From an uncultured Desulfobacterales bacterium (lineage in GTDB: Bacteria > Desulfobacterota > Desulfobacteria > Desulfobacterales > C00003060): 60,447 bases of DNA. This document shows, one piece after another, positions 1 through 60,447 of the stretch. The notes beneath the pieces are model-generated. The model was not told the origin of the DNA, ran no database searches, and worked only from the letters and a program-made list of their open reading frames with translations. The translations under genes were made by a program, and so were the position numbers. The stretch is from positions 1 to 60,447 of the forward strand of contig CAZCXI010000001.1 in assembly GCA_964502635.1 (NCBI GenBank). The letters run 5' to 3'. Position 1 is the stretch's first letter; each line of letters begins with the position of its first letter.

Positions 1-91
1 AGTTAGCATTCCTTAACGCTGAACACCTCAAGTGCTTTCTCCCAAAAATGCTCAATTTCGCTCACAAAAGACTTCCAACGAAACCATCAAC
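1..91. repeat. Partial copy (right arm, cut by the window edge) of the intergenic palindromic repeat family called R1 here
   Basis: nt 1-91 align by eye, base for base with a few mismatches, to 23304-23392 (agt.agcatt.cttaacgc..gaca.ctca.gtgc.tttctcccaaaatgctcaat.tcg). The terminal acgaaaccatcaa also matches 10398-10409. Confidence 0.6.
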
Positions 92-214
92 ATTTTAGGA
101 GGACACGAATTGCCATGGCCCTGATGGATGTATCGGCATGCGACGTGGAAAGCTTGAAGGTAAGAGCTCCGCATAAAAAGCGTTCCGGCAAAAGGGCAAA
201 ATGGGGTATAGAGA

Positions 215-895
215 GTGTCCATGGAAAAGGAAATTGCGAAGCGACTGGCATCCAGGCAATGGAAGAAAATCACCAATGAAAAGCTGGTGGCGTCTGCAGT
301 GTTGCTGCTGCTTCTTGAAAAAGATGGGCAGTACCAGGTGCTCTTTACAAGAAGATCAGACAAGGTGGAACACCACAAAGGTGAGATTTCTTTCCCAGGA
401 GGCACGGTGCGCCCGGATGACGCGGACCTCCTTGACACGGCCCTGCGAGAAGGCGCTGAAGAGATCGGCATTGCCGCCGGTGATGTGACCATTCTGGGGA
501 GGCTGGACGACATTTTGACGGTGTCGACCGGTTTCGTGATCACGCCCTATGTGGGGATTCTTCCCTATCCCTATGCGTTTCAAATCAATAGAGACGAAGT
601 TGCCGAGTTGATTTTTGTGCCTTTAGGGGCCCTAGCCAGGCACGGCTGCATGAAGGCCTCGGAAGTGACCCTGGAAGGAAAAGAAATCAGGACATGCGCC
701 TTTGACTATCAAGGCGACAGGATTTGGGGCGCTACGGCCCGCATCGTCAAACAGTTCCTCGATATTACCAGGGATACCACGGGTAGGGATAATACGGATA
801 AGGGTACCACGGATAGTACCAGTAATCGTAGTAGGGATAGTAAGGCCGGGTGTAACGGGGTTCCTTGGGCCAGAGATAAATTTCTTCGGCCTTGA
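215..895 (+). CDS. Nudix hydrolase, CoA pyrophosphatase (NudL-like)
   Basis: Nudix box GGTVRPDDADLLDTALREGAEEIGI. GTG start at 215, with ATG at 221 as an alternative. The last ~40 codons are low-complexity and run antisense through the Tyr/Pro-rich tail of the convergent Slp gene. Confidence 0.8.
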   Translation: MSMEKEIAKRLASRQWKKITNEKLVASAVLLLLLEKDGQYQVLFTRRSDKVEHHKGEISFPGGTVRPDDADLLDTALREGAEEIGIAAGDVTILGRLDDILTVSTGFVITPYVGILPYPYAFQINRDEVAELIFVPLGALARHGCMKASEVTLEGKEIRTCAFDYQGDRIWGATARIVKQFLDITRDTTGRDNTDKGTTDSTSNRSRDSKAGCNGVPWARDKFLRP

Positions 896-1286
896 TGACC
901 GGATACCGGTATGTCCGGTTGCCCAACGGTTGAGGCGACACCCCCGAGACCTCCCCTCCCACGGTGAGCTTGCGATCTTTGCGGTAAATCTCAGGATCAA
1001 GGAATTTGTCGGTTCGCACCACAAACCGACCTTGAGAGAGATCTGTTGCTTTGGGCTCGTTCCGAGAATTCAATGGCGCCTGCAACACGGTGATCCGGGT
1101 ACCATCCGGCTCGTTGACGGTTTCCAGGATATAGCCCCCCAAAACGATCCTTTCGCCCCGGTGGGCGTCTCCTTTAAGGAGCTCATGAAACGGGACAGGT
1201 GGTCCGACCTGCTGCCGAAATTGCCTCGATGGGACAGTGGCGCAGCCGGCATAAATCCCCAGGGTCAGCAACACCATGAAGGACAC
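765..1286 (-). CDS. Slp-family outer-membrane lipoprotein with an aromatic/proline-rich C-terminal tail
   Basis: Lipobox LGIYAG-C. Core resembles the next gene (GERIVLGGYIL, VLQAPL, SQGRF, FLDPEIY). The ORF-track start at 1478 overlaps the upstream gene, so GTG 1286 (or ATG 1277) is more plausible. The tail reads RPYYPYYDYWYYPWYPYPYYPYPWYPW. Confidence 0.7.
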   Translation of the reverse strand: MSFMVLLTLGIYAGCATVPSRQFRQQVGPPVPFHELLKGDAHRGERIVLGGYILETVNEPDGTRITVLQAPLNSRNEPKATDLSQGRFVVRTDKFLDPEIYRKDRKLTVGGEVSGVSPQPLGNRTYRYPVIKAEEIYLWPKEPRYTRPYYPYYDYWYYPWYPYPYYPYPWYPW

Positions 1287-1344
1287 CAGAAGCTTCCACT
1301 CGCCCCCTAATTTGTCCTCTGAGGACTCAGAGAAGGCGATGGCG

Positions 1345-1845
1345 TTACAACCAGGTTCCCACACCAATGCCGAAATGGAAACTGGGGGATTTGCGTACGG
1401 TGGCCGGCCATGACTTAATCTCAATGGCTTCCACCACGGGATAGACATACTGAAACCCTCCGATAGATCGAACTTCACTGCCGGCGACTCTGCCCACCAC
1501 AGTCAGCAGGCTTCCTGCCTGATAGATGGCCGGATCGAGAAACTGTTTGGATTGAACGATATAACGGCCCTGGGAGCGGTCGCCGTCTTTTGGCCGACCC
1601 CTCGTATCCAGCGGCAGTTGCAGAACCGTAATCTCCGAGGAGGTCTCAGAGCCTTGAGTTGCTACGACCTTGCCACCGAAGATGACGGTCGCTCCTGTAT
1701 GCTCATCCGGGGCCTTTTGCAGCGCCGCGAACGTTCCCTGATAGGTGACCTGGGAGCGGGCCTGCTGGGAAATGCCCGTTGCGCAGCCGAGCATCATCAA
1801 GATAACGCAGAAGCCAACAAATCGAGCGGTCCATGTCACGGCCAT
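1345..1845 (-). CDS. Slp-family outer-membrane lipoprotein
   Basis: Signal peptide plus lipobox ILMMLG-C. Slp-like core (VIFGGKVV, VLQLPLD, SQGRYIV, FLDPAIY). Tandem paralog of 765..1286. Confidence 0.75.
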   Translation of the reverse strand: MAVTWTARFVGFCVILMMLGCATGISQQARSQVTYQGTFAALQKAPDEHTGATVIFGGKVVATQGSETSSEITVLQLPLDTRGRPKDGDRSQGRYIVQSKQFLDPAIYQAGSLLTVVGRVAGSEVRSIGGFQYVYPVVEAIEIKSWPATVRKSPSFHFGIGVGTWL

Positions 1846-1887
1846 TTCCTCCTTCCAGCTCGCATGTCGTAGCTATCTCATATCAAG

Positions 1888-2178
1888 GGTGACGGCTTGT
1901 AAAAAGTCGATTTTACTCACTGCTGAGCAGCTGAAGTGCCTGTCTCCCAGTTCGAGACCTTTGAATAACCTCGGAAAGCGACAATTATGAGGTTTTTGGG
2001 TACCCATCCGGGCGAAGCGAACGGCCCGCCCTAGTGGGCAAATCGCAAGCTGTTTGAGGCCGTTAGGCCGAGTTCTTGCGATTTAGTGAGCAAGATCTCA
2101 GATGGGTCAAAAACCTCATATCAAAGAGCGAGCCGAGGTTATTCAAAGGTCTCAGTTCGTAAAATACGAGTCTGTCAA
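1888..2178. repeat. R1-family intergenic element with nested long inverted repeats
   Basis: Begins with gggtgacggcttgtaaaaagtcgattttactca (compare 23176-23211) and ends with acgagtctgtca (compare 23379-23390). Contains a perfect 21-bp inverted repeat (1954-1974 / 2133-2153), an imperfect one (1987-2008 / 2101-2119) and a perfect 10-bp one (2040-2049 / 2075-2084). Confidence 0.7.
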
Positions 2179-2266
2179 ACATAAATAAGGCAATTAGAGT
2201 CGAGTGTCAATGCAGACCGGCAGAGGATCTATGCATCACAATGTTAAGTTGTTCTTGGGCGAGCCC

Positions 2267-4807
2267 TTAGTCCCTGTGCCGGGGATCACGCTTTGAGGCA
2301 ACACCGCGCGGTCGCTTGATGATGGTGGCAAGCTTCACGGTCCTGTCTGACAGGGCAAAGATATCGCGCAGTGCATCGGTGCACTTCACGTGCCGTCCGG
2401 GGGACACATTCAGCCTCATTTCGGCTGTCGATGGCGACACAAGGCGAAGTTCGGCAACAACGTCCTTGAGATCGATGGTTTTCACGCGACCTTTTCGATC
2501 CGTTTTCGTGAAAGCCCGCGTGGTGCTTCTCAGGAAGTCCTTCAGCCTGGCCTCCGAAAATGTGGCTTCTTTCAGGGTAACCGTGTAGTGGAACGGATCG
2601 AGCTTTTTGGGTGGGGACCGATCCAGGGCCGGAACGCACGCCGTGATTTTGAGGCCATCCGGCAATTGCTCGTTGACCCGCTCGAGGAGGGAAGCGGGCT
2701 CAACGTGGAGCGCTACATCCACGAAGAAGTGTTCTTCCGTGCTTTCAATGCCTACAGGCAGCGCTGCTGTGAAGGAGACCTTCGGCGCTGGATGAAACCC
2801 CTCGGAGAATCTCAAGGGGATTCCGGCGCGTCTGAAGGCGCGCATAAAGAGCTTAACGAGTTCCAGGTGTCCAAAATACCTGGCCGGGCCTCGCTTGGCA
2901 TAGGAAACGTCAAGGTTCTTGAAAGAGCGTGTAGCTGTCTTTCTTGGAAGGCCATGGCCAACCTTGGCCAGCGCTTGTGCTTCAAAGGTAACCGGTTTGA
3001 CGGTCTCAAAGTCGCACACCCCGCACAGGTTGCACTCGTCGTGCCGGCAATCCGGGGTCTGGGTAACGGCCAGGGCCTTTTCCCACTCCTTTTCCAAGAA
3101 TGCCTTGGAGACCCCACAATCTATGTGATCCCAGGGCAGGGGTTCTGAGAGGTCGCGGCCTCGGGTTGTGTAGAAATCCAAATCAACACCACAGGCGTCC
3201 ATCGCCTTTTTCCATCGCGTGTATTTGAAGTGATCACTCCATCCATCAAAGCGGCAGCCCATCTCATAGGCCTTGATCAACAACCGGCTTAATCGTCTGT
3301 CACCTCTTGCCCAGAGTCCTTCAAGGATGCTCATTTCAGGGGTTTGCCACTTGAAGCGGATACCCCGGCTCCTGAGCCTGCTCCGGAGCGAGCGAATCTT
3401 CTCTTTGCTTTCGGCCAGCGAGATCTGATGGCACCACTGGAAAGGGGTATGGGCCTTTGGAATGAAGGTGGAGACACTGACAGTAACGTCTTTATGGCCC
3501 GTGGCACTGGAACCGATCCTTTGCAACCGTTTCACGAGCCCCACAATCGCATCGACGTCTGCTTCGGTCTCCGTGGGCAGCCCGATCATGAAGTAAAGCT
3601 TGATGAGTCGCCATCCCATATCAAAGGCACTCCGCACCGTGTCTTCCAAGGCTTGCTCGGTGATATTCTTGTTGATGACTTGACGGAGACGCCGGCTTCC
3701 GGCTTCAGGGGCAACCGTGAAGCCTGTTTTTCTCACCCGCTTGATCTGGGCCATGAGCGTCTCGGTGAGGCTTCCAACCCGCAGAGAAGGCAGAGAAACG
3801 GCAATGTTGTCCGGCCCGCATCGGTCCATTAGCCGATCTATGAGAATTTGGATAGCACCATAGTCGCCGGTGCTGAGGGAGAGCAAGGAGATGTCCTCAT
3901 AGCCCGTGCTGCCCAGGGCGCGATCTGCCAGGTAAAGGACGCTTTGCGGAGCACGTTCGCGCACTGGGCGATAGATCATCCCGGCCTGGCAGAATCGGCA
4001 CCCTCTCGTGCAACCCCGGCATATCTCAAGGCTCAAGCGGTCGTGGATCGGGTTGCCAAAGGCAACGACGGGACGGTCTGGATACGGCGCTTCGTTGAGG
4101 TCGGAAACCAGGGCCTTGTGCACAACATCGTAGCCGGAGAACCGGGGGGTGAGCGCCTGGCGCCCTCTGACGTCCTGGTATGCCTCAAAGAAAGAAGGAA
4201 TATAGACGCCTCGCAGTTGTGACCATCTTTCAAGGAGTCTTTGACGGGTACCCCCGGCTTCCTTCCATTGGAGCCAGGTCTCCGCCAGCTCAACCACGAC
4301 CTCTTCACCATCACCTATAACCATGGCGTCGAAAAAGTGGGCGAGGGGTTCGGGATTGAACGTGCAGGGGCCGCCAGCGACAACAAAAGGGTGTGCGTCG
4401 TCCCGGTCTCGTGCATAGAGCGGAACGCCGGAAAGGCTTAACATGTTCAATATATTAGTAAAAGTAAGTTCATACAACAGGCTGAAACCCAGGATGTCAA
4501 AGTCCGCAAGGGGTCTGTGCGTCTCAAGAGAGCACAGCGGGGTGTTGGTGGCCCGCAGCTCTGCTTCAAGATCAAGCCCAGGAGCAAAGACCCTTTCGGC
4601 AGCAATGTCTTCTCGTGCGTTTAGAACATGGTATAGTATCTGGATGCCGAGGTGAGACATTCCTACCTCGTAAAGATCGGGGAAGGCCAGGGCGACCCGG
4701 AGCCGAACCTTGCGTGGATCTTTGCGAACTGCATTGATCTCCGAACCGAGGTAATGGCTGGGATGTCGAATCAGGGGGAGTATATCCTCAAGGCATTGAC
4801 GGCTCAT
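2267..4807 (-). CDS. B12-binding-domain radical SAM protein fused to a radical-SAM-associated C-terminal domain (TIGR03960/TIGR03936-type architecture)
   Basis: 846-aa ORF with radical SAM motif CRGCTRGCRFC, the N-terminal HPSHYLGSEIN signature typical of this family, and a long C-terminal extension. Confidence 0.8.
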   Translation of the reverse strand: MSRQCLEDILPLIRHPSHYLGSEINAVRKDPRKVRLRVALAFPDLYEVGMSHLGIQILYHVLNAREDIAAERVFAPGLDLEAELRATNTPLCSLETHRPLADFDILGFSLLYELTFTNILNMLSLSGVPLYARDRDDAHPFVVAGGPCTFNPEPLAHFFDAMVIGDGEEVVVELAETWLQWKEAGGTRQRLLERWSQLRGVYIPSFFEAYQDVRGRQALTPRFSGYDVVHKALVSDLNEAPYPDRPVVAFGNPIHDRLSLEICRGCTRGCRFCQAGMIYRPVRERAPQSVLYLADRALGSTGYEDISLLSLSTGDYGAIQILIDRLMDRCGPDNIAVSLPSLRVGSLTETLMAQIKRVRKTGFTVAPEAGSRRLRQVINKNITEQALEDTVRSAFDMGWRLIKLYFMIGLPTETEADVDAIVGLVKRLQRIGSSATGHKDVTVSVSTFIPKAHTPFQWCHQISLAESKEKIRSLRSRLRSRGIRFKWQTPEMSILEGLWARGDRRLSRLLIKAYEMGCRFDGWSDHFKYTRWKKAMDACGVDLDFYTTRGRDLSEPLPWDHIDCGVSKAFLEKEWEKALAVTQTPDCRHDECNLCGVCDFETVKPVTFEAQALAKVGHGLPRKTATRSFKNLDVSYAKRGPARYFGHLELVKLFMRAFRRAGIPLRFSEGFHPAPKVSFTAALPVGIESTEEHFFVDVALHVEPASLLERVNEQLPDGLKITACVPALDRSPPKKLDPFHYTVTLKEATFSEARLKDFLRSTTRAFTKTDRKGRVKTIDLKDVVAELRLVSPSTAEMRLNVSPGRHVKCTDALRDIFALSDRTVKLATIIKRPRGVASKRDPRHRD

Positions 4808-5209
4808 GGTTTCCTTGTTATCAATTTCTAAGCTACGCGTAGCCCTCTTGGGCGTAGCAAGGATCGTCGCATGCCACGGCCGGCCAGAAGGCTACCTTGG
4901 TCGAACCCGTTGTCGTCCGATACGGTGTGTGGGTATGATGGGTTTTCGCCAAGGGTAAACGACACGGCCATTTTTGGCCTTTTTGTGGACCTCACCGTCT
5001 GTGTATTGATCAATAACCGACTGTATCGATACAACCTGTTGTTATTGTGTGCTTTTGTGTCGGTTTCCGTGGCGTTTCTTTCAACGCTGGGGTAAACTCT
5101 AACGATTTGTCATCAGGTCTGTCAAGAGACAGGCTGCGACCTTTCCGGTAAGGTCGGAATCGATTTGAGGTTTATCACATCTGAAATCCATAAGGAGGCA
5201 TGGATTCTC

Positions 5210-6622
5210 ATGATGCGTTGTGTGGGTGGTCATCGTGGGACCTTCGTGGCGCTGGTTTTCATGCTGCTGGGACCGGTTGCCTTCCTATCGGCAGATGCCC
5301 GGGGCCTTCCTTATTCACGAGAGAACGCAGTGGTTCAAGCGGTCAAAAAGGTGAGTCCCGCAGTCGTCAATATTAGCAGTGAATACGAGGTGATAGCGCG
5401 CTCTAACCCTTTTTTTGATTCCGGCCTTGATCCCTTCTTCGACTCCTTTTTCAGAGACTTCTTTGATCCGCATTATCAGCGGCGTTATAAGGGCCAGAGC
5501 CTTGGCTCCGGCGTGATCATTGACGGCAGTCGGGGCTATATCCTGACTAATGAACACGTCATCGCAAGGAGCGCAAAGATCAGGGTTGTGCTGAAAGACG
5601 AGCGGGGGTTTGATGCTGAGCTCGTGGGGGCAGCTCCAGATTTTGACCTCGCGGTCCTGAAGATAGAGACCGATGGGACTTTGCCGGCTGTCGGGATGGG
5701 CGAGTCCGACGACCTTATGATCGGGGAGACGGTCATTGCTATTGGCAACCCATTCGGGTTTTCTCACAGCGTGACCACAGGGGTCATCAGTGCCCTGCAC
5801 CGCTCTGTGCAGGCGGCAGAGCGAACCTATCGGGACTTTATCCAGACCGACGCTTCCATCAATCCTGGAAACAGCGGAGGGCCACTGCTGAATATCAATG
5901 GCAACCTCATCGGCATCAATACAGCCATCTATTCAAAGGCGCAGGGTATTGGTTTTGCCATCCCTATCAACAGGGCCAAGCGGGTCGTGGATGATCTCAT
6001 CAGGTATGGCGAGATACATATCCCCTGGCTGGGTTTGTTTGTCCAGGATCTTGACCCGCAACTGGTGCACTATTTCAACATCCCACAAGGACAAGGTGTG
6101 TTGGTATCTAGAGTGACAGAGCATGGTCCTGCTCAGGCGGCCGGTCTGCGAGCCGGCGATGTGATCACCGCCGTAGGACAAAGGGGTGTGACTTCCACGG
6201 AGAGCTATCATGCGATCATCCGGGATTATTCCGATGGAGATGTCATCCCGGTCAGTGTCTGGAAAAATGGTACGGCTCACGTCATGCGCGTTGCTTCCCG
6301 CACGTTCCCCGAGGCCCTGGCCGAAGACCTCGGCTATGAGGCGCTGGGCGTTCGAGTGCAGGAGGTCTCCACGGCACTGCGCCATAGGTTTGCAATAGCG
6401 GCCAGGGACGGCGTGGTGGTCACGGAACTTCGGCAGGGTTCCTATCTTCAGCGCATCGGGGCACGGCCCGGTGACGTCTTGCGCAAGATCAATGAAATGG
6501 TGATAAGAACGGTGGATGACTTCAAGGCGGCGGTGATCAAGTATCGGCAAAAGGAATCCGCCGTGCTGCTCATACAACGGCGCAATCAGCAGTATTACGT
6601 GACGGTGAAATCGGACGTGTAG
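5210..6622 (+). CDS. HtrA/DegP-family periplasmic serine protease with PDZ domains
   Basis: Catalytic triad context TNEHVI / DLAVLKI / GNSGGPL, plus two PDZ-like C-terminal segments. AAGGAGG at 5192-5198 precedes ATG 5210. The TTG start at 5165 in the track is less likely. Confidence 0.85.
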   Translation: MMRCVGGHRGTFVALVFMLLGPVAFLSADARGLPYSRENAVVQAVKKVSPAVVNISSEYEVIARSNPFFDSGLDPFFDSFFRDFFDPHYQRRYKGQSLGSGVIIDGSRGYILTNEHVIARSAKIRVVLKDERGFDAELVGAAPDFDLAVLKIETDGTLPAVGMGESDDLMIGETVIAIGNPFGFSHSVTTGVISALHRSVQAAERTYRDFIQTDASINPGNSGGPLLNINGNLIGINTAIYSKAQGIGFAIPINRAKRVVDDLIRYGEIHIPWLGLFVQDLDPQLVHYFNIPQGQGVLVSRVTEHGPAQAAGLRAGDVITAVGQRGVTSTESYHAIIRDYSDGDVIPVSVWKNGTAHVMRVASRTFPEALAEDLGYEALGVRVQEVSTALRHRFAIAARDGVVVTELRQGSYLQRIGARPGDVLRKINEMVIRTVDDFKAAVIKYRQKESAVLLIQRRNQQYYVTVKSDV

Positions 6623-6651
6623 AACGGTATCAGAGGACTTTCGCGGGAAAC

Positions 6652-8094
6652 ATGATGAACATGGGCCGAACGCCTCTCAGGACATTGACTAAGTTTATTG
6701 TTTTCTTGCTCATGCCGTCGTTATGTCTGGGTGCCTGTGGAAAGAACAAAGCCCTGGAACGCATTGAAAAGTCAGGCACGATAACGGTGATCACCCGGAA
6801 CAACGCTCATTGTTATTACAGATACCGGGATCAGGACATGGGTTTTGAATACGATCTGGCAAACGCCTTCGCTGATTTCCTGGGCGTTGAACTGAAGCTG
6901 AAGGTGGCCGAATCTTGGAACGGATGGCTTCCATTGCTGAACAACGGGGAGGGAGACCTGGTGGCTGCAAGCATGACCATCACGCCTTCGAGGATGCAGT
7001 GGGTAGATTTTTCAAAAGGCTACTTGCCTGTCCAGCAAATGGTCATTACTCACAAGAAGAACACAGACGTAAGAGGCCTGAACGACCTTGGGGGAAAAAC
7101 CATCTATGTTCGCGGCGGGACTTCCTATGAGGAAAGACTGCGGGAATTAAAGCGAAGGGGCCTTAATATTACGATCAAGGCCGAGGACGACGTGCCTACA
7201 GAAGAGCTGATCCAGGCCGTGGAGGAAGGCAAGATCGAAGTCACCATGGCAGATTCTAACGTGGCCCTGTTAAATCGTCGTTACTACCCGGACATACGCA
7301 TCGCTTTTCCCATCCAGAAACTTCAGGCCTTGGGCTGGGCCGTAAAAAAGGGGGAAACGGCCTTGCTGGATAGAATCAACGAATTTTTTGGCATGATTGA
7401 AAAAGATGGCACCTTCAAGGCCATATACAATCGATACTATGCCGACGTGGAAAGGTTCGACCGTCTCGATATCAAGAAATTTCAGCAGAGAATCGAGTCT
7501 CGCCTGCCCAGGTATGAGAAGACGATCAAAAAGGCCGCTGAGCTATATAGGTTTGACTGGCGTTTGATTGCGGCCCTCATCTATCAGGAATCTCAATTCA
7601 GGCCTTGGGCGAGAAGTTTTTCCGGGGTGAGGGGGCTCATGCAACTCACCCTGCCGACTGCCCGGGACGTTGGTGTCGAGAACCGGCTGGACCCCCACCA
7701 AAGCATCATGGGGGGGGTCCGATACTTAAGAAGGCTTTATAGCTGGCCTGATGAAATCCCTGAACCGGACAGGCTCCTGATGGCCCTTGCCGCCTACAAC
7801 GTTGGCAAGGGGCATATACAAGACGCGCGGAGGCTGGCCTCGGACATGCACCTTGATCCCAACAGATGGTCGTCTCTGGAAAAGACGTTGCCGTTGTTGC
7901 GCGAGCTCAAGTATTATAAGAAGAGCAAGTTTGGATATTGCCGGGGCACAGAGCCCGTCGACCATGTACAGCAAATCATGACATACTATGACATTCTCAA
8001 GAGGCAGGCCATTGAAAATGAGGGGAGAGGGAGCGGCAAACGAGAGGATGTTTCACGTGAAACATCCTCTCCGTGGCCTCATTGTCGCGGCTAA
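6652..8094 (+). CDS. mltF: Membrane-bound lytic murein transglycosylase F-like protein (solute-binding domain plus SLT domain)
   Basis: Signal/lipoprotein-like N-terminus (SLCLGAC), a family-3 solute-binding-like domain, and the SLT motif YQESQFRPWARSFSGVRGLMQL. Confidence 0.8.
   Translation: MMNMGRTPLRTLTKFIVFLLMPSLCLGACGKNKALERIEKSGTITVITRNNAHCYYRYRDQDMGFEYDLANAFADFLGVELKLKVAESWNGWLPLLNNGEGDLVAASMTITPSRMQWVDFSKGYLPVQQMVITHKKNTDVRGLNDLGGKTIYVRGGTSYEERLRELKRRGLNITIKAEDDVPTEELIQAVEEGKIEVTMADSNVALLNRRYYPDIRIAFPIQKLQALGWAVKKGETALLDRINEFFGMIEKDGTFKAIYNRYYADVERFDRLDIKKFQQRIESRLPRYEKTIKKAAELYRFDWRLIAALIYQESQFRPWARSFSGVRGLMQLTLPTARDVGVENRLDPHQSIMGGVRYLRRLYSWPDEIPEPDRLLMALAAYNVGKGHIQDARRLASDMHLDPNRWSSLEKTLPLLRELKYYKKSKFGYCRGTEPVDHVQQIMTYYDILKRQAIENEGRGSGKREDVSRETSSPWPHCRG
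8042..8071. other. Perfect 30-nt palindrome inside the 3' end of mltF
   Basis: gagaggatgtttcacgtgaaacatcctctc is its own reverse complement and lies 23 nt before the mltF stop. Confidence 0.6.
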
Positions 8095-8358
8095 CGCGTG
8101 AGCGCTCTTGCGGAGGGGGCGAGCGTCCATGATTTCTTTGCCTTGATGGTGAAGGTGTTGTCGATACCTTGGTTTTGCGGCGAGCATTTGTAACGAATCA
8201 GTCGATGAGGAGGTGAAGATCCATTCTTGTCCTGAAATCAGGCCGGCAGGGATGGCGTTTTGTCACACGAATATCGTACCTTCGGCCCTCAGGGCTCTTG
8301 GCGATGCCCTGAGGGGTTTCGAGTTTAACTGGCTCATTCAGAAAAGGGAGGTAGAACC

Positions 8359-8673
8359 ATGTTGGATCTCATCAAGAAGACGATGTTGACAGGTGTAGGG
8401 TTGGCCGGTTTGACCAAGGACAAGGTCGAAAAATTGGCCAAGGAACTGGCAAAAAAGGGGAGGCTTTCCGAGCAGGAGGGAAAGAAGCTACTCGATCATC
8501 TCTCGAAGAAATCAGAGAAAGCGAGGAAGGATCTGGAGGCCCAGATAGAAAGAGTCGTAAAGAAGACCATGAAGAAGATGAATCTTGCTACACGAGAAGA
8601 TGTGTTGAAACTCACGAAACGGATAAAGAAGCTGGAGGGGGCATTGAAAGACAAAGAGGGGGCGAGGTGCTGA
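8359..8673 (+). CDS. Phasin-like small coiled-coil protein (the type commonly found upstream of ubiB)
   Basis: 104 aa, Lys/Glu-rich and helical. AGGGAGG RBS. Overlaps the ubiB start by 7 nt. Confidence 0.6.
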   Translation: MLDLIKKTMLTGVGLAGLTKDKVEKLAKELAKKGRLSEQEGKKLLDHLSKKSEKARKDLEAQIERVVKKTMKKMNLATREDVLKLTKRIKKLEGALKDKEGARC

Positions 8674-10364
8674 GCATCCGAAAAATTGGCATCATTGGTC
8701 GCACCTATCGTCATCTGAACCGCTACCGTCAGATCCTTGCGGTCCTATTCAGATACGGCTTTGGGGATCTGGTGGACGTGCTGAGGATCGAGCAGTATCT
8801 TGAAATCGGTCTTCAAATGATCTCCAGAAAAAGGCGGGAACAGGTAGAAAAACTCACGAGATCGGAAAGGGTTCGCATGGCATTGGAAGAACTCGGTCCG
8901 ACCTTTATCAAATTGGGCCAGGTGCTTTCCACGCGTCCTGACCTGGTTGCCCCGGAATTTGTAGAAGAGCTTTCAAAACTCCAGGATCATGTTCCCCCCT
9001 TTGGTTATGACGAGGTGCGGCGGATCGTTGAAGGAGAACTCGCCGGGAGCCTTGAAGACACGTTCCAGTCATTTGAGGAAACCCCTCTCGCCGCAGCGTC
9101 TATCGGCCAGGTTCACAGGGCACGGCTGAAGGATGGCGAGGACGTCATCGTCAAGGTCCAGCGTCCGGGTATCCGCAAGGTCATCGAGGTGGATTTGGAG
9201 ATCATGCTCCATTTGGCCTCGCTCATGGAGCGGCACTTAGAAGAGTTTCAGACAAACCGCCCCGTGAGAATCGTGGAGGAATTTGCTCGAACCCTTGAAA
9301 AAGAGGTAGATTACACCATCGAGGCCTCACACATAGAGCGATTTTCCCGGCAATTTATGGATGATGAGACGGTTTATGTTCCGAAGGTCTTTCGCGAGAC
9401 AACCACAGAGCGCGTTCTGACCATGGAGTATATCGACGGGGTCAAGGCCTCAGATATTGACCGCATAGAGAAAGAAGGGTTGGACAGGAAGATCATCACG
9501 GCCAGGGGAGCCGACTTGATCCTCAAACAGATATTTGATCACGGGTTCTTTCACGCAGATCCCCATCCAGGAAACATCTTTGTCCTGCCGGGTAATGTGA
9601 TCTGCTATCTCGATTTCGGCATGATGGGATCCATCGACCGGCAAACCCGGGAAGATTTTGCTGATCTGGTCCACAGCGTCGTAAAGAAAGACGAAGCGGG
9701 CGCGATGCAGGCCCTCCTGATGCTTACCCGGTATGATGAGGAGCCTGACGGGAGGCTCTTAGCCAGAGAGTTAGCAGATTTCATGGGGCAGCATCTTTAC
9801 AAGCCACTCAAAGACCTGCAAATGGAAAAGCTCCTCCAGCAGCTCGTGGAACTTATTTCTCGCTATCGTCTCCAGATGCCGCCTGATCTTTTCCTCATGT
9901 TGAAGGCATTGGCCACCGTAGAGGGCGTGGGCCTTTCGCTTGATCCGGATTTTCACATGATCAATCAAGCCGCTCCTTTTATTCGGCGCGTCAGGATGGA
10001 GCAGTTTGGTCCCAAACGCATGGCAAACGATATTGTTAAGTCCGGTGCTGAGCTTGTTCGACTTGTCCAGGAAATCCCGGGAGAACTGCGGGGGCTATTG
10101 AGGCAGATGAAACGGGGCAAGGTCAAGATGGAATTTGAGCACCGAGGGCTTGAGCCGATGCTGGCAACCCATGACCAAATCAGCAACCGGATTGCCTTTT
10201 CTATTGTCATCGCTGCCCTGATCGTCGGTTCGGCGCTTATCGTTCTTTCCAAAACCCCCCCGTTCCTGCTCGGCATCCCGGTGATCGGCATCGTTGGTTT
10301 TGTGGTGGCCGGTGTGATGGGGGTCTGGCTCCTAATAGCCATCTTGAGAAAGGGGAGGCTTTAG
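8667..10364 (+). CDS. ubiB: ABC1/UbiB-family atypical kinase
   Basis: AAASIGQVHRARLKDGEDVIVKVQRPGI and HADPHPGNIF motifs, plus two C-terminal transmembrane helices. Confidence 0.85.
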   Translation: MLSIRKIGIIGRTYRHLNRYRQILAVLFRYGFGDLVDVLRIEQYLEIGLQMISRKRREQVEKLTRSERVRMALEELGPTFIKLGQVLSTRPDLVAPEFVEELSKLQDHVPPFGYDEVRRIVEGELAGSLEDTFQSFEETPLAAASIGQVHRARLKDGEDVIVKVQRPGIRKVIEVDLEIMLHLASLMERHLEEFQTNRPVRIVEEFARTLEKEVDYTIEASHIERFSRQFMDDETVYVPKVFRETTTERVLTMEYIDGVKASDIDRIEKEGLDRKIITARGADLILKQIFDHGFFHADPHPGNIFVLPGNVICYLDFGMMGSIDRQTREDFADLVHSVVKKDEAGAMQALLMLTRYDEEPDGRLLARELADFMGQHLYKPLKDLQMEKLLQQLVELISRYRLQMPPDLFLMLKALATVEGVGLSLDPDFHMINQAAPFIRRVRMEQFGPKRMANDIVKSGAELVRLVQEIPGELRGLLRQMKRGKVKMEFEHRGLEPMLATHDQISNRIAFSIVIAALIVGSALIVLSKTPPFLLGIPVIGIVGFVVAGVMGVWLLIAILRKGRL

Positions 10365-10375
10365 CGAGTAGACGG

Positions 10376-10409
10376 AGTGAGTAAAATCGACTTTTTACGA
10401 AACCATCAA
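10376..10409. repeat. Solo terminal segment of the R1 repeat family
   Basis: agtgagtaaaatcgactttttacgaaaccatcaa is the reverse complement (1 mismatch) of 23180-23211. It contains the imperfect palindrome gtaaaa-tcgac-tttttac and sits directly after the ubiB stop. Confidence 0.6.
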
Positions 10410-10502
10410 GCTTTGTTTTTGGGATAAGTTACCTTTACGCAATATATGGGACCGTGCATGTTCGGAGGGCATCTTCATGATTCGCAGGTTGGGCTGATGA
10501 TG

Positions 10503-12968
10503 TTATGATGCTTCCTTGGCAAAAACCCACTTCTCAAGCATCTCAAATACAAGCTCCCTTTTGACCGGCTTTGGAATATAATCGTCCATACCTGCTTCAA
10601 GACACTTTTCCCTATCACCTTTCATGGCATGGGCGGTCATGGCAACGATTGGAACGGTTTCAAATCCTTTGTCCCTGATAGCTCTTGTTGCTTTCATGCC
10701 GTCCATGTGCGGCATTTGAACATCCATAAAGATCAGGTCAAACGCTTCAGGAGCCTTCGTGTATTTCTCGATGGCCTCCAGTCCATCATTGGCCACCTCT
10801 ACTTGATAGCCGGCCTTGGTCAACACCATCTTGGCCAGCTTCTGATTCACAGGGTTGTCTTCTGCCAAAAGAATGCGTGCGGAATGCTTGGCCTCTTCCC
10901 TCATAGAATGTTGAGTAACAATGGACACCGGTCTCTTTTCCTTGTCGTCATGCTTCTTTTCCCCCAGCAGCCTCTCCATCATGTCCAAGAGCTTTCGTCG
11001 ATGGACGGGCTTGGGCAAAAAGCCGTCAAAACCAGCCTCAAGACACTTTTTTGCATCACCCTCGGTAGATGATGAATAAGCCAGCAAAGGGATATAAGGA
11101 ATCTCTGACCGGGGATTGCGAATTTGCCGCGCCACGTCATAGCCGCCCATTTCAGGCATTTGAATGTCCAAAATGCAGACATCAAAGGGATCACCCCCCT
11201 CAAAGGCACCTTTCACAGTGGGTACGACTTCCTCCGCCCTTGTGAGCCCTTCTGTGTGCATGCCTGCTGATTTCATGATGTGTGTCAAAACAGTCAGGTT
11301 GTTCTTGTTATCATCAACAATGAGCACTTTCTTCCCGGCAAGTGAAACCGGGGCAAATCTCTTTACCTGTTTGCCTTCAGCCTTTTGCAGCCAGGCCGTA
11401 AAGCAAAATGTGCTTCCCTTGCCCGGCTCACTTTCTGCCCAGACATCACCGCTCATGATCTGGGCGATTCTCTTGCAAATGGGAAGTCCCAGACCGGTGC
11501 CGCCGTACTTCCTGGTGGTAGAAGTGTCGGCTTGTTGAAAGACCTCAAAGATGATGTTTACCTTATCTTTTGGGATGCCAATTCCAGTATCTCTAACGCT
11601 GACATGAAGTTTCACCCGTCCGTCGTGTTCCTCTGCCATGTCAACATAAAGCTCTATCTCACCGGCTTCGGTAAACTTGGCGGCATTGCCCATAAGGTTC
11701 AACAGCACCTGGCGAAACCGAGCCGGGTCTCCTCTAACATAAGCCGGAACTTCGTCGCCGATGCGGCACAGTATCTCAATGGGCTTGTCTTGCAGCCTTG
11801 GGCGAATCAGCTCGCAGACATCATGGGCTGTCACTTCCGGATCAAAGTCAACGGTTTCAACCTCCAACTGACCTGCTTCGATTTTGGAAAAATCAAGGAT
11901 ATCGTTTATCAAGGACAATAACCCATCACCGCTTCGTTTTATGGTCTCGGCATACTCCGTCTGCTCATCGTCCAACTTGGTATCCAGCAGCATCTCCGTA
12001 AAACCGAGCACTCCGTTCATGGGGGTGCGGATCTCGTGGCTCATGTTTGCAAGAAATTGGCTTTTTGCGGCGTTGGCCATCTCAGCTTGCATCGCCATGT
12101 TTTTGGCGTTAGCAACCGCCCGTTCAAGCTGGTTGTTTGCTTGGATCAACTCCCGGTTTGCAGCTTCAAGATCAGCCTTGGCCTTTTTCAGTGCCTCCGC
12201 AGCCGATTTTTGTTCGGTAATGTCGGCAGCGACTCCTTCGATGTAGCCTCTTTCTGGATAAATGCGCGCAGAGTAACGCACCCATATTGTTGAACCATCG
12301 TTACACGATAAACGGGCCTCGAAATTAGTGACCTCGCCGGTCTCCTGCATCTCAGCCAACATTCGCTCGCGGGTGCCTGGATCAAGATAGTGATCTTCGG
12401 TAACAAACTTGGCGATGCATTCTTCGCAATCTTTGTAAGCAAACATCTCGGCGAGTCGTCCATTGCACTCCAAAATTTTCCCATCACTGAGCCTCGTGCG
12501 AAACAATGCCACTTGGGCATTATTATAGATGCTTCGATATTTGTCCTCGGTCTCCTGCAGCGCCTGTTCCGCCCGTTTCCGTTCGATCGCATATCTTATG
12601 GCACGGGTTAGCAAGTTGCTATCTATCTGTCCCTTTACCAGGTAGTCCTGCGCGCCAGCCCGCATTGCCTGTGCTGCCAGAGTCTTGTCGTCAAGACCGG
12701 TCAGCAACACGATCGGCACGTCGCCCACCTGATCGTAGGTTCTGGCGAACGTGTCAAGCCCCTGACTATCGGGTAGTCCGAGGTCCAATAGAATTACATC
12801 AACGCCACCCTCAGCCAGACGCTTGAATCCAGTCGAAAGCCGATCGATACTCTCCAGAGTGAAGACAGACTCTTCCGTCTCAGCCAAAAATTCACGGATC
12901 AACCGGGCGTCTCCGGGGTTGTCTTCAAATAACAGGACGTTGATGGCTTTTTCACTCATCTTTGTCAA
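10503..12968 (-). CDS. Hybrid sensor histidine kinase (REC-PAS-HisKA-HATPase-REC-REC)
   Basis: N-terminal receiver (LLDLGLPD), a PAS region, H-box [15 protein letters not shown] boxes [17 protein letters not shown] and [11 protein letters not shown], and two C-terminal receivers ([18 protein letters not shown]). Confidence 0.9.
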
Positions 12969-13393
12969 TGTGTCGGTAATATGACGATGCTCAGCCAGAA
13001 GTCTTTGATGGCTTTCACAACCTTAATGAACTGGTCCAGGTCAATCGGTTTTCGGATGTAGCAGTTTGCGTGGAGGTTATAAGTCTTGACAATGTCCTCC
13101 TCAGCACCTGATACGGTCAGGATCACCACTGGAATGCGTCTCAACTCCTCGTTCGCCTTGACATCGGCTAGGACCTCACGACCGTCCTTTTTGGGCAGGT
13201 TCAGGTCGAGCAGGATGACGTCCGGACGAGGTGCATCCGAATACTCCCCCTCCCTGCGGAGGAAGGCCATCGCCTCCACGCCGTCTTGGACCCAGCTCAG
13301 GTTGTTATGCACCTTGGCATCCTTGAGAGCTTCTATCGCAAGGCGCGCATCGCCAGGGTTGTCCTCAACCAATAACATCTCGACAGGCTTCAT
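12965..13393 (-). CDS. Single-domain response regulator (receiver only)
   Basis: 142 aa with [21 protein letters not shown] and a C-terminal KP motif. 4-nt overlap with the downstream hybrid kinase. Confidence 0.9.
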
Positions 13394-13441
13394 TTTTTTC
13401 CTCCATGGTTTCTTATCAACATGATGTACACCAAGAATCCG

Positions 13442-14899
13442 CTATCCAGGATTCCCAAGTGATGATTCGCTTACCGGAATGGTAAAATAGAACTTCGAGC
13501 CTTTGCCGGACTCTGAGTCCACCCACATTCGACCGCCGTGGCGCTCAACAATCCTTTTGCAGACAGCGAGGCCGATCCCGGTGCCAGGATACTCGGTGTT
13601 TCCATGCAGGCGTTGAAAGATGGCAAAAATGCGTTCATAGTACTGGGAGTCAATTCCAATACCGTTGTCACTCACAGAGAAAACCCATGTACCGTTTTTT
13701 TGCTCCGACGAGACATGAATGCGTGGACGATCCTTGTTACGGAATTTAATGGCATTGGCCACCAAGTTCTGGATCAACTGGACCATCTGTGTCTTGTCTG
13801 TCATTACGGTCGGGAGGGTGTCGTTCGTGGTAATGGCGCCGCTTTCCTCGGTTGCGGCGCTCAGATTGAGAAGTGCCTCGGAAAGCACTTGGTTACAATC
13901 TGTCGTTTCAAAAGGTTTGCCTTTCGTGCCGACGCGCGAATACGAGAGCAGGTCATTTATAAGCGTGTGCATGCGATTTGCACCGTCAACGGCAAAGCCA
14001 ATAAACTCGTCCGCGTCCTCATCCAGCTTGCTCTTGTAGCGCCGTGCCAGCAGTTGCACGTAGCTGGAAACCATACGCAACGGCTCTTGAAGATCGTGCG
14101 AGGCTACATAGGCAAACTGTTCCAGCTCAGCATTGGAACGCGCCAATTCCCCCAGGGTTTCCTTCAATTCTTTCTCCGCCCGCTGGCGTTCGGTGATCTC
14201 TCTAGACACACTATCAATCATATGGTTGGTCACATTCTTCAGGGATTCCAATAGTTCCACTTCTGAAACCCCAGATATACGAGCAGCCAGATCACCTTTG
14301 GAGACCCTGTTCAACGTATCGAAGTGCTGAGCAAGCCCTATGGCAAAATCGTGAGACAGATGAACGATCTCCGCGAGGTTCTCGGCAGTCAGGTTGACCA
14401 TATGTTTCAGTTTGACAATCAACTCGAGTTCAGAGGCTTCGGGTATCCTTACTGAAGGATCTCCTGAAGAAATCCGTTTTAACGCCTCGAAAACCTCGGA
14501 CAAGCCCAGGGCCAACTCCATGCTGGTGTTTTGGGATTCCTCTTCGCTCTCCCGCAGGGCCTCCTGTGTCTTCGCCATCTTCTCACTCAGCATAGCCACT
14601 ACTATGGCGACTACTATGAGCATGAAAGTTCTTGAGTAATCATGTAACGTAGGCACCTGCACTCGCAGAAAAATGTGGCTCAAAATCAAAAGAGCTGCCA
14701 ACAATACGGCTACAAGCAAGCCTTTTTTTTTCCACCAAAGACATGCCAATATGCTTGGAATATAGTAAAAATGCGTAACAACAGCACCAGTTCCGAGTAC
14801 CGCATGAAAATAGTATGTCAAGAAGCAGGCGGTGGGCAGGAGGATGGCAATCAACGATAATTTGAATTTTTCGGATTGCAACCTCAGTACCGTTTTCAT
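13442..14899 (-). CDS. Membrane sensor histidine kinase
   Basis: N-terminal transmembrane segments, H-box SHDLQEPLRMV, NLVANAIKF, DNGIGID and GTGIGLAVCK. GGAGG RBS before ATG 14899, whereas the track start at 14950 lacks one. Confidence 0.85.
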   Translation of the reverse strand: MKTVLRLQSEKFKLSLIAILLPTACFLTYYFHAVLGTGAVVTHFYYIPSILACLWWKKKGLLVAVLLAALLILSHIFLRVQVPTLHDYSRTFMLIVVAIVVAMLSEKMAKTQEALRESEEESQNTSMELALGLSEVFEALKRISSGDPSVRIPEASELELIVKLKHMVNLTAENLAEIVHLSHDFAIGLAQHFDTLNRVSKGDLAARISGVSEVELLESLKNVTNHMIDSVSREITERQRAEKELKETLGELARSNAELEQFAYVASHDLQEPLRMVSSYVQLLARRYKSKLDEDADEFIGFAVDGANRMHTLINDLLSYSRVGTKGKPFETTDCNQVLSEALLNLSAATEESGAITTNDTLPTVMTDKTQMVQLIQNLVANAIKFRNKDRPRIHVSSEQKNGTWVFSVSDNGIGIDSQYYERIFAIFQRLHGNTEYPGTGIGLAVCKRIVERHGGRMWVDSESGKGSKFYFTIPVSESSLGNPG

Positions 14900-15106
14900 G
14901 ATTTTGCCTCCTACTAACTCTGAATCGAATCTTGAATCTCGTTGACCCATAAGCCAATAAAGATTCCTAGCATATACTTCGATCTAATGCGTCGAGCGTC
15001 AGTCCCACATACACTCTTCCCTGCACTTTTTGTCATGGATTCCGGCACGTCTAGAACAGCAATTGAGTTTGTAACGTTGTCACTCTCGGCTGCCTCAAGC
15101 CAGGTG

Positions 15107-15463
15107 TCAAAAAGAGAATGTAACAGTAGCATTTCTAATTTCGTTCAAGAATGTCGTTGCGCCTATTATCTCAACGCTTTCTCTGAGATCCTCTTTCTTT
15201 AGATCCTTTGTCTCCAGCGCCAGTGCGCATAAACATATCTTACCACCCAGGCGCACCACTCCATCGTATAATTCAACTAAATTGGGCATTCCTTTGACCT
15301 TGCTCATCTTCTCCATCTCTCCTTTTACCAGCGCCAGTGAACCACAGGGTGTGAAAAATAAAACCAAATCATCCCCGGACGCAACTGCTGAAGAACCAAT
15401 GATGAAGGCTGGGAATACATTATCTGGACAGGAACCATTCACTGTGATTGCTACTTTAGGCAT
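15107..15463 (-). CDS. DsrE/DsrF-like sulfur-relay family protein
   Basis: 118 aa with a DsrE-fold-like pattern (AFIIGSSAVASGDDLVLFFTPCG, KICLCALA). Neighbour of a TusA-like gene. Confidence 0.6.
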   Translation of the reverse strand: MPKVAITVNGSCPDNVFPAFIIGSSAVASGDDLVLFFTPCGSLALVKGEMEKMSKVKGMPNLVELYDGVVRLGGKICLCALALETKDLKKEDLRESVEIIGATTFLNEIRNATVTFSF

Positions 15464-15621
15464 TATTTAATTTCGCCGATTACAAACACATCACCACAAT
15501 CCGTTTATCTCCCTCGTCTACAATAATCGTGGAAACGAAGATGTCGAGTTATGCCCGTGGTTCGACTTCGGGCAATTCCTAATAGTTGGTTCTGACTCCG
15601 TTCCTGAACGACGGTAATACT

Positions 15622-15846
15622 CTAGAATTGTATCTGGATCCTCTTCTGGTTTGCCCCGTTATCATTTACGGAAAGGAAGACCTTGCCCAGCCGCTCGCAC
15701 CAGGTGCGCACATCTCTCTCGAAGGTGAGGCAGTCTCCCAATACCTCCAAAATGTCACCGTGCTTCATGTCCGGGGCCTTCACGGCGATCTTAAGGACCG
15801 GCTGGGGGCATTTCTGGCCGAGCGTGTCTAATACTTCTAACGTCAT
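15622..15846 (-). CDS. TusA-like sulfurtransferase
   Basis: CPQP active-site motif (LGQKCPQPVLK). GAGGAGAA RBS before ATG 15846. About 80 percent identical by eye to 58042..58266. Confidence 0.8.
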   Translation of the reverse strand: MTLEVLDTLGQKCPQPVLKIAVKAPDMKHGDILEVLGDCLTFERDVRTWCERLGKVFLSVNDNGANQKRIQIQF

Positions 15847-16253
15847 AATGAGTTCTCCTCTCAACCGTTTCAATACCAGAATACTACACCGGTCTTTCCA
15901 CTAGCAGGAATTATGCCTAAATGGTCGCGATGTCATCATTCCAAGTAATATCAAATAATTGAGACTCTTTTATAGCAGCGTCTCGATGTCAAAGTCTGGA
16001 TGAATTTGATCCAAATGCTCCCGTTTTGTCAAAGTATTGACATTTGGTCATGACAGGCTGAGAAGGCCTGAGCAGGTTGTACGTGAGACATGTCTGGGAA
16101 TGAAGGGAGGCATGCTGGTGCAAGGAGCTTATAAGCCGACTTCAAGGAAGGCGTAAAGAAGAGTCCCTACCGGCTCCCATTGGGATAGCGGAGGCACCTG
16201 TGTATGGCGGACGTTATAATTTTGTCACTTTATGTTCCCCTGATTTTTTCCAA

Positions 16254-16904
16254 CTAGATTTCCAGGTCCTTTACTTCATTTTCCCGCCCGAACTTCTGCA
16301 AGCGTTTGCGAAGCCGCTCGATTTCCTGTTGAAGCTGAGGTAACCACTCGTGCTCCATCTTTTTCCGCACCGACTGCCCGGAACGCTGCAATTCTTCTCT
16401 CAGACGCTCCAGTTCTCGTTCGAGCTTTTTGAACTCCTTGCTCTCAGGGACACCTGTGAGTTCCTCGGACAGATGCTCAAAGGCCTTCTTGATGCCCTCA
16501 ACCTGTTCCGCCAAGCTCTGCCCCAACTGACTGAAGGCGGCAGACGGCTTGCCCGAGCCTTCAACTATCGCGCCGTCTTCGAGGGGTACTCCTCCTTTAC
16601 GGGCCTGGATGATTTCAATGGCTTTCTTGCCTTTGTTCTTGGGGTCCTCGGTGATGAAGAACATGGAGTCCTCTGTGGCGGCATTGGCAAAGGCTTTTCT
16701 GATTGCCACATCGACCAGGTAATACCCATCCTCACCATAGAATATGCCGGCTACTTGCCCGATATGATTCTGTTGAAAAATCACCCTGTCAGCCGCTTCG
16801 AGCCCATGGGTCTGATCATACTTGATCCTGAAATTCAGCACTTTTTCTTCGCATCCCCAAAAGACCAAGAGCAACATCAACAGCATCACAATTTTCTTTG
16901 GCAT
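16254..16904 (-). CDS. Lipoprotein with an MlaD/Mce-like domain and a C-terminal coiled coil
   Basis: GGGAGG RBS, signal peptide and lipobox LVFWG-C, then a charged heptad-like tail (ERELERLREELQ). Confidence 0.5.
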   Translation of the reverse strand: MPKKIVMLLMLLLVFWGCEEKVLNFRIKYDQTHGLEAADRVIFQQNHIGQVAGIFYGEDGYYLVDVAIRKAFANAATEDSMFFITEDPKNKGKKAIEIIQARKGGVPLEDGAIVEGSGKPSAAFSQLGQSLAEQVEGIKKAFEHLSEELTGVPESKEFKKLERELERLREELQRSGQSVRKKMEHEWLPQLQQEIERLRKRLQKFGRENEVKDLEI

Positions 16905-17062
16905 GCAGCGCCTCCCAATATATTCAGTGGATCTTTCCGCTCTTGCTAATCTTAAAACCATGGCGAAAGGGACATGCCTCTAACTGGAATGTTCAACCCA
17001 TCTAGCGGGGCCGGGGCCTTGAACGACGATATCACCGCATGGAAGCGAATCGACGCGAGTCA

Positions 17063-17638
17063 TTAGGGAACTATTCTTATGTTATCAATGAGTTTGACGG
17101 TTCCCGAGGTAGTCCGTGCGATCTCCATGACACGCTCCTTCTGCTGTTTTGATGCCACGACTCCTGTCAGTGAGACCACGCCATTATTGACGTCCACGTC
17201 AATATTCAGCGAGCGAATGCGAGGCTCTTTTAACAGCTTGGCTTTGATCTTACTCCCTATGACCTTGTCGTCAATGGCCCGGCCAATGCTCTTTGAGCCG
17301 ACCTGAAGATTGTTCTTGACCCTTTTCACGCCAGGAACTTGTCCGGCGATTTCAACGGCACGTCTTGACGCCTGCTCGCTTCCCACAACACCGGTTAGGA
17401 TAACCTCACCCTGCAGGGTATCCACATCAATCTGGCGGGCTTTGGTGACAGGGTCTTTTACCAGCTCCGCGTTGACCTTGGTCGTGATGGCCGAATCGTC
17501 CCATATCCGGCCGACACTTCGTTCGTCAGTCCCAGCCTTGTACGCACCGGTAGCCCCCGCTCCGATAACGGCAGGCGCACATCCCGCAGCCGTCATAAGG
17601 AGCAGAAAAAATCCGTATAAGGGCAGATATGGCTTCAT
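17063..17638 (-). CDS. BON-domain (OsmY-like) periplasmic lipoprotein
   Basis: Lipobox MTAAG-C and two BON-like repeats (VDTLQGEVILTGVV...VKRVKNNLQV and VDVNNGVVSLTGVV...VKLIDNIRIV). Confidence 0.75.
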   Translation of the reverse strand: MKPYLPLYGFFLLLMTAAGCAPAVIGAGATGAYKAGTDERSVGRIWDDSAITTKVNAELVKDPVTKARQIDVDTLQGEVILTGVVGSEQASRRAVEIAGQVPGVKRVKNNLQVGSKSIGRAIDDKVIGSKIKAKLLKEPRIRSLNIDVDVNNGVVSLTGVVASKQQKERVMEIARTTSGTVKLIDNIRIVP

Positions 17639-18063
17639 GGTTTTCAACCCTCGCTGATCCTTCAATGGGGTCCTGTTCTCCAGGACTTTCTTGCCGCTGT
17701 TCACCAGGGGGACTTAACGGTGATTCACACTTGATACTCAGACGGAACAGCCGCGCAACATCTTCCGATTATCACAATTCAAGCCTTCCGGCAAATTTGT
17801 TTTCCATGCCTTGGCGCGGGTCTCAGCAGGCGAATTCTGCGGATTTCTTTTCAAAGCCATCCCGTCCCCATTCCACCTTTCCCCTGCCTGAGCTTCATAT
17901 CGACAAGATATTGCTTACGGACAGCCCAAGCGAAAGAAATAATCTCTTGATAAAGTCCTTGCACCGGATATAAGGATAATCATTCCTTTTGACGAATGAA
18001 TCTTGTTAGTATAGGGATAGTCCGGAAGCCAGGTAGTTACACAACCGGCAAGGCGCATACGGC

Positions 18064-18213
18064 ATGGCTAATCCACAAATCCGGCTTGAAAAAATGATTG
18101 CAAAGCTGAGGGAACAGGGCCGTCGTGTGACTCCTGAGCGACTGGCGGTACTCAAGATCCTGGCAAAGAGCGAGGCGAATATCCCTCCTGGACAGTCTAT
18201 GTCCAGATCATGA
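18064..18213 (+). pseudogene. Fur/PerR-family regulator, N-terminal fragment only
   Basis: [37 protein letters not shown] matches the Fur-family winged-helix N-terminus. The sequence then diverges and stops after 49 codons, so no metal-binding domain is present. Confidence 0.65.
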
Positions 18214-18813
18214 CGCCTGAACAGGCTCAGACGTATTGCTTCGACCCTTTTGACATCACCAAGGTGTGGTTTCATGGTGATTTTCCGCTGATTCCCGTAG
18301 GAAAGATTGTCCTGAACCGCAACCCGGAGAATTATTTCGCAGAAGTTGAGCAGGCTGCCTTCTCCCCCGCGAACGTTGTTCCTGGTATTGCGGCTTCACC
18401 AGGCAAGATGCTTCAGGCTGTTCAGTTGTCACAACACCCACCGCCATCGCCTCGGACCAAACTGCCACGTGTTGCCTGTGAACCGGGCCAAGGCATGTCC
18501 GACGCACAATTACCAGCGGGACGGATTCATGCGTTTTGACGCCAATGGCAGCCCAAGTCCCAATTACTACCCAAACAGTTTTGGTGGACCGTTAGCCGAT
18601 CCCAAAGCGGGAGAACCGTCTTTTGAAGTTGCCGGCATGGCGTCATGTCAGGCCTATACCCATCCAAACGACGATTTTTTCCAGGCCGGTCAAACTCTCG
18701 CGCAAGTGAACATAAAGAAAGAACAGGCGGTGAGGCTTGTGGATAGGATGAATCACCTGCAGGAGCCATTCGACCGGTGGGGAATTGACCTTTTACGAGT
18801 CTGTGCTTCTTAG
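18210..18813 (+). pseudogene. Catalase, C-terminal ~40 percent only, with an internal frameshift
   Basis: [57 protein letters not shown] in one frame, then [17 protein letters not shown]....[10 protein letters not shown]...PNYYPNSF in another (shift near 18417-18425). About 290 N-terminal codons are absent. Confidence 0.8.
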
Positions 18814-19470
18814 AATAATCAGATTTCTCCTGATGTCCAGGAAGGGCAACCGATATTCTTTCTTTTCCAGGCTGAGGGCCGCGCTCCTGATTCTGGATCC
18901 GGCACGCTCAAGCTCATCGTCCACGTCCAAGCCCTTCATGGCAATCACCATGCCCGGCCTCCCGAGCAATGGAAGGGCCTGATCCAGAAACCTGTGCAGC
19001 TTTGAGACAGCCTTGGACACAATCACGCCGTAGCGGCGTGCCTCCGCTTGGACCTCTGTGGTGAGCGCTTCAGCCCGGACATGACGAGCCTCGATATCTT
19101 GCAACTCCAGAGTCCTGATGAGGTGCTTTAGAAAGTGGGCCTTCTTTCTTGACGCGTCGATCAGATTGAGGTGTAAATCGGGCCGGATGACCTTGAGGGG
19201 GACCCCAGGAAACCCGCCGCCGGACCCGATGTCCAGCACCTTGGAGTGCGGAGGGATCAAAGGGACCAGGGGCAAGGTATCCAGGAAGTGTTTTTCCGCA
19301 AGCTCTTTGAGGTCCGTAATGGCCGTTAGGTTGGCAAAACGGTTCCATTCGAGAAGCTCTTTGGCATGAAGGGCAAACTGAGTGGTGTGAGACGGGTCCA
19401 AATGGGTTTTCATGACCCTGGCACCTTCTTCAACTCGGTCTACGAAGTCAGCCCATTCCGGCAGTGGCAT
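18793..19470 (-). CDS. rsmG: 16S rRNA (guanine527-N7)-methyltransferase
   Basis: SAM motif VLDIGSGGGFPGVPL and the GidB-like overall pattern. Confidence 0.85.
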   Translation of the reverse strand: MPLPEWADFVDRVEEGARVMKTHLDPSHTTQFALHAKELLEWNRFANLTAITDLKELAEKHFLDTLPLVPLIPPHSKVLDIGSGGGFPGVPLKVIRPDLHLNLIDASRKKAHFLKHLIRTLELQDIEARHVRAEALTTEVQAEARRYGVIVSKAVSKLHRFLDQALPLLGRPGMVIAMKGLDVDDELERAGSRIRSAALSLEKKEYRLPFLDIRRNLIILRSTDS

Positions 19471-19476
19471 AGGGAT

Positions 19477-19773
19477 CTATCTCTTGAGGTCCACGATGGT
19501 GGCACCCCAGCCGCCTCCATGGGCCGGGGCGTCTGAAAAGGATGCCACCATAGGGAGCTGTTTCAGCAAACCGCGAACCCGGTCCTTTAGCAATCCCTGC
19601 CCCTTGCCGTGGATGATCCGTACAGAATAAAGCCTGGCCTTCCGACAGGCGTTCAGGTATTCTTCAAGAAGGCTGGGGATTTCTTTGGGGGCAAAGGTAT
19701 GAAGATCAAGGACATCTTCGATGGGAACCTTGACAGGCCCTGTATGATTTTGGTCGCTCGACCCTCGCTCCAT
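19477..19773 (-). CDS. Smr-domain protein
   Basis: LDLHTF...VRIIHGKGQGLLK pattern of the Smr/MutS2 C-terminal domain. 98 aa. Confidence 0.7.
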   Translation of the reverse strand: MERGSSDQNHTGPVKVPIEDVLDLHTFAPKEIPSLLEEYLNACRKARLYSVRIIHGKGQGLLKDRVRGLLKQLPMVASFSDAPAHGGGWGATIVDLKR

Positions 19774-19811
19774 GGGTTGTGAGGATACCGATTTTGGTCA
19801 AAAGCGCAAGT

Positions 19812-20738
19812 ATGTTGCCTTCACATGAGAAAACACGGGATCAAGAGGAAGAAATAATCCTCCTTGGAGCCCATTTTTCCATTGCCGGGGGCTTGCATAA
19901 GGCCCTTTTGGCCACCCAGGAATACGGGTGCACGGCCTTACAGATCTTTACGAAAAATGCGAGCACCTGGAGGGAGCGGGGGCTTTCTTCTCAAGAGATT
20001 GACCAGTTCCAAGCTGTAAAAAAGGAAAGTGGCATCCGGTCCGTATGTGTGCATGCAGCCTATTTGATCAACCTGGCCTCGCCGGATCAAGGCAAATATG
20101 AAAAGTCCATCAAGGCCCTTGAACACGAACTCATACGCTCATCTCAACTGGGGATCCCCCACGTCATTATGCACCCGGGTGCCCACATGGGTATGGGAGA
20201 AGACAAGGGCTTGCAGCGCATTGCAGAAGGAATCAACAAGGTGTTTGACCGTGTGCCTGAAACCACCTGCCGGGTTCTTCTTGAGACCACGGCAGGCCAG
20301 GGGTCCAACCTGGGCTACACCTTTGAGCATCTGGCCGCTGTCGCGGCCATGGTGGAAGATGATAAGAGGATTGGCTTTTGTTTTGACACGTGCCATGTGT
20401 TTGCAGCGGGCTATGATTTACGCGGCGAAGTGGCTTACGGTCAGACCATGAAGGCCTTCGATGACACCCTTGGGCTCAAACGACTCCATGTGATTCACCT
20501 CAATGACGCCAAGAAGGGGCTTGGCAGCCGGCGCGATCGACACGAGCACATCGGCGAGGGGCACATCGGCCTTGAGGCGTTTCGATTCATCATGAACGAC
20601 TCCCGGCTCAAGGCCATCCCAAAGATCCTTGAAACACCCAAGCAGAAAGACCCCGTGGACTGCGACCGTTTGAATCTGGAACGGCTGCGGGGCCTGGTGC
20701 ATCACCGAGCTCACAGCAGCTTCGTTGCAATCTCATAA
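19812..20738 (+). CDS. nfo: Deoxyribonuclease IV (endonuclease IV)
   Basis: LLGAHFSIAGG, HPGAH and HLNDAKKGLGSRRDRHEHIGEGHIG motifs. Start ATG 19812 was chosen over the upstream GTG. 28-nt convergent overlap with the next gene. Confidence 0.85.
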   Translation: MLPSHEKTRDQEEEIILLGAHFSIAGGLHKALLATQEYGCTALQIFTKNASTWRERGLSSQEIDQFQAVKKESGIRSVCVHAAYLINLASPDQGKYEKSIKALEHELIRSSQLGIPHVIMHPGAHMGMGEDKGLQRIAEGINKVFDRVPETTCRVLLETTAGQGSNLGYTFEHLAAVAAMVEDDKRIGFCFDTCHVFAAGYDLRGEVAYGQTMKAFDDTLGLKRLHVIHLNDAKKGLGSRRDRHEHIGEGHIGLEAFRFIMNDSRLKAIPKILETPKQKDPVDCDRLNLERLRGLVHHRAHSSFVAIS

Positions 20739-21679
20739 ACACAGGCAAAGGCTTCACTCGATTGATCCAGCTTGGTCAGCGGAACCATTTCGGATACCAT
20801 CCTGTCTATCTGTTTATCGTAGACGATGCCCCCCAAGTCTGTGGGGTGTATCATAAGATACTTTTGGGCAACTAGCTGTATAATACGACCTGCATTCTTG
20901 TCATGGGTGTCCTTGGTCATGTTGGTAATCATGGCCGGCTGGATTCTTTCAATCTCTCTTTTCAGGGCCTCCACCATATCCGTGCCGTCAGCGTCTGCGA
21001 TCGCCTGAAAAAGCTCTTTGATGGTTCGCACCCTGAGCTCATTTTTCGGATTCATGGCGGTTTCAACCAAGGCCCTGAGGGACGGCTCTCGGCTGGAAAG
21101 TTGGCTTAACCTTCGGTATACTGCATTGCGAACAAAGGCATAGGCGTTCTGAATCGATGTCGGCTGTGGCGTCAGAACAGCAATCTTTTGGTGGGCAACA
21201 AGAAAAAAATCGAGGGCATTAAAAGAAGTCCCGGCTCCGAGATCAAGCACGACATGGTCGGCAGGGAGTCTGAAGATGTTCTGTATGATCTTGACTTTTT
21301 GGGCAAACTTGGGGTTGGCCAGGGAAAGAATTTCACCGGCGCCGCTGATGAGGCGAAGGTTTTCGATCTCAGTGGCAATGCAAATATCTTCTAATGAAGC
21401 AAATTTCCTAGTAATAAAATCATTCAGCGTGCGAGGCGGACTCTTGATCCCCATAAGGGTATGGAGATTCGCCCCTCCCAGATCGGTGTCCACAAGGATG
21501 GTCCGTTTATCCATACGAGTCAACCAAAAGGCCAGGAGGGTACTGATGATGCTCTTTCCCACCCCGCCTTTTCCTCCGCCCACGGCCCAGACCTTAGGAA
21601 ACGATTTTTTCTCAGCTTGCCGGCTTTCTTTCAATGCTACCCCTTCCCCTTGAGTCAGGGAGGTCTTATTTTTTAACAA
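20711..21679 (-). CDS. MinD/ParA-family P-loop ATPase
   Basis: Deviant Walker A GGGKGGVGKS and Walker B VVLDLGAG. 14-nt overlap with the upstream PilZ gene. Confidence 0.8.
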   Translation of the reverse strand: MLKNKTSLTQGEGVALKESRQAEKKSFPKVWAVGGGKGGVGKSIISTLLAFWLTRMDKRTILVDTDLGGANLHTLMGIKSPPRTLNDFITRKFASLEDICIATEIENLRLISGAGEILSLANPKFAQKVKIIQNIFRLPADHVVLDLGAGTSFNALDFFLVAHQKIAVLTPQPTSIQNAYAFVRNAVYRRLSQLSSREPSLRALVETAMNPKNELRVRTIKELFQAIADADGTDMVEALKREIERIQPAMITNMTKDTHDKNAGRIIQLVAQKYLMIHPTDLGGIVYDKQIDRMVSEMVPLTKLDQSSEAFACVYEIATKLL

Positions 21680-22835
21680 GAGACTCCCATAAGCTCCAGA
21701 TCAGATTCTGCTCACCGTCGCTTCCATAACAATACCCTTCCAAAAGCTCCCGGTCAGGATCGGTCATCTCCTCGAATTTTATGCCTACCACCGTGCTGGT
21801 TTTTCCCTCATGAGAGACCTCTTTGCTCCAGGCAATCGTGCCCAAGATATGAAGCTTCATGGCGGCCGACGGTAACCCCATTTCAATCTTGACCTTTCTG
21901 CCTACCATGTCGGCGGACGGACCTGTTTGATACGTCGCACCTAAAATGATACAGGCCCCGCCCAGGGAGATGTCGTCGGTGAAGCCGTTGAGAAACAAAG
22001 GTGTCTTGCCTATCTCTTCTCGAAACACCTTCATGCTCACCTTGGTTGGCAGTTGATGTCTGGCCGTCTTCCGGACGGTCGGGGAAGGGATCTCTCCCCC
22101 TAGTTCAGAGCGCGCCTTGTATAGTTCATTCACCAGACGTTCGACATGTGGATATTTCTCGCAAAGCGCCATCAGCCTTGGTTTTGAGATCTTCACTAAC
22201 TCCGCTCTGGTGATGGTCTCCACATCTGATTCGGATACGCGGTCTCCGTCAAAGGGATAAATATCGCCAAAGAAATCGTTGTCCACCAAGTCTATCGTGG
22301 TTTTCTTGTGAACTCTCCCTCCCTCCTCCAAAGGATGGTAGGTCGTCTCTTTCAAGGCTCCAGAAACAACCAAGTACATGTCGTTTTGTACGCCTCCGAA
22401 CTTCTTCAATACCCTGCCGGCTCGAAAACGAATCCGCACCAACTGGACCATGAAAGCAACCATTTGAGGATAGCTCATTTGGGCCAAAAAACGCTGCACC
22501 GGCGTATCTTCTGAAATCCCTTTGCAGAGGGCCACATGAAAGGCTTTGCCCTCTTGCTGGGCAGGCCGAACGATACGCCACTCAGAAATCTTGGATACGA
22601 TGGCCTGCAGCCCCATGCCTGCCTCAATGAAATACCTGGCAGCGGCTCTGTAAGCATCGGCTGCTGCGTCAAAGGATTTCTGTCGGGCCAACAAATCAGC
22701 AAGGGCACGATGGAGTCCTGGATCGTTGGGAAAGACTTTGAGTAGATTCTCAAATTCTCCCACGGAATCAATCGTCAAAGACCCATCTATAATGCGCTTG
22801 ACGATGCTGCTGTGTGTCTCAAGGTGGTGACTCAA
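21666..22835 (-). CDS. Cyclic-nucleotide-binding-like domain plus PilZ-domain protein
   Basis: Central cNMP-binding-like segment (MYLVVSGALKE...FFGDIYPF...ETITRAELVKI). C-terminal PilZ signatures RKTARHQ and DISLGGA. Confidence 0.7.
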   Translation of the reverse strand: MSHHLETHSSIVKRIIDGSLTIDSVGEFENLLKVFPNDPGLHRALADLLARQKSFDAAADAYRAAARYFIEAGMGLQAIVSKISEWRIVRPAQQEGKAFHVALCKGISEDTPVQRFLAQMSYPQMVAFMVQLVRIRFRAGRVLKKFGGVQNDMYLVVSGALKETTYHPLEEGGRVHKKTTIDLVDNDFFGDIYPFDGDRVSESDVETITRAELVKISKPRLMALCEKYPHVERLVNELYKARSELGGEIPSPTVRKTARHQLPTKVSMKVFREEIGKTPLFLNGFTDDISLGGACIILGATYQTGPSADMVGRKVKIEMGLPSAAMKLHILGTIAWSKEVSHEGKTSTVVGIKFEEMTDPDRELLEGYCYGSDGEQNLIWSLWESLVKK

Positions 22836-22849
22836 CTTTTACTCCCCGG

Positions 22850-23161
22850 CTAAATGTTCTTTCCACCTTTCATGGATTCTATGATGGCATCTATACGCTT
22901 ATTCATCACATCGCTCTTTTGATAAGAAAGGCGCACAATTTTGTACAATGATCTCATTTTGGTGTCAAATTTGAGCAACATTTCAACCAGCTGTGCCAGA
23001 GTCTCCGTCATGGATCCGATCTGCTTCTGAATATCCTCGGGGGTGGCCCCGGGTTGCGTGTCGGCTTTATCTTGTTTGAGGCCCGTGATCAAGTCCTCGA
23101 GGTCTTCTTTTTCCTCGTCCGAAAGACCAACATTCAACGCTGCAGGGGGTTCTTTAGCCAC
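22850..23161 (-). CDS. Hypothetical small acidic/helical protein
   Basis: 103-aa ORF with a GTG start, co-oriented and 14 nt upstream of the PilZ gene. I recognise no family. Confidence 0.45.
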   Translation of the reverse strand: MAKEPPAALNVGLSDEEKEDLEDLITGLKQDKADTQPGATPEDIQKQIGSMTETLAQLVEMLLKFDTKMRSLYKIVRLSYQKSDVMNKRIDAIIESMKGGKNI

Positions 23162-23178
23162 GGTATCCCAACATCAGG

Positions 23179-23392
23179 GTTGATGGTTTCGCAAAAAGTC
23201 GATTTTACTCATTCCGTGAACATTTAGGGGCACTTGAGATGTTCAGCTAAAATGCTAACACGCGGTGAAACTCTGCGCTCAACTCGGGCTAATGCCCTCA
23301 AACAGTAAGCATTTCTTAACGCCAGACATCTCACGTGCCTTTCTCCCAAAATGCTCAATGTCGTTCGGAAAACACTTCTTACGAGTCTGTCA
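23179..23392. repeat. Complete copy of the R1 intergenic palindromic element (MITE/REP-like)
   Basis: The left end gttgatggtttcgcaaaaagtcgattttactca recurs inverted at 10376-10409 and degenerate at 58-91. The internal arms 23213-23259 and 23304-23358 are imperfect inverted repeats. There is no ORF. Confidence 0.7.
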
Positions 23393-24268
23393 CGATTGAT
23401 CAAACTTGTTAAACTCGTCCTTGATCCGCTTGTCTATGGCAGCCATGCTTTCCTTGGCTTCAAGGGTTGCGTCCAGCGTCCGACCACCTTGCCTTGAGCC
23501 GGGCCCACGTCTTTTTTGAAAAACGATAAAACTCAATAACGCGACAAGAACGATGGAAAGGACCATGAGTATAGCCAACGGGTATGTTTGCCATGGGCTG
23601 TGCTGGACAGAATGGTTCACGGACGGACCTTGTCTGTCAGGCTCTGGCTTTGCGATCTCTCCCACAGCGGTGGCTGGTTCTCTGGGCAACGTGGCAGATC
23701 GTTTTGCCGGGTCCTGCGGAGGCCTCTGTGAATGTCCCGGAGCCTCCTGTATAGCCGGTTTATTCTTGAAGCTGCGAGGTTGTTCCAACGGCTTGTCCGC
23801 CTCCGCCACTGCCCTCTCGGAGCCCTCCTGGATCGATCCTCCGAATATGACATTCTCAGGGGGTGTTTCCATCCGGTAGATGTCTAGAACAACGCGTTCG
23901 GGGTTGGAAAGAGAAAAAGACTTGAGCCTGAAATATGGAAAAGAAAGGGTAATCTGAGCAGCCAAATGGGTGTCTCGCTGGACAAATTCAATGGTATCAA
24001 CCCGTTTGGTTGTTTCACTCGATATCTGCCGCGGCAAGGCGGTTGTGGTATCAAGAAATACCACGGAAAGCTTTCCCTTCCCTCTAACCTGAGGTTTCTC
24101 AAACACGGCTGGGCCACGGAATTCAAAGACGACTCTTGTGAACCCTTCGTGCTCGCCAATTCTAATATATCTTAATTGAGCCCCTTGAGCCGACCCAATC
24201 AGCCACGAAGACACAATACCGACCAATGAGACCGTCACGACGAGTTTGATCTTGCTCAAGGTCATCAT
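23390..24268 (-). CDS. AMIN-domain protein with a C-terminal membrane anchor
   Basis: Signal peptide, AMIN-like block (LRYIRIGEHEGFTRVVFEF...RVVLDIY), a Pro-rich linker, one transmembrane helix and a short cytoplasmic tail. Confidence 0.55.
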   Translation of the reverse strand: MMTLSKIKLVVTVSLVGIVSSWLIGSAQGAQLRYIRIGEHEGFTRVVFEFRGPAVFEKPQVRGKGKLSVVFLDTTTALPRQISSETTKRVDTIEFVQRDTHLAAQITLSFPYFRLKSFSLSNPERVVLDIYRMETPPENVIFGGSIQEGSERAVAEADKPLEQPRSFKNKPAIQEAPGHSQRPPQDPAKRSATLPREPATAVGEIAKPEPDRQGPSVNHSVQHSPWQTYPLAILMVLSIVLVALLSFIVFQKRRGPGSRQGGRTLDATLEAKESMAAIDKRIKDEFNKFDQS

Positions 24269-24762
24269 TAAGCAGGCCCTTTGATGAAATCAGAATCCCT
24301 TGGAGTTCAAACTGCATACCACAGCTCAAGAGTTTTTGCCAACAGTTTGAAGCTCTCCTGCAGCTTGGGGCGGGGCAGCTGCGACCGTTTAGGGTTCGGC
24401 TGTTTTTCAGACTGGCGGGTTGTCATTTTAGATCAAAGGGAAGGGGACGGACGATGGCTGGTGAGATACACAGGAGCAGGGTGCTGCCGCCGGACGAGAT
24501 CGAGTACACTTAGGCGCTCATGTCCGCCAAGCGGGTACATCTCCGGCCCCTAAGAGTGACAACCGGCGGCAAGATCAGCACTAGGGTTGCCGGTGGTAAA
24601 TCTCATGGAAGATCGAAGGCATAGTGGGGTGCTTCAGTCCCGGATTTGAATGAGTCCTTGTTTTATCTGCAGATTCCCAACCTAAAATGACCCCCATGGG
24701 CACCATCAGTTTGACCGGAAGACGGACTAAGGCAGAGCCCTTTTTCTCACACTGGTGATCTT

Positions 24763-24806
24763 TTAACCCTAGCGTTGGTGCGCGGTTTTACCAACGCTAG
24801 GGTTAA
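24763..24806. terminator. Perfect 17-bp stem hairpin at a gene 3' end
   Basis: ttaaccctagcgttggt (24763-24779), a 10-nt loop, then accaacgctagggttaa (24790-24806). The right arm contains the stop codon of the 24803..25426 gene. There is no clear U-tract on the minus strand. Confidence 0.5.
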
Positions 24807-25426
24807 TACACGAGTACTAACCCGAGATGCGATATGAAAGGTACGTCTGATGGTGTGGTAGCCGTTCCAACGGGATAGATATCCCAGCCTGCCCGTGCTG
24901 CCATCTTGTAGGCATCCATTCCCACCGCATGCATGGAAGGCCTCCCCTTCAAAGGATGCCGGCATGACTTTTCGGCTTGCAAAGCGCTGCAATCCTCATT
25001 CAAGCAAAGGGTGGTCTTGCACGAGGCTCCGCCAAACCCAACGGCCAGATAGTAGCCATCATAATATGCCTGTGCCTCGATCTTTGATACAATTTCAAGA
25101 TTCTTCACCTTCATCTCGTGGCTGCTCGCACCGTCTTTCTCATAAGGCCCGTCCACTTTGAAGAGGATAGCGTATTGGAAGCCCTCAACGACTGTTTTAA
25201 CCCATTCCGCATCGGGCGTTTGAGGTGGACAATTGATGTTTGTCCCGCTTACTGGACATTTAGGAAATAAGCATTTAGCCACTACTCTGCGGTCAACAAC
25301 CACGTCATTAGATCGTATGATTCTGGCGGCCGTGGCCCCCAGTTCGACAGCTTTTTGCCTGTATCCTTCCAGATCGCTACGAAGGCTCTGTTCTGAAATC
25401 TCGTGTGCAATTCTGCGAAGCATCAC
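24803..25426 (-). CDS. DUF2284-like predicted metal-binding protein
   Basis: Cys pattern CLFPKCPVSGTNINCPP ... CKTTLCLNEDC ... C, as I recall for DUF2284. 207 aa. Confidence 0.5.
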   Translation of the reverse strand: MMLRRIAHEISEQSLRSDLEGYRQKAVELGATAARIIRSNDVVVDRRVVAKCLFPKCPVSGTNINCPPQTPDAEWVKTVVEGFQYAILFKVDGPYEKDGASSHEMKVKNLEIVSKIEAQAYYDGYYLAVGFGGASCKTTLCLNEDCSALQAEKSCRHPLKGRPSMHAVGMDAYKMAARAGWDIYPVGTATTPSDVPFISHLGLVLVY

Positions 25427-25486
25427 GTCCCAGCCCTGTCTTTGTCTTGTGAAAAGCTTACCACATGTATTGGTGTCGAGTAGGTA

Positions 25487-25675
25487 TCAACTCGTCATCC
25501 AATGTTTGTCATCCAATATTCTGTAAGCATTCTTGATCACATCTTCCAGTCTCATTCTGTAATCCATGGGAAGGTTCTTGTAGTTGTAAAACATGATTTC
25601 TCCGGCGCCCCTGGCTATCATTTCCACCGCCTTGCGGTCGTCAGGAGTCAGGCTCTCTTTGCTCAGTTTGTTCAT
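25487..25675 (-). CDS. Hypothetical small protein
   Basis: AGGAG RBS before ATG 25675. 62 aa with no recognisable motif. Confidence 0.4.
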   Translation of the reverse strand: MNKLSKESLTPDDRKAVEMIARGAGEIMFYNYKNLPMDYRMRLEDVIKNAYRILDDKHWMTS

Positions 25676-26125
25676 AGAACACTCCTGGCAGATTGATATG
25701 CATAGACCATCGGCCCTCCGGTTCTGAGAGGCAGGCCCCAGGTGAGCATGACTCACCAGGGGCCTGAAACAGGAGAAAAGAGATGAAGCCTAGCAGCTTC
25801 ATCCGAACACGGGGCCTTTGAGTGGAGGGTCAGCGCCATCAAGATCCCGTATGTTTATTATCTCAACACGTCACACAAGAAGTCCAATAGCAAATATCAA
25901 TCAATCGGTATGGCTGATATGGAAAAAATCTATAGAATAGACAAGAACCCTTAGGATTGTATTGTAAATTTCAATAACGATAGCCCACCATTATTGATAT
26001 TACATATTTGACACCTGTGTCTAAAGTAGAGAAAATTGATCGATTTTGCCTAATGGCAGCGCTTTGCCTGCTGAGCAAAAGCAGCTGTGGACGGCCTCAC
26101 TTCCGCCATGAAAAGGAAAGGTCAT

Positions 26126-26722
26126 ATGGAAACATTGAACTGCCGAGGGCTTGCCTGTCCCCAACCGGTGCTCCGGACAAAGCAGTTTATTGAATCCAAT
26201 CCGCAGGCCTTAGAATTCACGGTCGTAGTCGACAATGCCGCCTCTGCCCAAAACGTGTTGCGCTTTGTGGAAAGCCAGGGTTGCACTGCGTCCCTTCAGC
26301 AAACGGGTTCTGAGTTTGAGATTAAGGCCGTGAGGTCCCAAGAGACCATGGGTGAACCGGCTGAAAAAGACGTGGCAGAGACCAGCCAAAAAACCCTGGT
26401 ACTGATCACCAAAAATACCATGGGCTCTGGTGACGATCTTTTGGGAGCGGGCCTCATGTTGAATTTCTTGAAAACGATTAACGAGATGGGAGAGTCCCTC
26501 TGGAGACTGATTTTCTTAAACAGCGGGGTGAAGCTGACCATCGAAGGGGCCGAGACTTTGCCCGTCATACAACAACTCGAGGCCGAGGGTGTCAGTGTCC
26601 TGGTATGCGGCACCTGTTTGAATCATTTTAATCTGCTGGAGCAAAAAAAGGTCGGAGAAACCACCAACATGTTGGACATTGTCACCAGCATGCAACTTGC
26701 CGACAAAGTGATTAGCCCTTGA
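26126..26722 (+). CDS. yedF: Sulfurtransferase-like selenium-metabolism protein YedF (TusA domain plus DsrE-like domain)
   Basis: N-terminal TusA motif RGLACPQPVL, and a C-terminal domain with VLITKNTMGSGDDLLG and VCGTCLNHF, as in long-form YedF. Confidence 0.75.
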   Translation: METLNCRGLACPQPVLRTKQFIESNPQALEFTVVVDNAASAQNVLRFVESQGCTASLQQTGSEFEIKAVRSQETMGEPAEKDVAETSQKTLVLITKNTMGSGDDLLGAGLMLNFLKTINEMGESLWRLIFLNSGVKLTIEGAETLPVIQQLEAEGVSVLVCGTCLNHFNLLEQKKVGETTNMLDIVTSMQLADKVISP

Positions 26723-26761
26723 CGGGCTTGAGAACCCGAACTTGAACTTATCTCGAACAGC

Positions 26762-28036
26762 ATGAATGAACAGTACGAAAAAATGTGGGAGGAACTCGGG
26801 CTGGATATCACCGCCCATGACGGGCTGTTGAAGGTCCTTGGAAAATTCTATGGTGATATCTATCTCACCCAGGATAACCGCCTAAAAGGAATGGAATATT
26901 TAGATTTCGTGCTGTCGGAAGTCCACGGCCTTCGCATCAAGGAACTCCAAGATGCCAAAGCTGCCGGCAAGAAGATCATTGGCACCTTCTGCGTGTTTGT
27001 ACCGGAAGAGCTGATTTGGGCTGTCAACGGTGTGGCGATCGGCCTTTGCGCAGGCGCTGAGATCGGCAAAGAAGCAGCTGAAAAGATCTTACCCCGAAGC
27101 ACCTGTGCTTTGATCAAGTCCTTTGTGGGCTTTAAGCTCTCAAGGCTCTGTCCCTATATTGAATGCTGCGATTTAGTCGTCGGCGAAACCACCTGTGATG
27201 GCAAAAAAAAGGCCTACGAGATTTTCGAAGAATACGCGCCTATGTATATCCTGGAACTCCCGCAGATGAAAGGGCCATCCGATCGAGCCCTCTTTAGGAA
27301 TGAGGTGTTGAAGTTTAAGGCAAAGATGGAAGAGATCAGTGCCCAAGAAATTACGGCTGAAAAACTAAGGGAGGCTATCCAACTCATCAACAGCCGGCGG
27401 AGGGCTTTACAGAGGCTTAATGAGCTGCGCAAAGCCGTTCCCACACCGATTTCCGGAAGGGACGCACTGCTTATCAATCAGATCTCATTCTACGATGACC
27501 CAGTGCGGTTTACTGCCAAGATCAATGAGCTTTGTGATGAGCTTGAAAAGCGTGTGGCACAGGGCAAGGGGATCGTTGAAGATGGCATCCCGCGACTCAT
27601 GACCTCCGGGTGCCCCATGGCCGTGCCCAATTGGAAACTTCCTTACGTCGTGGAGTCCTCCGGGGCGGTCATCGTGGGAGAGGAATCGTGCATCGGCACA
27701 CGAAACACAAGGGATCTCGTGGATGAGACGGGCAACTCAGTGGAACATATGATCGAGGCCATCGTGGATCGTTATATGCGTATTGACTGTGCCTGCTTTA
27801 CCCCCAATCCTGAACGTCTCGAACACATTGTGGAGATGGCCAAGGACCTTAAGGTGGATGGTGTCATCCATTACGCCCTTCAATTCTGTCATCCTTATAC
27901 CATTGAAGCTTACAAGGTGGAAAAGGTCCTGGAGACGGAGAATATTCCTGTGCTCAGGATTGAGACAGACTACAGCATGGAAGACGTTGAACAGCTTAAA
28001 ACGCGCGTGGAGGCCTTCGTGGAAATTGTGAAGTAA
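26762..28036 (+). CDS. 2-hydroxyacyl-CoA-dehydratase-family protein, probably a double-cubane-cluster-type anaerobic reductase
   Basis: 424 aa, with conserved Cys spaced as in HgdB/BcrC-like proteins (FCVFVPEE, STCALIKS, GETTCDGKKK, SGCPM, EESCIG, DCACFT, LQFCHPY). Followed by its ATPase partner. Confidence 0.65.
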   Translation: MNEQYEKMWEELGLDITAHDGLLKVLGKFYGDIYLTQDNRLKGMEYLDFVLSEVHGLRIKELQDAKAAGKKIIGTFCVFVPEELIWAVNGVAIGLCAGAEIGKEAAEKILPRSTCALIKSFVGFKLSRLCPYIECCDLVVGETTCDGKKKAYEIFEEYAPMYILELPQMKGPSDRALFRNEVLKFKAKMEEISAQEITAEKLREAIQLINSRRRALQRLNELRKAVPTPISGRDALLINQISFYDDPVRFTAKINELCDELEKRVAQGKGIVEDGIPRLMTSGCPMAVPNWKLPYVVESSGAVIVGEESCIGTRNTRDLVDETGNSVEHMIEAIVDRYMRIDCACFTPNPERLEHIVEMAKDLKVDGVIHYALQFCHPYTIEAYKVEKVLETENIPVLRIETDYSMEDVEQLKTRVEAFVEIVK

Positions 28037-28050
28037 GCGGGGATACTTAG

Positions 28051-28800
28051 GTGCGTGTTGCCGGCATTGACATCGGTTCCCGAACCATAGAGCTGGTGGT
28101 GTTGAACGAAAGAGGGATTGTTCTAAGCAAACGGGCGGATTCTGGCTTTGACCCAACGGCGGGTGTCAAAAAACTCCTTGAAGAGGTTGACTATGACCGG
28201 ATCATGGCCACAGGCTATGGACGCCATCTCTTTGAACTTTCCTTTGTTGCGCCTACAGTCACAGAAATAAAGGCATACGCCATGGGCGCTCAGGCCATGT
28301 TTCGTGGCGTACGCACTATCCTTGATATTGGGGGCCAGGATTCCAAGGCCATTGCGGTAAACGATGTTGGCAAAGTGACCAAGTTCGAGATGAACGATCG
28401 CTGTGCGGCAGGAACGGGAAAGTTTCTTGAGATCATGGCAAGCAGCCTTGGCTACAGCCTTGATGACTTCGGGCGTGAGGCCCTGAAGGCTGAGAAGGAG
28501 CTTCAAATCAGCAGCATGTGTACGGTCTTTGCCGAATCTGAGGTCACCTCCCTGCTTGCCAAGGGGGAAAACCGGCGAGAAATTGCTATGGGTCTACACC
28601 ACTCTGTGGTGCGTCGTGCAGCTGGCATGCTGAGGCGGGTTTTGGTGGAAGGACCCGTTGTCTTTGCGGGAGGCGTGGCCAGGAATGCATGCATGCGTCA
28701 CCTGTTGGAAGAGACCCTCGAAAAAGAGATAACTGTTCCAGAAGACCCACAAATGGTGGGGGCCTATGGAGCAGCGTTGTTGGCAGCAGGCCAGGGATAG
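28051..28800 (+). CDS. Acyl-CoA dehydratase activase / BcrAD-BadFG-type ATPase (archerase)
   Basis: AGIDIGS phosphate-1 motif, MNDRCAAGTGKFLE cluster-ligand region and FAGGVARN. 249 aa. Confidence 0.85.
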   Translation: MRVAGIDIGSRTIELVVLNERGIVLSKRADSGFDPTAGVKKLLEEVDYDRIMATGYGRHLFELSFVAPTVTEIKAYAMGAQAMFRGVRTILDIGGQDSKAIAVNDVGKVTKFEMNDRCAAGTGKFLEIMASSLGYSLDDFGREALKAEKELQISSMCTVFAESEVTSLLAKGENRREIAMGLHHSVVRRAAGMLRRVLVEGPVVFAGGVARNACMRHLLEETLEKEITVPEDPQMVGAYGAALLAAGQG

Positions 28801-28936
28801 ACTTGTCTGATCAAAACCTGGAAAAGTCCTATAGGACTCCATATGCCAAAGGAGGTGATGCCGATCTGAACGAAAGCTTTCCTTAAAGATGGCTCGTTGT
28901 CTTGCCGAGCCGAACTCAAGAACTGGAGGAATGAAA

Positions 28937-30097
28937 ATGAAGAAATTGGTAGTGTTAACAAACATGATGATTGTGCTGTTTCTTGTTTGCACCATGGTGA
29001 GCCCTTCCTGGGCCGGAATCAAGATGGAAATTGATGAACAGACCAAGGGAGAGATCGGCATCTGGATGCAGACTTGGTATCAGTGGGTTGAAGATGGCAA
29101 GGGTGATGAAGATTTGAACGACTTCCTGATCCGGCGGGCCTATCTGTATCTGAAAGGTGATGTGACCCAGTATGTGAGCTTCTTCACCCATATTGCCTCG
29201 GATAAGGTCGGCGCAGAGGGGTTGGATAAGCCAGGTATCGGCCTTGGGAGCGGCGTTGCGTGGCGAGATCTGTGGATCACCTTGAACCTGGACGAGGCCT
29301 TTAAGATCCAGATGGGACGCATGTATGTGCCCCTGACCAGAAACTACGGCACGACATCCACCAAGGCGATGTTAACCATGGACCTCCCGTTTCTCCAGGG
29401 GGGCTCGCGGGGCGGTATCTTCTATGCCCAGAAGGTGGGGCGAGATGACAGTGTCACCCTGTGGGGGAATCCTTTTGATGGCAAGCTGCAATACCGCTTC
29501 ATGATTTCCGAAGGGGTTGAGGGTGACAACAATCCCGAAGACAACCTGCGGTTCGTGGGCCGGTTGTCTTTGAGTTTGCTCGAGCCCGAAACCGCTTGGT
29601 TTAACAAGGGGACATACCTCGGGAAGAAAAAGGTCTTGAGCCTTGGCCTGGGCTTCCAGAGTCAAGACGATCTCACATTAGGTGGCGTTGAGGGTGAGGA
29701 TAATCAGGTCTGGACGGCAGACGTCTTCTTTGATCATCCGGTGGGAGAGGGTGCGGTCACATTTGAAGCGGCCTACATCGATATCGACAATTGCACAGAG
29801 ACCCAGCCCCAGATGTACACGGACTTGGCCGCTGGTGATGACGCCGAGAACTGGTACATTAACGCAGGCTATCTTTTCCCCGGCACCCTCGGCATAGGCC
29901 AAGTTCAACCGTATATCCGGTATGAAACAGTCGATGTTGATGAGAAGAATGAAACCGATTTCTGGAGTGGGGGTGTCAACTACTATATGAAAGGACACAA
30001 TTGCAAGTTGACCGCAGATTACATGCACGTTGATCCAGACAACGACGAAAAAGACGAAAGGGACATCTTCACGTTGCAGTTCTGTATTGGATTCTAA
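28937..30097 (+). CDS. Outer-membrane beta-barrel porin-like protein
   Basis: Signal peptide ending SWA-G, alternating amphipathic strands, and the C-terminal FTLQFCIGF with terminal Phe. GGAGGA is 6 nt before ATG 28937. Confidence 0.55.
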   Translation: MKKLVVLTNMMIVLFLVCTMVSPSWAGIKMEIDEQTKGEIGIWMQTWYQWVEDGKGDEDLNDFLIRRAYLYLKGDVTQYVSFFTHIASDKVGAEGLDKPGIGLGSGVAWRDLWITLNLDEAFKIQMGRMYVPLTRNYGTTSTKAMLTMDLPFLQGGSRGGIFYAQKVGRDDSVTLWGNPFDGKLQYRFMISEGVEGDNNPEDNLRFVGRLSLSLLEPETAWFNKGTYLGKKKVLSLGLGFQSQDDLTLGGVEGEDNQVWTADVFFDHPVGEGAVTFEAAYIDIDNCTETQPQMYTDLAAGDDAENWYINAGYLFPGTLGIGQVQPYIRYETVDVDEKNETDFWSGGVNYYMKGHNCKLTADYMHVDPDNDEKDERDIFTLQFCIGF

Positions 30098-30245
30098 ACT
30101 GGGATAAACTTGGCCTTGGGGGAATTGAGGCCCTCAAGGCCAAACTTTTTCCAAAAATCACCCAAACGGGGAAACCTCTGGGAGACATCGCGTGAGCCCC
30201 CGCTGGAGCTGTTGGTCCATCTTGGGGCTCATGGGCAACATTTCA

Positions 30246-30446
30246 ATGAACCTCGTTTTCGTCTGTCCTGAAAACCATAAGACCTTCGAAACCGATCATT
30301 TCAACATCATCCAAGACAACGGCGTGAAGATGACCGAGACCGGCCAGAGGGTCTGGGATGCAAAGGTCGAGCTCGTCTCAGGTTGTCCTTTTTGCGGCAA
30401 GATCCACGAATATCAGGTCAGCGACCTTCCCTGCCCCTTCAGTTGA
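30246..30446 (+). CDS. Hypothetical small Cys-containing (zinc-ribbon-like) protein
   Basis: FVCPENH ... GCPFCGKIH pattern. 66 aa. The start is uncertain. Confidence 0.35.
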   Translation: MNLVFVCPENHKTFETDHFNIIQDNGVKMTETGQRVWDAKVELVSGCPFCGKIHEYQVSDLPCPFS

Positions 30447-30781
30447 CCTCGGAGAAGCTTTTCTCTGCAAAGCTACTTTCCATCCACAAATGGCCCTTTT
30501 TCGCCTGAGCGGCGTTCTCTTCGGGTTCTTGCCTGCGATGTACGATAAGTACGCCTCTGTATAAAGGCGCCTCTTCCCGGTGCTATTTCCACAAGACATA
30601 GAAGAGGCGAGATACGCCCCAGGAGTTCAAATGGGGTTCCAGTTGTCCTCTTTTTTCTCAGTATAGATATTTTCAATGGTTTTTATAGCTTTGCATTTGT
30701 ATAAGCTATTTGATTTTTTGATGCGTGTCATAGATAATATTATTGGCATATTTTTCATCCCTTGAATAAACAAGGAACCGT

Positions 30782-32107
30782 ATGCAGCAGAGACTAACCA
30801 TCTTAGGCCTAGCATGGGCGTTGAAGGAAGATCCCTTCTACGGCGAGGATCAGCTGGTTTTTGATATGAACCTGTGTCTGAGGCGTCAGCTCTTGCAGGC
30901 TCCCATGACCTTCAAATTCATCGGAACGCCCACAGACCTTGATGAACATTTTCCTGGTTCTGGGCACTCTGAAATACAGCGCTCAATACCCTATCAGGAC
31001 CAGTTGGAACTGATCCACACCTGGTGCGGACTTGCAAGACTGGACACCTACCGACCCAGGGACGACAGGTCCACCGGTTGGTTCGGCTGGGAATATGAAG
31101 AACGCTGCCACCTTGATTTGGAGATTGACCGAGACGACTTGAAGAAGTTTTTGAGAAATTGGAAACTTCCCCTTCCTGCTTTTTGGTTTCCCCAAGACCC
31201 TGACAATTCTCAGCGCAAAATGGCCCTTGGAGAGCCCGACAGCGAGTTGGCGTGGGATAACTTGGTTCTTCTGGGGGAAATCCAAGACGAGATAAGCGCG
31301 TGGAAGAATACAGCAGCCTCCAGTGTGACCGAGCGTGTGGAAGGGGCACGTCAGCTGTGCAGGCTTCAAAGGGAGCGGATGGCCGTTTTGAGTCATTTAA
31401 CCGGAAGGCGTGATTCCTTCAATGCCTCACTAACGGCCAGCGGTGGAATCGGCGAGCCGAATAGCTTGAGCCACCACCCTGCCGAAGCAGCGTCAAGCCC
31501 TTTTGTCTTCCGTAGCGAGGGCGATTTCTGGAACATCGTATACGATGGAAAAAGGATTCCCCCCCTTAAGAATTGTTTGGGACTGCGCTACATCGCCTTT
31601 TTGCTTGGGAGTCCCCATCAAGATATCCATGTGATGGAACTGTCGCACACAGTCAATGGCCACCAGCACGGTTGGTCAGGGGTTCCTATTGGTGTAATCA
31701 ACCAAGACCAACTAATGGCAGATGGATTGAGCCTCTCCCGCATGGGAGACGCTGGCGTGGTCCTTGATGCCAGAGCCAAGGCGGACTACAGGAAGAGGAT
31801 CAGAGATATTCAGGAGGAACTTGAGGAAGCTCAAGCCTTCAGCGACCTGCCAAAGATTTCGAAATTACAGGAGGAACTGGAATACATTGAAAAAGAGCTT
31901 GCCACCGTGGTGGGCCTTGCAGGAAAAGATCGAAAGGCAGCCGACACCAAGGAAAGAATCCGCAAGGCTGTCACCAACCGCATCCGAGGCAGCCTAAAAA
32001 AGCTTGAGAGAGCATACCCTCCTTTGGGACACCACCTTTCCAACGCCATCAAGACCGGCACCTTCTGCTCCTATTGCCCCGAAGAGTCTATCCCCTGGAG
32101 CCTGTAA
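30782..32107 (+). CDS. Hypothetical protein, two-part, with unknown function
   Basis: 441-aa ORF preceded by a visibly AT-rich region. The C-terminal half (FVFRSEGDFWNIVYDGKRIPPLKNCLGLRYIAFLL...LDARAKADYRKRIRDIQEELEEA...TGTFCSYCPE) resembles an uncharacterised module that I recall from the N-termini of large regulators. Confidence 0.55.
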   Translation: MQQRLTILGLAWALKEDPFYGEDQLVFDMNLCLRRQLLQAPMTFKFIGTPTDLDEHFPGSGHSEIQRSIPYQDQLELIHTWCGLARLDTYRPRDDRSTGWFGWEYEERCHLDLEIDRDDLKKFLRNWKLPLPAFWFPQDPDNSQRKMALGEPDSELAWDNLVLLGEIQDEISAWKNTAASSVTERVEGARQLCRLQRERMAVLSHLTGRRDSFNASLTASGGIGEPNSLSHHPAEAASSPFVFRSEGDFWNIVYDGKRIPPLKNCLGLRYIAFLLGSPHQDIHVMELSHTVNGHQHGWSGVPIGVINQDQLMADGLSLSRMGDAGVVLDARAKADYRKRIRDIQEELEEAQAFSDLPKISKLQEELEYIEKELATVVGLAGKDRKAADTKERIRKAVTNRIRGSLKKLERAYPPLGHHLSNAIKTGTFCSYCPEESIPWSL

Positions 32108-32277
32108 ATCTTAGGTATATGTATTCCGCTACACAGATTTTGGCATCGCTACAACATTCTTTGCGCCTTATCAGTAAATGGACAAAGGCTCGAGGGTCGC
32201 ACTTGCGGCCCCGGGTTCCGCCCCAGGTTTCATAGGTTCGTCAACGGAGATGCATCGCCTGGGGAAGGCTTCAAGGG

Positions 32278-32479
32278 GACCGCATGCAAAATTTGGGGGG
32301 AATGGTAGCCCGAATGAGAAAGGACCACAACACCTCGTCACTCCCCTGCCTGGGTTTTCTGATTGGGAGGTCGGTTTGGCTCAGGCCCGAGGCAGCTGAC
32401 GAAGGAGTGCAGTACTGCAAGAATTGCCTTCTGGTTCCATCCATTCACTGTCTATTCCCCCCAAATTTTGCATGCGGTC
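32278..32479. repeat. 202-bp cassette bounded by perfect 26-bp inverted repeats, containing an inverted Tat-signal mini-ORF
   Basis: gaccgcatgcaaaatttggggggaat (32278-32303) is the exact reverse complement of 32454-32479. On the minus strand the interior encodes MDGTRRQFLQYCTPSSAASGLSQTD..., which is homologous to the start of the hydrogenase small subunit at 32637. Confidence 0.8.
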
Positions 32480-32636
32480 AGGGGTTGTTGGAGAGGTTCA
32501 ACGACTCACGGGATCGTTTTTCGAAAACCAAAATGGAAAGGAGTGATGCCAAGCTTGTGATTGAGGTAAGGAGGAAAAATTTTAATGTAGCATTCAGCTG
32601 AAACTGGGTGCACGAATTGGAAGGGAGGGAGAAACA

Positions 32637-34001
32637 ATGAATTTGAGAATTACGAGAAGGCAGTTTCTACAGTATTGTACTGCCTCTGCCGCTGCCTTGG
32701 GCCTGAGCCAAACCGACCTCCTGAAGCTGGAAGAGGTTTTGGCCACACCCAACACGGGGTGTTCGAGCCCCACCCCCTCGGTGATCTGGCTTTCAGGACA
32801 GGCTTGCACGGCTTGCCAGATCTCCATGCTCAACAGGGTGGCCATGGTTACGGGGGGCTACTATGACGGTGACATGATCGATGCTCTGTATTCGACCGCA
32901 TCTCCGTTGCCGCCGCCCTATCCGCAAGCCCCCGTGGGCACGGGAACACCGGCGGACCCCGTGGGTCTGGAGCTCGATGTGGTCAAAGACGTGGCAGACT
33001 TGGTCGTTGGCGACGCGGTGAGTGCCGTGGTTCCCCAACTCCAGCCGTCCCCGGGAAGCCCGAGGGCAGGGTGGGCGCCATTTCCCAACGGCTACATCAC
33101 CCTGGAGTGGATCAGCACTACCATGGCCGGCGCAGGCGAGCTGACCGTGCGTCATCTCCAGAGCATCGTAGAAGGGGGACCCTTTATCCTGCTTTTGGAC
33201 GGGTCAATTCCCACGGCTTCGCCAAGCGACCCCACACTGCAGACGAGAAACGAAAAGGCCTGCTTTGTTCTTGACAATGTGGACTACCCGGAATGGCCGG
33301 CCGGAACCGGTGCCAAGGTCATCAGCGCACTGAACGCCGGGCCGGTCACGCTGGCCAACTGCCTGCGATGGATATGCGACACCAACGGTGCGAACTGCCT
33401 CGCGGCCATTGCCACAGGGACTTGTTCGTCCTATGGCGGAATCCCTGCGGCCCAGGGCAGCCCCACGGGGGCTACCTCCATGGAGGCTTTCTTTGCGCAA
33501 GAAGGAATTACCACGCCGGTGGTCAATGTGCCCGGCTGTCCGCCCCACCCGGATTGGATGGTCTATCCAGTGGCCTATTATCTGATCCACAGCGCCCTGC
33601 CGGAGCTGGATCAGTGGGGAAGGCCAAAGGCGGTCTTCAGCGGTTCTTCAGATGGCGAGCCCTTCTGCTACGACTGCCCGAACAAGCCCACCCAAGGGAC
33701 TCCCGATGCGGCTCAAGAGTTGGGGGATTCGGGTTGTTTGGGCGGCCTCGGGTGCAAAGGCCCTTACACCTTTGGTGATTGCCCGGTCCGTCAGAAGAAC
33801 ACGGCAGACGACGGTACGTTGATGAACTGGTGCGTAGGGGCCCAGGGATCAGGTGCTCCGTCAGGTCACGTGGGTAGTGGTATCGGTGAAAGCCGTCATC
33901 CCTGCCAGGGATGTATCCAACCCGATTTTCCGGATTGGTCCGGGTTGACAACATTCGATCAAAAAACCAACAGAAAAATCAAGGGATTCTATAACCCATA
34001 A
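32637..34001 (+). CDS. [NiFe]-hydrogenase small subunit, Tat-exported, unusually long
   Basis: Twin-arginine signal ITRRQFLQY and Fe-S ligand contexts GQACTACQIS, GTCSSYGG, PGCPPHPDW, CYDCP, GCLGGLGCKGPYTFGDCP and HPCQGC. No C-terminal transmembrane helix. Confidence 0.85.
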   Translation: MNLRITRRQFLQYCTASAAALGLSQTDLLKLEEVLATPNTGCSSPTPSVIWLSGQACTACQISMLNRVAMVTGGYYDGDMIDALYSTASPLPPPYPQAPVGTGTPADPVGLELDVVKDVADLVVGDAVSAVVPQLQPSPGSPRAGWAPFPNGYITLEWISTTMAGAGELTVRHLQSIVEGGPFILLLDGSIPTASPSDPTLQTRNEKACFVLDNVDYPEWPAGTGAKVISALNAGPVTLANCLRWICDTNGANCLAAIATGTCSSYGGIPAAQGSPTGATSMEAFFAQEGITTPVVNVPGCPPHPDWMVYPVAYYLIHSALPELDQWGRPKAVFSGSSDGEPFCYDCPNKPTQGTPDAAQELGDSGCLGGLGCKGPYTFGDCPVRQKNTADDGTLMNWCVGAQGSGAPSGHVGSGIGESRHPCQGCIQPDFPDWSGLTTFDQKTNRKIKGFYNP

Positions 34002-34019
34002 TAAGGAGGTGAGACAGAA

Positions 34020-36266
34020 ATGGCTAAGATCGTAAAGCTTGCTCCCATAGACCGAATTGAAGGGCATCTGGATATCGAAACGGTGGTCTCCGATGCCACA
34101 AAGCTGACCACTGACGCCAAGTGTCAGGCTGTCATGTTTAGGGGCATTGAGGAGATTATGAAAAAGAGAGACCCGAGGGATGCCCCCATTATCACGCAGC
34201 GCCCCTGTGGGGTCTGCCCCACGTCCCATGGTGTGGCCTCCAGCAAGAACATCGGAGATGCCTTTGGGTTTCGATGTGACAACGACTTCGTGAACGGGCC
34301 GGATCCCATCGACGTGCCCAACAACGGCCGTCTCCTGAGGAACTTGGCGCTGGGCTGCAATTATGTCATGTCTCACTTGGTCCATTTCTACCACTTGGTG
34401 GCTCTGGACTACGTGAACGTGAACAGCACAGGGCTCATCCCCAAGGGCTTTGCCTGCCCTAACTATGACGACCGGTTCTACGCCCGGGGCATTGATCCGA
34501 CGGGCAGCCTGGGGGCACCGGCCTATACGGTAAACAATATCGGCGGCGCGGCCGGTACAGTGCCTTCGCCTGTTGTGGGGGACCTGACCGCCTACTTTGC
34601 GAGCCAGTACGTGCGGGCCCTCAAGTTCCGGCGGATGGCCCATCAGATCCATGCGCTCTTTGCGGGCAAGATGCCCCACGTGTCTAATTTCACACCGGGT
34701 GCCATGACCAATAAGCCCTACGACTCCTCTCCAACCGGGGCGGATCCGGCTGTGGTTCAGAAGTTCAGGGAAATCCTGTATGCCGGACCGGGTTATGCCC
34801 TTTCAGACAGGACCCATCCCCTGAACGGACAACCGATCACCGTGAGTAACCCCCACCCGGAGAGCATCCTCGGTTTCATCGGAAAACCCACGGACTTCTG
34901 GAATTGGGTCAACGGGGTGAGTGTCACGGGAACACCGCTGGGCGGTCCACTCGGCGGGCCCTTTGATCCTGCGGCACTACCGCTGTGGGCCCAGGTAGGA
35001 GACGGCTCGGGGACGGCGGGTACCAACTGGCAGCCCTACATCGGCACCCATCTCTTTGATGTCGTGGCCGCCGCCCATGTATTCCCCGAGTATTTCTGGA
35101 TCGGCACCGGAGTGAACCGGCATCTCGCCTGGGGCGCCTTTGAGGGCGCGGTTGGCGATGCGCCATGGATCGGGACAGGCCATGCAGACAACCGGCTCTG
35201 CACCCGATTCCGAACCCACGTCAATCCCACCACGGGGGCTGTCATCGGCTGGTATCCCGTGGACCACCTGGATTCTGTGGAAATGGTGGACAGTTCCTGG
35301 TACGACGACACCGCGGGCAAGAAGCGGCACATGTGGCAGGGCAAGACCAAGTGGAACCCGGACAAGGCCGGGGCCTACAGCTATGCCAAATCCCCGAGGT
35401 ACTACAATGCCTCTTCGGGCACGGGTCATCCCGTGGGGCACTTGCCCTATGAAGTGGGACCCCTTTCCCGGATGATGGCCAATGCCAAGTACGTGGTGGA
35501 CGATGGCGGTCTTGGAAATCCCGTGGTCTTAAATGCCGTGGTGAGCGGCGACCGGACGGGCTACTACCCGGGTATCCTCAGCGACGTGGATCAGACGCTC
35601 GTTCCCACCAATCCATGGATTGGTGGATCTGGGGTAGGAATCTTCCCGTCGGCTGGGCAAGCGCCCACCGATTTCACTGCCGGTCCCTATGGCTCGATCC
35701 TCTACGGGAATTACCTGAACGCCCTGGCGAGCCCCGCCGTTTATAAGAGCAACTATACGGGCGACGGTGTTCTCGACCGGATTGCGGCTCGGGCCTTGGA
35801 AACCTACTATGTGGCCAAGCATCTTTGGTATTGGTTCAACCAGCTCGATCCGAACGAAACATCCAATGTCACGCGACGTTACAACTGGGGCGAGGGCAAG
35901 GGCTGGAAGGAGTTCGTGCCCAAATACAGTAAAGGCGTAGGCTTGACTGAGGCCCCGCGGGGTGCTTTAGGCCACTGGATCAAGATTGGCAACAGAAAGA
36001 AAAAGAAGTTGAAGGGGAAGATCTCCAAATACCAGATCATTACCCCTACGGCCTGGCTGGTGAGTCCCAAGGTAGACGCGGGTCTGGGTGACGCCCACGG
36101 CCCCATGGAGGAATCCCTGGTTGGAACGCCCCTACAGATTTTCGACGAGCCCATTGAGCTCTTGAGAATCGTCCACTCCTTTGACCCGTGTCTCGCTTGC
36201 ACGGTGCATGTGATGACACCGAAAAAGGAGAAAGTGGCTGAGGCGATCGTCGAGCCCGCTGGCTAG
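34020..36266 (+). CDS. [NiFe]-hydrogenase large subunit, unusually long (748 aa)
   Basis: N-terminal RIEGH and RPCGVCPTSH motifs. C-terminal DPCLACTVH followed by an 18-aa extension. AAGGAGG RBS. Confidence 0.9.
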   Translation: MAKIVKLAPIDRIEGHLDIETVVSDATKLTTDAKCQAVMFRGIEEIMKKRDPRDAPIITQRPCGVCPTSHGVASSKNIGDAFGFRCDNDFVNGPDPIDVPNNGRLLRNLALGCNYVMSHLVHFYHLVALDYVNVNSTGLIPKGFACPNYDDRFYARGIDPTGSLGAPAYTVNNIGGAAGTVPSPVVGDLTAYFASQYVRALKFRRMAHQIHALFAGKMPHVSNFTPGAMTNKPYDSSPTGADPAVVQKFREILYAGPGYALSDRTHPLNGQPITVSNPHPESILGFIGKPTDFWNWVNGVSVTGTPLGGPLGGPFDPAALPLWAQVGDGSGTAGTNWQPYIGTHLFDVVAAAHVFPEYFWIGTGVNRHLAWGAFEGAVGDAPWIGTGHADNRLCTRFRTHVNPTTGAVIGWYPVDHLDSVEMVDSSWYDDTAGKKRHMWQGKTKWNPDKAGAYSYAKSPRYYNASSGTGHPVGHLPYEVGPLSRMMANAKYVVDDGGLGNPVVLNAVVSGDRTGYYPGILSDVDQTLVPTNPWIGGSGVGIFPSAGQAPTDFTAGPYGSILYGNYLNALASPAVYKSNYTGDGVLDRIAARALETYYVAKHLWYWFNQLDPNETSNVTRRYNWGEGKGWKEFVPKYSKGVGLTEAPRGALGHWIKIGNRKKKKLKGKISKYQIITPTAWLVSPKVDAGLGDAHGPMEESLVGTPLQIFDEPIELLRIVHSFDPCLACTVHVMTPKKEKVAEAIVEPAG

Positions 36267-36348
36267 TGATCATTAACCAAAGGGTAGGAGGCCCCAAAAG
36301 GGTCTCTTACCTCAACAATGAATGACTCTTGCCAAAGCTGAACAGCAA

Positions 36349-36371
36349 AGAGGGCACTGTGTCCCTTTTTT
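36349..36371 (+). terminator. Weak intrinsic-terminator-like hairpin after the hydrogenase genes
   Basis: agagggcactgtgtccc followed by tttttt. The stem is short and imperfect. Confidence 0.35.
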
Positions 36372-36532
36372 CCGAGCCCATTTCCGCCAGAAGATCACCA
36401 CAAAGAGAGCAAGTCCTGGCTCGCGAAGAGCAGCGTGAGAGCCTATCGGAACGATTACCAATGGCGCACGGCTGAACATTGAAGAGGCTTGGAAACGATG
36501 AGTCCCGCTGAAAACCTGTGCCGCGGCGGATG

Positions 36533-37843
36533 TCAATCGGTCAGTCTGAAGGGTTCGTAATCCCTTGGAACGTAGGGCCTTTCGATCCCGCTCAGTTGGC
36601 AGCCCAGAAGGCATGATCGGTCGGTGTAATTCAACAGGGTTAACATCAATTCCTGCCCCCGCAATAGTCCTAGGCACCCCGTGGCTGCACTCGCCTCGTC
36701 AAAGGACGCAACCTCATCGCGTCGAACATTTGGACCCACGAGTACCACGGGCACGGGCTCTCCAGAGTGGATCAAAGAAGATATGCTCGGCGTGGAATGA
36801 TCTGCAGTAACTGTGACCAACAAGTCATCTCTGTCTTCCACCGCATCCACCAGCTCATCCAAGCCGCGATCCAAGGTGGCGATGGCAGCTTCCTTGCGCC
36901 TTGGATCTCCTTTGTGGGCCGCCTCATCCGGGACCTTTGTATGGACGTGGATAAAATCATGGGCATTAACCGCTAAGGCCAGACGGATCCTTTCTCTGAG
37001 ATCCTCATCGGCCTTGTCGGTGTCTTTTGCCCGGACGAAGGTTAGGCCAAGCTCGTGGGCCAAACCTCCATACACGGATGGTGACGCGATCAGCATGCCG
37101 GCAAGACCCCAGCGCTGATCAAAAGGCTCCTGGATGATACGCCGGCCACAACGCTGCGTGACAAGAAAGTTAGCAGGCGGGAGCTTTCTGGCCTCACGCA
37201 AGCGGTTCGTTTCGTGGCTGATTAGCACCCTGTGGCAGTGAGTCAGATACTCGTTGAGGGCTTTTGCCGTGCGCGCCGCGTCCTCAGGCTCTGCATTGTC
37301 GCGAAGAGGCACGATACGGGCTACAGTGCGACCGACCAGGATAGGATCGGAGTCAGATACGTAAGGTGAGGCCTGGCCGTTCAGGACGAGTATGGCATCA
37401 TTTCGGCGGGTCTGCTGGAGGCGGAAGTCGATGCCCTCTGCTTCATAGGTGGAAACAGCAGCGAAAAGTCCTCCCATTTCTGGTGAATCCGCCTCAATAT
37501 CATCACGCCCCTGAGTCAGGATCGGTACGCTGCCTTTCCAACTCACACCTGAAACGTGCGCCAGGCACAGGACGTCTCTGTCATCAAAGGCCACACCCTC
37601 TCCCACCGCCTCCAGGAGCCCCCGGCCAGGAAAATTCTTCAGATCATAGCCAAAGAGCAGGTAGTGGGCGGTCTCGCTCGGTAGACACTGGCCAGGCAAT
37701 GCAGCATGGAAAAGCCCGTTACTACCCAGGCGAGCTAATCGATCCAGATTGGGCGTGGCGGCCGCTTGCAGGGGGGTGCGATGATTCAGTATCTCATACG
37801 ATCGATCACCGAGGCCGTCTAGAAGAATAAGGATGATTTTCAT
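36533..37843 (-). CDS. apgM: Cofactor-independent phosphoglycerate mutase, archaeal-type (ApgM-like metalloenzyme superfamily)
   Basis: MKIILILLDGLGD, TPNLDRLA and TADHSTP motifs. 436 aa. Confidence 0.7.
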   Translation of the reverse strand: MKIILILLDGLGDRSYEILNHRTPLQAAATPNLDRLARLGSNGLFHAALPGQCLPSETAHYLLFGYDLKNFPGRGLLEAVGEGVAFDDRDVLCLAHVSGVSWKGSVPILTQGRDDIEADSPEMGGLFAAVSTYEAEGIDFRLQQTRRNDAILVLNGQASPYVSDSDPILVGRTVARIVPLRDNAEPEDAARTAKALNEYLTHCHRVLISHETNRLREARKLPPANFLVTQRCGRRIIQEPFDQRWGLAGMLIASPSVYGGLAHELGLTFVRAKDTDKADEDLRERIRLALAVNAHDFIHVHTKVPDEAAHKGDPRRKEAAIATLDRGLDELVDAVEDRDDLLVTVTADHSTPSISSLIHSGEPVPVVLVGPNVRRDEVASFDEASAATGCLGLLRGQELMLTLLNYTDRSCLLGCQLSGIERPYVPRDYEPFRLTD

Positions 37844-37882
37844 CAGAAACCTGGAGGGGACAATTCTGGATTCTTACTTGCC

Positions 37883-38731
37883 TTAAGCATGAGATATGAG
37901 GCGTGCTGAGGGCTCTTGATGATCGGACCTGCTGTCATGATCCGATTGTGTCAAATACTCGTCTATAACCTTCTTTGTTTGCAACAATCCGTCAGTTTCT
38001 CTAACTTCAAGAACCCACCACTCGCAACCAATATCCCGCAGGATGTTCAGACGGTCTTCGATGTCTTCCAGTCGCTCGGGTGGTATATGTCCTACCCCGG
38101 AAACTTCCGTGTAATATACATGGGCATTGAGAGCGCGATCTGAATGAGGACTAACAAAATCCTCAATGCCATAGGACTGACTCCGGACCGACTCGCACGC
38201 GTGGGCGTGACCGATATCAAAAGTGACTGCAGCGCCGCTTCCTCGGATGAGTTTTTCAAAGAGGTGGGGCCTGCTCGTCCATCCCCAGGCGAGGTTCTCC
38301 AGGCAGATGGTTACCCCCCTGCGTGCACCGTATTGAACCAGGTTTGCCAGGTTCTCAATCGTTGCCTCCCATGACAGGGGCTCTGTGGAATCGTGGCCAA
38401 GGCCGATGTGGATTGTCAGGTATCGTCCTTCCACTTTAGAAACCAAGCGGATGATACGACGAAAAACGGCCTCGGCCGCCTTGGCCTCCCGTGGGTCCTC
38501 GTGGCCCAAGTCTATCTGATAAAAAGGACAGTGAAAACGAACCTCCAGGGAATCCAAAAGGGACAGGCTCCTCACCCATTTTGATTCTTCTAAAGGTGTT
38601 GCAGGCAGGATACTGGGATCGAACGACCAGTCGATGCCTGAAAACCCGTGACGAAGGGCAAATGCCCTGATCTCTGTGACCTCTTTCAGGAAATTGCACA
38701 TGGCCAATTTAGGTTTCATAGTGTTATTCAT
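37883..38731 (-). CDS. Sugar phosphate isomerase/epimerase (xylose-isomerase-like TIM barrel)
   Basis: 282 aa with the pattern of AP-endonuclease-2/xylose-isomerase-like barrels (ICLENL, FDIGHAH). Confidence 0.6.
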   Translation of the reverse strand: MNNTMKPKLAMCNFLKEVTEIRAFALRHGFSGIDWSFDPSILPATPLEESKWVRSLSLLDSLEVRFHCPFYQIDLGHEDPREAKAAEAVFRRIIRLVSKVEGRYLTIHIGLGHDSTEPLSWEATIENLANLVQYGARRGVTICLENLAWGWTSRPHLFEKLIRGSGAAVTFDIGHAHACESVRSQSYGIEDFVSPHSDRALNAHVYYTEVSGVGHIPPERLEDIEDRLNILRDIGCEWWVLEVRETDGLLQTKKVIDEYLTQSDHDSRSDHQEPSARLISHA

Positions 38732-38994
38732 ATTTGAAATGCCGATCCATCTCTTATTTTAGGTTCAATATAATTTTACATCGAATCAGGCAATAAAACA
38801 AATAGAAAATATCCATAATATTGGATACGATACCATAGGCAAAATCTATGGAGGGTTAGGTCAGGCAAGAACGGACCCTTTTCTTGGGTCGAAGGCAGCC
38901 CCCCCATAACAGAAATCTATGTGGGCCTCTTGAGTAGTTCTGGCTCGACCTCGTCAGCTAAAAAAACTTGACTTGGCTGGCCATGAAAAGCATC

Positions 38995-39011
38995 TATACA
39001 AAGTATGTATA
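38995..39011. promoter_or_regulatory. Candidate operator palindrome TATACA-N5-TGTATA upstream of the His-rich peptide gene
   Basis: Perfect 6+6 inverted repeat ending 22 nt before ATG 39034. A TTGACT -35-like hexamer lies at 38968-38973. Confidence 0.3.
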
Positions 39012-39033
39012 CCTTGTGAAAGGAGGATTTATC

Positions 39034-39165
39034 ATGAAAGGAACACACGAACACACCCATGGGCAAGATGAGCACGTCCACGATCACGATCACAACGGAG
39101 ACCATGGTCCCCACAGCCATGTGCATCCAGCTCATGAGACTGAACTGCATGATCACACGCACTAA
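39034..39165 (+). CDS. Histidine-rich small protein (43 aa), putative metal-binding
   Basis: AGGAGG RBS. The sequence MKGTHEHTHGQDEHVHDHDHNGDHGPHSHVHPAHETELHDHTH contains 15 His. Confidence 0.6.
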   Translation: MKGTHEHTHGQDEHVHDHDHNGDHGPHSHVHPAHETELHDHTH

Positions 39166-39185
39166 ATTTCTTTATTAGCTGCTTT

Positions 39186-39226
39186 GAACACAAGGCGAGC
39201 CAAGGAGGTACCCTTGTGTTCTTTCC
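39186..39226 (+). terminator. Hairpin after the His-rich gene
   Basis: gaacacaagg (39186-39195) pairs with ccttgtgttc (39212-39221), followed by ttt. The loop is 16 nt. Confidence 0.5.
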
Positions 39227-39347
39227 AAAAAACCAAGCCACTGTTCATTCCCCTGGGTTCCTATGAATAGTAGAGCCCTCGGGGTAAATGAGGGCAGGTA
39301 CTGGAATCTGGGGTAGCGGGACGGGTTTTTGCTGGCCCCAAAAAAGA

Positions 39348-39376
39348 TTGACAAAAGAGGGAAGGCGTGTTATTTT
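39348..39376 (+). promoter_or_regulatory. Sigma70-like promoter
   Basis: TTGACA (39348-39353), a 17-nt spacer, then TATTTT (39371-39376). Confidence 0.5.
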
Positions 39377-39383
39377 AAAAACG

Positions 39384-39506
39384 TTTTGAGATAGGTATGA
39401 AGCCTGTCACAAGTTAGCTCAAGCTTGTCTTCACAGTTAAGCGAATCTAAGCCACGGAGGCAGTCTTTCTCTGAAGAGGAAGAATCCTTGCGTGGCTTTT
39501 TGTTTT
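39384..39506 (+). ncRNA. Candidate ~120-nt small RNA or terminator-containing 5' leader
   Basis: Bounded by the promoter above and a strong intrinsic terminator (aagccacg 39449-39456 / cgtggctt 39491-39498, plus TTTTGTTTT). Contains no ORF longer than 6 codons. Confidence 0.4.
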
Positions 39507-39585
39507 CTTGGTGGTTCAACGAGCTGATGGAATAGTTCGATTATCGACTTTCCGAGGTATAGTCCCTCTTTTATACAGGAGATCT

Positions 39586-39816
39586 ATGAAATCGACGAGC
39601 GATCGGGAAAAGCTGAGGGTCCTTTTGGTTCACTGGGTGGCGCACAACCGCGAACACGCAGAGACGTTTCGACAATGGGCTCGGCGTGCTGGGCAGTTGG
39701 GATCTAGAGAAGCCGCTTCAAAACTCGAGGCTGCAGTTCAGGAAATGGACGTCGTGAATAACCGTCTCCTGACCGCCCTGGACATACTCGGAGGACCTCT
39801 GGAACACCACCATTGA
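39586..39816 (+). CDS. Hypothetical small helical protein ending in HHH
   Basis: AGGAG RBS before ATG 39586. 76 aa with HWVAHNREHAETF and a C-terminal LEHHH. Confidence 0.45.
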   Translation: MKSTSDREKLRVLLVHWVAHNREHAETFRQWARRAGQLGSREAASKLEAAVQEMDVVNNRLLTALDILGGPLEHHH

Positions 39817-39945
39817 TATCCGGGGCAGCACATGGAGAATGACATCAGCTACCGCATCTAAAACACACCAAATGAGGAAAGGGGGTGGGATGAAACAGAA
39901 AGCCCACAACCTATCATCTAAAGGCGCTTACTCCGGTTCTGTCCA

Positions 39946-41046
39946 TCATAAAAGCCATCTTTTAAAGAAAGAGTCATGAATTCTCCATCCTTTGTTTTTA
40001 TCCAAAACCCCCCCCTTCTCCAGGTTCGATAACGCTGCAGTGACTTGTGATGCCGCCCTGAAACCGAATCTGTCCAGATTGTGCGCGGCAAATATGTTTT
40101 TCCCTGCTGTTCCCGCTATGAGTTTTAGCGCCCTCCTTTGGTTTAAAGTCAATGAATCCCATACATAAGAATATTCAGGTATCCGCTTTTCCACTATTCT
40201 GCGTTCTACCTTGTCAAGGAGATCAAAAGATAATTCCTCTTCCATCCAAATGTTGAAGAAGAACTCCTGGACATACATCGGGTGATTTTCGCACCTTTCT
40301 ATGACATCCTCAATTAATCTATCCTTAATCCTCCTATTTGCTTTTCGATATAACCTCTTAATCCAATCCACATAATGAATGGTTTTGATTTTCCCTAACG
40401 GATAACTCGTAGCCAGCATATAAAAGGCCCGGTTCCTATCATTGAACATCTCAGTAATTAAGTGCCTTTGACTTCCAGCGAAAATGTATGAGATTCTTTC
40501 GTGTCTTTGTATCGACCTTCTAAGGCGTTTCTCAAAGGCATTCCCGCCGTAAGCTGCCACTTCCTGGAACTCATCGAATGCAACAACCATTTTTTTCTTT
40601 TTTGACAGGTCCTCTATAATTGCGAATATTTCATCAATCGTTCTATCTTCTACAGCCCTGTTGAAAACCGGTAATGCCGTGGGCAGCCCGGTAACGGGGT
40701 CGACACTGAAGTTTACCCCAATACTCCTGACCCCTTCACGGATCATCTTTATAAGGCGGTTCATCTGTGACTCGACAGCGCTTAAGCCTCTGAGAAAGGA
40801 AGCGATAAATTCCTCGGTACGCGTTGTCCCATAGAGATCTATGTATACAGGCTTTACATTTCTAAGACCCTTAAATATTCTTAAAATTAGCGAGCTTTTG
40901 CCATGGCGCCTGTGTGAGTACAACAGCACGTTTTGAGAACTCTCTATGTACTGCCTTAATTCCTTCTGCTCCTTTTCTCTGTTGCAAAAGGCAGGTTCTT
41001 CAACGACACCTGAAAACTTGAACGGGTTATCCATTTTTTTCACCAA
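39946..41046 (-). CDS. AAA-type ATP-binding protein (archaeal-ATPase/DUF234-like architecture)
   Basis: Walker A SHRRHGKSS and Walker B MVVAFDEFQ. The gene is visibly more AT-rich than its neighbours. Confidence 0.65.
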   Translation of the reverse strand: MVKKMDNPFKFSGVVEEPAFCNREKEQKELRQYIESSQNVLLYSHRRHGKSSLILRIFKGLRNVKPVYIDLYGTTRTEEFIASFLRGLSAVESQMNRLIKMIREGVRSIGVNFSVDPVTGLPTALPVFNRAVEDRTIDEIFAIIEDLSKKKKMVVAFDEFQEVAAYGGNAFEKRLRRSIQRHERISYIFAGSQRHLITEMFNDRNRAFYMLATSYPLGKIKTIHYVDWIKRLYRKANRRIKDRLIEDVIERCENHPMYVQEFFFNIWMEEELSFDLLDKVERRIVEKRIPEYSYVWDSLTLNQRRALKLIAGTAGKNIFAAHNLDRFGFRAASQVTAALSNLEKGGVLDKNKGWRIHDSFFKRWLL

Positions 41047-41440
41047 AATTTACGTTGCTATCGACTCATATTATCGGTAATCTTATTACCCTATTTACGT
41101 AATGTCAACAAAATCCTTATCGCCCCGGGAATTAAAAATGGCATTTTGTTGATTGTTGAAACACTGCCACCTCCTCCTATTGCTCAGCCCAGAGATGCAT
41201 CATCGTTTATGGCAGGGAATTGATGATTGGCGATCTGGCAATCCAGTTGTTAATGGCCGTGGGTGTTGCTTCGTCGCCTTGCCGGTGTACAGCGTGCACA
41301 TCGGGTGCCTACTTGGAACAAAAGGGACGAGGTGAGGGCTTCGTGGTAGGTGTTGCTCAGTGCCATTGTTCCTTGAGGATTCGAGGTGTGTTGAGGAGGA
41401 GAAGCCCTCCCTCCTTATATCCCTTTCGTTCTTAGACAGC

Positions 41441-41644
41441 GACCATGTTGCATACAAGGCTTGGGGAGACAGACACTGACGGCGTATGCATGTCACTAGA
41501 AGGCAATTCTTGCAGTACTGCACAACCTCCGCACCTGCTTTGGGTCTGAGCCCGACCGACCTCCTGAAGCCAGAGAAGGCACGGGCAGAACAAAATGATT
41601 GTTTCCATCCGTCAGCGCTATTCCCCCCAAACTCTGCATGCGGT
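41441..41644. repeat. Second, degenerate copy of the 32278-32479 cassette, in the opposite orientation, with an orphan Tat-signal ORF start
   Basis: attccccccaaactctgcatgcggt (41620-41644) matches 32454-32478 with 2 mismatches. The left end gaccatgttgcatacaaggcttgggga is degenerate. The interior encodes MHVTRRQFLQYCTTSAPALGLSPTDLLK on the plus strand with no hydrogenase body behind it. Confidence 0.7.
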
Positions 41645-42199
41645 TATTTGCTTTTCTTCCCCCTCCACCAAACGAGAACCCCAGAGACTCCAAAGATGAT
41701 GCAAATCCCCATCAAAGCCTTTTCGTACCTGGAAAGTGGACTTTCACCGGTCTCCCCACGTTGCTCGTTTGCTTGCAACACCAGCGCCTCGTTAACTGGC
41801 ACCCTGACCTCTAGCCGATGCCCCATTTCATCGTCCACGACCACCTTCCAATCGCCCGGCGCATCTGGGAAAAAACAGAACCGACCGTTTCTATCTGTTC
41901 TTCCCGATTGAAAAGTCAACCCTTTTGATCTTGCCATCCTCATAGTACTGGAATTGGTCCATGACCTCATCTGCATTGCTGTCGATTTCCAGCTTGATGA
42001 GCTTGCCACCCTTACCAAAGTGAGCGATCTGGTCGATCCTGCCATCTCCGGTGGTATCGCGCTTAAGGACATCTCGGCTTGCCCACCCTGATTCAGGGCG
42101 CAACGGAATCACCAAAGTGAACACAATCAACAGGGAGATAAAGTAATTCACAAAGGATGCCTCGTCAGGAGCAACAAAAAAAGCCAGGTAGCACTGCAA
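41644..42199 (-). pseudogene. Frameshifted gene for a membrane-anchored protein (DxDGDG-like motif plus Ig-like/carboxypeptidase-regulatory-like domain plus C-terminal TM)
   Basis: ORFs 41891..42199 and 41644..42072 overlap in different frames. Removing one T from the minus-strand TTTT run (plus-strand AAAA 41911-41914) gives a continuous ...EDGKIKRVDFQSGRTDRNGRFCFFPDAPGDWKVVV... reading frame. Confidence 0.6.
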
Positions 42200-42260
42200 G
42201 CTTCTGCTCGCTTGCCTTCCTGGCTTCGCGTTTCTTTCTACTTAAATTATGTGGTTTGGT

Positions 42261-42290
42261 AAAAAATAAGACGCAACTTCTTGATGCGCC
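42261..42290 (-). terminator. Intrinsic terminator downstream of selD
   Basis: On the minus strand GGCGCA-tcaagaagt-TGCGTC (one G-U pair) is followed by TTATTTTTT. Confidence 0.6.
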
Positions 42291-42373
42291 TTTATTTTAG
42301 AATGGCAGAAAAAGCAGACTGTGTCAAAATTGTTTTGGATGCCGTGTCTTTACGCCTTCGCACAAAGGCCAAC

Positions 42374-43441
42374 TCAAGCGATTTGCAGTTTGCCCTTCGC
42401 ATCTAAGCCAATGACCTCGCCGATAATCGTCGCTGATCGCACTCCCTCATGTTTTAATTCCTCAAGGCAGGCCTCCCCCTCATCCGCACCAATGGAGATA
42501 ACCAACCCGCCTGAGGTTTGGGGATCAAAGATGAGGTCCATGAGAACCGTTTCCACGCCAGGCTTGATTTCCACCATGTGCTCACAGAAATGCCTAGTCG
42601 CATAACTTCCGGCCGGTATCAGACCCATCAAGGCATACTCCTTGGCCTCAGGAATGATCGGGATCTTGTCAGCATAGACAGCGATCTCCACATGGCTGGC
42701 TCTGGCCATTTCCAAAAGGTGTCCCCCGAGGCCAAAACCGGTCACGTCCGTACAGGCATGAGTTTTGTATTTCAGCATAATCTGTGATGCCTGGCCGTTA
42801 AGGGTCGCGGCGATCTCGATCATCGTCTCCAGCGCTTTTTCGCTAGCCAATTTCCCCTTAACGGCGGTGGCAATGATACCCGTTCCGATGGGTTTGGTCA
42901 GTATGAGTTGATCCCCGACCTCGGTACCTTGATTGGCCAGGATTTTCTGGGGATGGACAACGCCTGTCACAGAAAGGCCATACTTAAGCTCCTGATCATC
43001 CACACTGTGTCCCCCTAGCAGGACCGCACCTGCCTCGTGAATCTTTTCCAGACCCCCTCGCAGGATTTCTTTGAGGATCTCCTTAGGCATATCCGTGATT
43101 GGAAAACAGACGATGTTCATAGCGGTCAGCGGCCTGCCACCCATGGCGTAGACATCGCTTAAGGCATTGGCTGCCGCAATGCGGCCGAAGTGATAGGGGT
43201 TGTTTACGATAGGCGTAAAAAAATCGAGGGTCTGTACCAGGGCCATATCGTCGTTCAGCTTATAGACGCCGGCATCATCAGAGGTCTCTATGCCTACAAG
43301 GAGATTAGGGTGCCTAATCACGGGCAGGTCCCTCATCACCTCTTCCAGGTCCCCTGGACTCAGTTTGGCAGCTCAGCCCGATGCCCTAACCTTTTCGGTC
43401 AAGTTAATAGGGTCATCGAGGGGGCTCAACGCATCAGGCAT
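42374..43441 (-). CDS. selD: Selenide, water dikinase (selenophosphate synthetase), selenocysteine-containing form
   Basis: The 321-aa ORF carries DDAGVY, GGHSVDD and TDVTGFGL motifs. It extends upstream through an in-frame TGA (43373-43375) to ATG 43441, giving MPDALSPLDDPINLTEKVRASG-U-AAKLSPGDL, the canonical G-(C/U)-x-x-K SelD active site. Confidence 0.9.
43344..43375 (-). promoter_or_regulatory. Sec UGA codon plus candidate SECIS hairpin of selD
   Basis: UGA, then 14 nt downstream UCCAGG-GGA-CCUGGA (43358-43344), a G-rich apical loop at the distance expected for bacterial SECIS elements. Confidence 0.55.
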
Positions 43442-44336
43442 ATTTCTTGGCAGCGCACCTTCCATCGCCTTCCTTTGCTATCTCCTCCAAGACCGACTCC
43501 AAGGCCTTTGGGATCTCCTTGACTATTGCAGCCACCTGTGTTGCCGGGGTTGGATTGGCAAGGGCACCCGCCAGGCGATTCACCCTGGCAGCGATGGTCG
43601 CCGCCTGTGCCACGGGGTATCCAGCGTAGGTGAGTGCGGCCACGATGCCCGTCAGCGTATCTCCTGTGCCACCAATGGGCTCCAGGGTCGTCACGTTCGG
43701 GGTGTCAACAGCAGCCAACAGCCCGTCCTTGGTGCATATATAATCTTTCGACCCCTTGATCAATAGTGTTTTGGCAGCATTTTCCCCTTCAAATGCCCTT
43801 TTGATCAGATCAGGAACGTTCTTCTCCTCGTGAAGAATGAAACTCCGGGTGTAAAACGGGTGAGGGGCCAACTCGTCGGCCAAGAAGGCCAATTCTCCGA
43901 TGTCAGGAGTAAAAAGGTCGTAACATGGCGAAAACCCGCTCATTTTGGCCGCATACATGTAACCTGCATCGGCAATCAGCAGCGGGAGTTTGCCTCTTTC
44001 TTCCAAGGCCAACAAGATCCGGTTATGCCAGTCAACATCAGGCTGAAGGTAATGAAAGGTAACAACCTTAGCACCCATAGCTGGAAGCCGGGTCTTCAGA
44101 TGCTCGTATAGCTTTCTGCTGCCGTCTCCTACCCCCTCATCTCCTACGAGAAAACAGAAAGGCTTGGAGAGGCCAAGCGTCTCACATGCCATGGATGTGG
44201 CGGCAATCATGGCAGGTGTCCCTCGGTTGACCGACGTTTCATGGCCATCCAAAAACAAGCAATCCCCCTTCAGTGTAACCGTCCCTGAAACCAGGGGGTA
44301 ATACTTATCCGGAACCGTACCGATCAAAGCGAGCAT
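43434..44336 (-). CDS. YjeF_C-like / ribokinase-fold carbohydrate-kinase-family protein of unknown role
   Basis: GGTGDTLTG anion-hole motif near the C-terminus. 300 aa. Overlaps the selD start by 8 nt and the upstream gene by 13 nt. Confidence 0.6.
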   Translation of the reverse strand: MLALIGTVPDKYYPLVSGTVTLKGDCLFLDGHETSVNRGTPAMIAATSMACETLGLSKPFCFLVGDEGVGDGSRKLYEHLKTRLPAMGAKVVTFHYLQPDVDWHNRILLALEERGKLPLLIADAGYMYAAKMSGFSPCYDLFTPDIGELAFLADELAPHPFYTRSFILHEEKNVPDLIKRAFEGENAAKTLLIKGSKDYICTKDGLLAAVDTPNVTTLEPIGGTGDTLTGIVAALTYAGYPVAQAATIAARVNRLAGALANPTPATQVAAIVKEIPKALESVLEEIAKEGDGRCAAKKYA

Positions 44337-44857
44337 TGACGCTTTATCTCTTCATAAGCCAATTGCAGGGCATACCCGCAAAGGGTATGACCAATTTCCC
44401 TCGGAGCAGGCGACTGTCGAAGATCTTTTCCCACCAGCATGGCCCCCAGGTATGGCACATCCGGGCAACCGCCCCCGGAAATATTCACAATCTCAAGGGT
44501 CTCTTTCTCTATCGTAAGTTTCATGTTGGCCGCGCGCACCATAAGGTATTGCCCATAATCTGTTGTCTTGAACAGTTCAACCGGTTTGAGGAGCGGATCA
44601 TCCACAGGCACTGCTTCCAACGGTTGAACCTTATTAGCTTCCAGTACCCTCAAAATATTCAACTGTTCGACCAGGGGAAATTCGATCACCATGTCACAGC
44701 CGGTCCGCAGCTCGGGGGGCGGCCCCATGACACGAACCTTCCACCCCTTTTTCTCCAAAAGGGATTTGGCCTTGATCACTTCGCTGGTATTGTGAAAGGA
44801 AAGAAACCCTCGATCCGGGCTCTTTTGCTGGGAGGCAGCCCTTTTTCCAAATGCCAT
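44324..44857 (-). CDS. DUF3343-like (putative Se/S carrier) domain protein with an extra C-terminal Cys-containing half
   Basis: The N-terminal FHNTSEVIKAKSLLEKKGWKVRVMGPPPELRTGCDMVIEF fits my recollection of DUF3343. The C-terminal half contains SGGGCPDVPYL. 177 aa. Confidence 0.5.
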   Translation of the reverse strand: MAFGKRAASQQKSPDRGFLSFHNTSEVIKAKSLLEKKGWKVRVMGPPPELRTGCDMVIEFPLVEQLNILRVLEANKVQPLEAVPVDDPLLKPVELFKTTDYGQYLMVRAANMKLTIEKETLEIVNISGGGCPDVPYLGAMLVGKDLRQSPAPREIGHTLCGYALQLAYEEIKRQCSL

Positions 44858-44863
44858 GGCTCT

Positions 44864-45082
44864 TTACTCTTTCTTGATCAGGATCTTGTACCCTGTACCT
44901 GATTCGGCAACGCCCGCTACCTCCCAACCCTGGCTTTCGGCCGCACGGCTCACGTTTTCCTTTGACGTGTCCGTGTCCACCAGGACCTCAATTTCCCCTT
45001 TGTTAAGGTCCCTGATTCTATTCAAGGTCATCAGCACAGGTTGTGGGCAAGAAAGGCCGCTTGCATCAACGATTTCAGCCAT
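44864..45082 (-). CDS. TusA-like sulfur/selenium carrier
   Basis: SGLSCPQPVL motif. GGAGA RBS before ATG 45082. 72 aa. Confidence 0.8.
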   Translation of the reverse strand: MAEIVDASGLSCPQPVLMTLNRIRDLNKGEIEVLVDTDTSKENVSRAAESQGWEVAGVAESGTGYKILIKKE

Positions 45083-45099
45083 CGTAATCTCCTTCCTTG

Positions 45100-46191
45100 T
45101 TAGGCCTTTTGTCTCATGGTCAGTCCAATGAACGAGCACACCAGAAGGCCAATAATGACAGCAGCAATACCGTGAGGACCAACCCCTTTGGGTGAGCTTG
45201 CCAGCCCAAAATTGTGGGCAAAACCAGCACCAACAATCATACCCAGGACAAAGACGGCCGCATCACCATCACCTTCTCCTGCCAGGAATAACTGGCGGCC
45301 CGGGCAGCCACCGGCAAGGCAAAAGGCTAGCCCCGCCACGACCATGCCCCCGAAGTTCCAAAGCTGCATAGTGTGAGCAACGGGTTGTTTGGCAAATCCT
45401 GGATGAAACTGTCCCACAATCAGGTTGGTGAGAAAAGCGAAGGCAATCAGTGCCAGCACACCGTAGAAAAGATAAGGTATGCGAAACAAAATCAGGTCTC
45501 GAAAGGCCCCCATGGTGCAAAATCGGCTACGCTGTGCCAGAAAACCGATGGCAAGACCTATGACAAGAGAAAGTGCAATAGACGCATGCATGGCCCCCGG
45601 ACCCTTCATGCTGTAAAAAAGGATCCCGCTTTTTGGCTCCCCTTTGATCTGGGGAAAACTTAGGAGCAGCACCAGAAAGCCAAGCATGATCAGGGGCATG
45701 AGCCAGCCCACAGATACGTATGTCTTGTTGCTCCGGCCAAGGTTATATCCGCCCTTGAGGAAAAAGGTGCCGATCCATATGCCAACAATCAATCCAAGGA
45801 GGCCAAGGATGGCGTTCCCGTCACCCGCGGAAAGACGCAGCATGGCACGCCAGGGGCACCCCAAGAAAACCAGCGCCCCGATCATGGCAAAGACTCCCAG
45901 CACAAAGCGCACAATAGGAGCAGAACCAGCCCTCGGCCTGAACTCCCTGAACGCATAGGCTGCAATCAACGCCCCGAGGACAAAACCGATGATCTCAGGG
46001 CGCATGTACTGAACCACGGCCGCCCGATGGATGCCGATGGCGCCTGCGATGTCCCGTTCAAAGCAGGCCACGCACACCCCCATATTTCCCGGGTTGCCAA
46101 ATTTTTGCAACAGAGGAGCAAACACGCCAATGAATGCCCCAACAGACACGATTCCCCACCGCGTGCCCAGAAAGTTTTTGACTTGCCCCAT
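45100..46191 (-). CDS. yedE: YedE-family putative selenium/sulfur transporter
   Basis: Polytopic membrane protein with the GNPGNMGVCVACFERD motif and a second CPGRQ half-site. 363 aa. Confidence 0.75.
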   Translation of the reverse strand: MGQVKNFLGTRWGIVSVGAFIGVFAPLLQKFGNPGNMGVCVACFERDIAGAIGIHRAAVVQYMRPEIIGFVLGALIAAYAFREFRPRAGSAPIVRFVLGVFAMIGALVFLGCPWRAMLRLSAGDGNAILGLLGLIVGIWIGTFFLKGGYNLGRSNKTYVSVGWLMPLIMLGFLVLLLSFPQIKGEPKSGILFYSMKGPGAMHASIALSLVIGLAIGFLAQRSRFCTMGAFRDLILFRIPYLFYGVLALIAFAFLTNLIVGQFHPGFAKQPVAHTMQLWNFGGMVVAGLAFCLAGGCPGRQLFLAGEGDGDAAVFVLGMIVGAGFAHNFGLASSPKGVGPHGIAAVIIGLLVCSFIGLTMRQKA

Positions 46192-46700
46192 CAGCTCTCT
46201 CCTTTCTTTCTGAAATCGAATAGACTGTATTTATGGGCACATAGTCACACCAAACATGAAGTCAACACGACAAGAGCGCAAACAACTACCTCCATTCACG
46301 AGACTTTCAACTCCTGTCTAACTGGCGTTCCAAAGCCGCGACTATTTGTATTTTAGATTACTCCAAGAATTTGTAGGCGTCCAATACGTAATATCGATAC
46401 GAAAGGGGCAATTATATAGAAAATATCAATATATGCCTCTTATAGTGCGGTGAGCTCCGGGAGACACGAAGGGTTGCCACAAGCGATAGATAAGGAACAA
46501 GACGGTTGTTTCAAAGGGCCAGCCTTGATTGACCGGCCTCCTTCCTGCAAACTGGGTCCTTCAGGGAGCGGGGAGTCACCTGTCCTGACATCATGGCATG
46601 GGTTGCTTGCGGGAGACTTCATACTTATTGTTAGAAAAAGACCATGTCCAAGAGAGTTGGTAGGATTATAAGGATTCAAGTGGTCAGGGATTCGAGTAAA

Positions 46701-46916
46701 ATGCTTAAGAATTATGAAGAATTAAAAGTCTGGCAACGGTCCTATCACCTATGTTTAGAAATTTACAAAGTAACAAAAACATTCCCTAATGAAGAAAGAT
46801 ACGGCCTGACATCGCAAATAAGGAGGGCCGCGGCATCTTTTCCCAGTAACGCACCGGAGGAATACCGAACAAAACCACTCGAACCCTTGAATCCTCGAAC
46901 CCTGTGCATCAACTAA
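46701..46916 (+). pseudogene. Truncated four-helix-bundle protein (23S-rRNA-intervening-sequence-type)
   Basis: MLKNYEELKVWQRSYHLCLEIYKVTKTFPNEERYGLTSQIRRAAASFPSN matches the family N-terminus and then diverges, so about 60 percent is missing. Flanked by the imperfect inverted repeats 46671-46696 and 46878-46904. Confidence 0.6.
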
Positions 46917-46984
46917 TCGGGAAAAGAACCTCAAAAAAGATCTCCGAAAGGAGTTCTCAATTGACAAAGGAAAAAGGAGCGAAC

Positions 46985-47199
46985 ATGCTTGAAAAGGTCA
47001 TAAAGAGTGATAAAGAATGGCGGAAGATACTGACAACAGAACAATACAGGATCACCCGGAAAAAGGGAACGGAAAGAGCGTTTTCTTGTGTAACCGATGT
47101 GACGCCCACCTTGGACATGTATTTCACGACGGGCCACCACCCACAGGACTTCGCTACTGCATCAACTCCGTGGCCCTGAAATTTGTTGGAACCAATTGA
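46985..47199 (+). pseudogene. msrB: Methionine-R-sulfoxide reductase B with an internal deletion and frameshift
   Basis: Frame 1 gives [34 protein letters not shown]. Frame 2 gives [33 protein letters not shown]. The roughly 60-70 codons normally between these blocks are absent (junction near 47073-47080). Confidence 0.75.
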
Positions 47200-47264
47200 G
47201 ACCTTTGAAAAACTCCTTTTTCCTTATTCGCATCGTTTCTGGTTCAGGGTATTAGGAGAAGAGC

Positions 47265-48275
47265 GTGGTTCGGAAAAAACGCCCACCCGGTCGGCGTGAG
47301 ACTACGGTTTCTTGGGTCATCATGGGCACGCTGGCCGTCATTGCCATAGGGATTTTTGTCAGACAATCCCACTACGACCCAGCGCTGTTTGTCCCCAGGG
47401 TTCTCGAGGCCCAGGCGCCCGGCGAGGGTGTGCCAGCGTCTCTCGCCTCATCAGATTTTTCCGGGTTTGTTCCTGAACAGTTAAGCGCGCTGAGTCCCCT
47501 GGAAGCCTTTGGCCCTGAAACCCTGTCAGACAAGATTGACGGCAAGGCAGAACTGTACCTTGCCGCCGGTTTTTTGGGCTTACGATGCCAGCGGTTTGGG
47601 GAGCCGCTTGATCCCCAGTCTTGGATGGAGGTCTTTGTCTATGACATGGGGACACTTTACCAAGCCTTTGCGGCATACGGCAGCCAGAAGCGTGAAGAGG
47701 CAACACCTTTAGACCTCACGCCTTTTTCCTACAAGACAAGAAATGCCTTGTTTTGGGTCCACGGGAAATACTATGTGGAGATCATTGCCTCGGCGGCTTC
47801 AAAGGCCATGATGGAATCCATGCTTGCTTTTGGAAGAAAGTTCGTCTCGAAGACGTCTGTTGAAGAACATGGCCTCGATGAACTAGCGCTTTTTCCAGGG
47901 GACCATTTGGAACAAGGCAGTATCGCTCTTCTCATATCCAATGCCTTCGGCTTTTCCGGCCTGAAAAATTGCTTCACGGCCCGTTATCATGTGGAGGGCG
48001 GAGAGCTGCTGGCCTTCCTATCCAAGAAAGAGGCTCCTGAAGAGGCGGAAAGGGTGGTCAAGGCCTACCACGCCTTTCTGTTGGAAAACGGCGGCACCTC
48101 TGTGCCTTTGAGCACGGATCTCACGTCAGGCGCGTTGGCCGAGATACTGGATACCTTTGAACTCATTTTTCGTCACGGCCCGTATGTTGCCGGCGTCCAC
48201 GAAGCACCCAACCGAAAGGCGGCTGAGAAGCTGGCCTCGATGCTTGACAGGCACCTTGCTGAGGCGATCCGATGA
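47265..48275 (+). CDS. Hypothetical N-terminally membrane-anchored protein
   Basis: GGAG RBS plus GTG start. One transmembrane helix (VSWVIMGTLAVIAIGIFV). 4-nt overlap with the next gene. Confidence 0.5.
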   Translation: MVRKKRPPGRRETTVSWVIMGTLAVIAIGIFVRQSHYDPALFVPRVLEAQAPGEGVPASLASSDFSGFVPEQLSALSPLEAFGPETLSDKIDGKAELYLAAGFLGLRCQRFGEPLDPQSWMEVFVYDMGTLYQAFAAYGSQKREEATPLDLTPFSYKTRNALFWVHGKYYVEIIASAASKAMMESMLAFGRKFVSKTSVEEHGLDELALFPGDHLEQGSIALLISNAFGFSGLKNCFTARYHVEGGELLAFLSKKEAPEEAERVVKAYHAFLLENGGTSVPLSTDLTSGALAEILDTFELIFRHGPYVAGVHEAPNRKAAEKLASMLDRHLAEAIR

Positions 48276-49267
48276 TCCCATCCTCCGAAAAGCGATCCAT
48301 GACCCGGCGGGCTTTTCTCATTCGTTCGGCCAAGGCCGGCGCCTGCGTTGCGGCGGCCACAGGCCTGGGTCTGTCGCTGTACGATTCAAAGGCGCCCCAA
48401 GGCTCCCAAGAAAAAGGGGCTCTCGTCACCCTTCCCGATTTTTCTGTTGCCGGCAGGGTCGGTCAAATGAGCATCGTGACGGGCGAAGATCGCGTCAAGA
48501 CGGTCCAGCGTGCACTCAAGACTCTGGGAGGCATTGAAGCCTTTGTCCGCCCTGGCGACCGGGTTGTTGTCAAGGTCAACGCTGCCTTTGCCACGCCTCC
48601 CATCCTCTCAGCCACTGCAAACCCTGAATTGGTGGCCGAAGTCGCCAGGCTGTGTTTCAGGGCCGGGGCGTCTTCGGTCACAGTGACGGACAACCCCATC
48701 AACGACCCGGCAAGCTGTTTTACGCTCACGGGTATTGCTCAGGCGGTCCGCTCGGTAGGGGCCCAGGTGGTGATGCCCAGAGAAGGCAGTTTCAAACCCA
48801 CAACCTTGAAAGACGGAGCCCTGATCAAGGATTGGCCTTTGTTTTACACCCCCCTTGAGGCCGCGGACAGGCTCATCGGCATCGCCCCCATCAAGGACCA
48901 CCACAGGAGTGGCGCATCCATGACCATGAAAAATTGGTATGGTCTTCTAGGGGGCCGCAGAAACCTCTTTCACCAGGATATCCATAACATCATCAAAGAA
49001 CTCTCCATGATGGTTTCCCCCACCCTGGTGATCTTGGATGGCACATGGACCATGATGACAAACGGTCCCACCGGCGGGTCCCTGGCGGACCTAAAGCAAA
49101 CAAACACCATGATCGTGAGCACAGATCAGGTGGCTGCAGACGCTTTCGGAGCGACTCTGCTGGGAAAAACCGTTTCGGACCTCCCGTACATTGGCAAGGC
49201 CCAGGCCGAAGGGGTGGGGCAATCCGACTATGAGTCCATCAAGCCCTTTCGAGATCACGTGGGCTGA
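48272..49267 (+). CDS. DUF362-like protein with a twin-arginine signal
   Basis: MTRRAFLIRSAKAGACVAAATGLG Tat signal. DUF362-like VVVKVNAAF ... LVILDGT pattern. Confidence 0.6.
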   Translation: MIPSSEKRSMTRRAFLIRSAKAGACVAAATGLGLSLYDSKAPQGSQEKGALVTLPDFSVAGRVGQMSIVTGEDRVKTVQRALKTLGGIEAFVRPGDRVVVKVNAAFATPPILSATANPELVAEVARLCFRAGASSVTVTDNPINDPASCFTLTGIAQAVRSVGAQVVMPREGSFKPTTLKDGALIKDWPLFYTPLEAADRLIGIAPIKDHHRSGASMTMKNWYGLLGGRRNLFHQDIHNIIKELSMMVSPTLVILDGTWTMMTNGPTGGSLADLKQTNTMIVSTDQVAADAFGATLLGKTVSDLPYIGKAQAEGVGQSDYESIKPFRDHVG

Positions 49268-49285
49268 TCGGATGGAAGAGCGCCT

Positions 49286-51229
49286 GTGAGAATCGTTAGA
49301 GCCCGGCAAATCAGTCAGCTATTCTTTTTCCTGCTTTTTTTGTGGTTCTGCGTGGTGGCATCGGCTGGGGAAAGGTGGTGGCAACTGCGGGGTTGGCCGG
49401 TGGACTGGCTCCTGCAGCTCGATCCCCTGGTTGCCCTCGGGACCGTACTCACCACCCGCGCCCTGTATGCGGGGTTGCTCTGGGCCTTGCTTACCGTGGT
49501 TTTGACGATCCTTTTGGGAAGATTTTTTTGCAGCTGGGTCTGTCCCTTTGGGACCCTCCACCATTTCGTGGGCTTTCTGGGAAGCCGTAAGAAAACTCTT
49601 GCCAAAAAGGCAGCCACAAACCGCTACCATGGCGCTCAATCTGTCAAGTATGTCCTTCTCGTCTTTCTTCTCGGGGCCGCAGCCGGGGAGCTGCTTGCCG
49701 ATCTTCCGGGGCTCTCGCCTGGCCGATCTTGGCCGGGGTGGGTCCTGTTTGTACTTGCTTTGTTGGTGGTCCTTTTCCTCGCCTTACGAAACGTCGCTTC
49801 AAAGAAAGCCAGGACGCTTTGTTGGATCTTGGTTTGGGTGGCGGTTTGGATCCTTGTGGCATGGGCCTTTGCCGATCATTCGCTTGTCGGCGCATCCCTT
49901 CAAACCGGGCTCTTGGATCCCATTCCTCTAATCCACCGCTCTGTCAATCTAGTGATTCTACCGATTGTTGACGGGGTCACGCATCAGCTGGCCGTCGGCC
50001 AGCGTCACACACAAGGGGCATGGCTCATAGGGGCGGTCTTTTTGACCGCCGTTTTGTTGAACCTGAGCACACCTCGCTTCTATTGCAGGTTTGTGTGCCC
50101 CTTGGGGGCCCTGCTTGGTGTCCTTGGCCGCTATGCGTTGTGGCGCGTGGGGAAAAACCAGAGCGAATGCAGTCAGTGTGCGCGCTGTGAGGCTGCCTGT
50201 GAAGGGGCCTGCGAGCCTTCGAAGAAGATTCGGATCAGCGAATGCGTGCTTTGCATGAACTGTCTGGACGCCTGTCACGAGGATCTCATGGGCTATGGCA
50301 CAACGCCTTCCGAATCGGGAGAAGAGGTCTCGCCGGACCTTTCTCGAAGAGGTTTTATGGTGTCGCTGCTTTCGGGCGTGGCTGCGGTGCCTGTGACACG
50401 CCTTGGCGGCGCCTTGGGTACAAATTGGTCTCCCATGCTCATCCGCCCCCCAGGGGCTCTGATGGAAGAAGATTTCCTCAAACGGTGCATTAAATGTGGA
50501 CAATGCATGCGGATTTGTCCCACCAACATTATTCACCCCGCCTGTTTCCAGGCAGGCCTGGAAGGCCTCTGGACGCCCATGCTCAATTTTCGGGTCGGCA
50601 CCAGCGGCTGCCAATACAACTGCGTTGCCTGCGGGCATGTCTGTCCCACGGCTGCCATACGGCCCATCACCGTCAATGAAAAACAGGGCAAGAACGATTT
50701 TGCCCAAGCCGGCCCCATACGGCTGGGGACCGCTTTCGTGGATCGAGGCCGATGCCTTCCTTGGGCCATGGACAAACCCTGCATCGTTTGCCAGGAAAAC
50801 TGCCCCGTGAGTCCAAAGGCGATCTTTACGCGGGAACATTTCAGCCCAGTGAGGGAAGATCCGTTCTTGGTTGAGTCGGTTCATGGGATGAAGGTGACGT
50901 TACAAGGCCGCCACTTAAGGCCGGGGGTTGTGGCAACAGGAGACTATTTTTGTCGCGTGATCACTCAGGAAGAAAATGGGCGCTGGAAGATCCTGGAGAA
51001 CACGAAGAGCGTCTTGGTGCTTTCTCCAGACCCTACCCAGAAAGCCCTGCTGGAGCCGGGAAACAACCTGGAAATTGAGCGTCGGCTGAAGCAGCCTCAC
51101 GTGGACCTAAGACGCTGTATCGGCTGTGGAATTTGTGAGCACGAGTGCCCCGTGAGCGGCCGACGGGCCATCCGGGTGACTGCCGAAAACGAGTCTCGGA
51201 GCGAGGCGCACAGGCTTCTTTTGTCATAA
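49286..51229 (+). CDS. Integral-membrane polyferredoxin (NapH/MauN-like N-terminus plus multiple 4Fe-4S motifs)
   Basis: Transmembrane helices with CSWVCPFG and CRFVCPLG motifs, followed by CSQCARCEAAC, CVLCMNCLDAC, CIKCGQCMRICP, CVACGHVCP, CIVCQENCP and CIGCGICEHECP. Confidence 0.8.
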   Translation: MRIVRARQISQLFFFLLFLWFCVVASAGERWWQLRGWPVDWLLQLDPLVALGTVLTTRALYAGLLWALLTVVLTILLGRFFCSWVCPFGTLHHFVGFLGSRKKTLAKKAATNRYHGAQSVKYVLLVFLLGAAAGELLADLPGLSPGRSWPGWVLFVLALLVVLFLALRNVASKKARTLCWILVWVAVWILVAWAFADHSLVGASLQTGLLDPIPLIHRSVNLVILPIVDGVTHQLAVGQRHTQGAWLIGAVFLTAVLLNLSTPRFYCRFVCPLGALLGVLGRYALWRVGKNQSECSQCARCEAACEGACEPSKKIRISECVLCMNCLDACHEDLMGYGTTPSESGEEVSPDLSRRGFMVSLLSGVAAVPVTRLGGALGTNWSPMLIRPPGALMEEDFLKRCIKCGQCMRICPTNIIHPACFQAGLEGLWTPMLNFRVGTSGCQYNCVACGHVCPTAAIRPITVNEKQGKNDFAQAGPIRLGTAFVDRGRCLPWAMDKPCIVCQENCPVSPKAIFTREHFSPVREDPFLVESVHGMKVTLQGRHLRPGVVATGDYFCRVITQEENGRWKILENTKSVLVLSPDPTQKALLEPGNNLEIERRLKQPHVDLRRCIGCGICEHECPVSGRRAIRVTAENESRSEAHRLLLS

Positions 51230-51259
51230 GACCATGAAGGCAAAGAGGAGGGAAAACTC

Positions 51260-52486
51260 ATGAGCAAGAAAGGCAAATATCTGTCACGAAGGCAATGGCT
51301 CAAAGGTGCAGGCGCAGCAGGCTTGGGGTCCGTGCTTCTTTCCACAGGCATCCTGGCCGGGGCTGCCACTGAAACGCCTGCGGACAGCGCCAAGCCGCGG
51401 GTGGTGCCCACTCGACCGTTCGGAAAGACGGGCGTGCAGGTCTCCTGTCTCGCCTTGGGCGGCATGTTCGACATTCCATCCAACCAGCTTGTGCTCAAGC
51501 AGGCCTTAGACTGGGGTGTCACGTACTGGGATACGGCAGACTGTTATGGCGGTGGAAAAAGTGAGAAGGGCATCGGAAAATTTTTTTCCCGATACCCCGA
51601 TACCCGACAAAAGGTCTTTCTGGTGACCAAATCCGATGCCCGAGATCCTGAGGGTATGACTCGGCTTCTGAATCGATCTCTAAAAAGGCTGAAAACGGAT
51701 TATATCGACCTCTATTTTATTCACGGGCTCAGCCAGATCAGGGAGATGAACTTGAAGACCCGAGACTGGGTGAAAGAGGCCAAGGCACAAGGAAAAATCA
51801 AGTTTTTCGGTTTCAGCACCCACAAGAACATGGAAAAGTGTATGCAGAACGCGGCCAAGCTGGGCTGGATCGACGGGATCATGATGCGGTACAATTTTCG
51901 GCACATGCACAACAAGGAGATGATAGCTGCCGTGGACGCCTGTGCCCGGGCAGGCATCGGCTTGACAGCCATGAAGACACAAGGTGGCGGACCGGTACGC
52001 TCGGAAAGCGAGACAGAACTTGAATTGGCCGGTCGGTTTCTGAAACAGGGCTTTACCGACAAACAGGCCAAGCTCTTGGCTGTCTGGGAGGACCCCCGCA
52101 TGGCGAGTCTGTGTTCGCAAATGCCGAACCTGACCATTCTCATGTCCAACGTGGATGCTGCTTGCAGGCAGAAGAAGCTTTCAGCCGGAGATAAAGAGCT
52201 TCTGAAAAAACATGCCCGTGAGACCACCGGGAGTTACTGCGCGGGATGTGCCCACATCTGTGAGCCGGCTGTTGAAGGAAAAGTGCCCGTCAGCGACGTC
52301 ATGCGATACCTGATGTACCATCACCATTACGCAGATCATGACCAGGCCAGAGCGCTTTGTGCAGAACTCCCCAAGGAGATCTGCCATCGCCTTTTGAGCC
52401 TGGATTTTTCTGCCGCCGAGCAGAGGTGCCCCCAGGGCCTCAAGATCGGGAAGTTGATGAGGCGAGCGGCTCAAGTTTTGGCCTAA
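51260..52486 (+). CDS. Aldo/keto reductase with a twin-arginine signal and a C-terminal Cys motif
   Basis: LSRRQWLKGAGAAGLG Tat signal, AKR motifs WDTADCYGGGKSEKGIG and DYIDLYFIHG, and C-terminal CAGCAHIC ... C. Confidence 0.8.
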   Translation: MSKKGKYLSRRQWLKGAGAAGLGSVLLSTGILAGAATETPADSAKPRVVPTRPFGKTGVQVSCLALGGMFDIPSNQLVLKQALDWGVTYWDTADCYGGGKSEKGIGKFFSRYPDTRQKVFLVTKSDARDPEGMTRLLNRSLKRLKTDYIDLYFIHGLSQIREMNLKTRDWVKEAKAQGKIKFFGFSTHKNMEKCMQNAAKLGWIDGIMMRYNFRHMHNKEMIAAVDACARAGIGLTAMKTQGGGPVRSESETELELAGRFLKQGFTDKQAKLLAVWEDPRMASLCSQMPNLTILMSNVDAACRQKKLSAGDKELLKKHARETTGSYCAGCAHICEPAVEGKVPVSDVMRYLMYHHHYADHDQARALCAELPKEICHRLLSLDFSAAEQRCPQGLKIGKLMRRAAQVLA

Positions 52487-52554
52487 GGCAGCAATGGGGT
52501 AAGGCATTGACCTCCAGGAGCATTTTATATATGCTGATCTGTCAAAGGTCCATT

Positions 52555-52605
52555 TCGTTCACTCCGTGAACATGTTGGGCGCTCACAAGAGACTTTTTGC
52601 GCGTT
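52555..52605. repeat. Miniature remnant related to the R1 family
   Basis: cactccgtgaacatgtt resembles 23208-23224 and ctcacaagagactttttgcg resembles 61-80. Confidence 0.35.
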
Positions 52606-52653
52606 CATCCCATGTAGACGTCCAGCAGAGACAGGAGAAAGGAGAACACGTGC

Positions 52654-52899
52654 ATGGCGGCAAAGGACGGGCTCGTTCTTGAAGACTTCACGAGAGTGAC
52701 CGACTGCATTGACATGGCACTTGAGAGAGTCAACACCATATATCAGTCATCGGACCTGACCGAAGAACAAAAATCTGAGGTGGGCAGGCTCGGGCGCTTG
52801 CTCCACCAGACGGGTCATGACATCGGTCACTTTTTTATGACCTTGGAAACACTGCCCGATGAACTTAAAGAAAAATTGCATGAATATTACGGGCATTAG
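52654..52899 (+). CDS. Hypothetical small protein
   Basis: 81-aa ORF with a GGAGAAAGGAG RBS region. I recognise no family. Confidence 0.4.
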   Translation: MAAKDGLVLEDFTRVTDCIDMALERVNTIYQSSDLTEEQKSEVGRLGRLLHQTGHDIGHFFMTLETLPDELKEKLHEYYGH

Positions 52900-53061
52900 G
52901 CCATACCATTGATGAACGGACAATACTTTCCAATGATAACAGATTCCCAATCGGTATAGTAAACTTCAGGGGAAAATCCCCATGGCACCCAAAAAGGCTC
53001 TGTGCATTGTACAAGACATATATCTGCACGGGGCCTGTTTTTTCTGACAGGAGTTGTTCAA

Positions 53062-55026
53062 GTGGCAGAAAGAATAGGCATTTTTGTCTGTGAATGCGGT
53101 CCGAACATCAAGGAGGCCATGGACCTGGATGAAGTAGTGACATTCGTCCAAGGCCTTGAAAACGTGGTCCTGGCCAAAGCCTTTGGGCTGTTGTGTGCAG
53201 TGGAGGGTCAAGCGCTTATCGCAAAAGACATCAAAGAGCACGACCTCACGAGAATAGTCATTGCAGCCTGTTCGCCAAAGGAGCATGAAAAGACCTTTAA
53301 GCAATGCCTGGAGAAGGCCGGTCTCAATCCTTTTCTTTTGCAAATCGCCAATATTAGAGAGCAATGCGCCTGGGTGGTTGAAGACAAGGCCCTTGCTACG
53401 GACAAGGCCAAGGCGATCATCCGCGCAGCGGTCAGGCGAGTCGCTCATCATGAGCCCTTGGAGGTTAAAGAGATAGAATGCCAACCGCATGCTCTGGTGG
53501 TAGGGGCCGGCATAGCCGGGATCAGTGCCGCACTGACGCTGGCACAAAAACATAGGAAGGTCTATCTGGTTGAGAAGTTGCCGTGTATCGGGGGCAAAGT
53601 GGCCCGATATGAAGATGTGTTTCCCAGCCTGGAGTGCGCTTCTTGTATCCTTGATCCCATACTCGATGAGGTCTTACATAACGAGCATATCGAGATTCTC
53701 ACATTGACCGAGGTCCAGGAAGTATTGGGCTTTTATGGCAACTTCCTGGTCAAGGTGAACCAAAAGGCAAGGTTTGTGGATACTGGGACCTGTATCGGCT
53801 GCGGAGCGTGCCTTGAGGCTTGCCCGGTTAAGGTAAAAAACGAATATAATGAGGGCCTTGATGAACGAAAGGCCATCTACATCCCTTATGCAGGTGCCTT
53901 GCCGAATGTGGCGGCCATCGATAAGAAGCACTGTTTGCGCTGGCAGCAAGAAGCGTGCAGCGCCTGCAGGGAGGCCTGCCCTTTCGGGTCCATTACCTAT
54001 GAGGACACCGACCAGGTGCGCCAGTTGAGAGTGGGCGCCATCGTCCTGGCTACGGGTTTTGATCTCTTCGACCCGGCGAGGGCGCCCCAATACGGATACG
54101 GTAAGATTAAAGATGTGTATACCAGCCTTGAATTTGAAAGACTGGTCAATTCCACCGGGCCAACCGAGGGAAAGATCGTGTTACGAAACGGCCAGGTTCC
54201 TGAAAAGATTGCCCTGGTGCATTGTGTGGGCTCCAGGTCGAGCAAGTTTCATGAACATTGCTCTACGGTCTGCTGCATGTATCTGCTAAAGTTTGCTCAT
54301 CAGGTCAACAGCCAATTGCCTGGTGCTTCAATGACCGGGTTTTACTCCGACCTATGCCTCCCGGGGAAAAAAGCACAGGGCTTCTTTAACAAGATCTCGC
54401 AAGAGGGCCATATGGAATGGATGCACATGAAGGATCCGGATTCCATAGAGATCACGCAAGTGGACGAAAAGACACTCATCAGGTTTACGGATGTGACTGG
54501 AAGCCCCCGCGAAGTCACCGCAGATATGGTCGTCCTGGCGCCCGCCATGGAAGGCGCAAAAGATGCCGGGGCGATGGCTCAGATTTTCGATATATCTCAA
54601 GGCGGAGCAGAGGGGTTTTTTGCTGAAGAAAACAGCCAGGTGGCCCCTGTCTCAACAGCCATGGAGGGCATATTCATTGCGGGCTGTGCCCAAGGCCCAA
54701 AGGACATTCAAAGCTCGGTGGCCCAAGGGCAGGCCGCGGCAGGCAGGATCTTGTCACGCCTTGTCCCGGGAGAGAAGTTGGCCCTTGAGCCCGTAACCGC
54801 TGAAGTGGATGCAGACCTCTGCTGCGGGTGCAAACTATGCGTTGGCCTGTGTTCCTACAAGGCCATCACCTGCGATAACTTGAAAAACAATGTGGCAATT
54901 AACAAAGTGTTGTGCAGGGGTTGCGGCGTTTGCGCTGCCGCGTGTCCCAGCGGGGCCATTAAGGCTCACCACTTTACGGATACGGAAGTGTCCGAAGAAA
55001 TAAAGGGCCTGGTGCGACATGGTTGA
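53062..55026 (+). CDS. hdrA: Heterodisulfide reductase subunit A-like flavoprotein
   Basis: FAD motif LVVGAGIAGISAAL and ferredoxin motifs CIGCGACLEACP, CCGCKLCVGLC and CRGCGVCAAACP. AGGAG is 8 nt before GTG 53062. Confidence 0.85.
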   Translation: MAERIGIFVCECGPNIKEAMDLDEVVTFVQGLENVVLAKAFGLLCAVEGQALIAKDIKEHDLTRIVIAACSPKEHEKTFKQCLEKAGLNPFLLQIANIREQCAWVVEDKALATDKAKAIIRAAVRRVAHHEPLEVKEIECQPHALVVGAGIAGISAALTLAQKHRKVYLVEKLPCIGGKVARYEDVFPSLECASCILDPILDEVLHNEHIEILTLTEVQEVLGFYGNFLVKVNQKARFVDTGTCIGCGACLEACPVKVKNEYNEGLDERKAIYIPYAGALPNVAAIDKKHCLRWQQEACSACREACPFGSITYEDTDQVRQLRVGAIVLATGFDLFDPARAPQYGYGKIKDVYTSLEFERLVNSTGPTEGKIVLRNGQVPEKIALVHCVGSRSSKFHEHCSTVCCMYLLKFAHQVNSQLPGASMTGFYSDLCLPGKKAQGFFNKISQEGHMEWMHMKDPDSIEITQVDEKTLIRFTDVTGSPREVTADMVVLAPAMEGAKDAGAMAQIFDISQGGAEGFFAEENSQVAPVSTAMEGIFIAGCAQGPKDIQSSVAQGQAAAGRILSRLVPGEKLALEPVTAEVDADLCCGCKLCVGLCSYKAITCDNLKNNVAINKVLCRGCGVCAAACPSGAIKAHHFTDTEVSEEIKGLVRHG

Positions 55027-55438
55027 TGCAGTGACAACCAGTTTTGAACCCAAGATTATTGGTTTTCTCTGTAACTGGTGTTCTTACGAAGGGGCCGATG
55101 CTGCGGGAAGGGCTCGCAAAGTCTATCCTGCGAACCTGAGAGTCGTTAGAGTGATGTGCAGCGGCAGGGTCGATCCTCAGTTCATCCTTGAGGCCTTCAA
55201 AGAGGGCGCTGACGGGGTGATGATCCTGGGCTGCCATCCGGGTGACTGCCACTACAAAGAAGGTAATCTCCAAACGCTTAAGAGATACCATGTATTAAAG
55301 AGGGTGCTGAGCAGATTTGGCATAGAAGAAGACAGATTAAGGCTTGATTGGATCTCGGCCGGCGAGGGGGACAAGTTCGTCCAGGTCGTTTCTGAAATGA
55401 CTGAAAGAATGAGGCAACTCGGTCCCTTGTGTCGCTGA
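55019..55438 (+). CDS. mvhD: MvhD-like hydrogenase iron-sulfur subunit
   Basis: GFLCNWCSY, VMCSGRV and LGCHPGDCHY motifs. 8-nt overlap with hdrA. Confidence 0.9.
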   Translation: MVDAVTTSFEPKIIGFLCNWCSYEGADAAGRARKVYPANLRVVRVMCSGRVDPQFILEAFKEGADGVMILGCHPGDCHYKEGNLQTLKRYHVLKRVLSRFGIEEDRLRLDWISAGEGDKFVQVVSEMTERMRQLGPLCR

Positions 55439-55529
55439 TGCCGGACGGGCGACATCGAGATGACCCTCCGGGTGCCGTGTTGACCCTGTTGGCAATGTCT
55501 CCTTAAACAATGGTTGTAGGTTCCTAAAC

Positions 55530-56507
55530 ATGACGGAAAAACCCAAGATTGCGCTGTATTGGTGTTCAAGCTGCGGCGGCTGCGAGGAATCCGTCGTTGA
55601 CTTGGCAGAGGATCTCTTAACGGTTGCTGCGGCTGTCGATATTGTATTTTGGCCGGTAGCCCTGGATTTCAAGTATAAGGATGTTGTCGCCCTCAAGGAT
55701 GGCGAGATCACCGCAACGCTGATCAATGGCGCCATCAGGACGGATGAACAAGAGCATATGGCCAAAATCCTGAGAAAAAAATCCAGATTGCTCTTCGCCC
55801 ACGGAAGCTGTGCACACCTTGGCGGGGTGGTGGGGCTGGCCAATTTTTACGAACGTGAAGACTTGCTGAACCGTTTATACCAAGAGGTTCCCACGATAAA
55901 CAATCCTCAGGCAATCTTACCACAACCCGAAACCATAGAATCCGGCAAAAACCTACAACTGCCGGATTTCCATGATACCGTCAAGGCGTTGGACCAGGTC
56001 GTAGAGGTGGATTACACGATCCCGGGTTGCCCCCCGACGCCAGAGCTCATCAAAGAGGCCGTGATGATGGTCCTGGAGGACCGGCTCCCGCCGAGGGGGA
56101 GCGTATTGGCGGAAAAAAAGGCACTTTGCGATACATGCCCTCGAAGAGACAGCAAGCCCGAACCATTGCGGATAAAGGAGTTCAAACGGGTCTATGAGGC
56201 GGAGTGGGACCCAACAAAGTGTTTCTTGGCTGAGGGCATTATCTGCCTTGGCCCTGCCACCAGGGGAGGGTGCAATGCACGGTGTATCAATGCCAACATG
56301 CCCTGTCGAGGTTGCTTTGGGCCCACGGACAACGTGAGGGACCAGGGCGCAAAATCTTCCTCCTTCGTCGCGTCCATCATTGATGTCACAGACAAAGAAG
56401 CGTTGGAGAAGATTGTCGATTCCATTCCTGATCCTGGCGGACTGTTCTACCGGTACGGCCTGGCCTCATCCATATTGAAGCGAAAGATGACCAGGGACGG
56501 CTCATGA
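55530..56507 (+). CDS. mvhG: Group 3c-type [NiFe]-hydrogenase small subunit (MvhG-like)
   Basis: No signal peptide. YWCSSCGGCEES, HGSCAHLGG, IPGCPP and CRGCFGP motifs. Confidence 0.8.
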   Translation: MTEKPKIALYWCSSCGGCEESVVDLAEDLLTVAAAVDIVFWPVALDFKYKDVVALKDGEITATLINGAIRTDEQEHMAKILRKKSRLLFAHGSCAHLGGVVGLANFYEREDLLNRLYQEVPTINNPQAILPQPETIESGKNLQLPDFHDTVKALDQVVEVDYTIPGCPPTPELIKEAVMMVLEDRLPPRGSVLAEKKALCDTCPRRDSKPEPLRIKEFKRVYEAEWDPTKCFLAEGIICLGPATRGGCNARCINANMPCRGCFGPTDNVRDQGAKSSSFVASIIDVTDKEALEKIVDSIPDPGGLFYRYGLASSILKRKMTRDGS

Positions 56508-58039
56508 GCAAACGAATCACCATTGACCCCATCACCAGATTGGAAGGACACGGCAAGATTGAAATCTTTCTTGACGACCAGAAGGACGTGGAGCGTGTCT
56601 ATTTTCAAGTCCCGGAACTGAGAGGGTTTGAGAAGTTTTGTGAAGGCAGGGCGGCAGAGGAGATGCCTACCCTTACACAAAAGATTTGCGGGGTGTGTCC
56701 CACAGCCCACCATACGGCGTCGAGCAAGGCGCTGGATGATCTGTTCGGCGTTGAGCCGCCGCCCGCGGCAAAAAAGCTCAGAGAGCTCATGTATAACGCC
56801 TTCATGTTTGAAGACCACCTGTTGCATTTCTTTTTTCTGGGAGGCCCTGATTTGATTGTCGGTCCCACAGCGCCAAGGGCGAAAAGGAATATTCTTGGCG
56901 TCGTAGACAAGGTGGGTATCGAGATGGGAAAAAAGGTCGTTGATATCCGGAAACGGGTCCGGGGCGTCAATGCATTAATTGGCGGCAGCGCCCTTTATCC
57001 TGTTTGCGGGCTGCCAGGCGGCGTTTCAAAGGCCATGACCGAGGAGGAGAGGACCCAAGTCCGGGTCGTGACAAGAGATGCAGTGGAATTTGCCAAACTG
57101 ACGTTGGATCTCTTTGATGATATCGTGCTCAATCATAAGGGGTTGGCCAACTGGCTCACCAGTGATGTCTTCTGTCACAAAACGTACTACATGGGCCTGG
57201 TTGATGATCATAACAGGGTCAACTTTTATGACGGGAAAATCCGGGTGGTTGATCCCAACGGCGAGGAGTTTGTCAAATTCGAGGCAAGAGACTATCTGGA
57301 GCACTTAGAGGAACGGGTTGAACCGTGGAGTTATCAGAAAATCCTCTATTTGAAGAACGTCGGCTGGAAGGGGTTCATCGATGGACCGGATAGCGGTGTT
57401 TATAGGGTAGCCCCCCTTGCCCGCCTCAACGCCTCTGAAGGCATGGCCACCCCCTTGGCCCAGGCCGAGTATGAAAATATGTTTCATACCCTGGCTGAAA
57501 AACCTGTTCATAATACCTTGGCCTACCATTGGGCCAGGCTTATCGAGGTCTTGTACGCGGCAGAAAGAATGGACGAGCTTGCCGCAGATGAGGAGCTCAC
57601 CAGTCCCCGGGTACGCAATCTTCCACATCAAACCCCCAAAGAAGGCGTTGGTGTCTGCGAAGCGCCGAGGGGAACGCTTTTTCATCACTACAAGACCGAC
57701 GAGAAGGCCATTGTAGAGAGGTTGAACCTCTTGGTGGCCACGCAGAACAATGCCGCAGCCATTTGCATGTCGATTGACAAGGCGGCTCGAGCCGCCATCA
57801 AAGGCGGCGCTGTCTCCGATGGCAAATTGAATGTGGTAGAGATGGCCTTCCGAGCCTATGATCCCTGCCTCGCCTGTGCCACGCACTGCCTCCCTGGCAA
57901 GAGGCCAACGGTGGTCATGTCCATGATAGGAGTAGGAATCGACAACGACGTTAAAGATCCCCGCAGTCCAGATACATCGGGACGGGGAACGCACTCGCTT
58001 TTCGGGTTGAACCGTAAGATGTTACGCAAGGAGAGGTGA
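56504..58039 (+). CDS. mvhA: Group 3c-type [NiFe]-hydrogenase large subunit (MvhA-like)
   Basis: RLEGHG, KICGVCPTAHH and C-terminal DPCLACATH motifs, followed by about 50 further residues. ATGA overlap with mvhG. Confidence 0.85.
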   Translation: MSKRITIDPITRLEGHGKIEIFLDDQKDVERVYFQVPELRGFEKFCEGRAAEEMPTLTQKICGVCPTAHHTASSKALDDLFGVEPPPAAKKLRELMYNAFMFEDHLLHFFFLGGPDLIVGPTAPRAKRNILGVVDKVGIEMGKKVVDIRKRVRGVNALIGGSALYPVCGLPGGVSKAMTEEERTQVRVVTRDAVEFAKLTLDLFDDIVLNHKGLANWLTSDVFCHKTYYMGLVDDHNRVNFYDGKIRVVDPNGEEFVKFEARDYLEHLEERVEPWSYQKILYLKNVGWKGFIDGPDSGVYRVAPLARLNASEGMATPLAQAEYENMFHTLAEKPVHNTLAYHWARLIEVLYAAERMDELAADEELTSPRVRNLPHQTPKEGVGVCEAPRGTLFHHYKTDEKAIVERLNLLVATQNNAAAICMSIDKAARAAIKGGAVSDGKLNVVEMAFRAYDPCLACATHCLPGKRPTVVMSMIGVGIDNDVKDPRSPDTSGRGTHSLFGLNRKMLRKER

Positions 58040-58041
58040 CG

Positions 58042-58266
58042 ATGGCAGTGGAAATTCTAGACACCCTGGGTCAGAAGTGCCCTCAGCCGGTCCTAAAGAT
58101 CGCCGTGAAGGCTCCGGACATGGAACCCGGTGATATCTTGGAGGTATTGGGAGACTGCCCGACCTTTGAGAAAGATGTGCGCACCTGGTGCCAGCGGCTG
58201 GGCAAGGTCTTTCTTTCCATAAAGGAAGAAGGGAGAAACAGGAAACGGATCCAGATACAGTTTTGA
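58042..58266 (+). CDS. TusA-like sulfurtransferase, last gene of the hdrA-mvh operon
   Basis: LGQKCPQPVLK motif. AAGGAGAGG RBS. Starts 2 nt after the mvhA stop. Paralog of 15622..15846. Confidence 0.8.
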   Translation: MAVEILDTLGQKCPQPVLKIAVKAPDMEPGDILEVLGDCPTFEKDVRTWCQRLGKVFLSIKEEGRNRKRIQIQF

Positions 58267-58535
58267 CGGCTTCGTAAGAAATCCCTTTCCGGCGTTGTGC
58301 TTCATTTTCCGTCTGCCTGTGCGTTGCACGCAGAGAGGCCATCGCGATGCACCATGGCAGTGCCCATCCATAAATGGCATCTTTGGGTCCGATGCGGCGT
58401 TCTCCGCGGGTTTGCGCCTGCGGCTTGTGAAAAGGCCGTCCTCAACGTAGCGCTGCTACGCCTGCGGCGTAAACCCTTGTGCGGCCTTGCCTCGGGCCAA
58501 AGTCTACCATTTCTGAATGAACACCTTGCAGTGCT

Positions 58536-58560
58536 CAACCGAGCCATGTTGGCTCGGTTG
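58536..58560. other. Perfect 11-bp stem, 3-nt loop hairpin
   Basis: caaccgagcca tgt tggctcggttg. There is no U-tract, so a terminator role is uncertain. Confidence 0.4.
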
Positions 58561-58742
58561 GCCGCATTTGTGGATGGACACTGGATCTTATTGCTAGAGA
58601 TTCTGGCGCCTTGCATATGGTCCGCCGCGGATGGATTAACTTGCCGTCGTCGATTTTGTGAACAAGCAACGTTTCAATGAACCGCTCAAAGGCGTCCCTG
58701 TTCGGGCAACAGCCCGTCCATGATTGAAGGGAAATTTCAGAG

Positions 58743-60447
58743 GTGAAAGAAAAGGTGAACTGCTGGGAATTCTTTCAATGTAACGAGAAGGAATGCCCGG
58801 CTTTCAAGTCCAAGGAGCTGAATTGTTGGCTCGTTCCAGGGACCCGTTGTCGCAATGAGATCCAGGGAAAGCTTTTGGAAAAAATCGAGATGTGCCTTGA
58901 ATGCGAGCCCTTTAAAGCGAACATCGATGTCTGTTTCATGGCGGAGACCTTGAAGGTGATCAATGAACAACTCTCAGCGTACAGACATCTGGTTGACGAG
59001 CGAGACAGGGAGTTGGAGGGCACCAGCATGGAGCTGGCCCTGGGCTTGTCCGAGGTCTTTGAGGCGTTAAGAAAGATCGCTTCAGGCGATCCTGAAGTCA
59101 GGATACCTGAAACCTCAGGACTCGAGTTGATGACGAAACTAAAACACATGGTCAACCTGACTGCCGAAGAACTGGGAGAAATCGTTGGTCTTTCTCATGA
59201 GTTCGCCATCGGCCTGGCAGAACACTTCGATGTATTGCATCGAGTCTCACAAGGTGAGCTGAGGGCCCGCATATCCGGCTCTTCACCGGTCGACTTGTTG
59301 GAATCCCTAAGAAAAGTAACCAACGAGATGATTCAGAGTGTATCCACGGAAATCAGCGACCGCAAGCAGGTGGAGAAGGCGCTGCGGGAGACGGAGGAGC
59401 GGTTCCGACAAACGGCTGCGCTATCTCCCTTTCCAATCTCTATCATCGACGTAGACGGACGATATGTGTACTTGAACAAGAAGTTTAGTGAAGTTTTTGG
59501 CTACACACTGGAGGATATCCCCTTCGGAAGGGATTGGTTTCACAAGGCCTACCCAGATGCAGAATACCGGCGAAAAGTCATATCTGCCTGGAAGGGGGAC
59601 CTGGATAAGTTCGGGCCACTGGAGGCCAGGGTTCGAGAGTGCAGGGTGGTCTGCAAGGACGGAACAGTGCGGGATATCGTCTTTAGGCCCGTATCCATGG
59701 ACAACGGAACACAGTTTGTCACCTACGAGGACCTCACCGAGCGCAAGCAGGCGGGGGAGGCGTTGCGGGCGTCCGAAGAGAAATACCGCACTCTCTTCGA
59801 ACTGGCGGCGAGTTCCATTGCGCTAATTGATGGAGAGACGGGTGCGTTTGTGGAATTTAACAAAAGGACGCATGAAAACCTTGGGTTCACCCAGGAGGAG
59901 TTCGCGAAGCTCAAGATAGCCGACTTTGAGGTGATGGAAAGTCCTGAGCAAGTCCTGAGCCACTTCAAGAAAATCACCAAGGAGGGGGCTGATCGATTTG
60001 AGACGAAACATAGGACAAAGAGTGGAGAGATACGAGATGTCCACGTGAGTGCCAGGACCATTACCATCCATGGGAAGGACTACGTTCAGGCCATATGGCG
60101 GGACATTACCGATTTCAAGCGGACAGAGGCAAAGCTGGAGAAAATGTTCACGCAGATCAAGAAGGGCCACGACAATCACTTGTCGATTCTGAATATGCTG
60201 CGCCTGGGAATCGCAACGGTAGACCAGGACGGTCGTGTCACATTTCTCAATCAGACCGCCCAGCAGCTCATCGGAAGGAATCTGACGGCCGTCTCCGGAA
60301 GGCATTGGCAAGCGTTGTTTCATTTCAATGCCCACGACAAGGCCAGGCTCGAGGATATGTTGAGGCATACCCGTGCAGGAGGCAGGAAGCTGCAAGCCCA
60401 GGTCGAATTCCAGCCGGGCCGGCGTTATTGGATGGACATCGAAGTGC
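58743..60447 (+). CDS. Multi-PAS signal-transduction protein with a Cys-rich N-terminal module (3' end outside the window)
   Basis: My own translation from GTG 58743 is open to the window end (568 codons): VKEKVNCWEFFQCNEKECPAFKSKELNCWLVPGTRCRNE...CLEC, then a linker module shared with the 13442 kinase, then at least three PAS-like repeats. The gene is missing from the ORF track because there is no stop codon in the window. Confidence 0.8.
   Translation, partial: MKEKVNCWEFFQCNEKECPAFKSKELNCWLVPGTRCRNEIQGKLLEKIEMCLECEPFKANIDVCFMAETLKVINEQLSAYRHLVDERDRELEGTSMELALGLSEVFEALRKIASGDPEVRIPETSGLELMTKLKHMVNLTAEELGEIVGLSHEFAIGLAEHFDVLHRVSQGELRARISGSSPVDLLESLRKVTNEMIQSVSTEISDRKQVEKALRETEERFRQTAALSPFPISIIDVDGRYVYLNKKFSEVFGYTLEDIPFGRDWFHKAYPDAEYRRKVISAWKGDLDKFGPLEARVRECRVVCKDGTVRDIVFRPVSMDNGTQFVTYEDLTERKQAGEALRASEEKYRTLFELAASSIALIDGETGAFVEFNKRTHENLGFTQEEFAKLKIADFEVMESPEQVLSHFKKITKEGADRFETKHRTKSGEIRDVHVSARTITIHGKDYVQAIWRDITDFKRTEAKLEKMFTQIKKGHDNHLSILNMLRLGIATVDQDGRVTFLNQTAQQLIGRNLTAVSGRHWQALFHFNAHDKARLEDMLRHTRAGGRKLQAQVEFQPGRRYWMDIEV

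What the first reader, a model, noticed from the sequence alone, without database searches (positions are those of the whole stretch)
43434..44336. Uncharacterised YjeF_C/ribokinase-fold protein translationally coupled to selD
- A 300-aa protein with the GGTGDTLTG motif of the NAD(P)HX-dehydratase / HMP-kinase fold sits between the DUF3343 carrier and selD.
- It overlaps both neighbours (13 nt and 8 nt).
- I know of no role for such an ATP/ADP-dependent small-molecule kinase or dehydratase in the textbook Sec or selenouridine pathways.
- The tight coupling suggests one of two things: it acts on a selenium-carrying small molecule, or it repairs or activates a cofactor for SelD.
Basis: inference. 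Interest (0 to 1): 0.6.

Follow-up and report, generated by a model that had tools for sequence, protein, structure and literature searches.

The report
Kinase-fold partner of selenium carrier
This gene, labelled "sugar kinase" or "NAD(P)H-repair enzyme" in databases, encodes an unstudied ATP-type enzyme that is always paired with, and sometimes fused to, a three-cysteine carrier protein beside the putative selenium channel YedE, so it probably carries out an undescribed energy-using step in how anaerobic bacteria capture selenium.

Summary
A 300-aa ORF lies at 43434-44336 on the minus strand and carries GGTGDTLTG. It overlaps the upstream DUF3343 gene by 13 nt and the downstream Sec-type selD by 8 nt.

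It is not a housekeeping NAD(P)HX dehydratase. It scores 35.6 bits on TIGR00196 (cut-off 129.85), while E. coli Nnr scores 332. Only its C-terminal nucleotide and phosphotransfer half aligns to NnrD or ThiM. Its family is small and isolated: 308 clusters among 1.84 billion.

In 80 of 80 genome loci the gene directly follows a long DUF3343+DUF8182 carrier with three invariant cysteines, and in 76 of 79 the two genes overlap. Starting instead from the carrier, 75 of 75 metagenome loci have the kinase-fold gene next. About 45 protein clusters are carrier-kinase fusions. A selenium-type YedE (TIGR04112, 441-491 bits) and a TusA gene accompany the pair wherever the contig allows. selD follows within about 2 kb in roughly 40% of loci, and every selD copy found is the Sec type.

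The best reading is an ATP/ADP-dependent phosphotransfer enzyme that works with the carrier on selenium imported by YedE/TusA and passes it towards SelD. The chemistry is inferred, not shown. No paper in the searched library describes this role.

The parts
45100..46191 (-). yedE: 363-aa selenium-type YedE membrane protein, the putative selenium channel and first gene of the operon
   Evidence: TIGR04112 seleno_YedE scores 480.7 bits (cut-off 200), against 46 bits for the thiosulfate transporter TsuA. It lies upstream of the pair in every genome locus with enough sequence and in 48 of 48 such metagenome loci.
44864..45139 (-). TusA/YedF-like single-cysteine sulfurtransferase-fold carrier (CPxP motif SCPQP). 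The likelier start is ATG 45082, which gives 72 aa as in homologs.
   Evidence: Pfam TusA scores 68.6 bits and TIGR03527/NF008242 YedF give partial hits. Cys31 is conserved in 72 of 72 aligned loci. Homologs in other loci are 70-72 aa.
44324..44857 (-). Long DUF3343 carrier: an N-terminal Se_S_carrier domain plus a C-terminal DUF8182 domain. Three cysteines are invariant: C54 (GCDMV), C131 (SGGGCPD) and C160 (TLCGY). A fourth, C175, is conserved only in the close clade.
   Evidence: PF11823 scores 80.6 bits. PF26554 DUF8182 is recorded on orthologs and fusions. There is no PDB relative.
43434..44336 (-). The finding: a 300-aa ribokinase-superfamily (Carb_kinase-like) enzyme. Invariant motifs are FHY (94-96), ADAG (122-125), TPDxGE (143-148), APHPFYTR (157-164, a family-specific loop), KGxxD (194-198) and GGTGD (222-226).
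42374..43441 (-). selD: selenophosphate synthetase with selenocysteine at codon 23 (TGA 43375-43373). Its ATG overlaps the kinase-fold stop by 8 nt.
   Evidence: Translation with TGA=U. TIGR00476 selD scores 367.5 bits. All 31 selD copies near the module in other genomes have the same in-frame TGA.

Best explanation
**What it is.** The gene encodes the catalytic, nucleotide-dependent subunit of a two-protein unit, which some lineages fuse into one protein. Its partner is the three-cysteine carrier DUF3343+DUF8182. The unit is the cytoplasmic back end of a selenium acquisition module.

**Proposed path.**
1. YedE, the selenium-type channel, admits a selenium species.
2. The single-cysteine TusA-like protein receives it.
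3. The carrier/kinase-fold pair processes it with ATP or ADP.
4. The product is handed on to Sec-type SelD for selenophosphate synthesis.

**Proposed chemistry.** I commit to ribokinase-superfamily phosphotransfer. D226 in GGTGD would act as base and anion hole, with TPDxGE and ADAG holding Mg and phosphate. The acceptor would be an oxygen or selenium atom of an inorganic or carrier-bound selenium species. Examples are a Se-OH or Se-O- group of a cysteine-selenite adduct, treated by phosphorylate-and-displace logic as in NnrD, or a perselenide. The step would make capture on the carrier cysteines irreversible and selective when selenium is at nanomolar levels and sulfur is in large excess.

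**Shown versus inferred.**
- Shown: the fold, the intact phosphotransfer motifs, the obligate pairing and fusion with the carrier, and the association with selenium-type YedE, TusA and selD.
- Inferred: that ATP or ADP is used, what the substrate is, the direction of transfer, and delivery to SelD.
For: **Fold and catalytic motifs.**
- The model is confident (pLDDT 91.4, pTM 0.91). Its PDB matches are all ribokinase-superfamily enzymes: Pfk-2, ThiD, Nnr TM0922, PdxK and ribokinase (E about 1e-7 to 1e-8, TM 0.46-0.60, 10-17% identity).
- The kinase domain of the fusion model matches ThiD, NnrD and ThiM with target-normalised TM of about 0.6.
- A profile-profile alignment to E. coli Nnr pairs ADAG with DADA, TPDIGE with TPHPGE, KG with KG, and GGTGD with GGMGD.
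- These motifs are present in 60 of 60 close members and their cores in 18 of 18 distant members.

**Pairing with the carrier.**
- The carrier gene is directly upstream in 80 of 80 genome loci.
- The carrier stop overlaps the kinase-fold start by 1-16 nt in 76 of 79 loci.
- Seeding on the carrier gives the kinase-fold gene immediately downstream in 75 of 75 metagenome loci.
- About 45 protein clusters of 470-590 aa are carrier-kinase fusions. Their genes sit behind YedE and TusA.
- A fusion model is confident as a whole (pLDDT 90.8, pTM 0.90).
- The pair stays adjacent in a distant branch (32-45% identity) where TusA has moved to another position.

**Selenium context.**
- All seven partner YedE proteins tested are TIGR04112 at 441-491 bits, against 46 bits or less for thiosulfate TsuA.
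- selD follows within 2.1 kb in 21 of 55 and 16 of 38 loci. All 31 selD copies are Sec-type.
- Recurrent neighbours are long YedF (TIGR03527), a LysR regulator, grdA and formate dehydrogenase genes.

**Literature.** YedE, YedF, DUF3343 and LysR_Se were predicted as selenium genes, with no mention of a kinase (PMC5322559). Two papers state that no specific selenium transport system is known (PMC11097638; PMC13188914).
Against: - There are no biochemical or genetic data for any member. Nucleotide use and substrate are inferred from motifs alone.
- The kinase-fold protein has no conserved cysteine, so it cannot itself carry selenium covalently.
- Thiol-mediated selenium transfer does not obviously require ATP.
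- selD is absent from the immediate neighbourhood in about 60% of loci.
- I could not test whether every genome with the module has selD, because the whole-genome search was shut.
- All sampled loci were the best-scoring 80 of more than 500 hits, and so are biased towards relatives.
- One distant locus carries a DsrE-like gene next to the module, which fits a broader sulfur/selenium role.
Confidence: 0.65

Rival explanations
1. It is an ordinary small-molecule kinase. It would phosphorylate a soluble organic metabolite or cofactor, for example a selenium-carrying small molecule or a thiol cofactor used by the relay, and would not act on inorganic or carrier-bound selenium. This is essentially the first reader's first option.
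For: All characterised relatives (ThiM, ThiD, PdxK, NnrD, ribokinase) act on small organic hydroxyl compounds. The whole crown of loops at the C-terminal ends of the strands is invariant (D66, S73, H95, Y96, D100, H104, Y128, K131, H159, R164), as expected for a defined ligand pocket.
Against: The module contains no biosynthetic genes for such a metabolite. Recurrent fusion to a cysteine carrier and conserved stop/start overlap point to a protein partner. The only constant neighbours are the channel and cysteine carriers.
Confidence: 0.15
2. The module is a sulfur relay, not a selenium relay. [quoted passage not shown]
For: YedE and YeeE relatives import thiosulfate or sulfane sulfur, and YedE-TusA front ends feed DsrEFH type II in sulfur metabolism (PMC13293266). 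The hosts are mostly sulfur-cycling anaerobes. One locus carries a DsrE-like gene beside the module. About 60% of loci have no selD nearby.
Against: Every partner YedE tested matches the selenium-type equivalog TIGR04112 far above its cut-off and the thiosulfate models far below theirs. selD within 2 kb in about 40% of loci is well beyond chance, and all copies are Sec-type. Long YedF (TIGR03527), grdA and fdh genes are neighbours. The true YTD cluster has DsrEFH instead of this pair.
Confidence: 0.1
3. It is a non-catalytic nucleotide-binding scaffold or sensor. It would gate or regulate the carrier, for example through ATP-state-dependent release of selenium, without phosphorylating anything.
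For: Thiol-based selenium transfer needs no ATP chemically. Ribokinase-fold pseudoenzymes exist, for example the plant FLN proteins whose paper surfaced (their scaffold role is my own knowledge).
Against: The catalytic Asp in GGTGD, the KGxxD motif, the TPDxGE motif and ADAG are invariant across the whole family, including members at 32% identity. Pseudoenzymes usually lose such residues.
Confidence: 0.07
4. It is a housekeeping ADP/ATP-dependent NAD(P)HX dehydratase (NnrD) that happens to lie in a selenium operon.
For: PF01256 is matched above its gathering threshold (41.7 against 27). Some databases name homologs NAD(P)H-hydrate dehydratase.
Against: TIGR00196 scores 30-42 bits for five members, against a cut-off of 129.85 and 332 bits for E. 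coli Nnr. Residues 1-101 and the APHPFYTR loop have no counterpart in Nnr (hhalign probability 27%). The family holds only 308 clusters and is confined to YedE modules. There is no YjeF_N partner.
Confidence: 0.03

Closest known systems
NnrD / YjeF C-terminal domain (ADP/ATP-dependent NAD(P)HX dehydratase; PF01256, TIGR00196; PDB 2ax3/3rss, 1kyh/3rph)
   Same: Both have the ribokinase-like fold. They share the motifs DADA/ADAG, TPHxGE/TPDxGE, KG and GGxGDxLxG. NnrD's phosphorylate-then-eliminate logic is the best mechanistic template.
   Different: The equivalog score is far below the cut-off (35.6 against 129.85). The N-terminal 100 residues, which form a beta hairpin or lid in the model, do not align to Nnr. 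The invariant APHPFYTRGF loop is absent from Nnr. There is no epimerase partner. The protein is always paired or fused with a cysteine carrier in a YedE module.
ThiM / ThiD / PdxK small-molecule kinases
   Same: The best profile hit in the PDB is ThiM 3dzv (E = 1.1e-5). Structural similarity is comparable (target-normalised TM 0.56-0.65). They share the GTGD anion hole.
   Different: NF006830 (ThiM) scores 20 bits against a cut-off of 180. There is no thiamine or B6 gene context, and the substrate-side loops differ.
YedE-YedF-DUF3343-LysR_Se selenium gene neighbourhood (Lin et al. 2015, PMC5322559; TIGR04112, TIGR03527)
   Same: The same transporter, TusA/YedF-type carrier, DUF3343 domain, LysR regulator and selD linkage are present.
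   Different: That work and later reviews name no kinase-fold component and do not separate the long DUF3343+DUF8182 form. No paper mentions DUF8182.
YedE/YeeE-TusA-DsrEFH type II cluster (formerly YTD) of sulfur metabolism (PMC13293266)
   Same: It shares the architecture: a YedE-family membrane protein, then TusA, then a dedicated cytoplasmic acceptor complex that feeds a downstream enzyme.
   Different: There the acceptor is DsrEFH and the target is DsrC/DsrAB, for sulfur, with no nucleotide-dependent enzyme. Here the acceptor is a three-cysteine carrier plus a kinase-fold enzyme, and the frequent downstream gene is selD.
SelD, selenophosphate synthetase
   Same: It is the only known enzyme that phosphorylates a selenium species with ATP. 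It is encoded directly downstream and is translationally coupled in this window.
   Different: SelD has an unrelated fold (AIR synthase/PurM-like; PF00586 and PF02769) and uses a Sec or Cys loop. The kinase-fold protein has no conserved cysteine.

Membership tests
Ribokinase-like superfamily | Three-layer alpha/beta ribokinase fold | tested here: met
   For the AlphaFold model (pLDDT 91.4), all of the top 50 listed PDB matches (135 at E <= 0.001) are ribokinase-superfamily enzymes.
Ribokinase-like superfamily | GxGD anion hole with catalytic Asp, and an NxxE-type Mg/phosphate motif | tested here: met
   GGTGD is present in 60 of 60 close and 18 of 18 distant members. TPDxGE aligns to TPHPGE of E. 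coli Nnr.
NnrD (NAD(P)HX dehydratase, TIGR00196 / PF01256) | Score above the curated whole-domain cut-off of the NCBIfam model | tested here: not met
   The window protein scores 35.6 bits and four other members score 30.6-42.4, against a cut-off of 129.85. The control, E. coli Nnr, scores 332 bits.
NnrD (NAD(P)HX dehydratase, TIGR00196 / PF01256) | Pfam gathering threshold | tested here: met
   The score is 41.7 against 27, but only profile positions 95-235 of 242 are matched.
NnrD (NAD(P)HX dehydratase, TIGR00196 / PF01256) | N-terminal, substrate-side half of the domain, including the first YjeF_C signature (pattern recalled from PROSITE, not verified) | tested here: not met
   hhalign to E. 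coli Nnr aligns only residues 102-247. The recalled signature-1 pattern matches 0 of 60 members, and signature 2 matches 23 of 60.
NnrD (NAD(P)HX dehydratase, TIGR00196 / PF01256) | NAD(P)HX dehydratase activity | not testable with these tools
   This needs an enzyme assay.
ThiM (hydroxyethylthiazole kinase, NF006830) | Score above the curated cut-off | tested here: not met
   20.4 bits against a cut-off of 180.
YedE-associated selenium gene module (Lin et al. 2015 type) | Encoded beside a selenium-type YedE (TIGR04112) and a TusA/YedF carrier | tested here: met
   Met in the window, in the genome loci wherever sequence allows, in 48 of 48 metagenome loci, and in 6 of 6 divergent or fused loci with YedE at 441-491 bits.
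YedE-associated selenium gene module (Lin et al. 2015 type) | Co-occurrence with selD in the same genome | tested here: inconclusive
   selD lies within about 2 kb in 21 of 55 and 16 of 38 loci. Whole-genome presence could not be checked because the genome search was shut.
Carrier/kinase-fold pair (DUF3343+DUF8182 with this family) | Adjacent or fused carrier with three invariant cysteines | tested here: met
   80 of 80 genome loci and 75 of 75 metagenome loci. About 45 fusion clusters exist. C54, C131 and C160 are invariant.

The most novel reading that the evidence does not exclude
The carrier/kinase-fold pair is a new kind of selenium-activating enzyme. A ribokinase-superfamily protein would use ATP or ADP to phosphorylate an inorganic or protein-bound selenium species, either a Cys-S-SeO2- type selenite adduct or a perselenide on the SGGGCPD and TLC cysteines. 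This would drive irreversible and selective capture of trace selenium that enters through YedE/TusA, and deliver it to SelD. It would define the first dedicated high-affinity selenium acquisition pathway, and the first ribokinase-fold enzyme with a non-carbon or protein-bound acceptor.
Probability: 0.3. Interest if true: 0.85.

Novelty: new variant of a known kind. Interest (0 to 1): 0.65.

Why it matters
How cells acquire trace selenium and deliver it to selenophosphate synthetase is an open question. Papers from 2024 and 2026 state that no specific selenium transporter or uptake system is known (PMC11097638, PMC13188914).

This gene family gives that question a concrete and testable component. 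It is a probable ATP-using enzyme that is genetically locked to a cysteine carrier and to the candidate selenium channel YedE. It occurs in at least 500 species-level genomes of anaerobes, including cultured organisms such as Desulfovibrio piger and Desulfonema magnum.

It also corrects a systematic mis-annotation, since databases call these proteins "sugar kinase" or "NAD(P)H-hydrate dehydratase". If the proposed chemistry holds, it would extend ribokinase-fold catalysis to selenium substrates.

Tried and rejected
**Readings tested and rejected.**
- Housekeeping NnrD is rejected on curated scores, with E. coli Nnr as positive control, and on the partial alignment.
- Identity with the YTD sulfur-disproportionation cluster is rejected. 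Its two "conserved hypothetical proteins" are now assigned as DsrEFH type II, not this pair.
- Selenocysteine variants were sought at the carrier, TusA and kinase-fold cysteine positions in 80 loci and none were found.
- A fourth carrier cysteine (C175) looked conserved in close relatives (73 of 73) but is absent from distant and fused members. Only three cysteines are core.

**Searches that gave nothing useful.**
- Sequence searches of the PDB found no close relative of the enzyme (best E = 0.17 with the single sequence, 1.1e-5 with the profile) and none of the carrier.
- A fold search with the fusion model returned only kinase-domain matches and said nothing about DUF8182.
- The promoter and terminator scan of the operon found no more sites than shuffled sequence.
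- No tRNA-Sec gene lies in the window.

**Steps that could not be done.**
- Whole-genome searches were impossible because the tool was shut. These would have shown whether there is a canonical nnr elsewhere and whether every genome with the module has selD.
- Model coordinates are not exposed, so distances between the carrier cysteines and the active site could not be measured.
- One relevant paper (PMC12013261) is not held.
Full report
**Observation**

The minus strand of the window carries five tightly packed genes:
- yedE (45100-46191)
- a TusA-like gene (44864-45139; the likelier start is ATG 45082)
- a 177-aa DUF3343-type gene (44324-44857)
- the 300-aa ORF of the finding (43434-44336)
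- selD (42374-43441)

The sequence shows the two overlaps directly. ATGCTCGCTTTGA at 44336-44324 gives a 13-nt overlap with the carrier gene. ATGCCTGA at 43441-43434 gives an 8-nt overlap with selD. selD reaches ATG 43441 only if TGA 43375-43373 is read as selenocysteine, which gives the active-site loop SGUAAK. GGTGDTLTG lies at residues 222-230.

**What the protein is**

- Pfam places it in Carb_kinase (PF01256) at 41.7 bits, but only residues 120-270 match, to profile positions 95-235 of 242.
- The curated NCBIfam model for NnrD (TIGR00196) gives 35.6 bits against a cut-off of 129.85. ThiM (NF006830) gives 20.4 against 180.
- As a control, E. coli K-12 Nnr scores 332 bits on TIGR00196, while four other family members score 30.6-42.4.
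- A profile-profile alignment of the family to E. coli Nnr is weak (probability 27%, E = 6.8e-4) and covers only residues 102-247. It pairs ADAG with DADA, TPDIGE with TPHPGE, KG with KG, and GGTGD with GGMGD.
- In that alignment the invariant loop APHPFYTRGF has no counterpart in Nnr, and the first 100 residues are unaligned.
- The best PDB sequence hits are ThiM 3dzv (E = 1.1e-5 with the profile) and Nnr TM0922 (E = 0.004).
- The AlphaFold model is confident (pLDDT 91.4, pTM 0.91) and has an N-terminal beta hairpin region followed by the alpha/beta core.
- Foldseek finds only ribokinase-superfamily enzymes (Pfk-2, ThiD, Nnr, PdxK, ribokinase, pseudouridine kinase) at TM 0.46-0.60 and 10-17% identity. 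None stands out.

The protein is therefore a distinct, deeply diverged clade of the ribokinase superfamily. It keeps the phosphotransfer machinery but not the NnrD substrate side.

An exhaustive search of 1.84 billion cluster representatives found only 308 at E <= 0.001 and 67 at E <= 1e-30. This shows the family is small and isolated.

Core motifs are invariant even in members at 32-40% identity. These are D66, H95-Y96, D123-A-G, P144-D145..E148, H159-P160, K194-G..D198, E219 and GGTGD, and N253-R254. That argues for an active enzyme, not a pseudoenzyme. No cysteine is conserved in the protein.

**Genomic company**

- A scan of one genome per species found at least 506 loci. I examined the best 80, which are Desulfobacterota, Nitrospirota, Omnitrophota and others.
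- In 80 of 80, a long DUF3343 gene lies directly upstream. YedE and TusA precede it wherever the contig is long enough.
- The carrier stop overlaps the kinase-fold start by 1-16 nt in 76 of 79 loci, and 46 of these have the same 13-nt overlap as the window.
- The one large exception, L036, has an IscB-like HNH/RuvC nuclease gene inserted between the two genes.
- In the reciprocal test I seeded on the carrier's SGGGCPD and GCD motifs in metagenomes. The kinase-fold gene starts right after the carrier in 75 of 75 loci with room, and YedE lies upstream in 48 of 48.
- selD follows within about 2 kb in 21 of 55 genome loci and 16 of 38 metagenome loci.
- All 31 nearby selD genes carry the same in-frame TGA. 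About six, besides the window, appear to overlap the kinase-fold stop.
- Other recurrent neighbours are the 190-200-aa YedF (TIGR03527, 233 bits), a divergently transcribed LysR regulator, grdA, and formate dehydrogenase genes.

**Fusions and distant members**

- The representative search revealed proteins of 470-590 aa in which the carrier is fused to the N-terminus of the kinase-fold domain.
- A dedicated search found about 45 such clusters, all carrying PF11823, PF26554 (DUF8182) and PF01256.
- The fusion genes sit directly behind YedE and TusA.
- A 472-aa fusion folds confidently as a whole (pLDDT 90.8, pTM 0.90).
- A distant branch (32-45% identity; Chloroflexota, Syntrophus and others) has a different gene order: YedE-carrier-kinase-TusA, or TusA-YedE-carrier-kinase. 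The carrier-to-kinase adjacency is kept.
- All six YedE partners from fused and distant loci are selenium-type TIGR04112 at 441-491 bits (cut-off 200). They score 45 bits or less on the thiosulfate TsuA models.
- Desulfovibrio piger (CP189842) and Desulfonema magnum (NZ_CP061800) are cultured carriers of the module.

**The partner**

The carrier has the Se_S_carrier domain plus DUF8182. Three cysteines are invariant: GCD, SGGGCPD and TLC. A fourth, near the C-terminus, is conserved only in the close clade. It has no PDB relative, and no paper mentions DUF8182.

**Expression**

Two salt-marsh metatranscriptomes hold short contigs at 99% or greater identity. They cover 43823-44063, 44099-44368 (across the carrier/kinase junction), 45062-45249 (across the yedE/tusA junction) and 45493-45709. 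This is weak evidence of transcription in situ, because DNA carry-over cannot be excluded.

**Interpretation**

Two points are well supported:
- The gene is the nucleotide-dependent member of an obligate carrier/enzyme pair.
- That pair is a core part of the selenium-type YedE/TusA module and often feeds straight into a Sec-type selD.

By analogy with the sulfur cluster YedE-TusA-DsrEFH type II (PMC13293266), the pair occupies the position of the cytoplasmic acceptor complex.

The chemistry is inferred. The retained base and anion hole and the Mg/phosphate motifs imply phosphotransfer. Fusion to a cysteine carrier implies that the acceptor is held by, or passed to, that carrier.

My preferred model is ATP/ADP-dependent activation of a Se-O or Se- group, following the phosphorylate-and-displace logic of NnrD. 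This would make capture of trace selenium on the carrier thiols irreversible and selective against excess sulfur. The three carrier thiols plus the one in TusA equal the four thiols of the Painter reaction; that link rests on my own knowledge and is speculative.

The rivals remain possible and are scored separately in this report: a soluble organic substrate, a sulfur role in place of selenium, a non-catalytic nucleotide sensor, and housekeeping NnrD.

**Literature**

Lin et al. 2015 predicted YedE, YedF, DUF3343 and LysR_Se as selenium genes but named no kinase. Later reviews do not mention one either. Full-text searches that combined selD or YedE with kinase terms found nothing relevant.

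**Earlier notes from this scan**

I consulted these only after my reading was formed. They describe the same pair in at least 17 other genomes and reach the same conclusion. They are not independent evidence.

**Limits**

- Whole-genome searches were shut, so I could not show a separate canonical nnr or the presence of selD across genomes.
- The sampled loci are the best-scoring subsets of larger hit lists.
- No experiment exists for any member.

**Verdict**

The protein is a new functional variant within a known fold. It matters for the open question of selenium acquisition.

Noticed in passing
L036:8495-9964: In one Desulfocicer MAG, a 489-aa ORF with a RuvC-like N-terminus and an HNH motif lies between the carrier and kinase-fold genes, which otherwise always overlap. 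It looks like an IscB/OMEGA-type mobile nuclease.
   Followed up: partly
window 43373-43375; loci: The window's selD has an in-frame TGA (Sec23). All 31 selD genes found near the module in other genomes have a TGA at the same position, so the module travels with Sec-type SelD.
   Followed up: yes
L090:6920-7847: In a distant-branch locus the module is followed by an unknown 152-aa protein and a 118-aa DsrE/TusD-like protein. The latter also matches the C-terminal half of the long YedF model TIGR03527, which suggests that long YedF is TusA plus a DsrE-like domain.
   Followed up: partly
L089:1-4633 and L085:9657-9989: The module lies directly next to selenoprotein-related genes. In a Chloroflexota MAG these are formate dehydrogenase subunits, FdhE and tatABC. 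In a fusion-bearing genome it is grdA.
   Followed up: no
window 44864-45139: The TusA-like ORF as listed starts at GTG 45139 and would overlap yedE. Homologs are 70-72 aa, so ATG 45082 (MAEIVDASGLSCP...) is the likelier start. That leaves a 17-nt gap after yedE.
   Followed up: partly
window 46904-47199: Two overlapping plus-strand ORFs in different frames carry N-terminal and C-terminal MsrB-like blocks.
   Followed up: no
window 43823-45709: Salt-marsh metatranscriptome contigs (runs X25 and X26) match parts of the operon at 99% or greater identity, including both gene junctions. The window's organism occurs in many salt-marsh metagenomes from 2019-2020.
   Followed up: partly
L041:7986-9061 and L070:8745-9155: In two loci the YedE match is split or partial, which suggests a frameshift or decay, while the carrier and kinase-fold genes look intact.
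   Followed up: no

What the first reader, a model, noticed from the sequence alone, without database searches (positions are those of the whole stretch)
53062..58266. hdrA-mvhD-mvhG-mvhA operon ends with a TusA-like gene and has no hdrBC
- The four genes of a cytoplasmic flavin-based electron-bifurcating-type module are tightly packed: an 8-nt overlap, a 91-nt gap and a 4-nt overlap.
- They are followed 2 nt later by a CPQP-motif TusA-like carrier with its own strong RBS.
- No HdrB/HdrC-type catalytic subunit is in the window, so the oxidant reduced by HdrA is undefined.
- A TusA-bound persulfide or polysulfide (or a selenium analogue) is an attractive candidate substrate, by analogy with DsrC- and TusA-linked Hdr-like systems.
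- MvhA also carries an unusually long tail of about 50 residues after DPCLACATH.
Basis: inference. Interest (0 to 1): 0.6.

Follow-up and report, generated by a model that had tools for sequence, protein, structure and literature searches.

The report
Hydrogenase-HdrA operon with dedicated TusA partner
A hydrogen-splitting enzyme and its electron-splitting flavoprotein HdrA are encoded here without the usual HdrBC subunits, followed by a special three-cysteine sulfur-carrier protein (TusA) that recurs in such operons and in front of sensor kinases, which suggests an undescribed link between hydrogen oxidation, protein-bound sulfur or thiols, and signalling.

Summary
hdrA, mvhD, mvhG, mvhA and a TusA-family gene lie at the stated coordinates with the stated spacings, and no CCG-type (HdrB) gene is on the contig.

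Two details need correcting.
- The 50-residue MvhA tail, and therefore the 2-nt mvhA-tusA spacing, come from a 1-nt deletion at about 57916 relative to the nearest relative. The unshifted frame gives a normal 22-residue tail.
- The 476-nt gap to the sensor gene holds a 226-bp MITE.

The tusA linkage is not unique.
- About 20 loci carry this TusA subfamily at the end of hdrA-mvhDGA or mvhGA-hdrA-mvhD operons. These fall in at least four separate MvhA lineages, and one is the cultured Desulfosarcina widdelii.
- None of these loci has hdrBC nearby, whereas about 40 tusA-less Mvh loci carry hdrCB in cis.

The same subfamily (Cys13 in CPQP, Cys39 in GDCP, Cys50) has four copies in this genome. It usually sits directly upstream of PAS hybrid histidine kinases, with or without the hydrogenase.

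I read TusA as a thiol/persulfide relay tied to both HdrBC-less Mvh-HdrA and signalling. The claim that it is the bifurcation oxidant is plausible but untested. I found no paper describing the arrangement.

The parts
53062..55026 (+). hdrA: full-length HdrA flavoprotein (654 aa) with an N-terminal Fe-S domain, a FAD domain, an inserted ferredoxin domain and a C-terminal ferredoxin domain
   Evidence: Pfam. The best NCBIfam match is HdrA2 at 672 bits, below its equivalog cut-off. It matches solved methanogen HdrA over the whole length (8RVU 555 bits, 5ODC 548 bits). All cluster cysteines are conserved. AGGAG lies 7 nt upstream of GTG 53062.
55019..55438 (+). mvhD: [2Fe-2S] delta subunit that links the hydrogenase to HdrA; overlaps hdrA by 8 nt
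   Evidence: PF02662 FlpD, 180 bits. VhuD-like at 130.7 bits.
55530..56507 (+). mvhG: [NiFe]-hydrogenase small subunit
   Evidence: PF01058. VhuG-like at 228 bits.
56504..58039 (+). mvhA: group 3c-type [NiFe]-hydrogenase large subunit. Both Ni-binding motifs are intact. The C-terminal extension is frameshifted by a 1-nt deletion at about 57916; the ancestral stop is TAA 57952-57954.
   Evidence: PF00374. VhuA-like at 371 bits. Homologues are named F420-non-reducing hydrogenase large subunit. DNA alignment with L007. Tail comparison.
58042..58266 (+). tusA-like gene (74 aa). A distinct three-cysteine subfamily: C13 in CPQP, C39 in GDCPTFE, C50 in WC.
   Evidence: PF01206, 62.8 bits. Below the NCBIfam TusA and YedF equivalog cut-offs. 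AF2 model pLDDT 87 with beta-alpha-beta-alpha-beta-beta order; TM 0.85 to E. coli TusA 3LVJ. Subfamily alignment. Conserved context.
58358..58583 (.). 226-bp MITE-like repeat with 19-nt terminal inverted repeats, inserted in the tusA-sensor spacer
   Evidence: Inverted repeat I1. At least 20 copies at 80-92% identity on other contigs.
58743..60447 (+). 5' part of a cytoplasmic sensor gene with an N-terminal Cys-rich two-CW domain and three PAS domains, cut by the contig end. Full-length orthologues are PAS-HisKA-HATPase-REC hybrid kinases.
   Evidence: Pfam PAS. NF045718 two_CW_domain at 36.3 bits against a cut-off of 35. Orthologues downstream of tusA in L009, L029, L031, L044, L081 and L095-098.

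Best explanation
This is an intact bacterial HdrA-MvhD-MvhG-MvhA module: a cytoplasmic group 3c-type [NiFe] hydrogenase wired to a bifurcation-type HdrA flavoprotein. It is of the kind that has no HdrBC of its own. Its conserved fifth gene encodes a dedicated member of a distinct three-cysteine TusA/YedF-like subfamily.

That small protein is the hub of the system. It is encoded at the end of HdrBC-less Mvh/HdrA operons, directly in front of cytoplasmic PAS hybrid histidine kinases (often with a two-CW Cys-rich input domain), or both, as here.

Most likely mechanism (inferred, not shown):
1. TusA carries a sulfane sulfur, or forms a di- or trisulfide, on Cys13 and Cys39 at its active-site corner.
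2. H2-derived electrons leaving Mvh-HdrA set its reduced/oxidised or sulfurated state, either directly or through an unidentified partner.
3. The neighbouring kinase reads that state.

TusA would then couple the acceptor side of the hydrogenase to signal transduction.

Shown: gene identities, intact cofactor ligands, the conserved linkages, the absence of hdrBC in cis, and the TusA fold and cysteine pattern.
Inferred: every chemical and signalling step.
For: Identity: Pfam, NCBIfam and PDB matches, and all HdrA cluster cysteines are kept.

Linkage to Mvh/HdrA:
- tusA follows mvhA in 9 of 76 scorable genome-contig loci and in G098, G169, G312 and G360.
- tusA follows mvhD in rearranged mvhGA-hdrA-mvhD-tusA operons in G255, G135 and G068, with gaps of 2-37 nt. 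In G093 it overlaps the mvhD ORF call by 35 nt.
- On an MvhA tree the tusA-linked rows form one 13-row clade (support 100) plus three separate lineages. Starred branches force at least 4 changes.

Exclusivity:
- 0 of 17 tusA loci have hdrB within the fetched flanks (up to 10 kb each side; several contigs are shorter), against 40 of 89 others.
- Phylum Mvh loci without this TusA have hdrCBA or HdrL-like/MvhD-fusion partners and no TusA of any kind.
- G068 lacks canonical hdrBC genome-wide.

Linkage to kinases:
- A sensor-like gene lies 9-243 nt downstream in 22 of 32 TusA-subfamily loci. Some of these loci are near-duplicates.
- These include loci with no hydrogenase: own contig C52, L099, L101, L102 and L135-137.
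- Other signalling partners also occur: STAS proteins in L100, and a DsrE-like gene plus kinase and response regulator at window 10503-15846.

Other points:
- TusA is more conserved (72-89% identity) than MvhA (60-76%) or HdrA (50-70%) across the same loci.
- Cys39 replaces Asp45 of E. coli TusA and lies at the N-cap of helix 2, as Cys13 lies at the N-cap of helix 1.
- The DsrE-family neighbour of one paralogue argues for sulfane-sulfur chemistry.
Against: - There is no biochemical or expression evidence of any kind. Co-transcription is only suggested by spacing and the lack of a terminator.
- HdrA has no known site for reducing a disulfide or persulfide. In solved complexes its C-terminal ferredoxin domain feeds HdrC and HdrB.
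- CCG-domain proteins exist in trans in every tusA genome examined. This genome has hdrCB and dsrK elsewhere.
- HdrA/MvhD pairs without HdrB are common in this genome, with at least 7 pairs and one canonical HdrB. Lack of hdrBC is therefore not special in itself.
- Corrected for phylogeny there are only about 4-5 independent tusA/hdrBC contrasts, so the exclusivity is only weakly significant.
- Five of the tusA genomes lack a detectable two-CW domain, and some tusA loci have no kinase (L010, L011, L103, L105, L106). The three-way coupling is therefore not obligatory.
- The Cys13-Cys39 distance was not measured, because no model coordinates were available.
Confidence: 0.42

Rival explanations
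1. Regulatory module only. tusA belongs functionally to the downstream kinase. The pair forms a TusA-plus-PAS/two-CW co-sensor of cytoplasmic sulfane sulfur or thiol redox state, and it is parked next to the hydrogenase operon that it helps regulate. Mvh-HdrA passes its high-potential electrons to a partner encoded elsewhere, such as an HdrBC-like, HdrD/DsrK-like or DsrC-linked protein, and never touches TusA.
For: - tusA-kinase pairs occur without any hydrogenase: C52, L099, L101, L102, L132 and L135-137.
- tusA is often closer to the kinase than to mvhA (L029, L044, L081 and L098).
- In L131 a hycI gene separates mvhA from tusA.
- CCG proteins are present in trans in all tusA genomes examined.
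- Methanogens keep hdrA, hdrBC and mvh at separate loci (established knowledge).
Against: - In the mvhGA-hdrA-mvhD-tusA operons of G135, G068 and G255, tusA lies 2-37 nt after mvhD with no kinase nearby. G135 and G068 have no detectable two-CW domain anywhere.
- L010 and L011 end the operon with tusA and have no sensor.
- Linkage to Mvh/HdrA arose or persisted in at least 4 MvhA lineages.
- tusA is never found at hdrBC-containing Mvh loci.
Confidence: 0.25
2. One reading: a metabolic oxidant. TusA-bound persulfide, polysulfide or trisulfide is the high-potential electron acceptor of H2-driven flavin-based bifurcation by Mvh-HdrA. It would take the place of CoM-S-S-CoB and HdrBC, with ferredoxin as the low-potential acceptor. 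The kinase would be incidental.
For: - tusA and hdrBC are mutually exclusive at Mvh/HdrA loci.
- G068 has the operon but no canonical hdrBC.
- TusA has a two-cysteine active-site corner like YedF, and one paralogue has a DsrE neighbour.
- TusA feeds Hdr-like complexes in sulfur oxidisers (PMC6067878).
- Sulfane sulfur/H2S couples are positive enough relative to H2 to act as the exergonic branch (general thermodynamics, from knowledge).
Against: - No catalytic site for S-S cleavage is present. HdrA is canonical, and only two subgroup-enriched, non-invariant cysteines were found (C140, C432).
- A 74-residue carrier present in four copies, mostly beside kinases, looks more like a signalling or relay protein than a bulk respiratory substrate.
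- No sulfurtransferase that would reload TusA is encoded in the operon.
Confidence: 0.18
3. Supply or maturation role. TusA delivers sulfur, or selenium given its YedF-like Cys pair and the Sec-using host, for building cofactors or selenoproteins of the Hdr/Mvh enzymes. Alternatively the adjacency is a neutral hitch-hiker.
For: - The Cys39 position is shared with E. coli YedF, which is linked to selenium metabolism.
- The genome uses selenocysteine and has a yedE-tusA-selD operon on the same contig (earlier notes e1-3387675 and e1-3387674, not tested here).
- Relatives have hdrA and mvhA genes that appear split, possibly at Sec codons.
Against: - The window's HdrA, MvhD and MvhA are all cysteine forms and still keep tusA.
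- tusA-kinase pairs without any redox enzyme do not fit a maturation role.
- No known [NiFe] or Fe-S maturation pathway uses TusA (established knowledge).
- Conservation across lineages and very high sequence conservation argue against hitch-hiking.
Confidence: 0.08

Closest known systems
MvhADG-HdrABC electron-bifurcating complex of hydrogenotrophic methanogens (PDB 5ODC, 8RVU)
   Same: HdrA aligns end to end with the solved subunit, and all Fe-S ligands and the FAD fold are kept. The MvhD, MvhG and MvhA homologues are intact and the Ni-binding motifs are present.
   Different: There is no HdrB or HdrC in the operon, or within the fetched flanks of any tusA-type relative. A TusA-like gene and usually a sensor kinase follow instead. 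The host is bacterial and Dsr-bearing, so CoM-S-S-CoB is not expected.
sHdr (sulfur-oxidising Hdr-like) system with TusA, DsrE3 and LbpA, as in Hyphomicrobium denitrificans (PMC6067878)
   Same: A TusA-family carrier is genetically tied to an Hdr-type flavoprotein system. One paralogue here sits next to a DsrE-family gene.
   Different: sHdr has HdrB1/B2 and HdrC1/C2 catalytic subunits and lipoate-binding proteins, and no hydrogenase. Here hdrB and hdrC are absent from the locus, and HdrA is of the MvhD-coupled bifurcating type.
TusA, YedF and YeeD(TsuB) sulfur-carrier proteins (PDB 3LVJ, 1JE3, 8J4C)
   Same: The fold matches (TM 0.85, rmsd 1.4 A to TusA). The CPxP cysteine sits before helix 1. 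The helix-2 cysteine is equivalent to TusA Cys56. The DCP cysteine is shared with YedF.
   Different: It scores below the NCBIfam equivalog cut-offs for TusA, YedF and TsuB. It has its own signature, KCPQPVLKI...GDCPTFEKDVR.WC...RIQIQF. It occurs in multiple copies, and its context is Hdr/Mvh operons and kinases rather than tRNA thiolation or YeeE/YedE transporters.
Regulatory (H2-sensing) [NiFe] hydrogenases HoxBC-HoxJ and HupUV-HupT (from knowledge, not tested here)
   Same: A cytoplasmic [NiFe] hydrogenase is encoded with a soluble PAS histidine kinase. Some large subunits of the tusA clade lack the C-terminal extension, as regulatory hydrogenases do.
   Different: Those are group 2b enzymes that bind the kinase directly, with no HdrA, MvhD or TusA. 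Here the hydrogenase is Mvh-type with a full HdrA.
HdrA/MvhD modules without HdrBC in sulfate reducers (Qmo, HdrL and Flx-type clusters; Strittmatter 2009, Pereira 2011 and Appel 2021, as cited in PMC5947623, PMC12142623 and PMC13490349)
   Same: The host genome has at least 7 HdrA-like/MvhD pairs and one canonical HdrB. HdrBC-less HdrA as such is known.
   Different: None of the papers I could read mentions a TusA gene as a conserved member of hdrA-mvhDGA operons.

Membership tests
Mvh-type (group 3c) [NiFe] hydrogenase with HdrA | The large subunit has the N-terminal RxCGxCxxxH and C-terminal DPCxxCxxH nickel-binding motifs | tested here: met
   QKICGVCPTAHH and DPCLACATH are in the ORF. VhuA-like at 371 bits, below the equivalog cut-off of 800.
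Mvh-type (group 3c) [NiFe] hydrogenase with HdrA | MvhD (FlpD) and MvhG subunits are encoded with the large subunit | tested here: met
   PF02662 at 180 bits and PF01058 at 76.8 bits.
Mvh-type (group 3c) [NiFe] hydrogenase with HdrA | Full-length HdrA with the FAD domain and all Fe-S cluster ligands | tested here: met
   Aligned over residues 4-649 to 8RVU HdrA. Cluster cysteine columns are 92-100% conserved in both groups.
MvhADG-HdrABC complex in the strict sense | HdrB (two CCG domains) and HdrC are part of the unit | tested here: not met
   There is no CCG domain on the contig. 0 of 17 tusA-type loci have hdrB within the fetched flanks (up to 10 kb each side). hdrCB elsewhere in the genome sit with their own HdrL-like flavoproteins.
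MvhADG-HdrABC complex in the strict sense | H2-dependent coupled reduction of ferredoxin and a disulfide (flavin-based bifurcation) | not testable with these tools
   This needs enzyme assays.
TusA family (PF01206) | Pfam domain above the gathering score, with the CPxP cysteine | tested here: met
   62.8 bits against 28.6. C13-P-Q-P is invariant in the subfamily.
TusA family (PF01206) | Two-layer alpha/beta sandwich fold of TusA | tested here: met
   AF2 pLDDT 87, order beta-alpha-beta-alpha-beta-beta. Foldseek TM 0.85 and rmsd 1.4 A to 3LVJ chain C.
TusA, YedF or TsuB orthologue groups (NCBIfam equivalogs) | Score above the curated equivalog cut-off | tested here: not met
   TusA 36.7 against 78, YedF 33.4 against 79, TsuB 16 against 147.5. 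It is a separate subfamily.
TusA family (PF01206) | Persulfide formation and transfer on the CPxP cysteine | not testable with these tools
   This needs biochemistry.
Two-CW domain sensor kinases (NF045718) | N-terminal two-CW Cys-rich domain above the cut-off, followed by signalling domains | tested here: met
   36.3 bits against a cut-off of 35, at residues 6-59, followed by three PAS domains. Full-length orthologues have HisKA, HATPase and REC domains.
sHdr sulfur-oxidation system | hdrC1B1A-hyp-hdrC2B2 with lbpA and dsrE3/tusA | tested here: not met
   No HdrB or HdrC is in the locus. lbpA was not searched.

The most novel reading that the evidence does not exclude
The whole set (Mvh hydrogenase, bifurcation-type HdrA, three-cysteine TusA and a PAS/two-CW hybrid kinase) is a dedicated cytoplasmic sensor rather than an energy-metabolism enzyme. 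H2 oxidation by Mvh, balanced against sulfane sulfur or another oxidant, would set the dithiol, persulfide or trisulfide state of TusA through HdrA. TusA would be the diffusible output that switches kinases. In other genomes it would switch STAS, chemoreceptor or c-di-GMP modules. This would be a new class of sensory hydrogenase with a protein-thiol second messenger.
Probability: 0.17. Interest if true: 0.85.

Novelty: new variant of a known kind. Interest (0 to 1): 0.62.

Why it matters
Mvh/Hdr is the textbook flavin-based electron-bifurcating hydrogenase, but its partner in non-methanogens has long been unclear. HdrA-Mvh modules without HdrBC are widespread in sulfate reducers and other anaerobes.

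A conserved, dedicated small thiol protein that appears only where HdrBC is missing is a concrete, testable candidate for the missing partner. Its second, equally conserved tie to sensor kinases suggests a route by which cells could convert H2 availability or sulfane-sulfur load into gene regulation.

The arrangement occurs in a cultured, genome-complete organism, Desulfosarcina widdelii PP31 (locus L044). The idea can therefore be tested with ordinary genetics, proteomics and enzymology.

Tried and rejected
- **Read-level check of the mvhA frameshift:** Whether the 1-nt deletion is real or an assembly error stays open.
- **Structured RNA or terminator between mvhA and tusA:** folds are no better than shuffles (z = 0.46, -1.61, 0.08 and 0.07). 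No terminator-like site lies between mvhA, tusA and the sensor. Rfam gave only a spurious sub-threshold snoRNA hit.
- **Special catalytic feature in tusA-linked HdrA:** I found only 11 group-specific substitutions and two non-invariant extra cysteines, C140 and C432. This is not convincing.
- **Upstream ORF 52654-52899 (81 aa):** it has no family hit and is not conserved in relatives. I rejected it as part of the unit.
- **TusA subfamily always travelling with the two-CW domain:** rejected. Two-CW occurs in 139 of 401 phylum genomes, against 11 besides this one for the subfamily. G135, G068, G066, G093 and G166 have the TusA but no two-CW hit.
- **hdrBC just beyond the sensor:** this cannot be read here because the contig ends. 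It is not seen in relatives with long flanks.
- **Literature:** six full-text searches and several papers gave no description of tusA in hdrA-mvhDGA operons. Pereira 2011 and Appel 2021 are not held, so prior mention there cannot be excluded.
- **Cys13-Cys39 distance:** no model coordinates are exposed, so I could only infer proximity from the secondary-structure positions.

Full report
**What is in the sequence**

The window is a complete 60,447-bp contig of a 3.15-Mb, 188-contig genome. Five genes lie on the + strand:
- hdrA, 53062-55026
- mvhD, 55019-55438
- mvhG, 55530-56507
- mvhA, 56504-58039
- a 74-codon TusA-family gene, 58042-58266, preceded by AAGGAGAGG

HdrA aligns over its whole length to solved methanogen HdrA (8RVU 555 bits, 5ODC 548 bits) and keeps every cluster cysteine. 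MvhA has both nickel-binding motifs. No CCG (HdrB) domain is on the contig.

**The long MvhA tail is a frameshift**

Among 99 homologues the extension after DPCxxCxxH has a median of 26 residues and a maximum of 49. Four homologues have none. The window's tail starts like the consensus (CLPGKRPTVV) and then diverges.

A DNA alignment with the nearest relative (L007, MvhA 88% identical) shows a single missing C at about 57916. The window reads GGT-CATG and L007 reads GGTCCATG. The other frame reads HVHDRSRNRQRR and stops at TAA 57952-54, which fits the family pattern xVYDKEKKLI.

The tail is the part that the maturation endopeptidase removes (established knowledge), and some clade members lack it altogether. 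The shift is therefore probably harmless.

**Is the tusA linkage conserved?**

Yes.
- Of 80 genome loci encoding MvhA relatives, 76 had enough downstream DNA to score. Nine of these have this tusA immediately downstream of hdrA-mvhDGA: L008-L011, L022, L029, L031, L044 (Desulfosarcina widdelii PP31) and L081.
- L007 has a cut-off tusA start.
- In an even sample of 401 genomes of the host's phylum, TusA relatives at 51% identity or more occur in 11 genomes besides this one.
- The fetched loci show three arrangements. G098, G169, G360 and G312 have hdrA-mvhDGA-tusA-kinase. G255, G135 and G068 have mvhGA-hdrA-mvhD-tusA, with tusA 2-37 nt after mvhD. G093 has hdrA-mvhD-tusA-STAS-STAS-...-mvhGA.
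- On a maximum-likelihood MvhA tree, the tusA-linked rows form one 13-row clade (support 100) plus three separate lineages nested among hdrBC-linked ones. Starred branches force at least four changes.

**tusA or hdrBC, never both**

None of 17 tusA-type loci has hdrB within the fetched flanks (up to 10 kb on each side; several contigs are shorter). Forty of the other 89 loci do, typically as hdrCBA-mvhDGA. Twenty further Mvh loci from the same phylum that lack this TusA carry hdrCBA, MvhD-fusion or HdrL-like partners, and no TusA of any kind.

Partners in trans:
- This genome has hdrC-hdrB next to an HdrL-like flavoprotein and metVF (C48), an HdrL-mvhD-GltD-like-hdrC/B-like set (C10), dsrMK (C28) and one dsrC. 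Each of these sits with its own flavoprotein.
- It has at least 7 HdrA-like/MvhD pairs but only one canonical HdrB.
- G068 is 100% complete in 10 contigs. Its only CCG proteins look GlcF/LutA-like or HdrD/DsrK-like, so it has the tusA operon without any canonical hdrBC.

Caveats: only about 4-5 phylogenetically independent contrasts exist. Methanogens keep hdrA and hdrBC unlinked. HdrBC-less HdrA modules are already known in sulfate reducers.

This genome holds four copies of the subfamility at 81-100% identity:
- the copy in the operon studied here
- C52:1612-1836, followed 119 nt later by a second two-CW/PAS sensor, with topA upstream and no hydrogenase
- window 15622-15846 (minus strand), followed by a DsrE-family gene, a histidine kinase, a response regulator and a hybrid kinase
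- a solitary copy on C3

The gene after tusA in the window carries a two-CW domain (NF045718, 36.3 bits against a cut-off of 35) and three PAS domains. Its full-length orthologues downstream of tusA in L044, L081 and L029 are PAS-HisKA-HATPase-REC hybrid kinases.

Over 32 TusA-subfamily loci, some of them near-duplicates:
- a sensor-like gene follows at 9-243 nt in 22 of them
- mvhA or mvhD precedes in 19

Metagenome contigs show tusA-kinase pairs with no hydrogenase (L135-137). One operon has hycI between mvhA and tusA (L131).

The 476-nt tusA-sensor spacer in the window is inflated by a 226-bp MITE with 19-nt inverted ends and at least 20 genomic copies.

The two-CW domain itself is far more widespread, at 139 of 401 genomes. 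It is absent from G135, G068, G066, G093 and G166, which nevertheless have the TusA. The Hdr/Mvh tie therefore does not depend on it.

**The TusA subfamily**

- It has the TusA fold: AF2 pLDDT 87, TM 0.85 and rmsd 1.4 A to E. coli TusA.
- It falls below the TusA, YedF and TsuB equivalog cut-offs.
- Its signature is KCPQPVLKI...GDCPTFEKDVR.WC...RIQIQF.
- Cys13 is the CPxP cysteine. Cys50 matches TusA Cys56.
- Cys39 replaces Asp45 of E. coli TusA and is shared with E. coli YedF.
- Cys13 and Cys39 both sit just before a helix, at the ends of the neighbouring strands beta1 and beta2. From the fold I infer, without having measured it, that they are close enough to hold a di- or trisulfide, a selenotrisulfide or a metal.
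- The protein is more conserved (72-89% identity) than MvhA (60-76%) or HdrA (50-70%) across the same loci. This fits a protein with several binding partners.

**Interpretation**

The safest statement is that tusA is a genuine, conserved component of HdrBC-less Mvh/HdrA operons and, independently, of cytoplasmic kinase modules.

My preferred mechanism (0.42) is a relay. Electrons from H2 leaving HdrA set the thiol or sulfane state of TusA, and kinases read that state.

Rivals:
- tusA serves only the kinase, and HdrA uses a trans partner (0.25).
This fits the exclusivity with hdrBC but lacks a catalytic site, and it fits poorly with a multi-copy, kinase-associated carrier.
- A supply, maturation or neutral role (0.08).

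No RNA structure, terminator or Rfam family separates the genes. Co-transcription is plausible but not shown.

**Novelty**

Full-text searches found no paper that links tusA to hdrA-mvhDGA. Two key reviews are not held.

Earlier AI notes of this scan, made on other genomes, report the same hydrogenase-HdrA-TusA and TusA-two-CW-kinase pairings. I had already found both links from my own analyses before I read those notes. They are leads, not independent evidence.

I class this as a new variant of a known kind.

Noticed in passing
window 58358-58583: A 226-bp MITE-like element with 19-nt terminal inverted repeats (CAGTGCCCATCCATAAATG / CATTTGTGGATGGACACTG). At least 20 copies at 80-92% identity lie on other contigs, in both orientations. 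Shorter repeated pieces flank it at 58267-58355 and 58655-58722.
   Followed up: partly
window 60154-60447 (contig end); G000 C52:1-1492; C3:1-664: Contig C1 ends, and contigs C52 and C3 begin, inside paralogous two-CW/PAS sensor genes (74-78% DNA identity). The assembly breaks at this paralogue family. At least five two-CW domains are in the genome.
   Followed up: partly
window 10503-15846 (minus strand): A second signalling cluster is headed by a paralogue of the same TusA subfamily (81% identical). It is followed by a DsrE-family gene (15107-15463), a membrane histidine kinase, a response regulator and a triple-REC hybrid kinase.
   Followed up: partly
L010, L011, L044, L081 (mvhA 3' ends): Four MvhA proteins of the tusA clade, including that of Desulfosarcina widdelii, end exactly at the His of DPCxxCxxH. 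They have no C-terminal extension for an endopeptidase to remove. Regulatory and some energy-converting hydrogenases also have this trait.
   Followed up: no
G068 (L106, L138, L139): This complete-looking genome has mvhGA-hdrA-mvhD-tusA but no canonical hdrBC anywhere. Its three CCG-domain proteins look GlcF/LutA-like or HdrD/DsrK-like.
   Followed up: partly
L131:544-6154 (GCA_003194485.1): hdrA and mvhA are each split into two gene calls, and mvhD is not called between them. This probably reflects in-frame selenocysteine codons. A hycI protease gene lies between mvhA and tusA.
   Followed up: no
L100:5486-8071 (G093): Two STAS-domain genes and two further genes that I did not scan against Pfam lie between hdrA-mvhD-tusA and mvhGA. 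From their sequences I judged the latter two to be RsbT-like kinases, which would make this a partner-switching module.
   Followed up: partly
G000 contigs C37, C48, C10, C20, C17, C19: The genome has at least seven HdrA-like/MvhD pairs and only one canonical HdrB. One pair is an hdrC-hdrB-HdrL-like-mvhD-metV-metF cluster on C48.
   Followed up: partly
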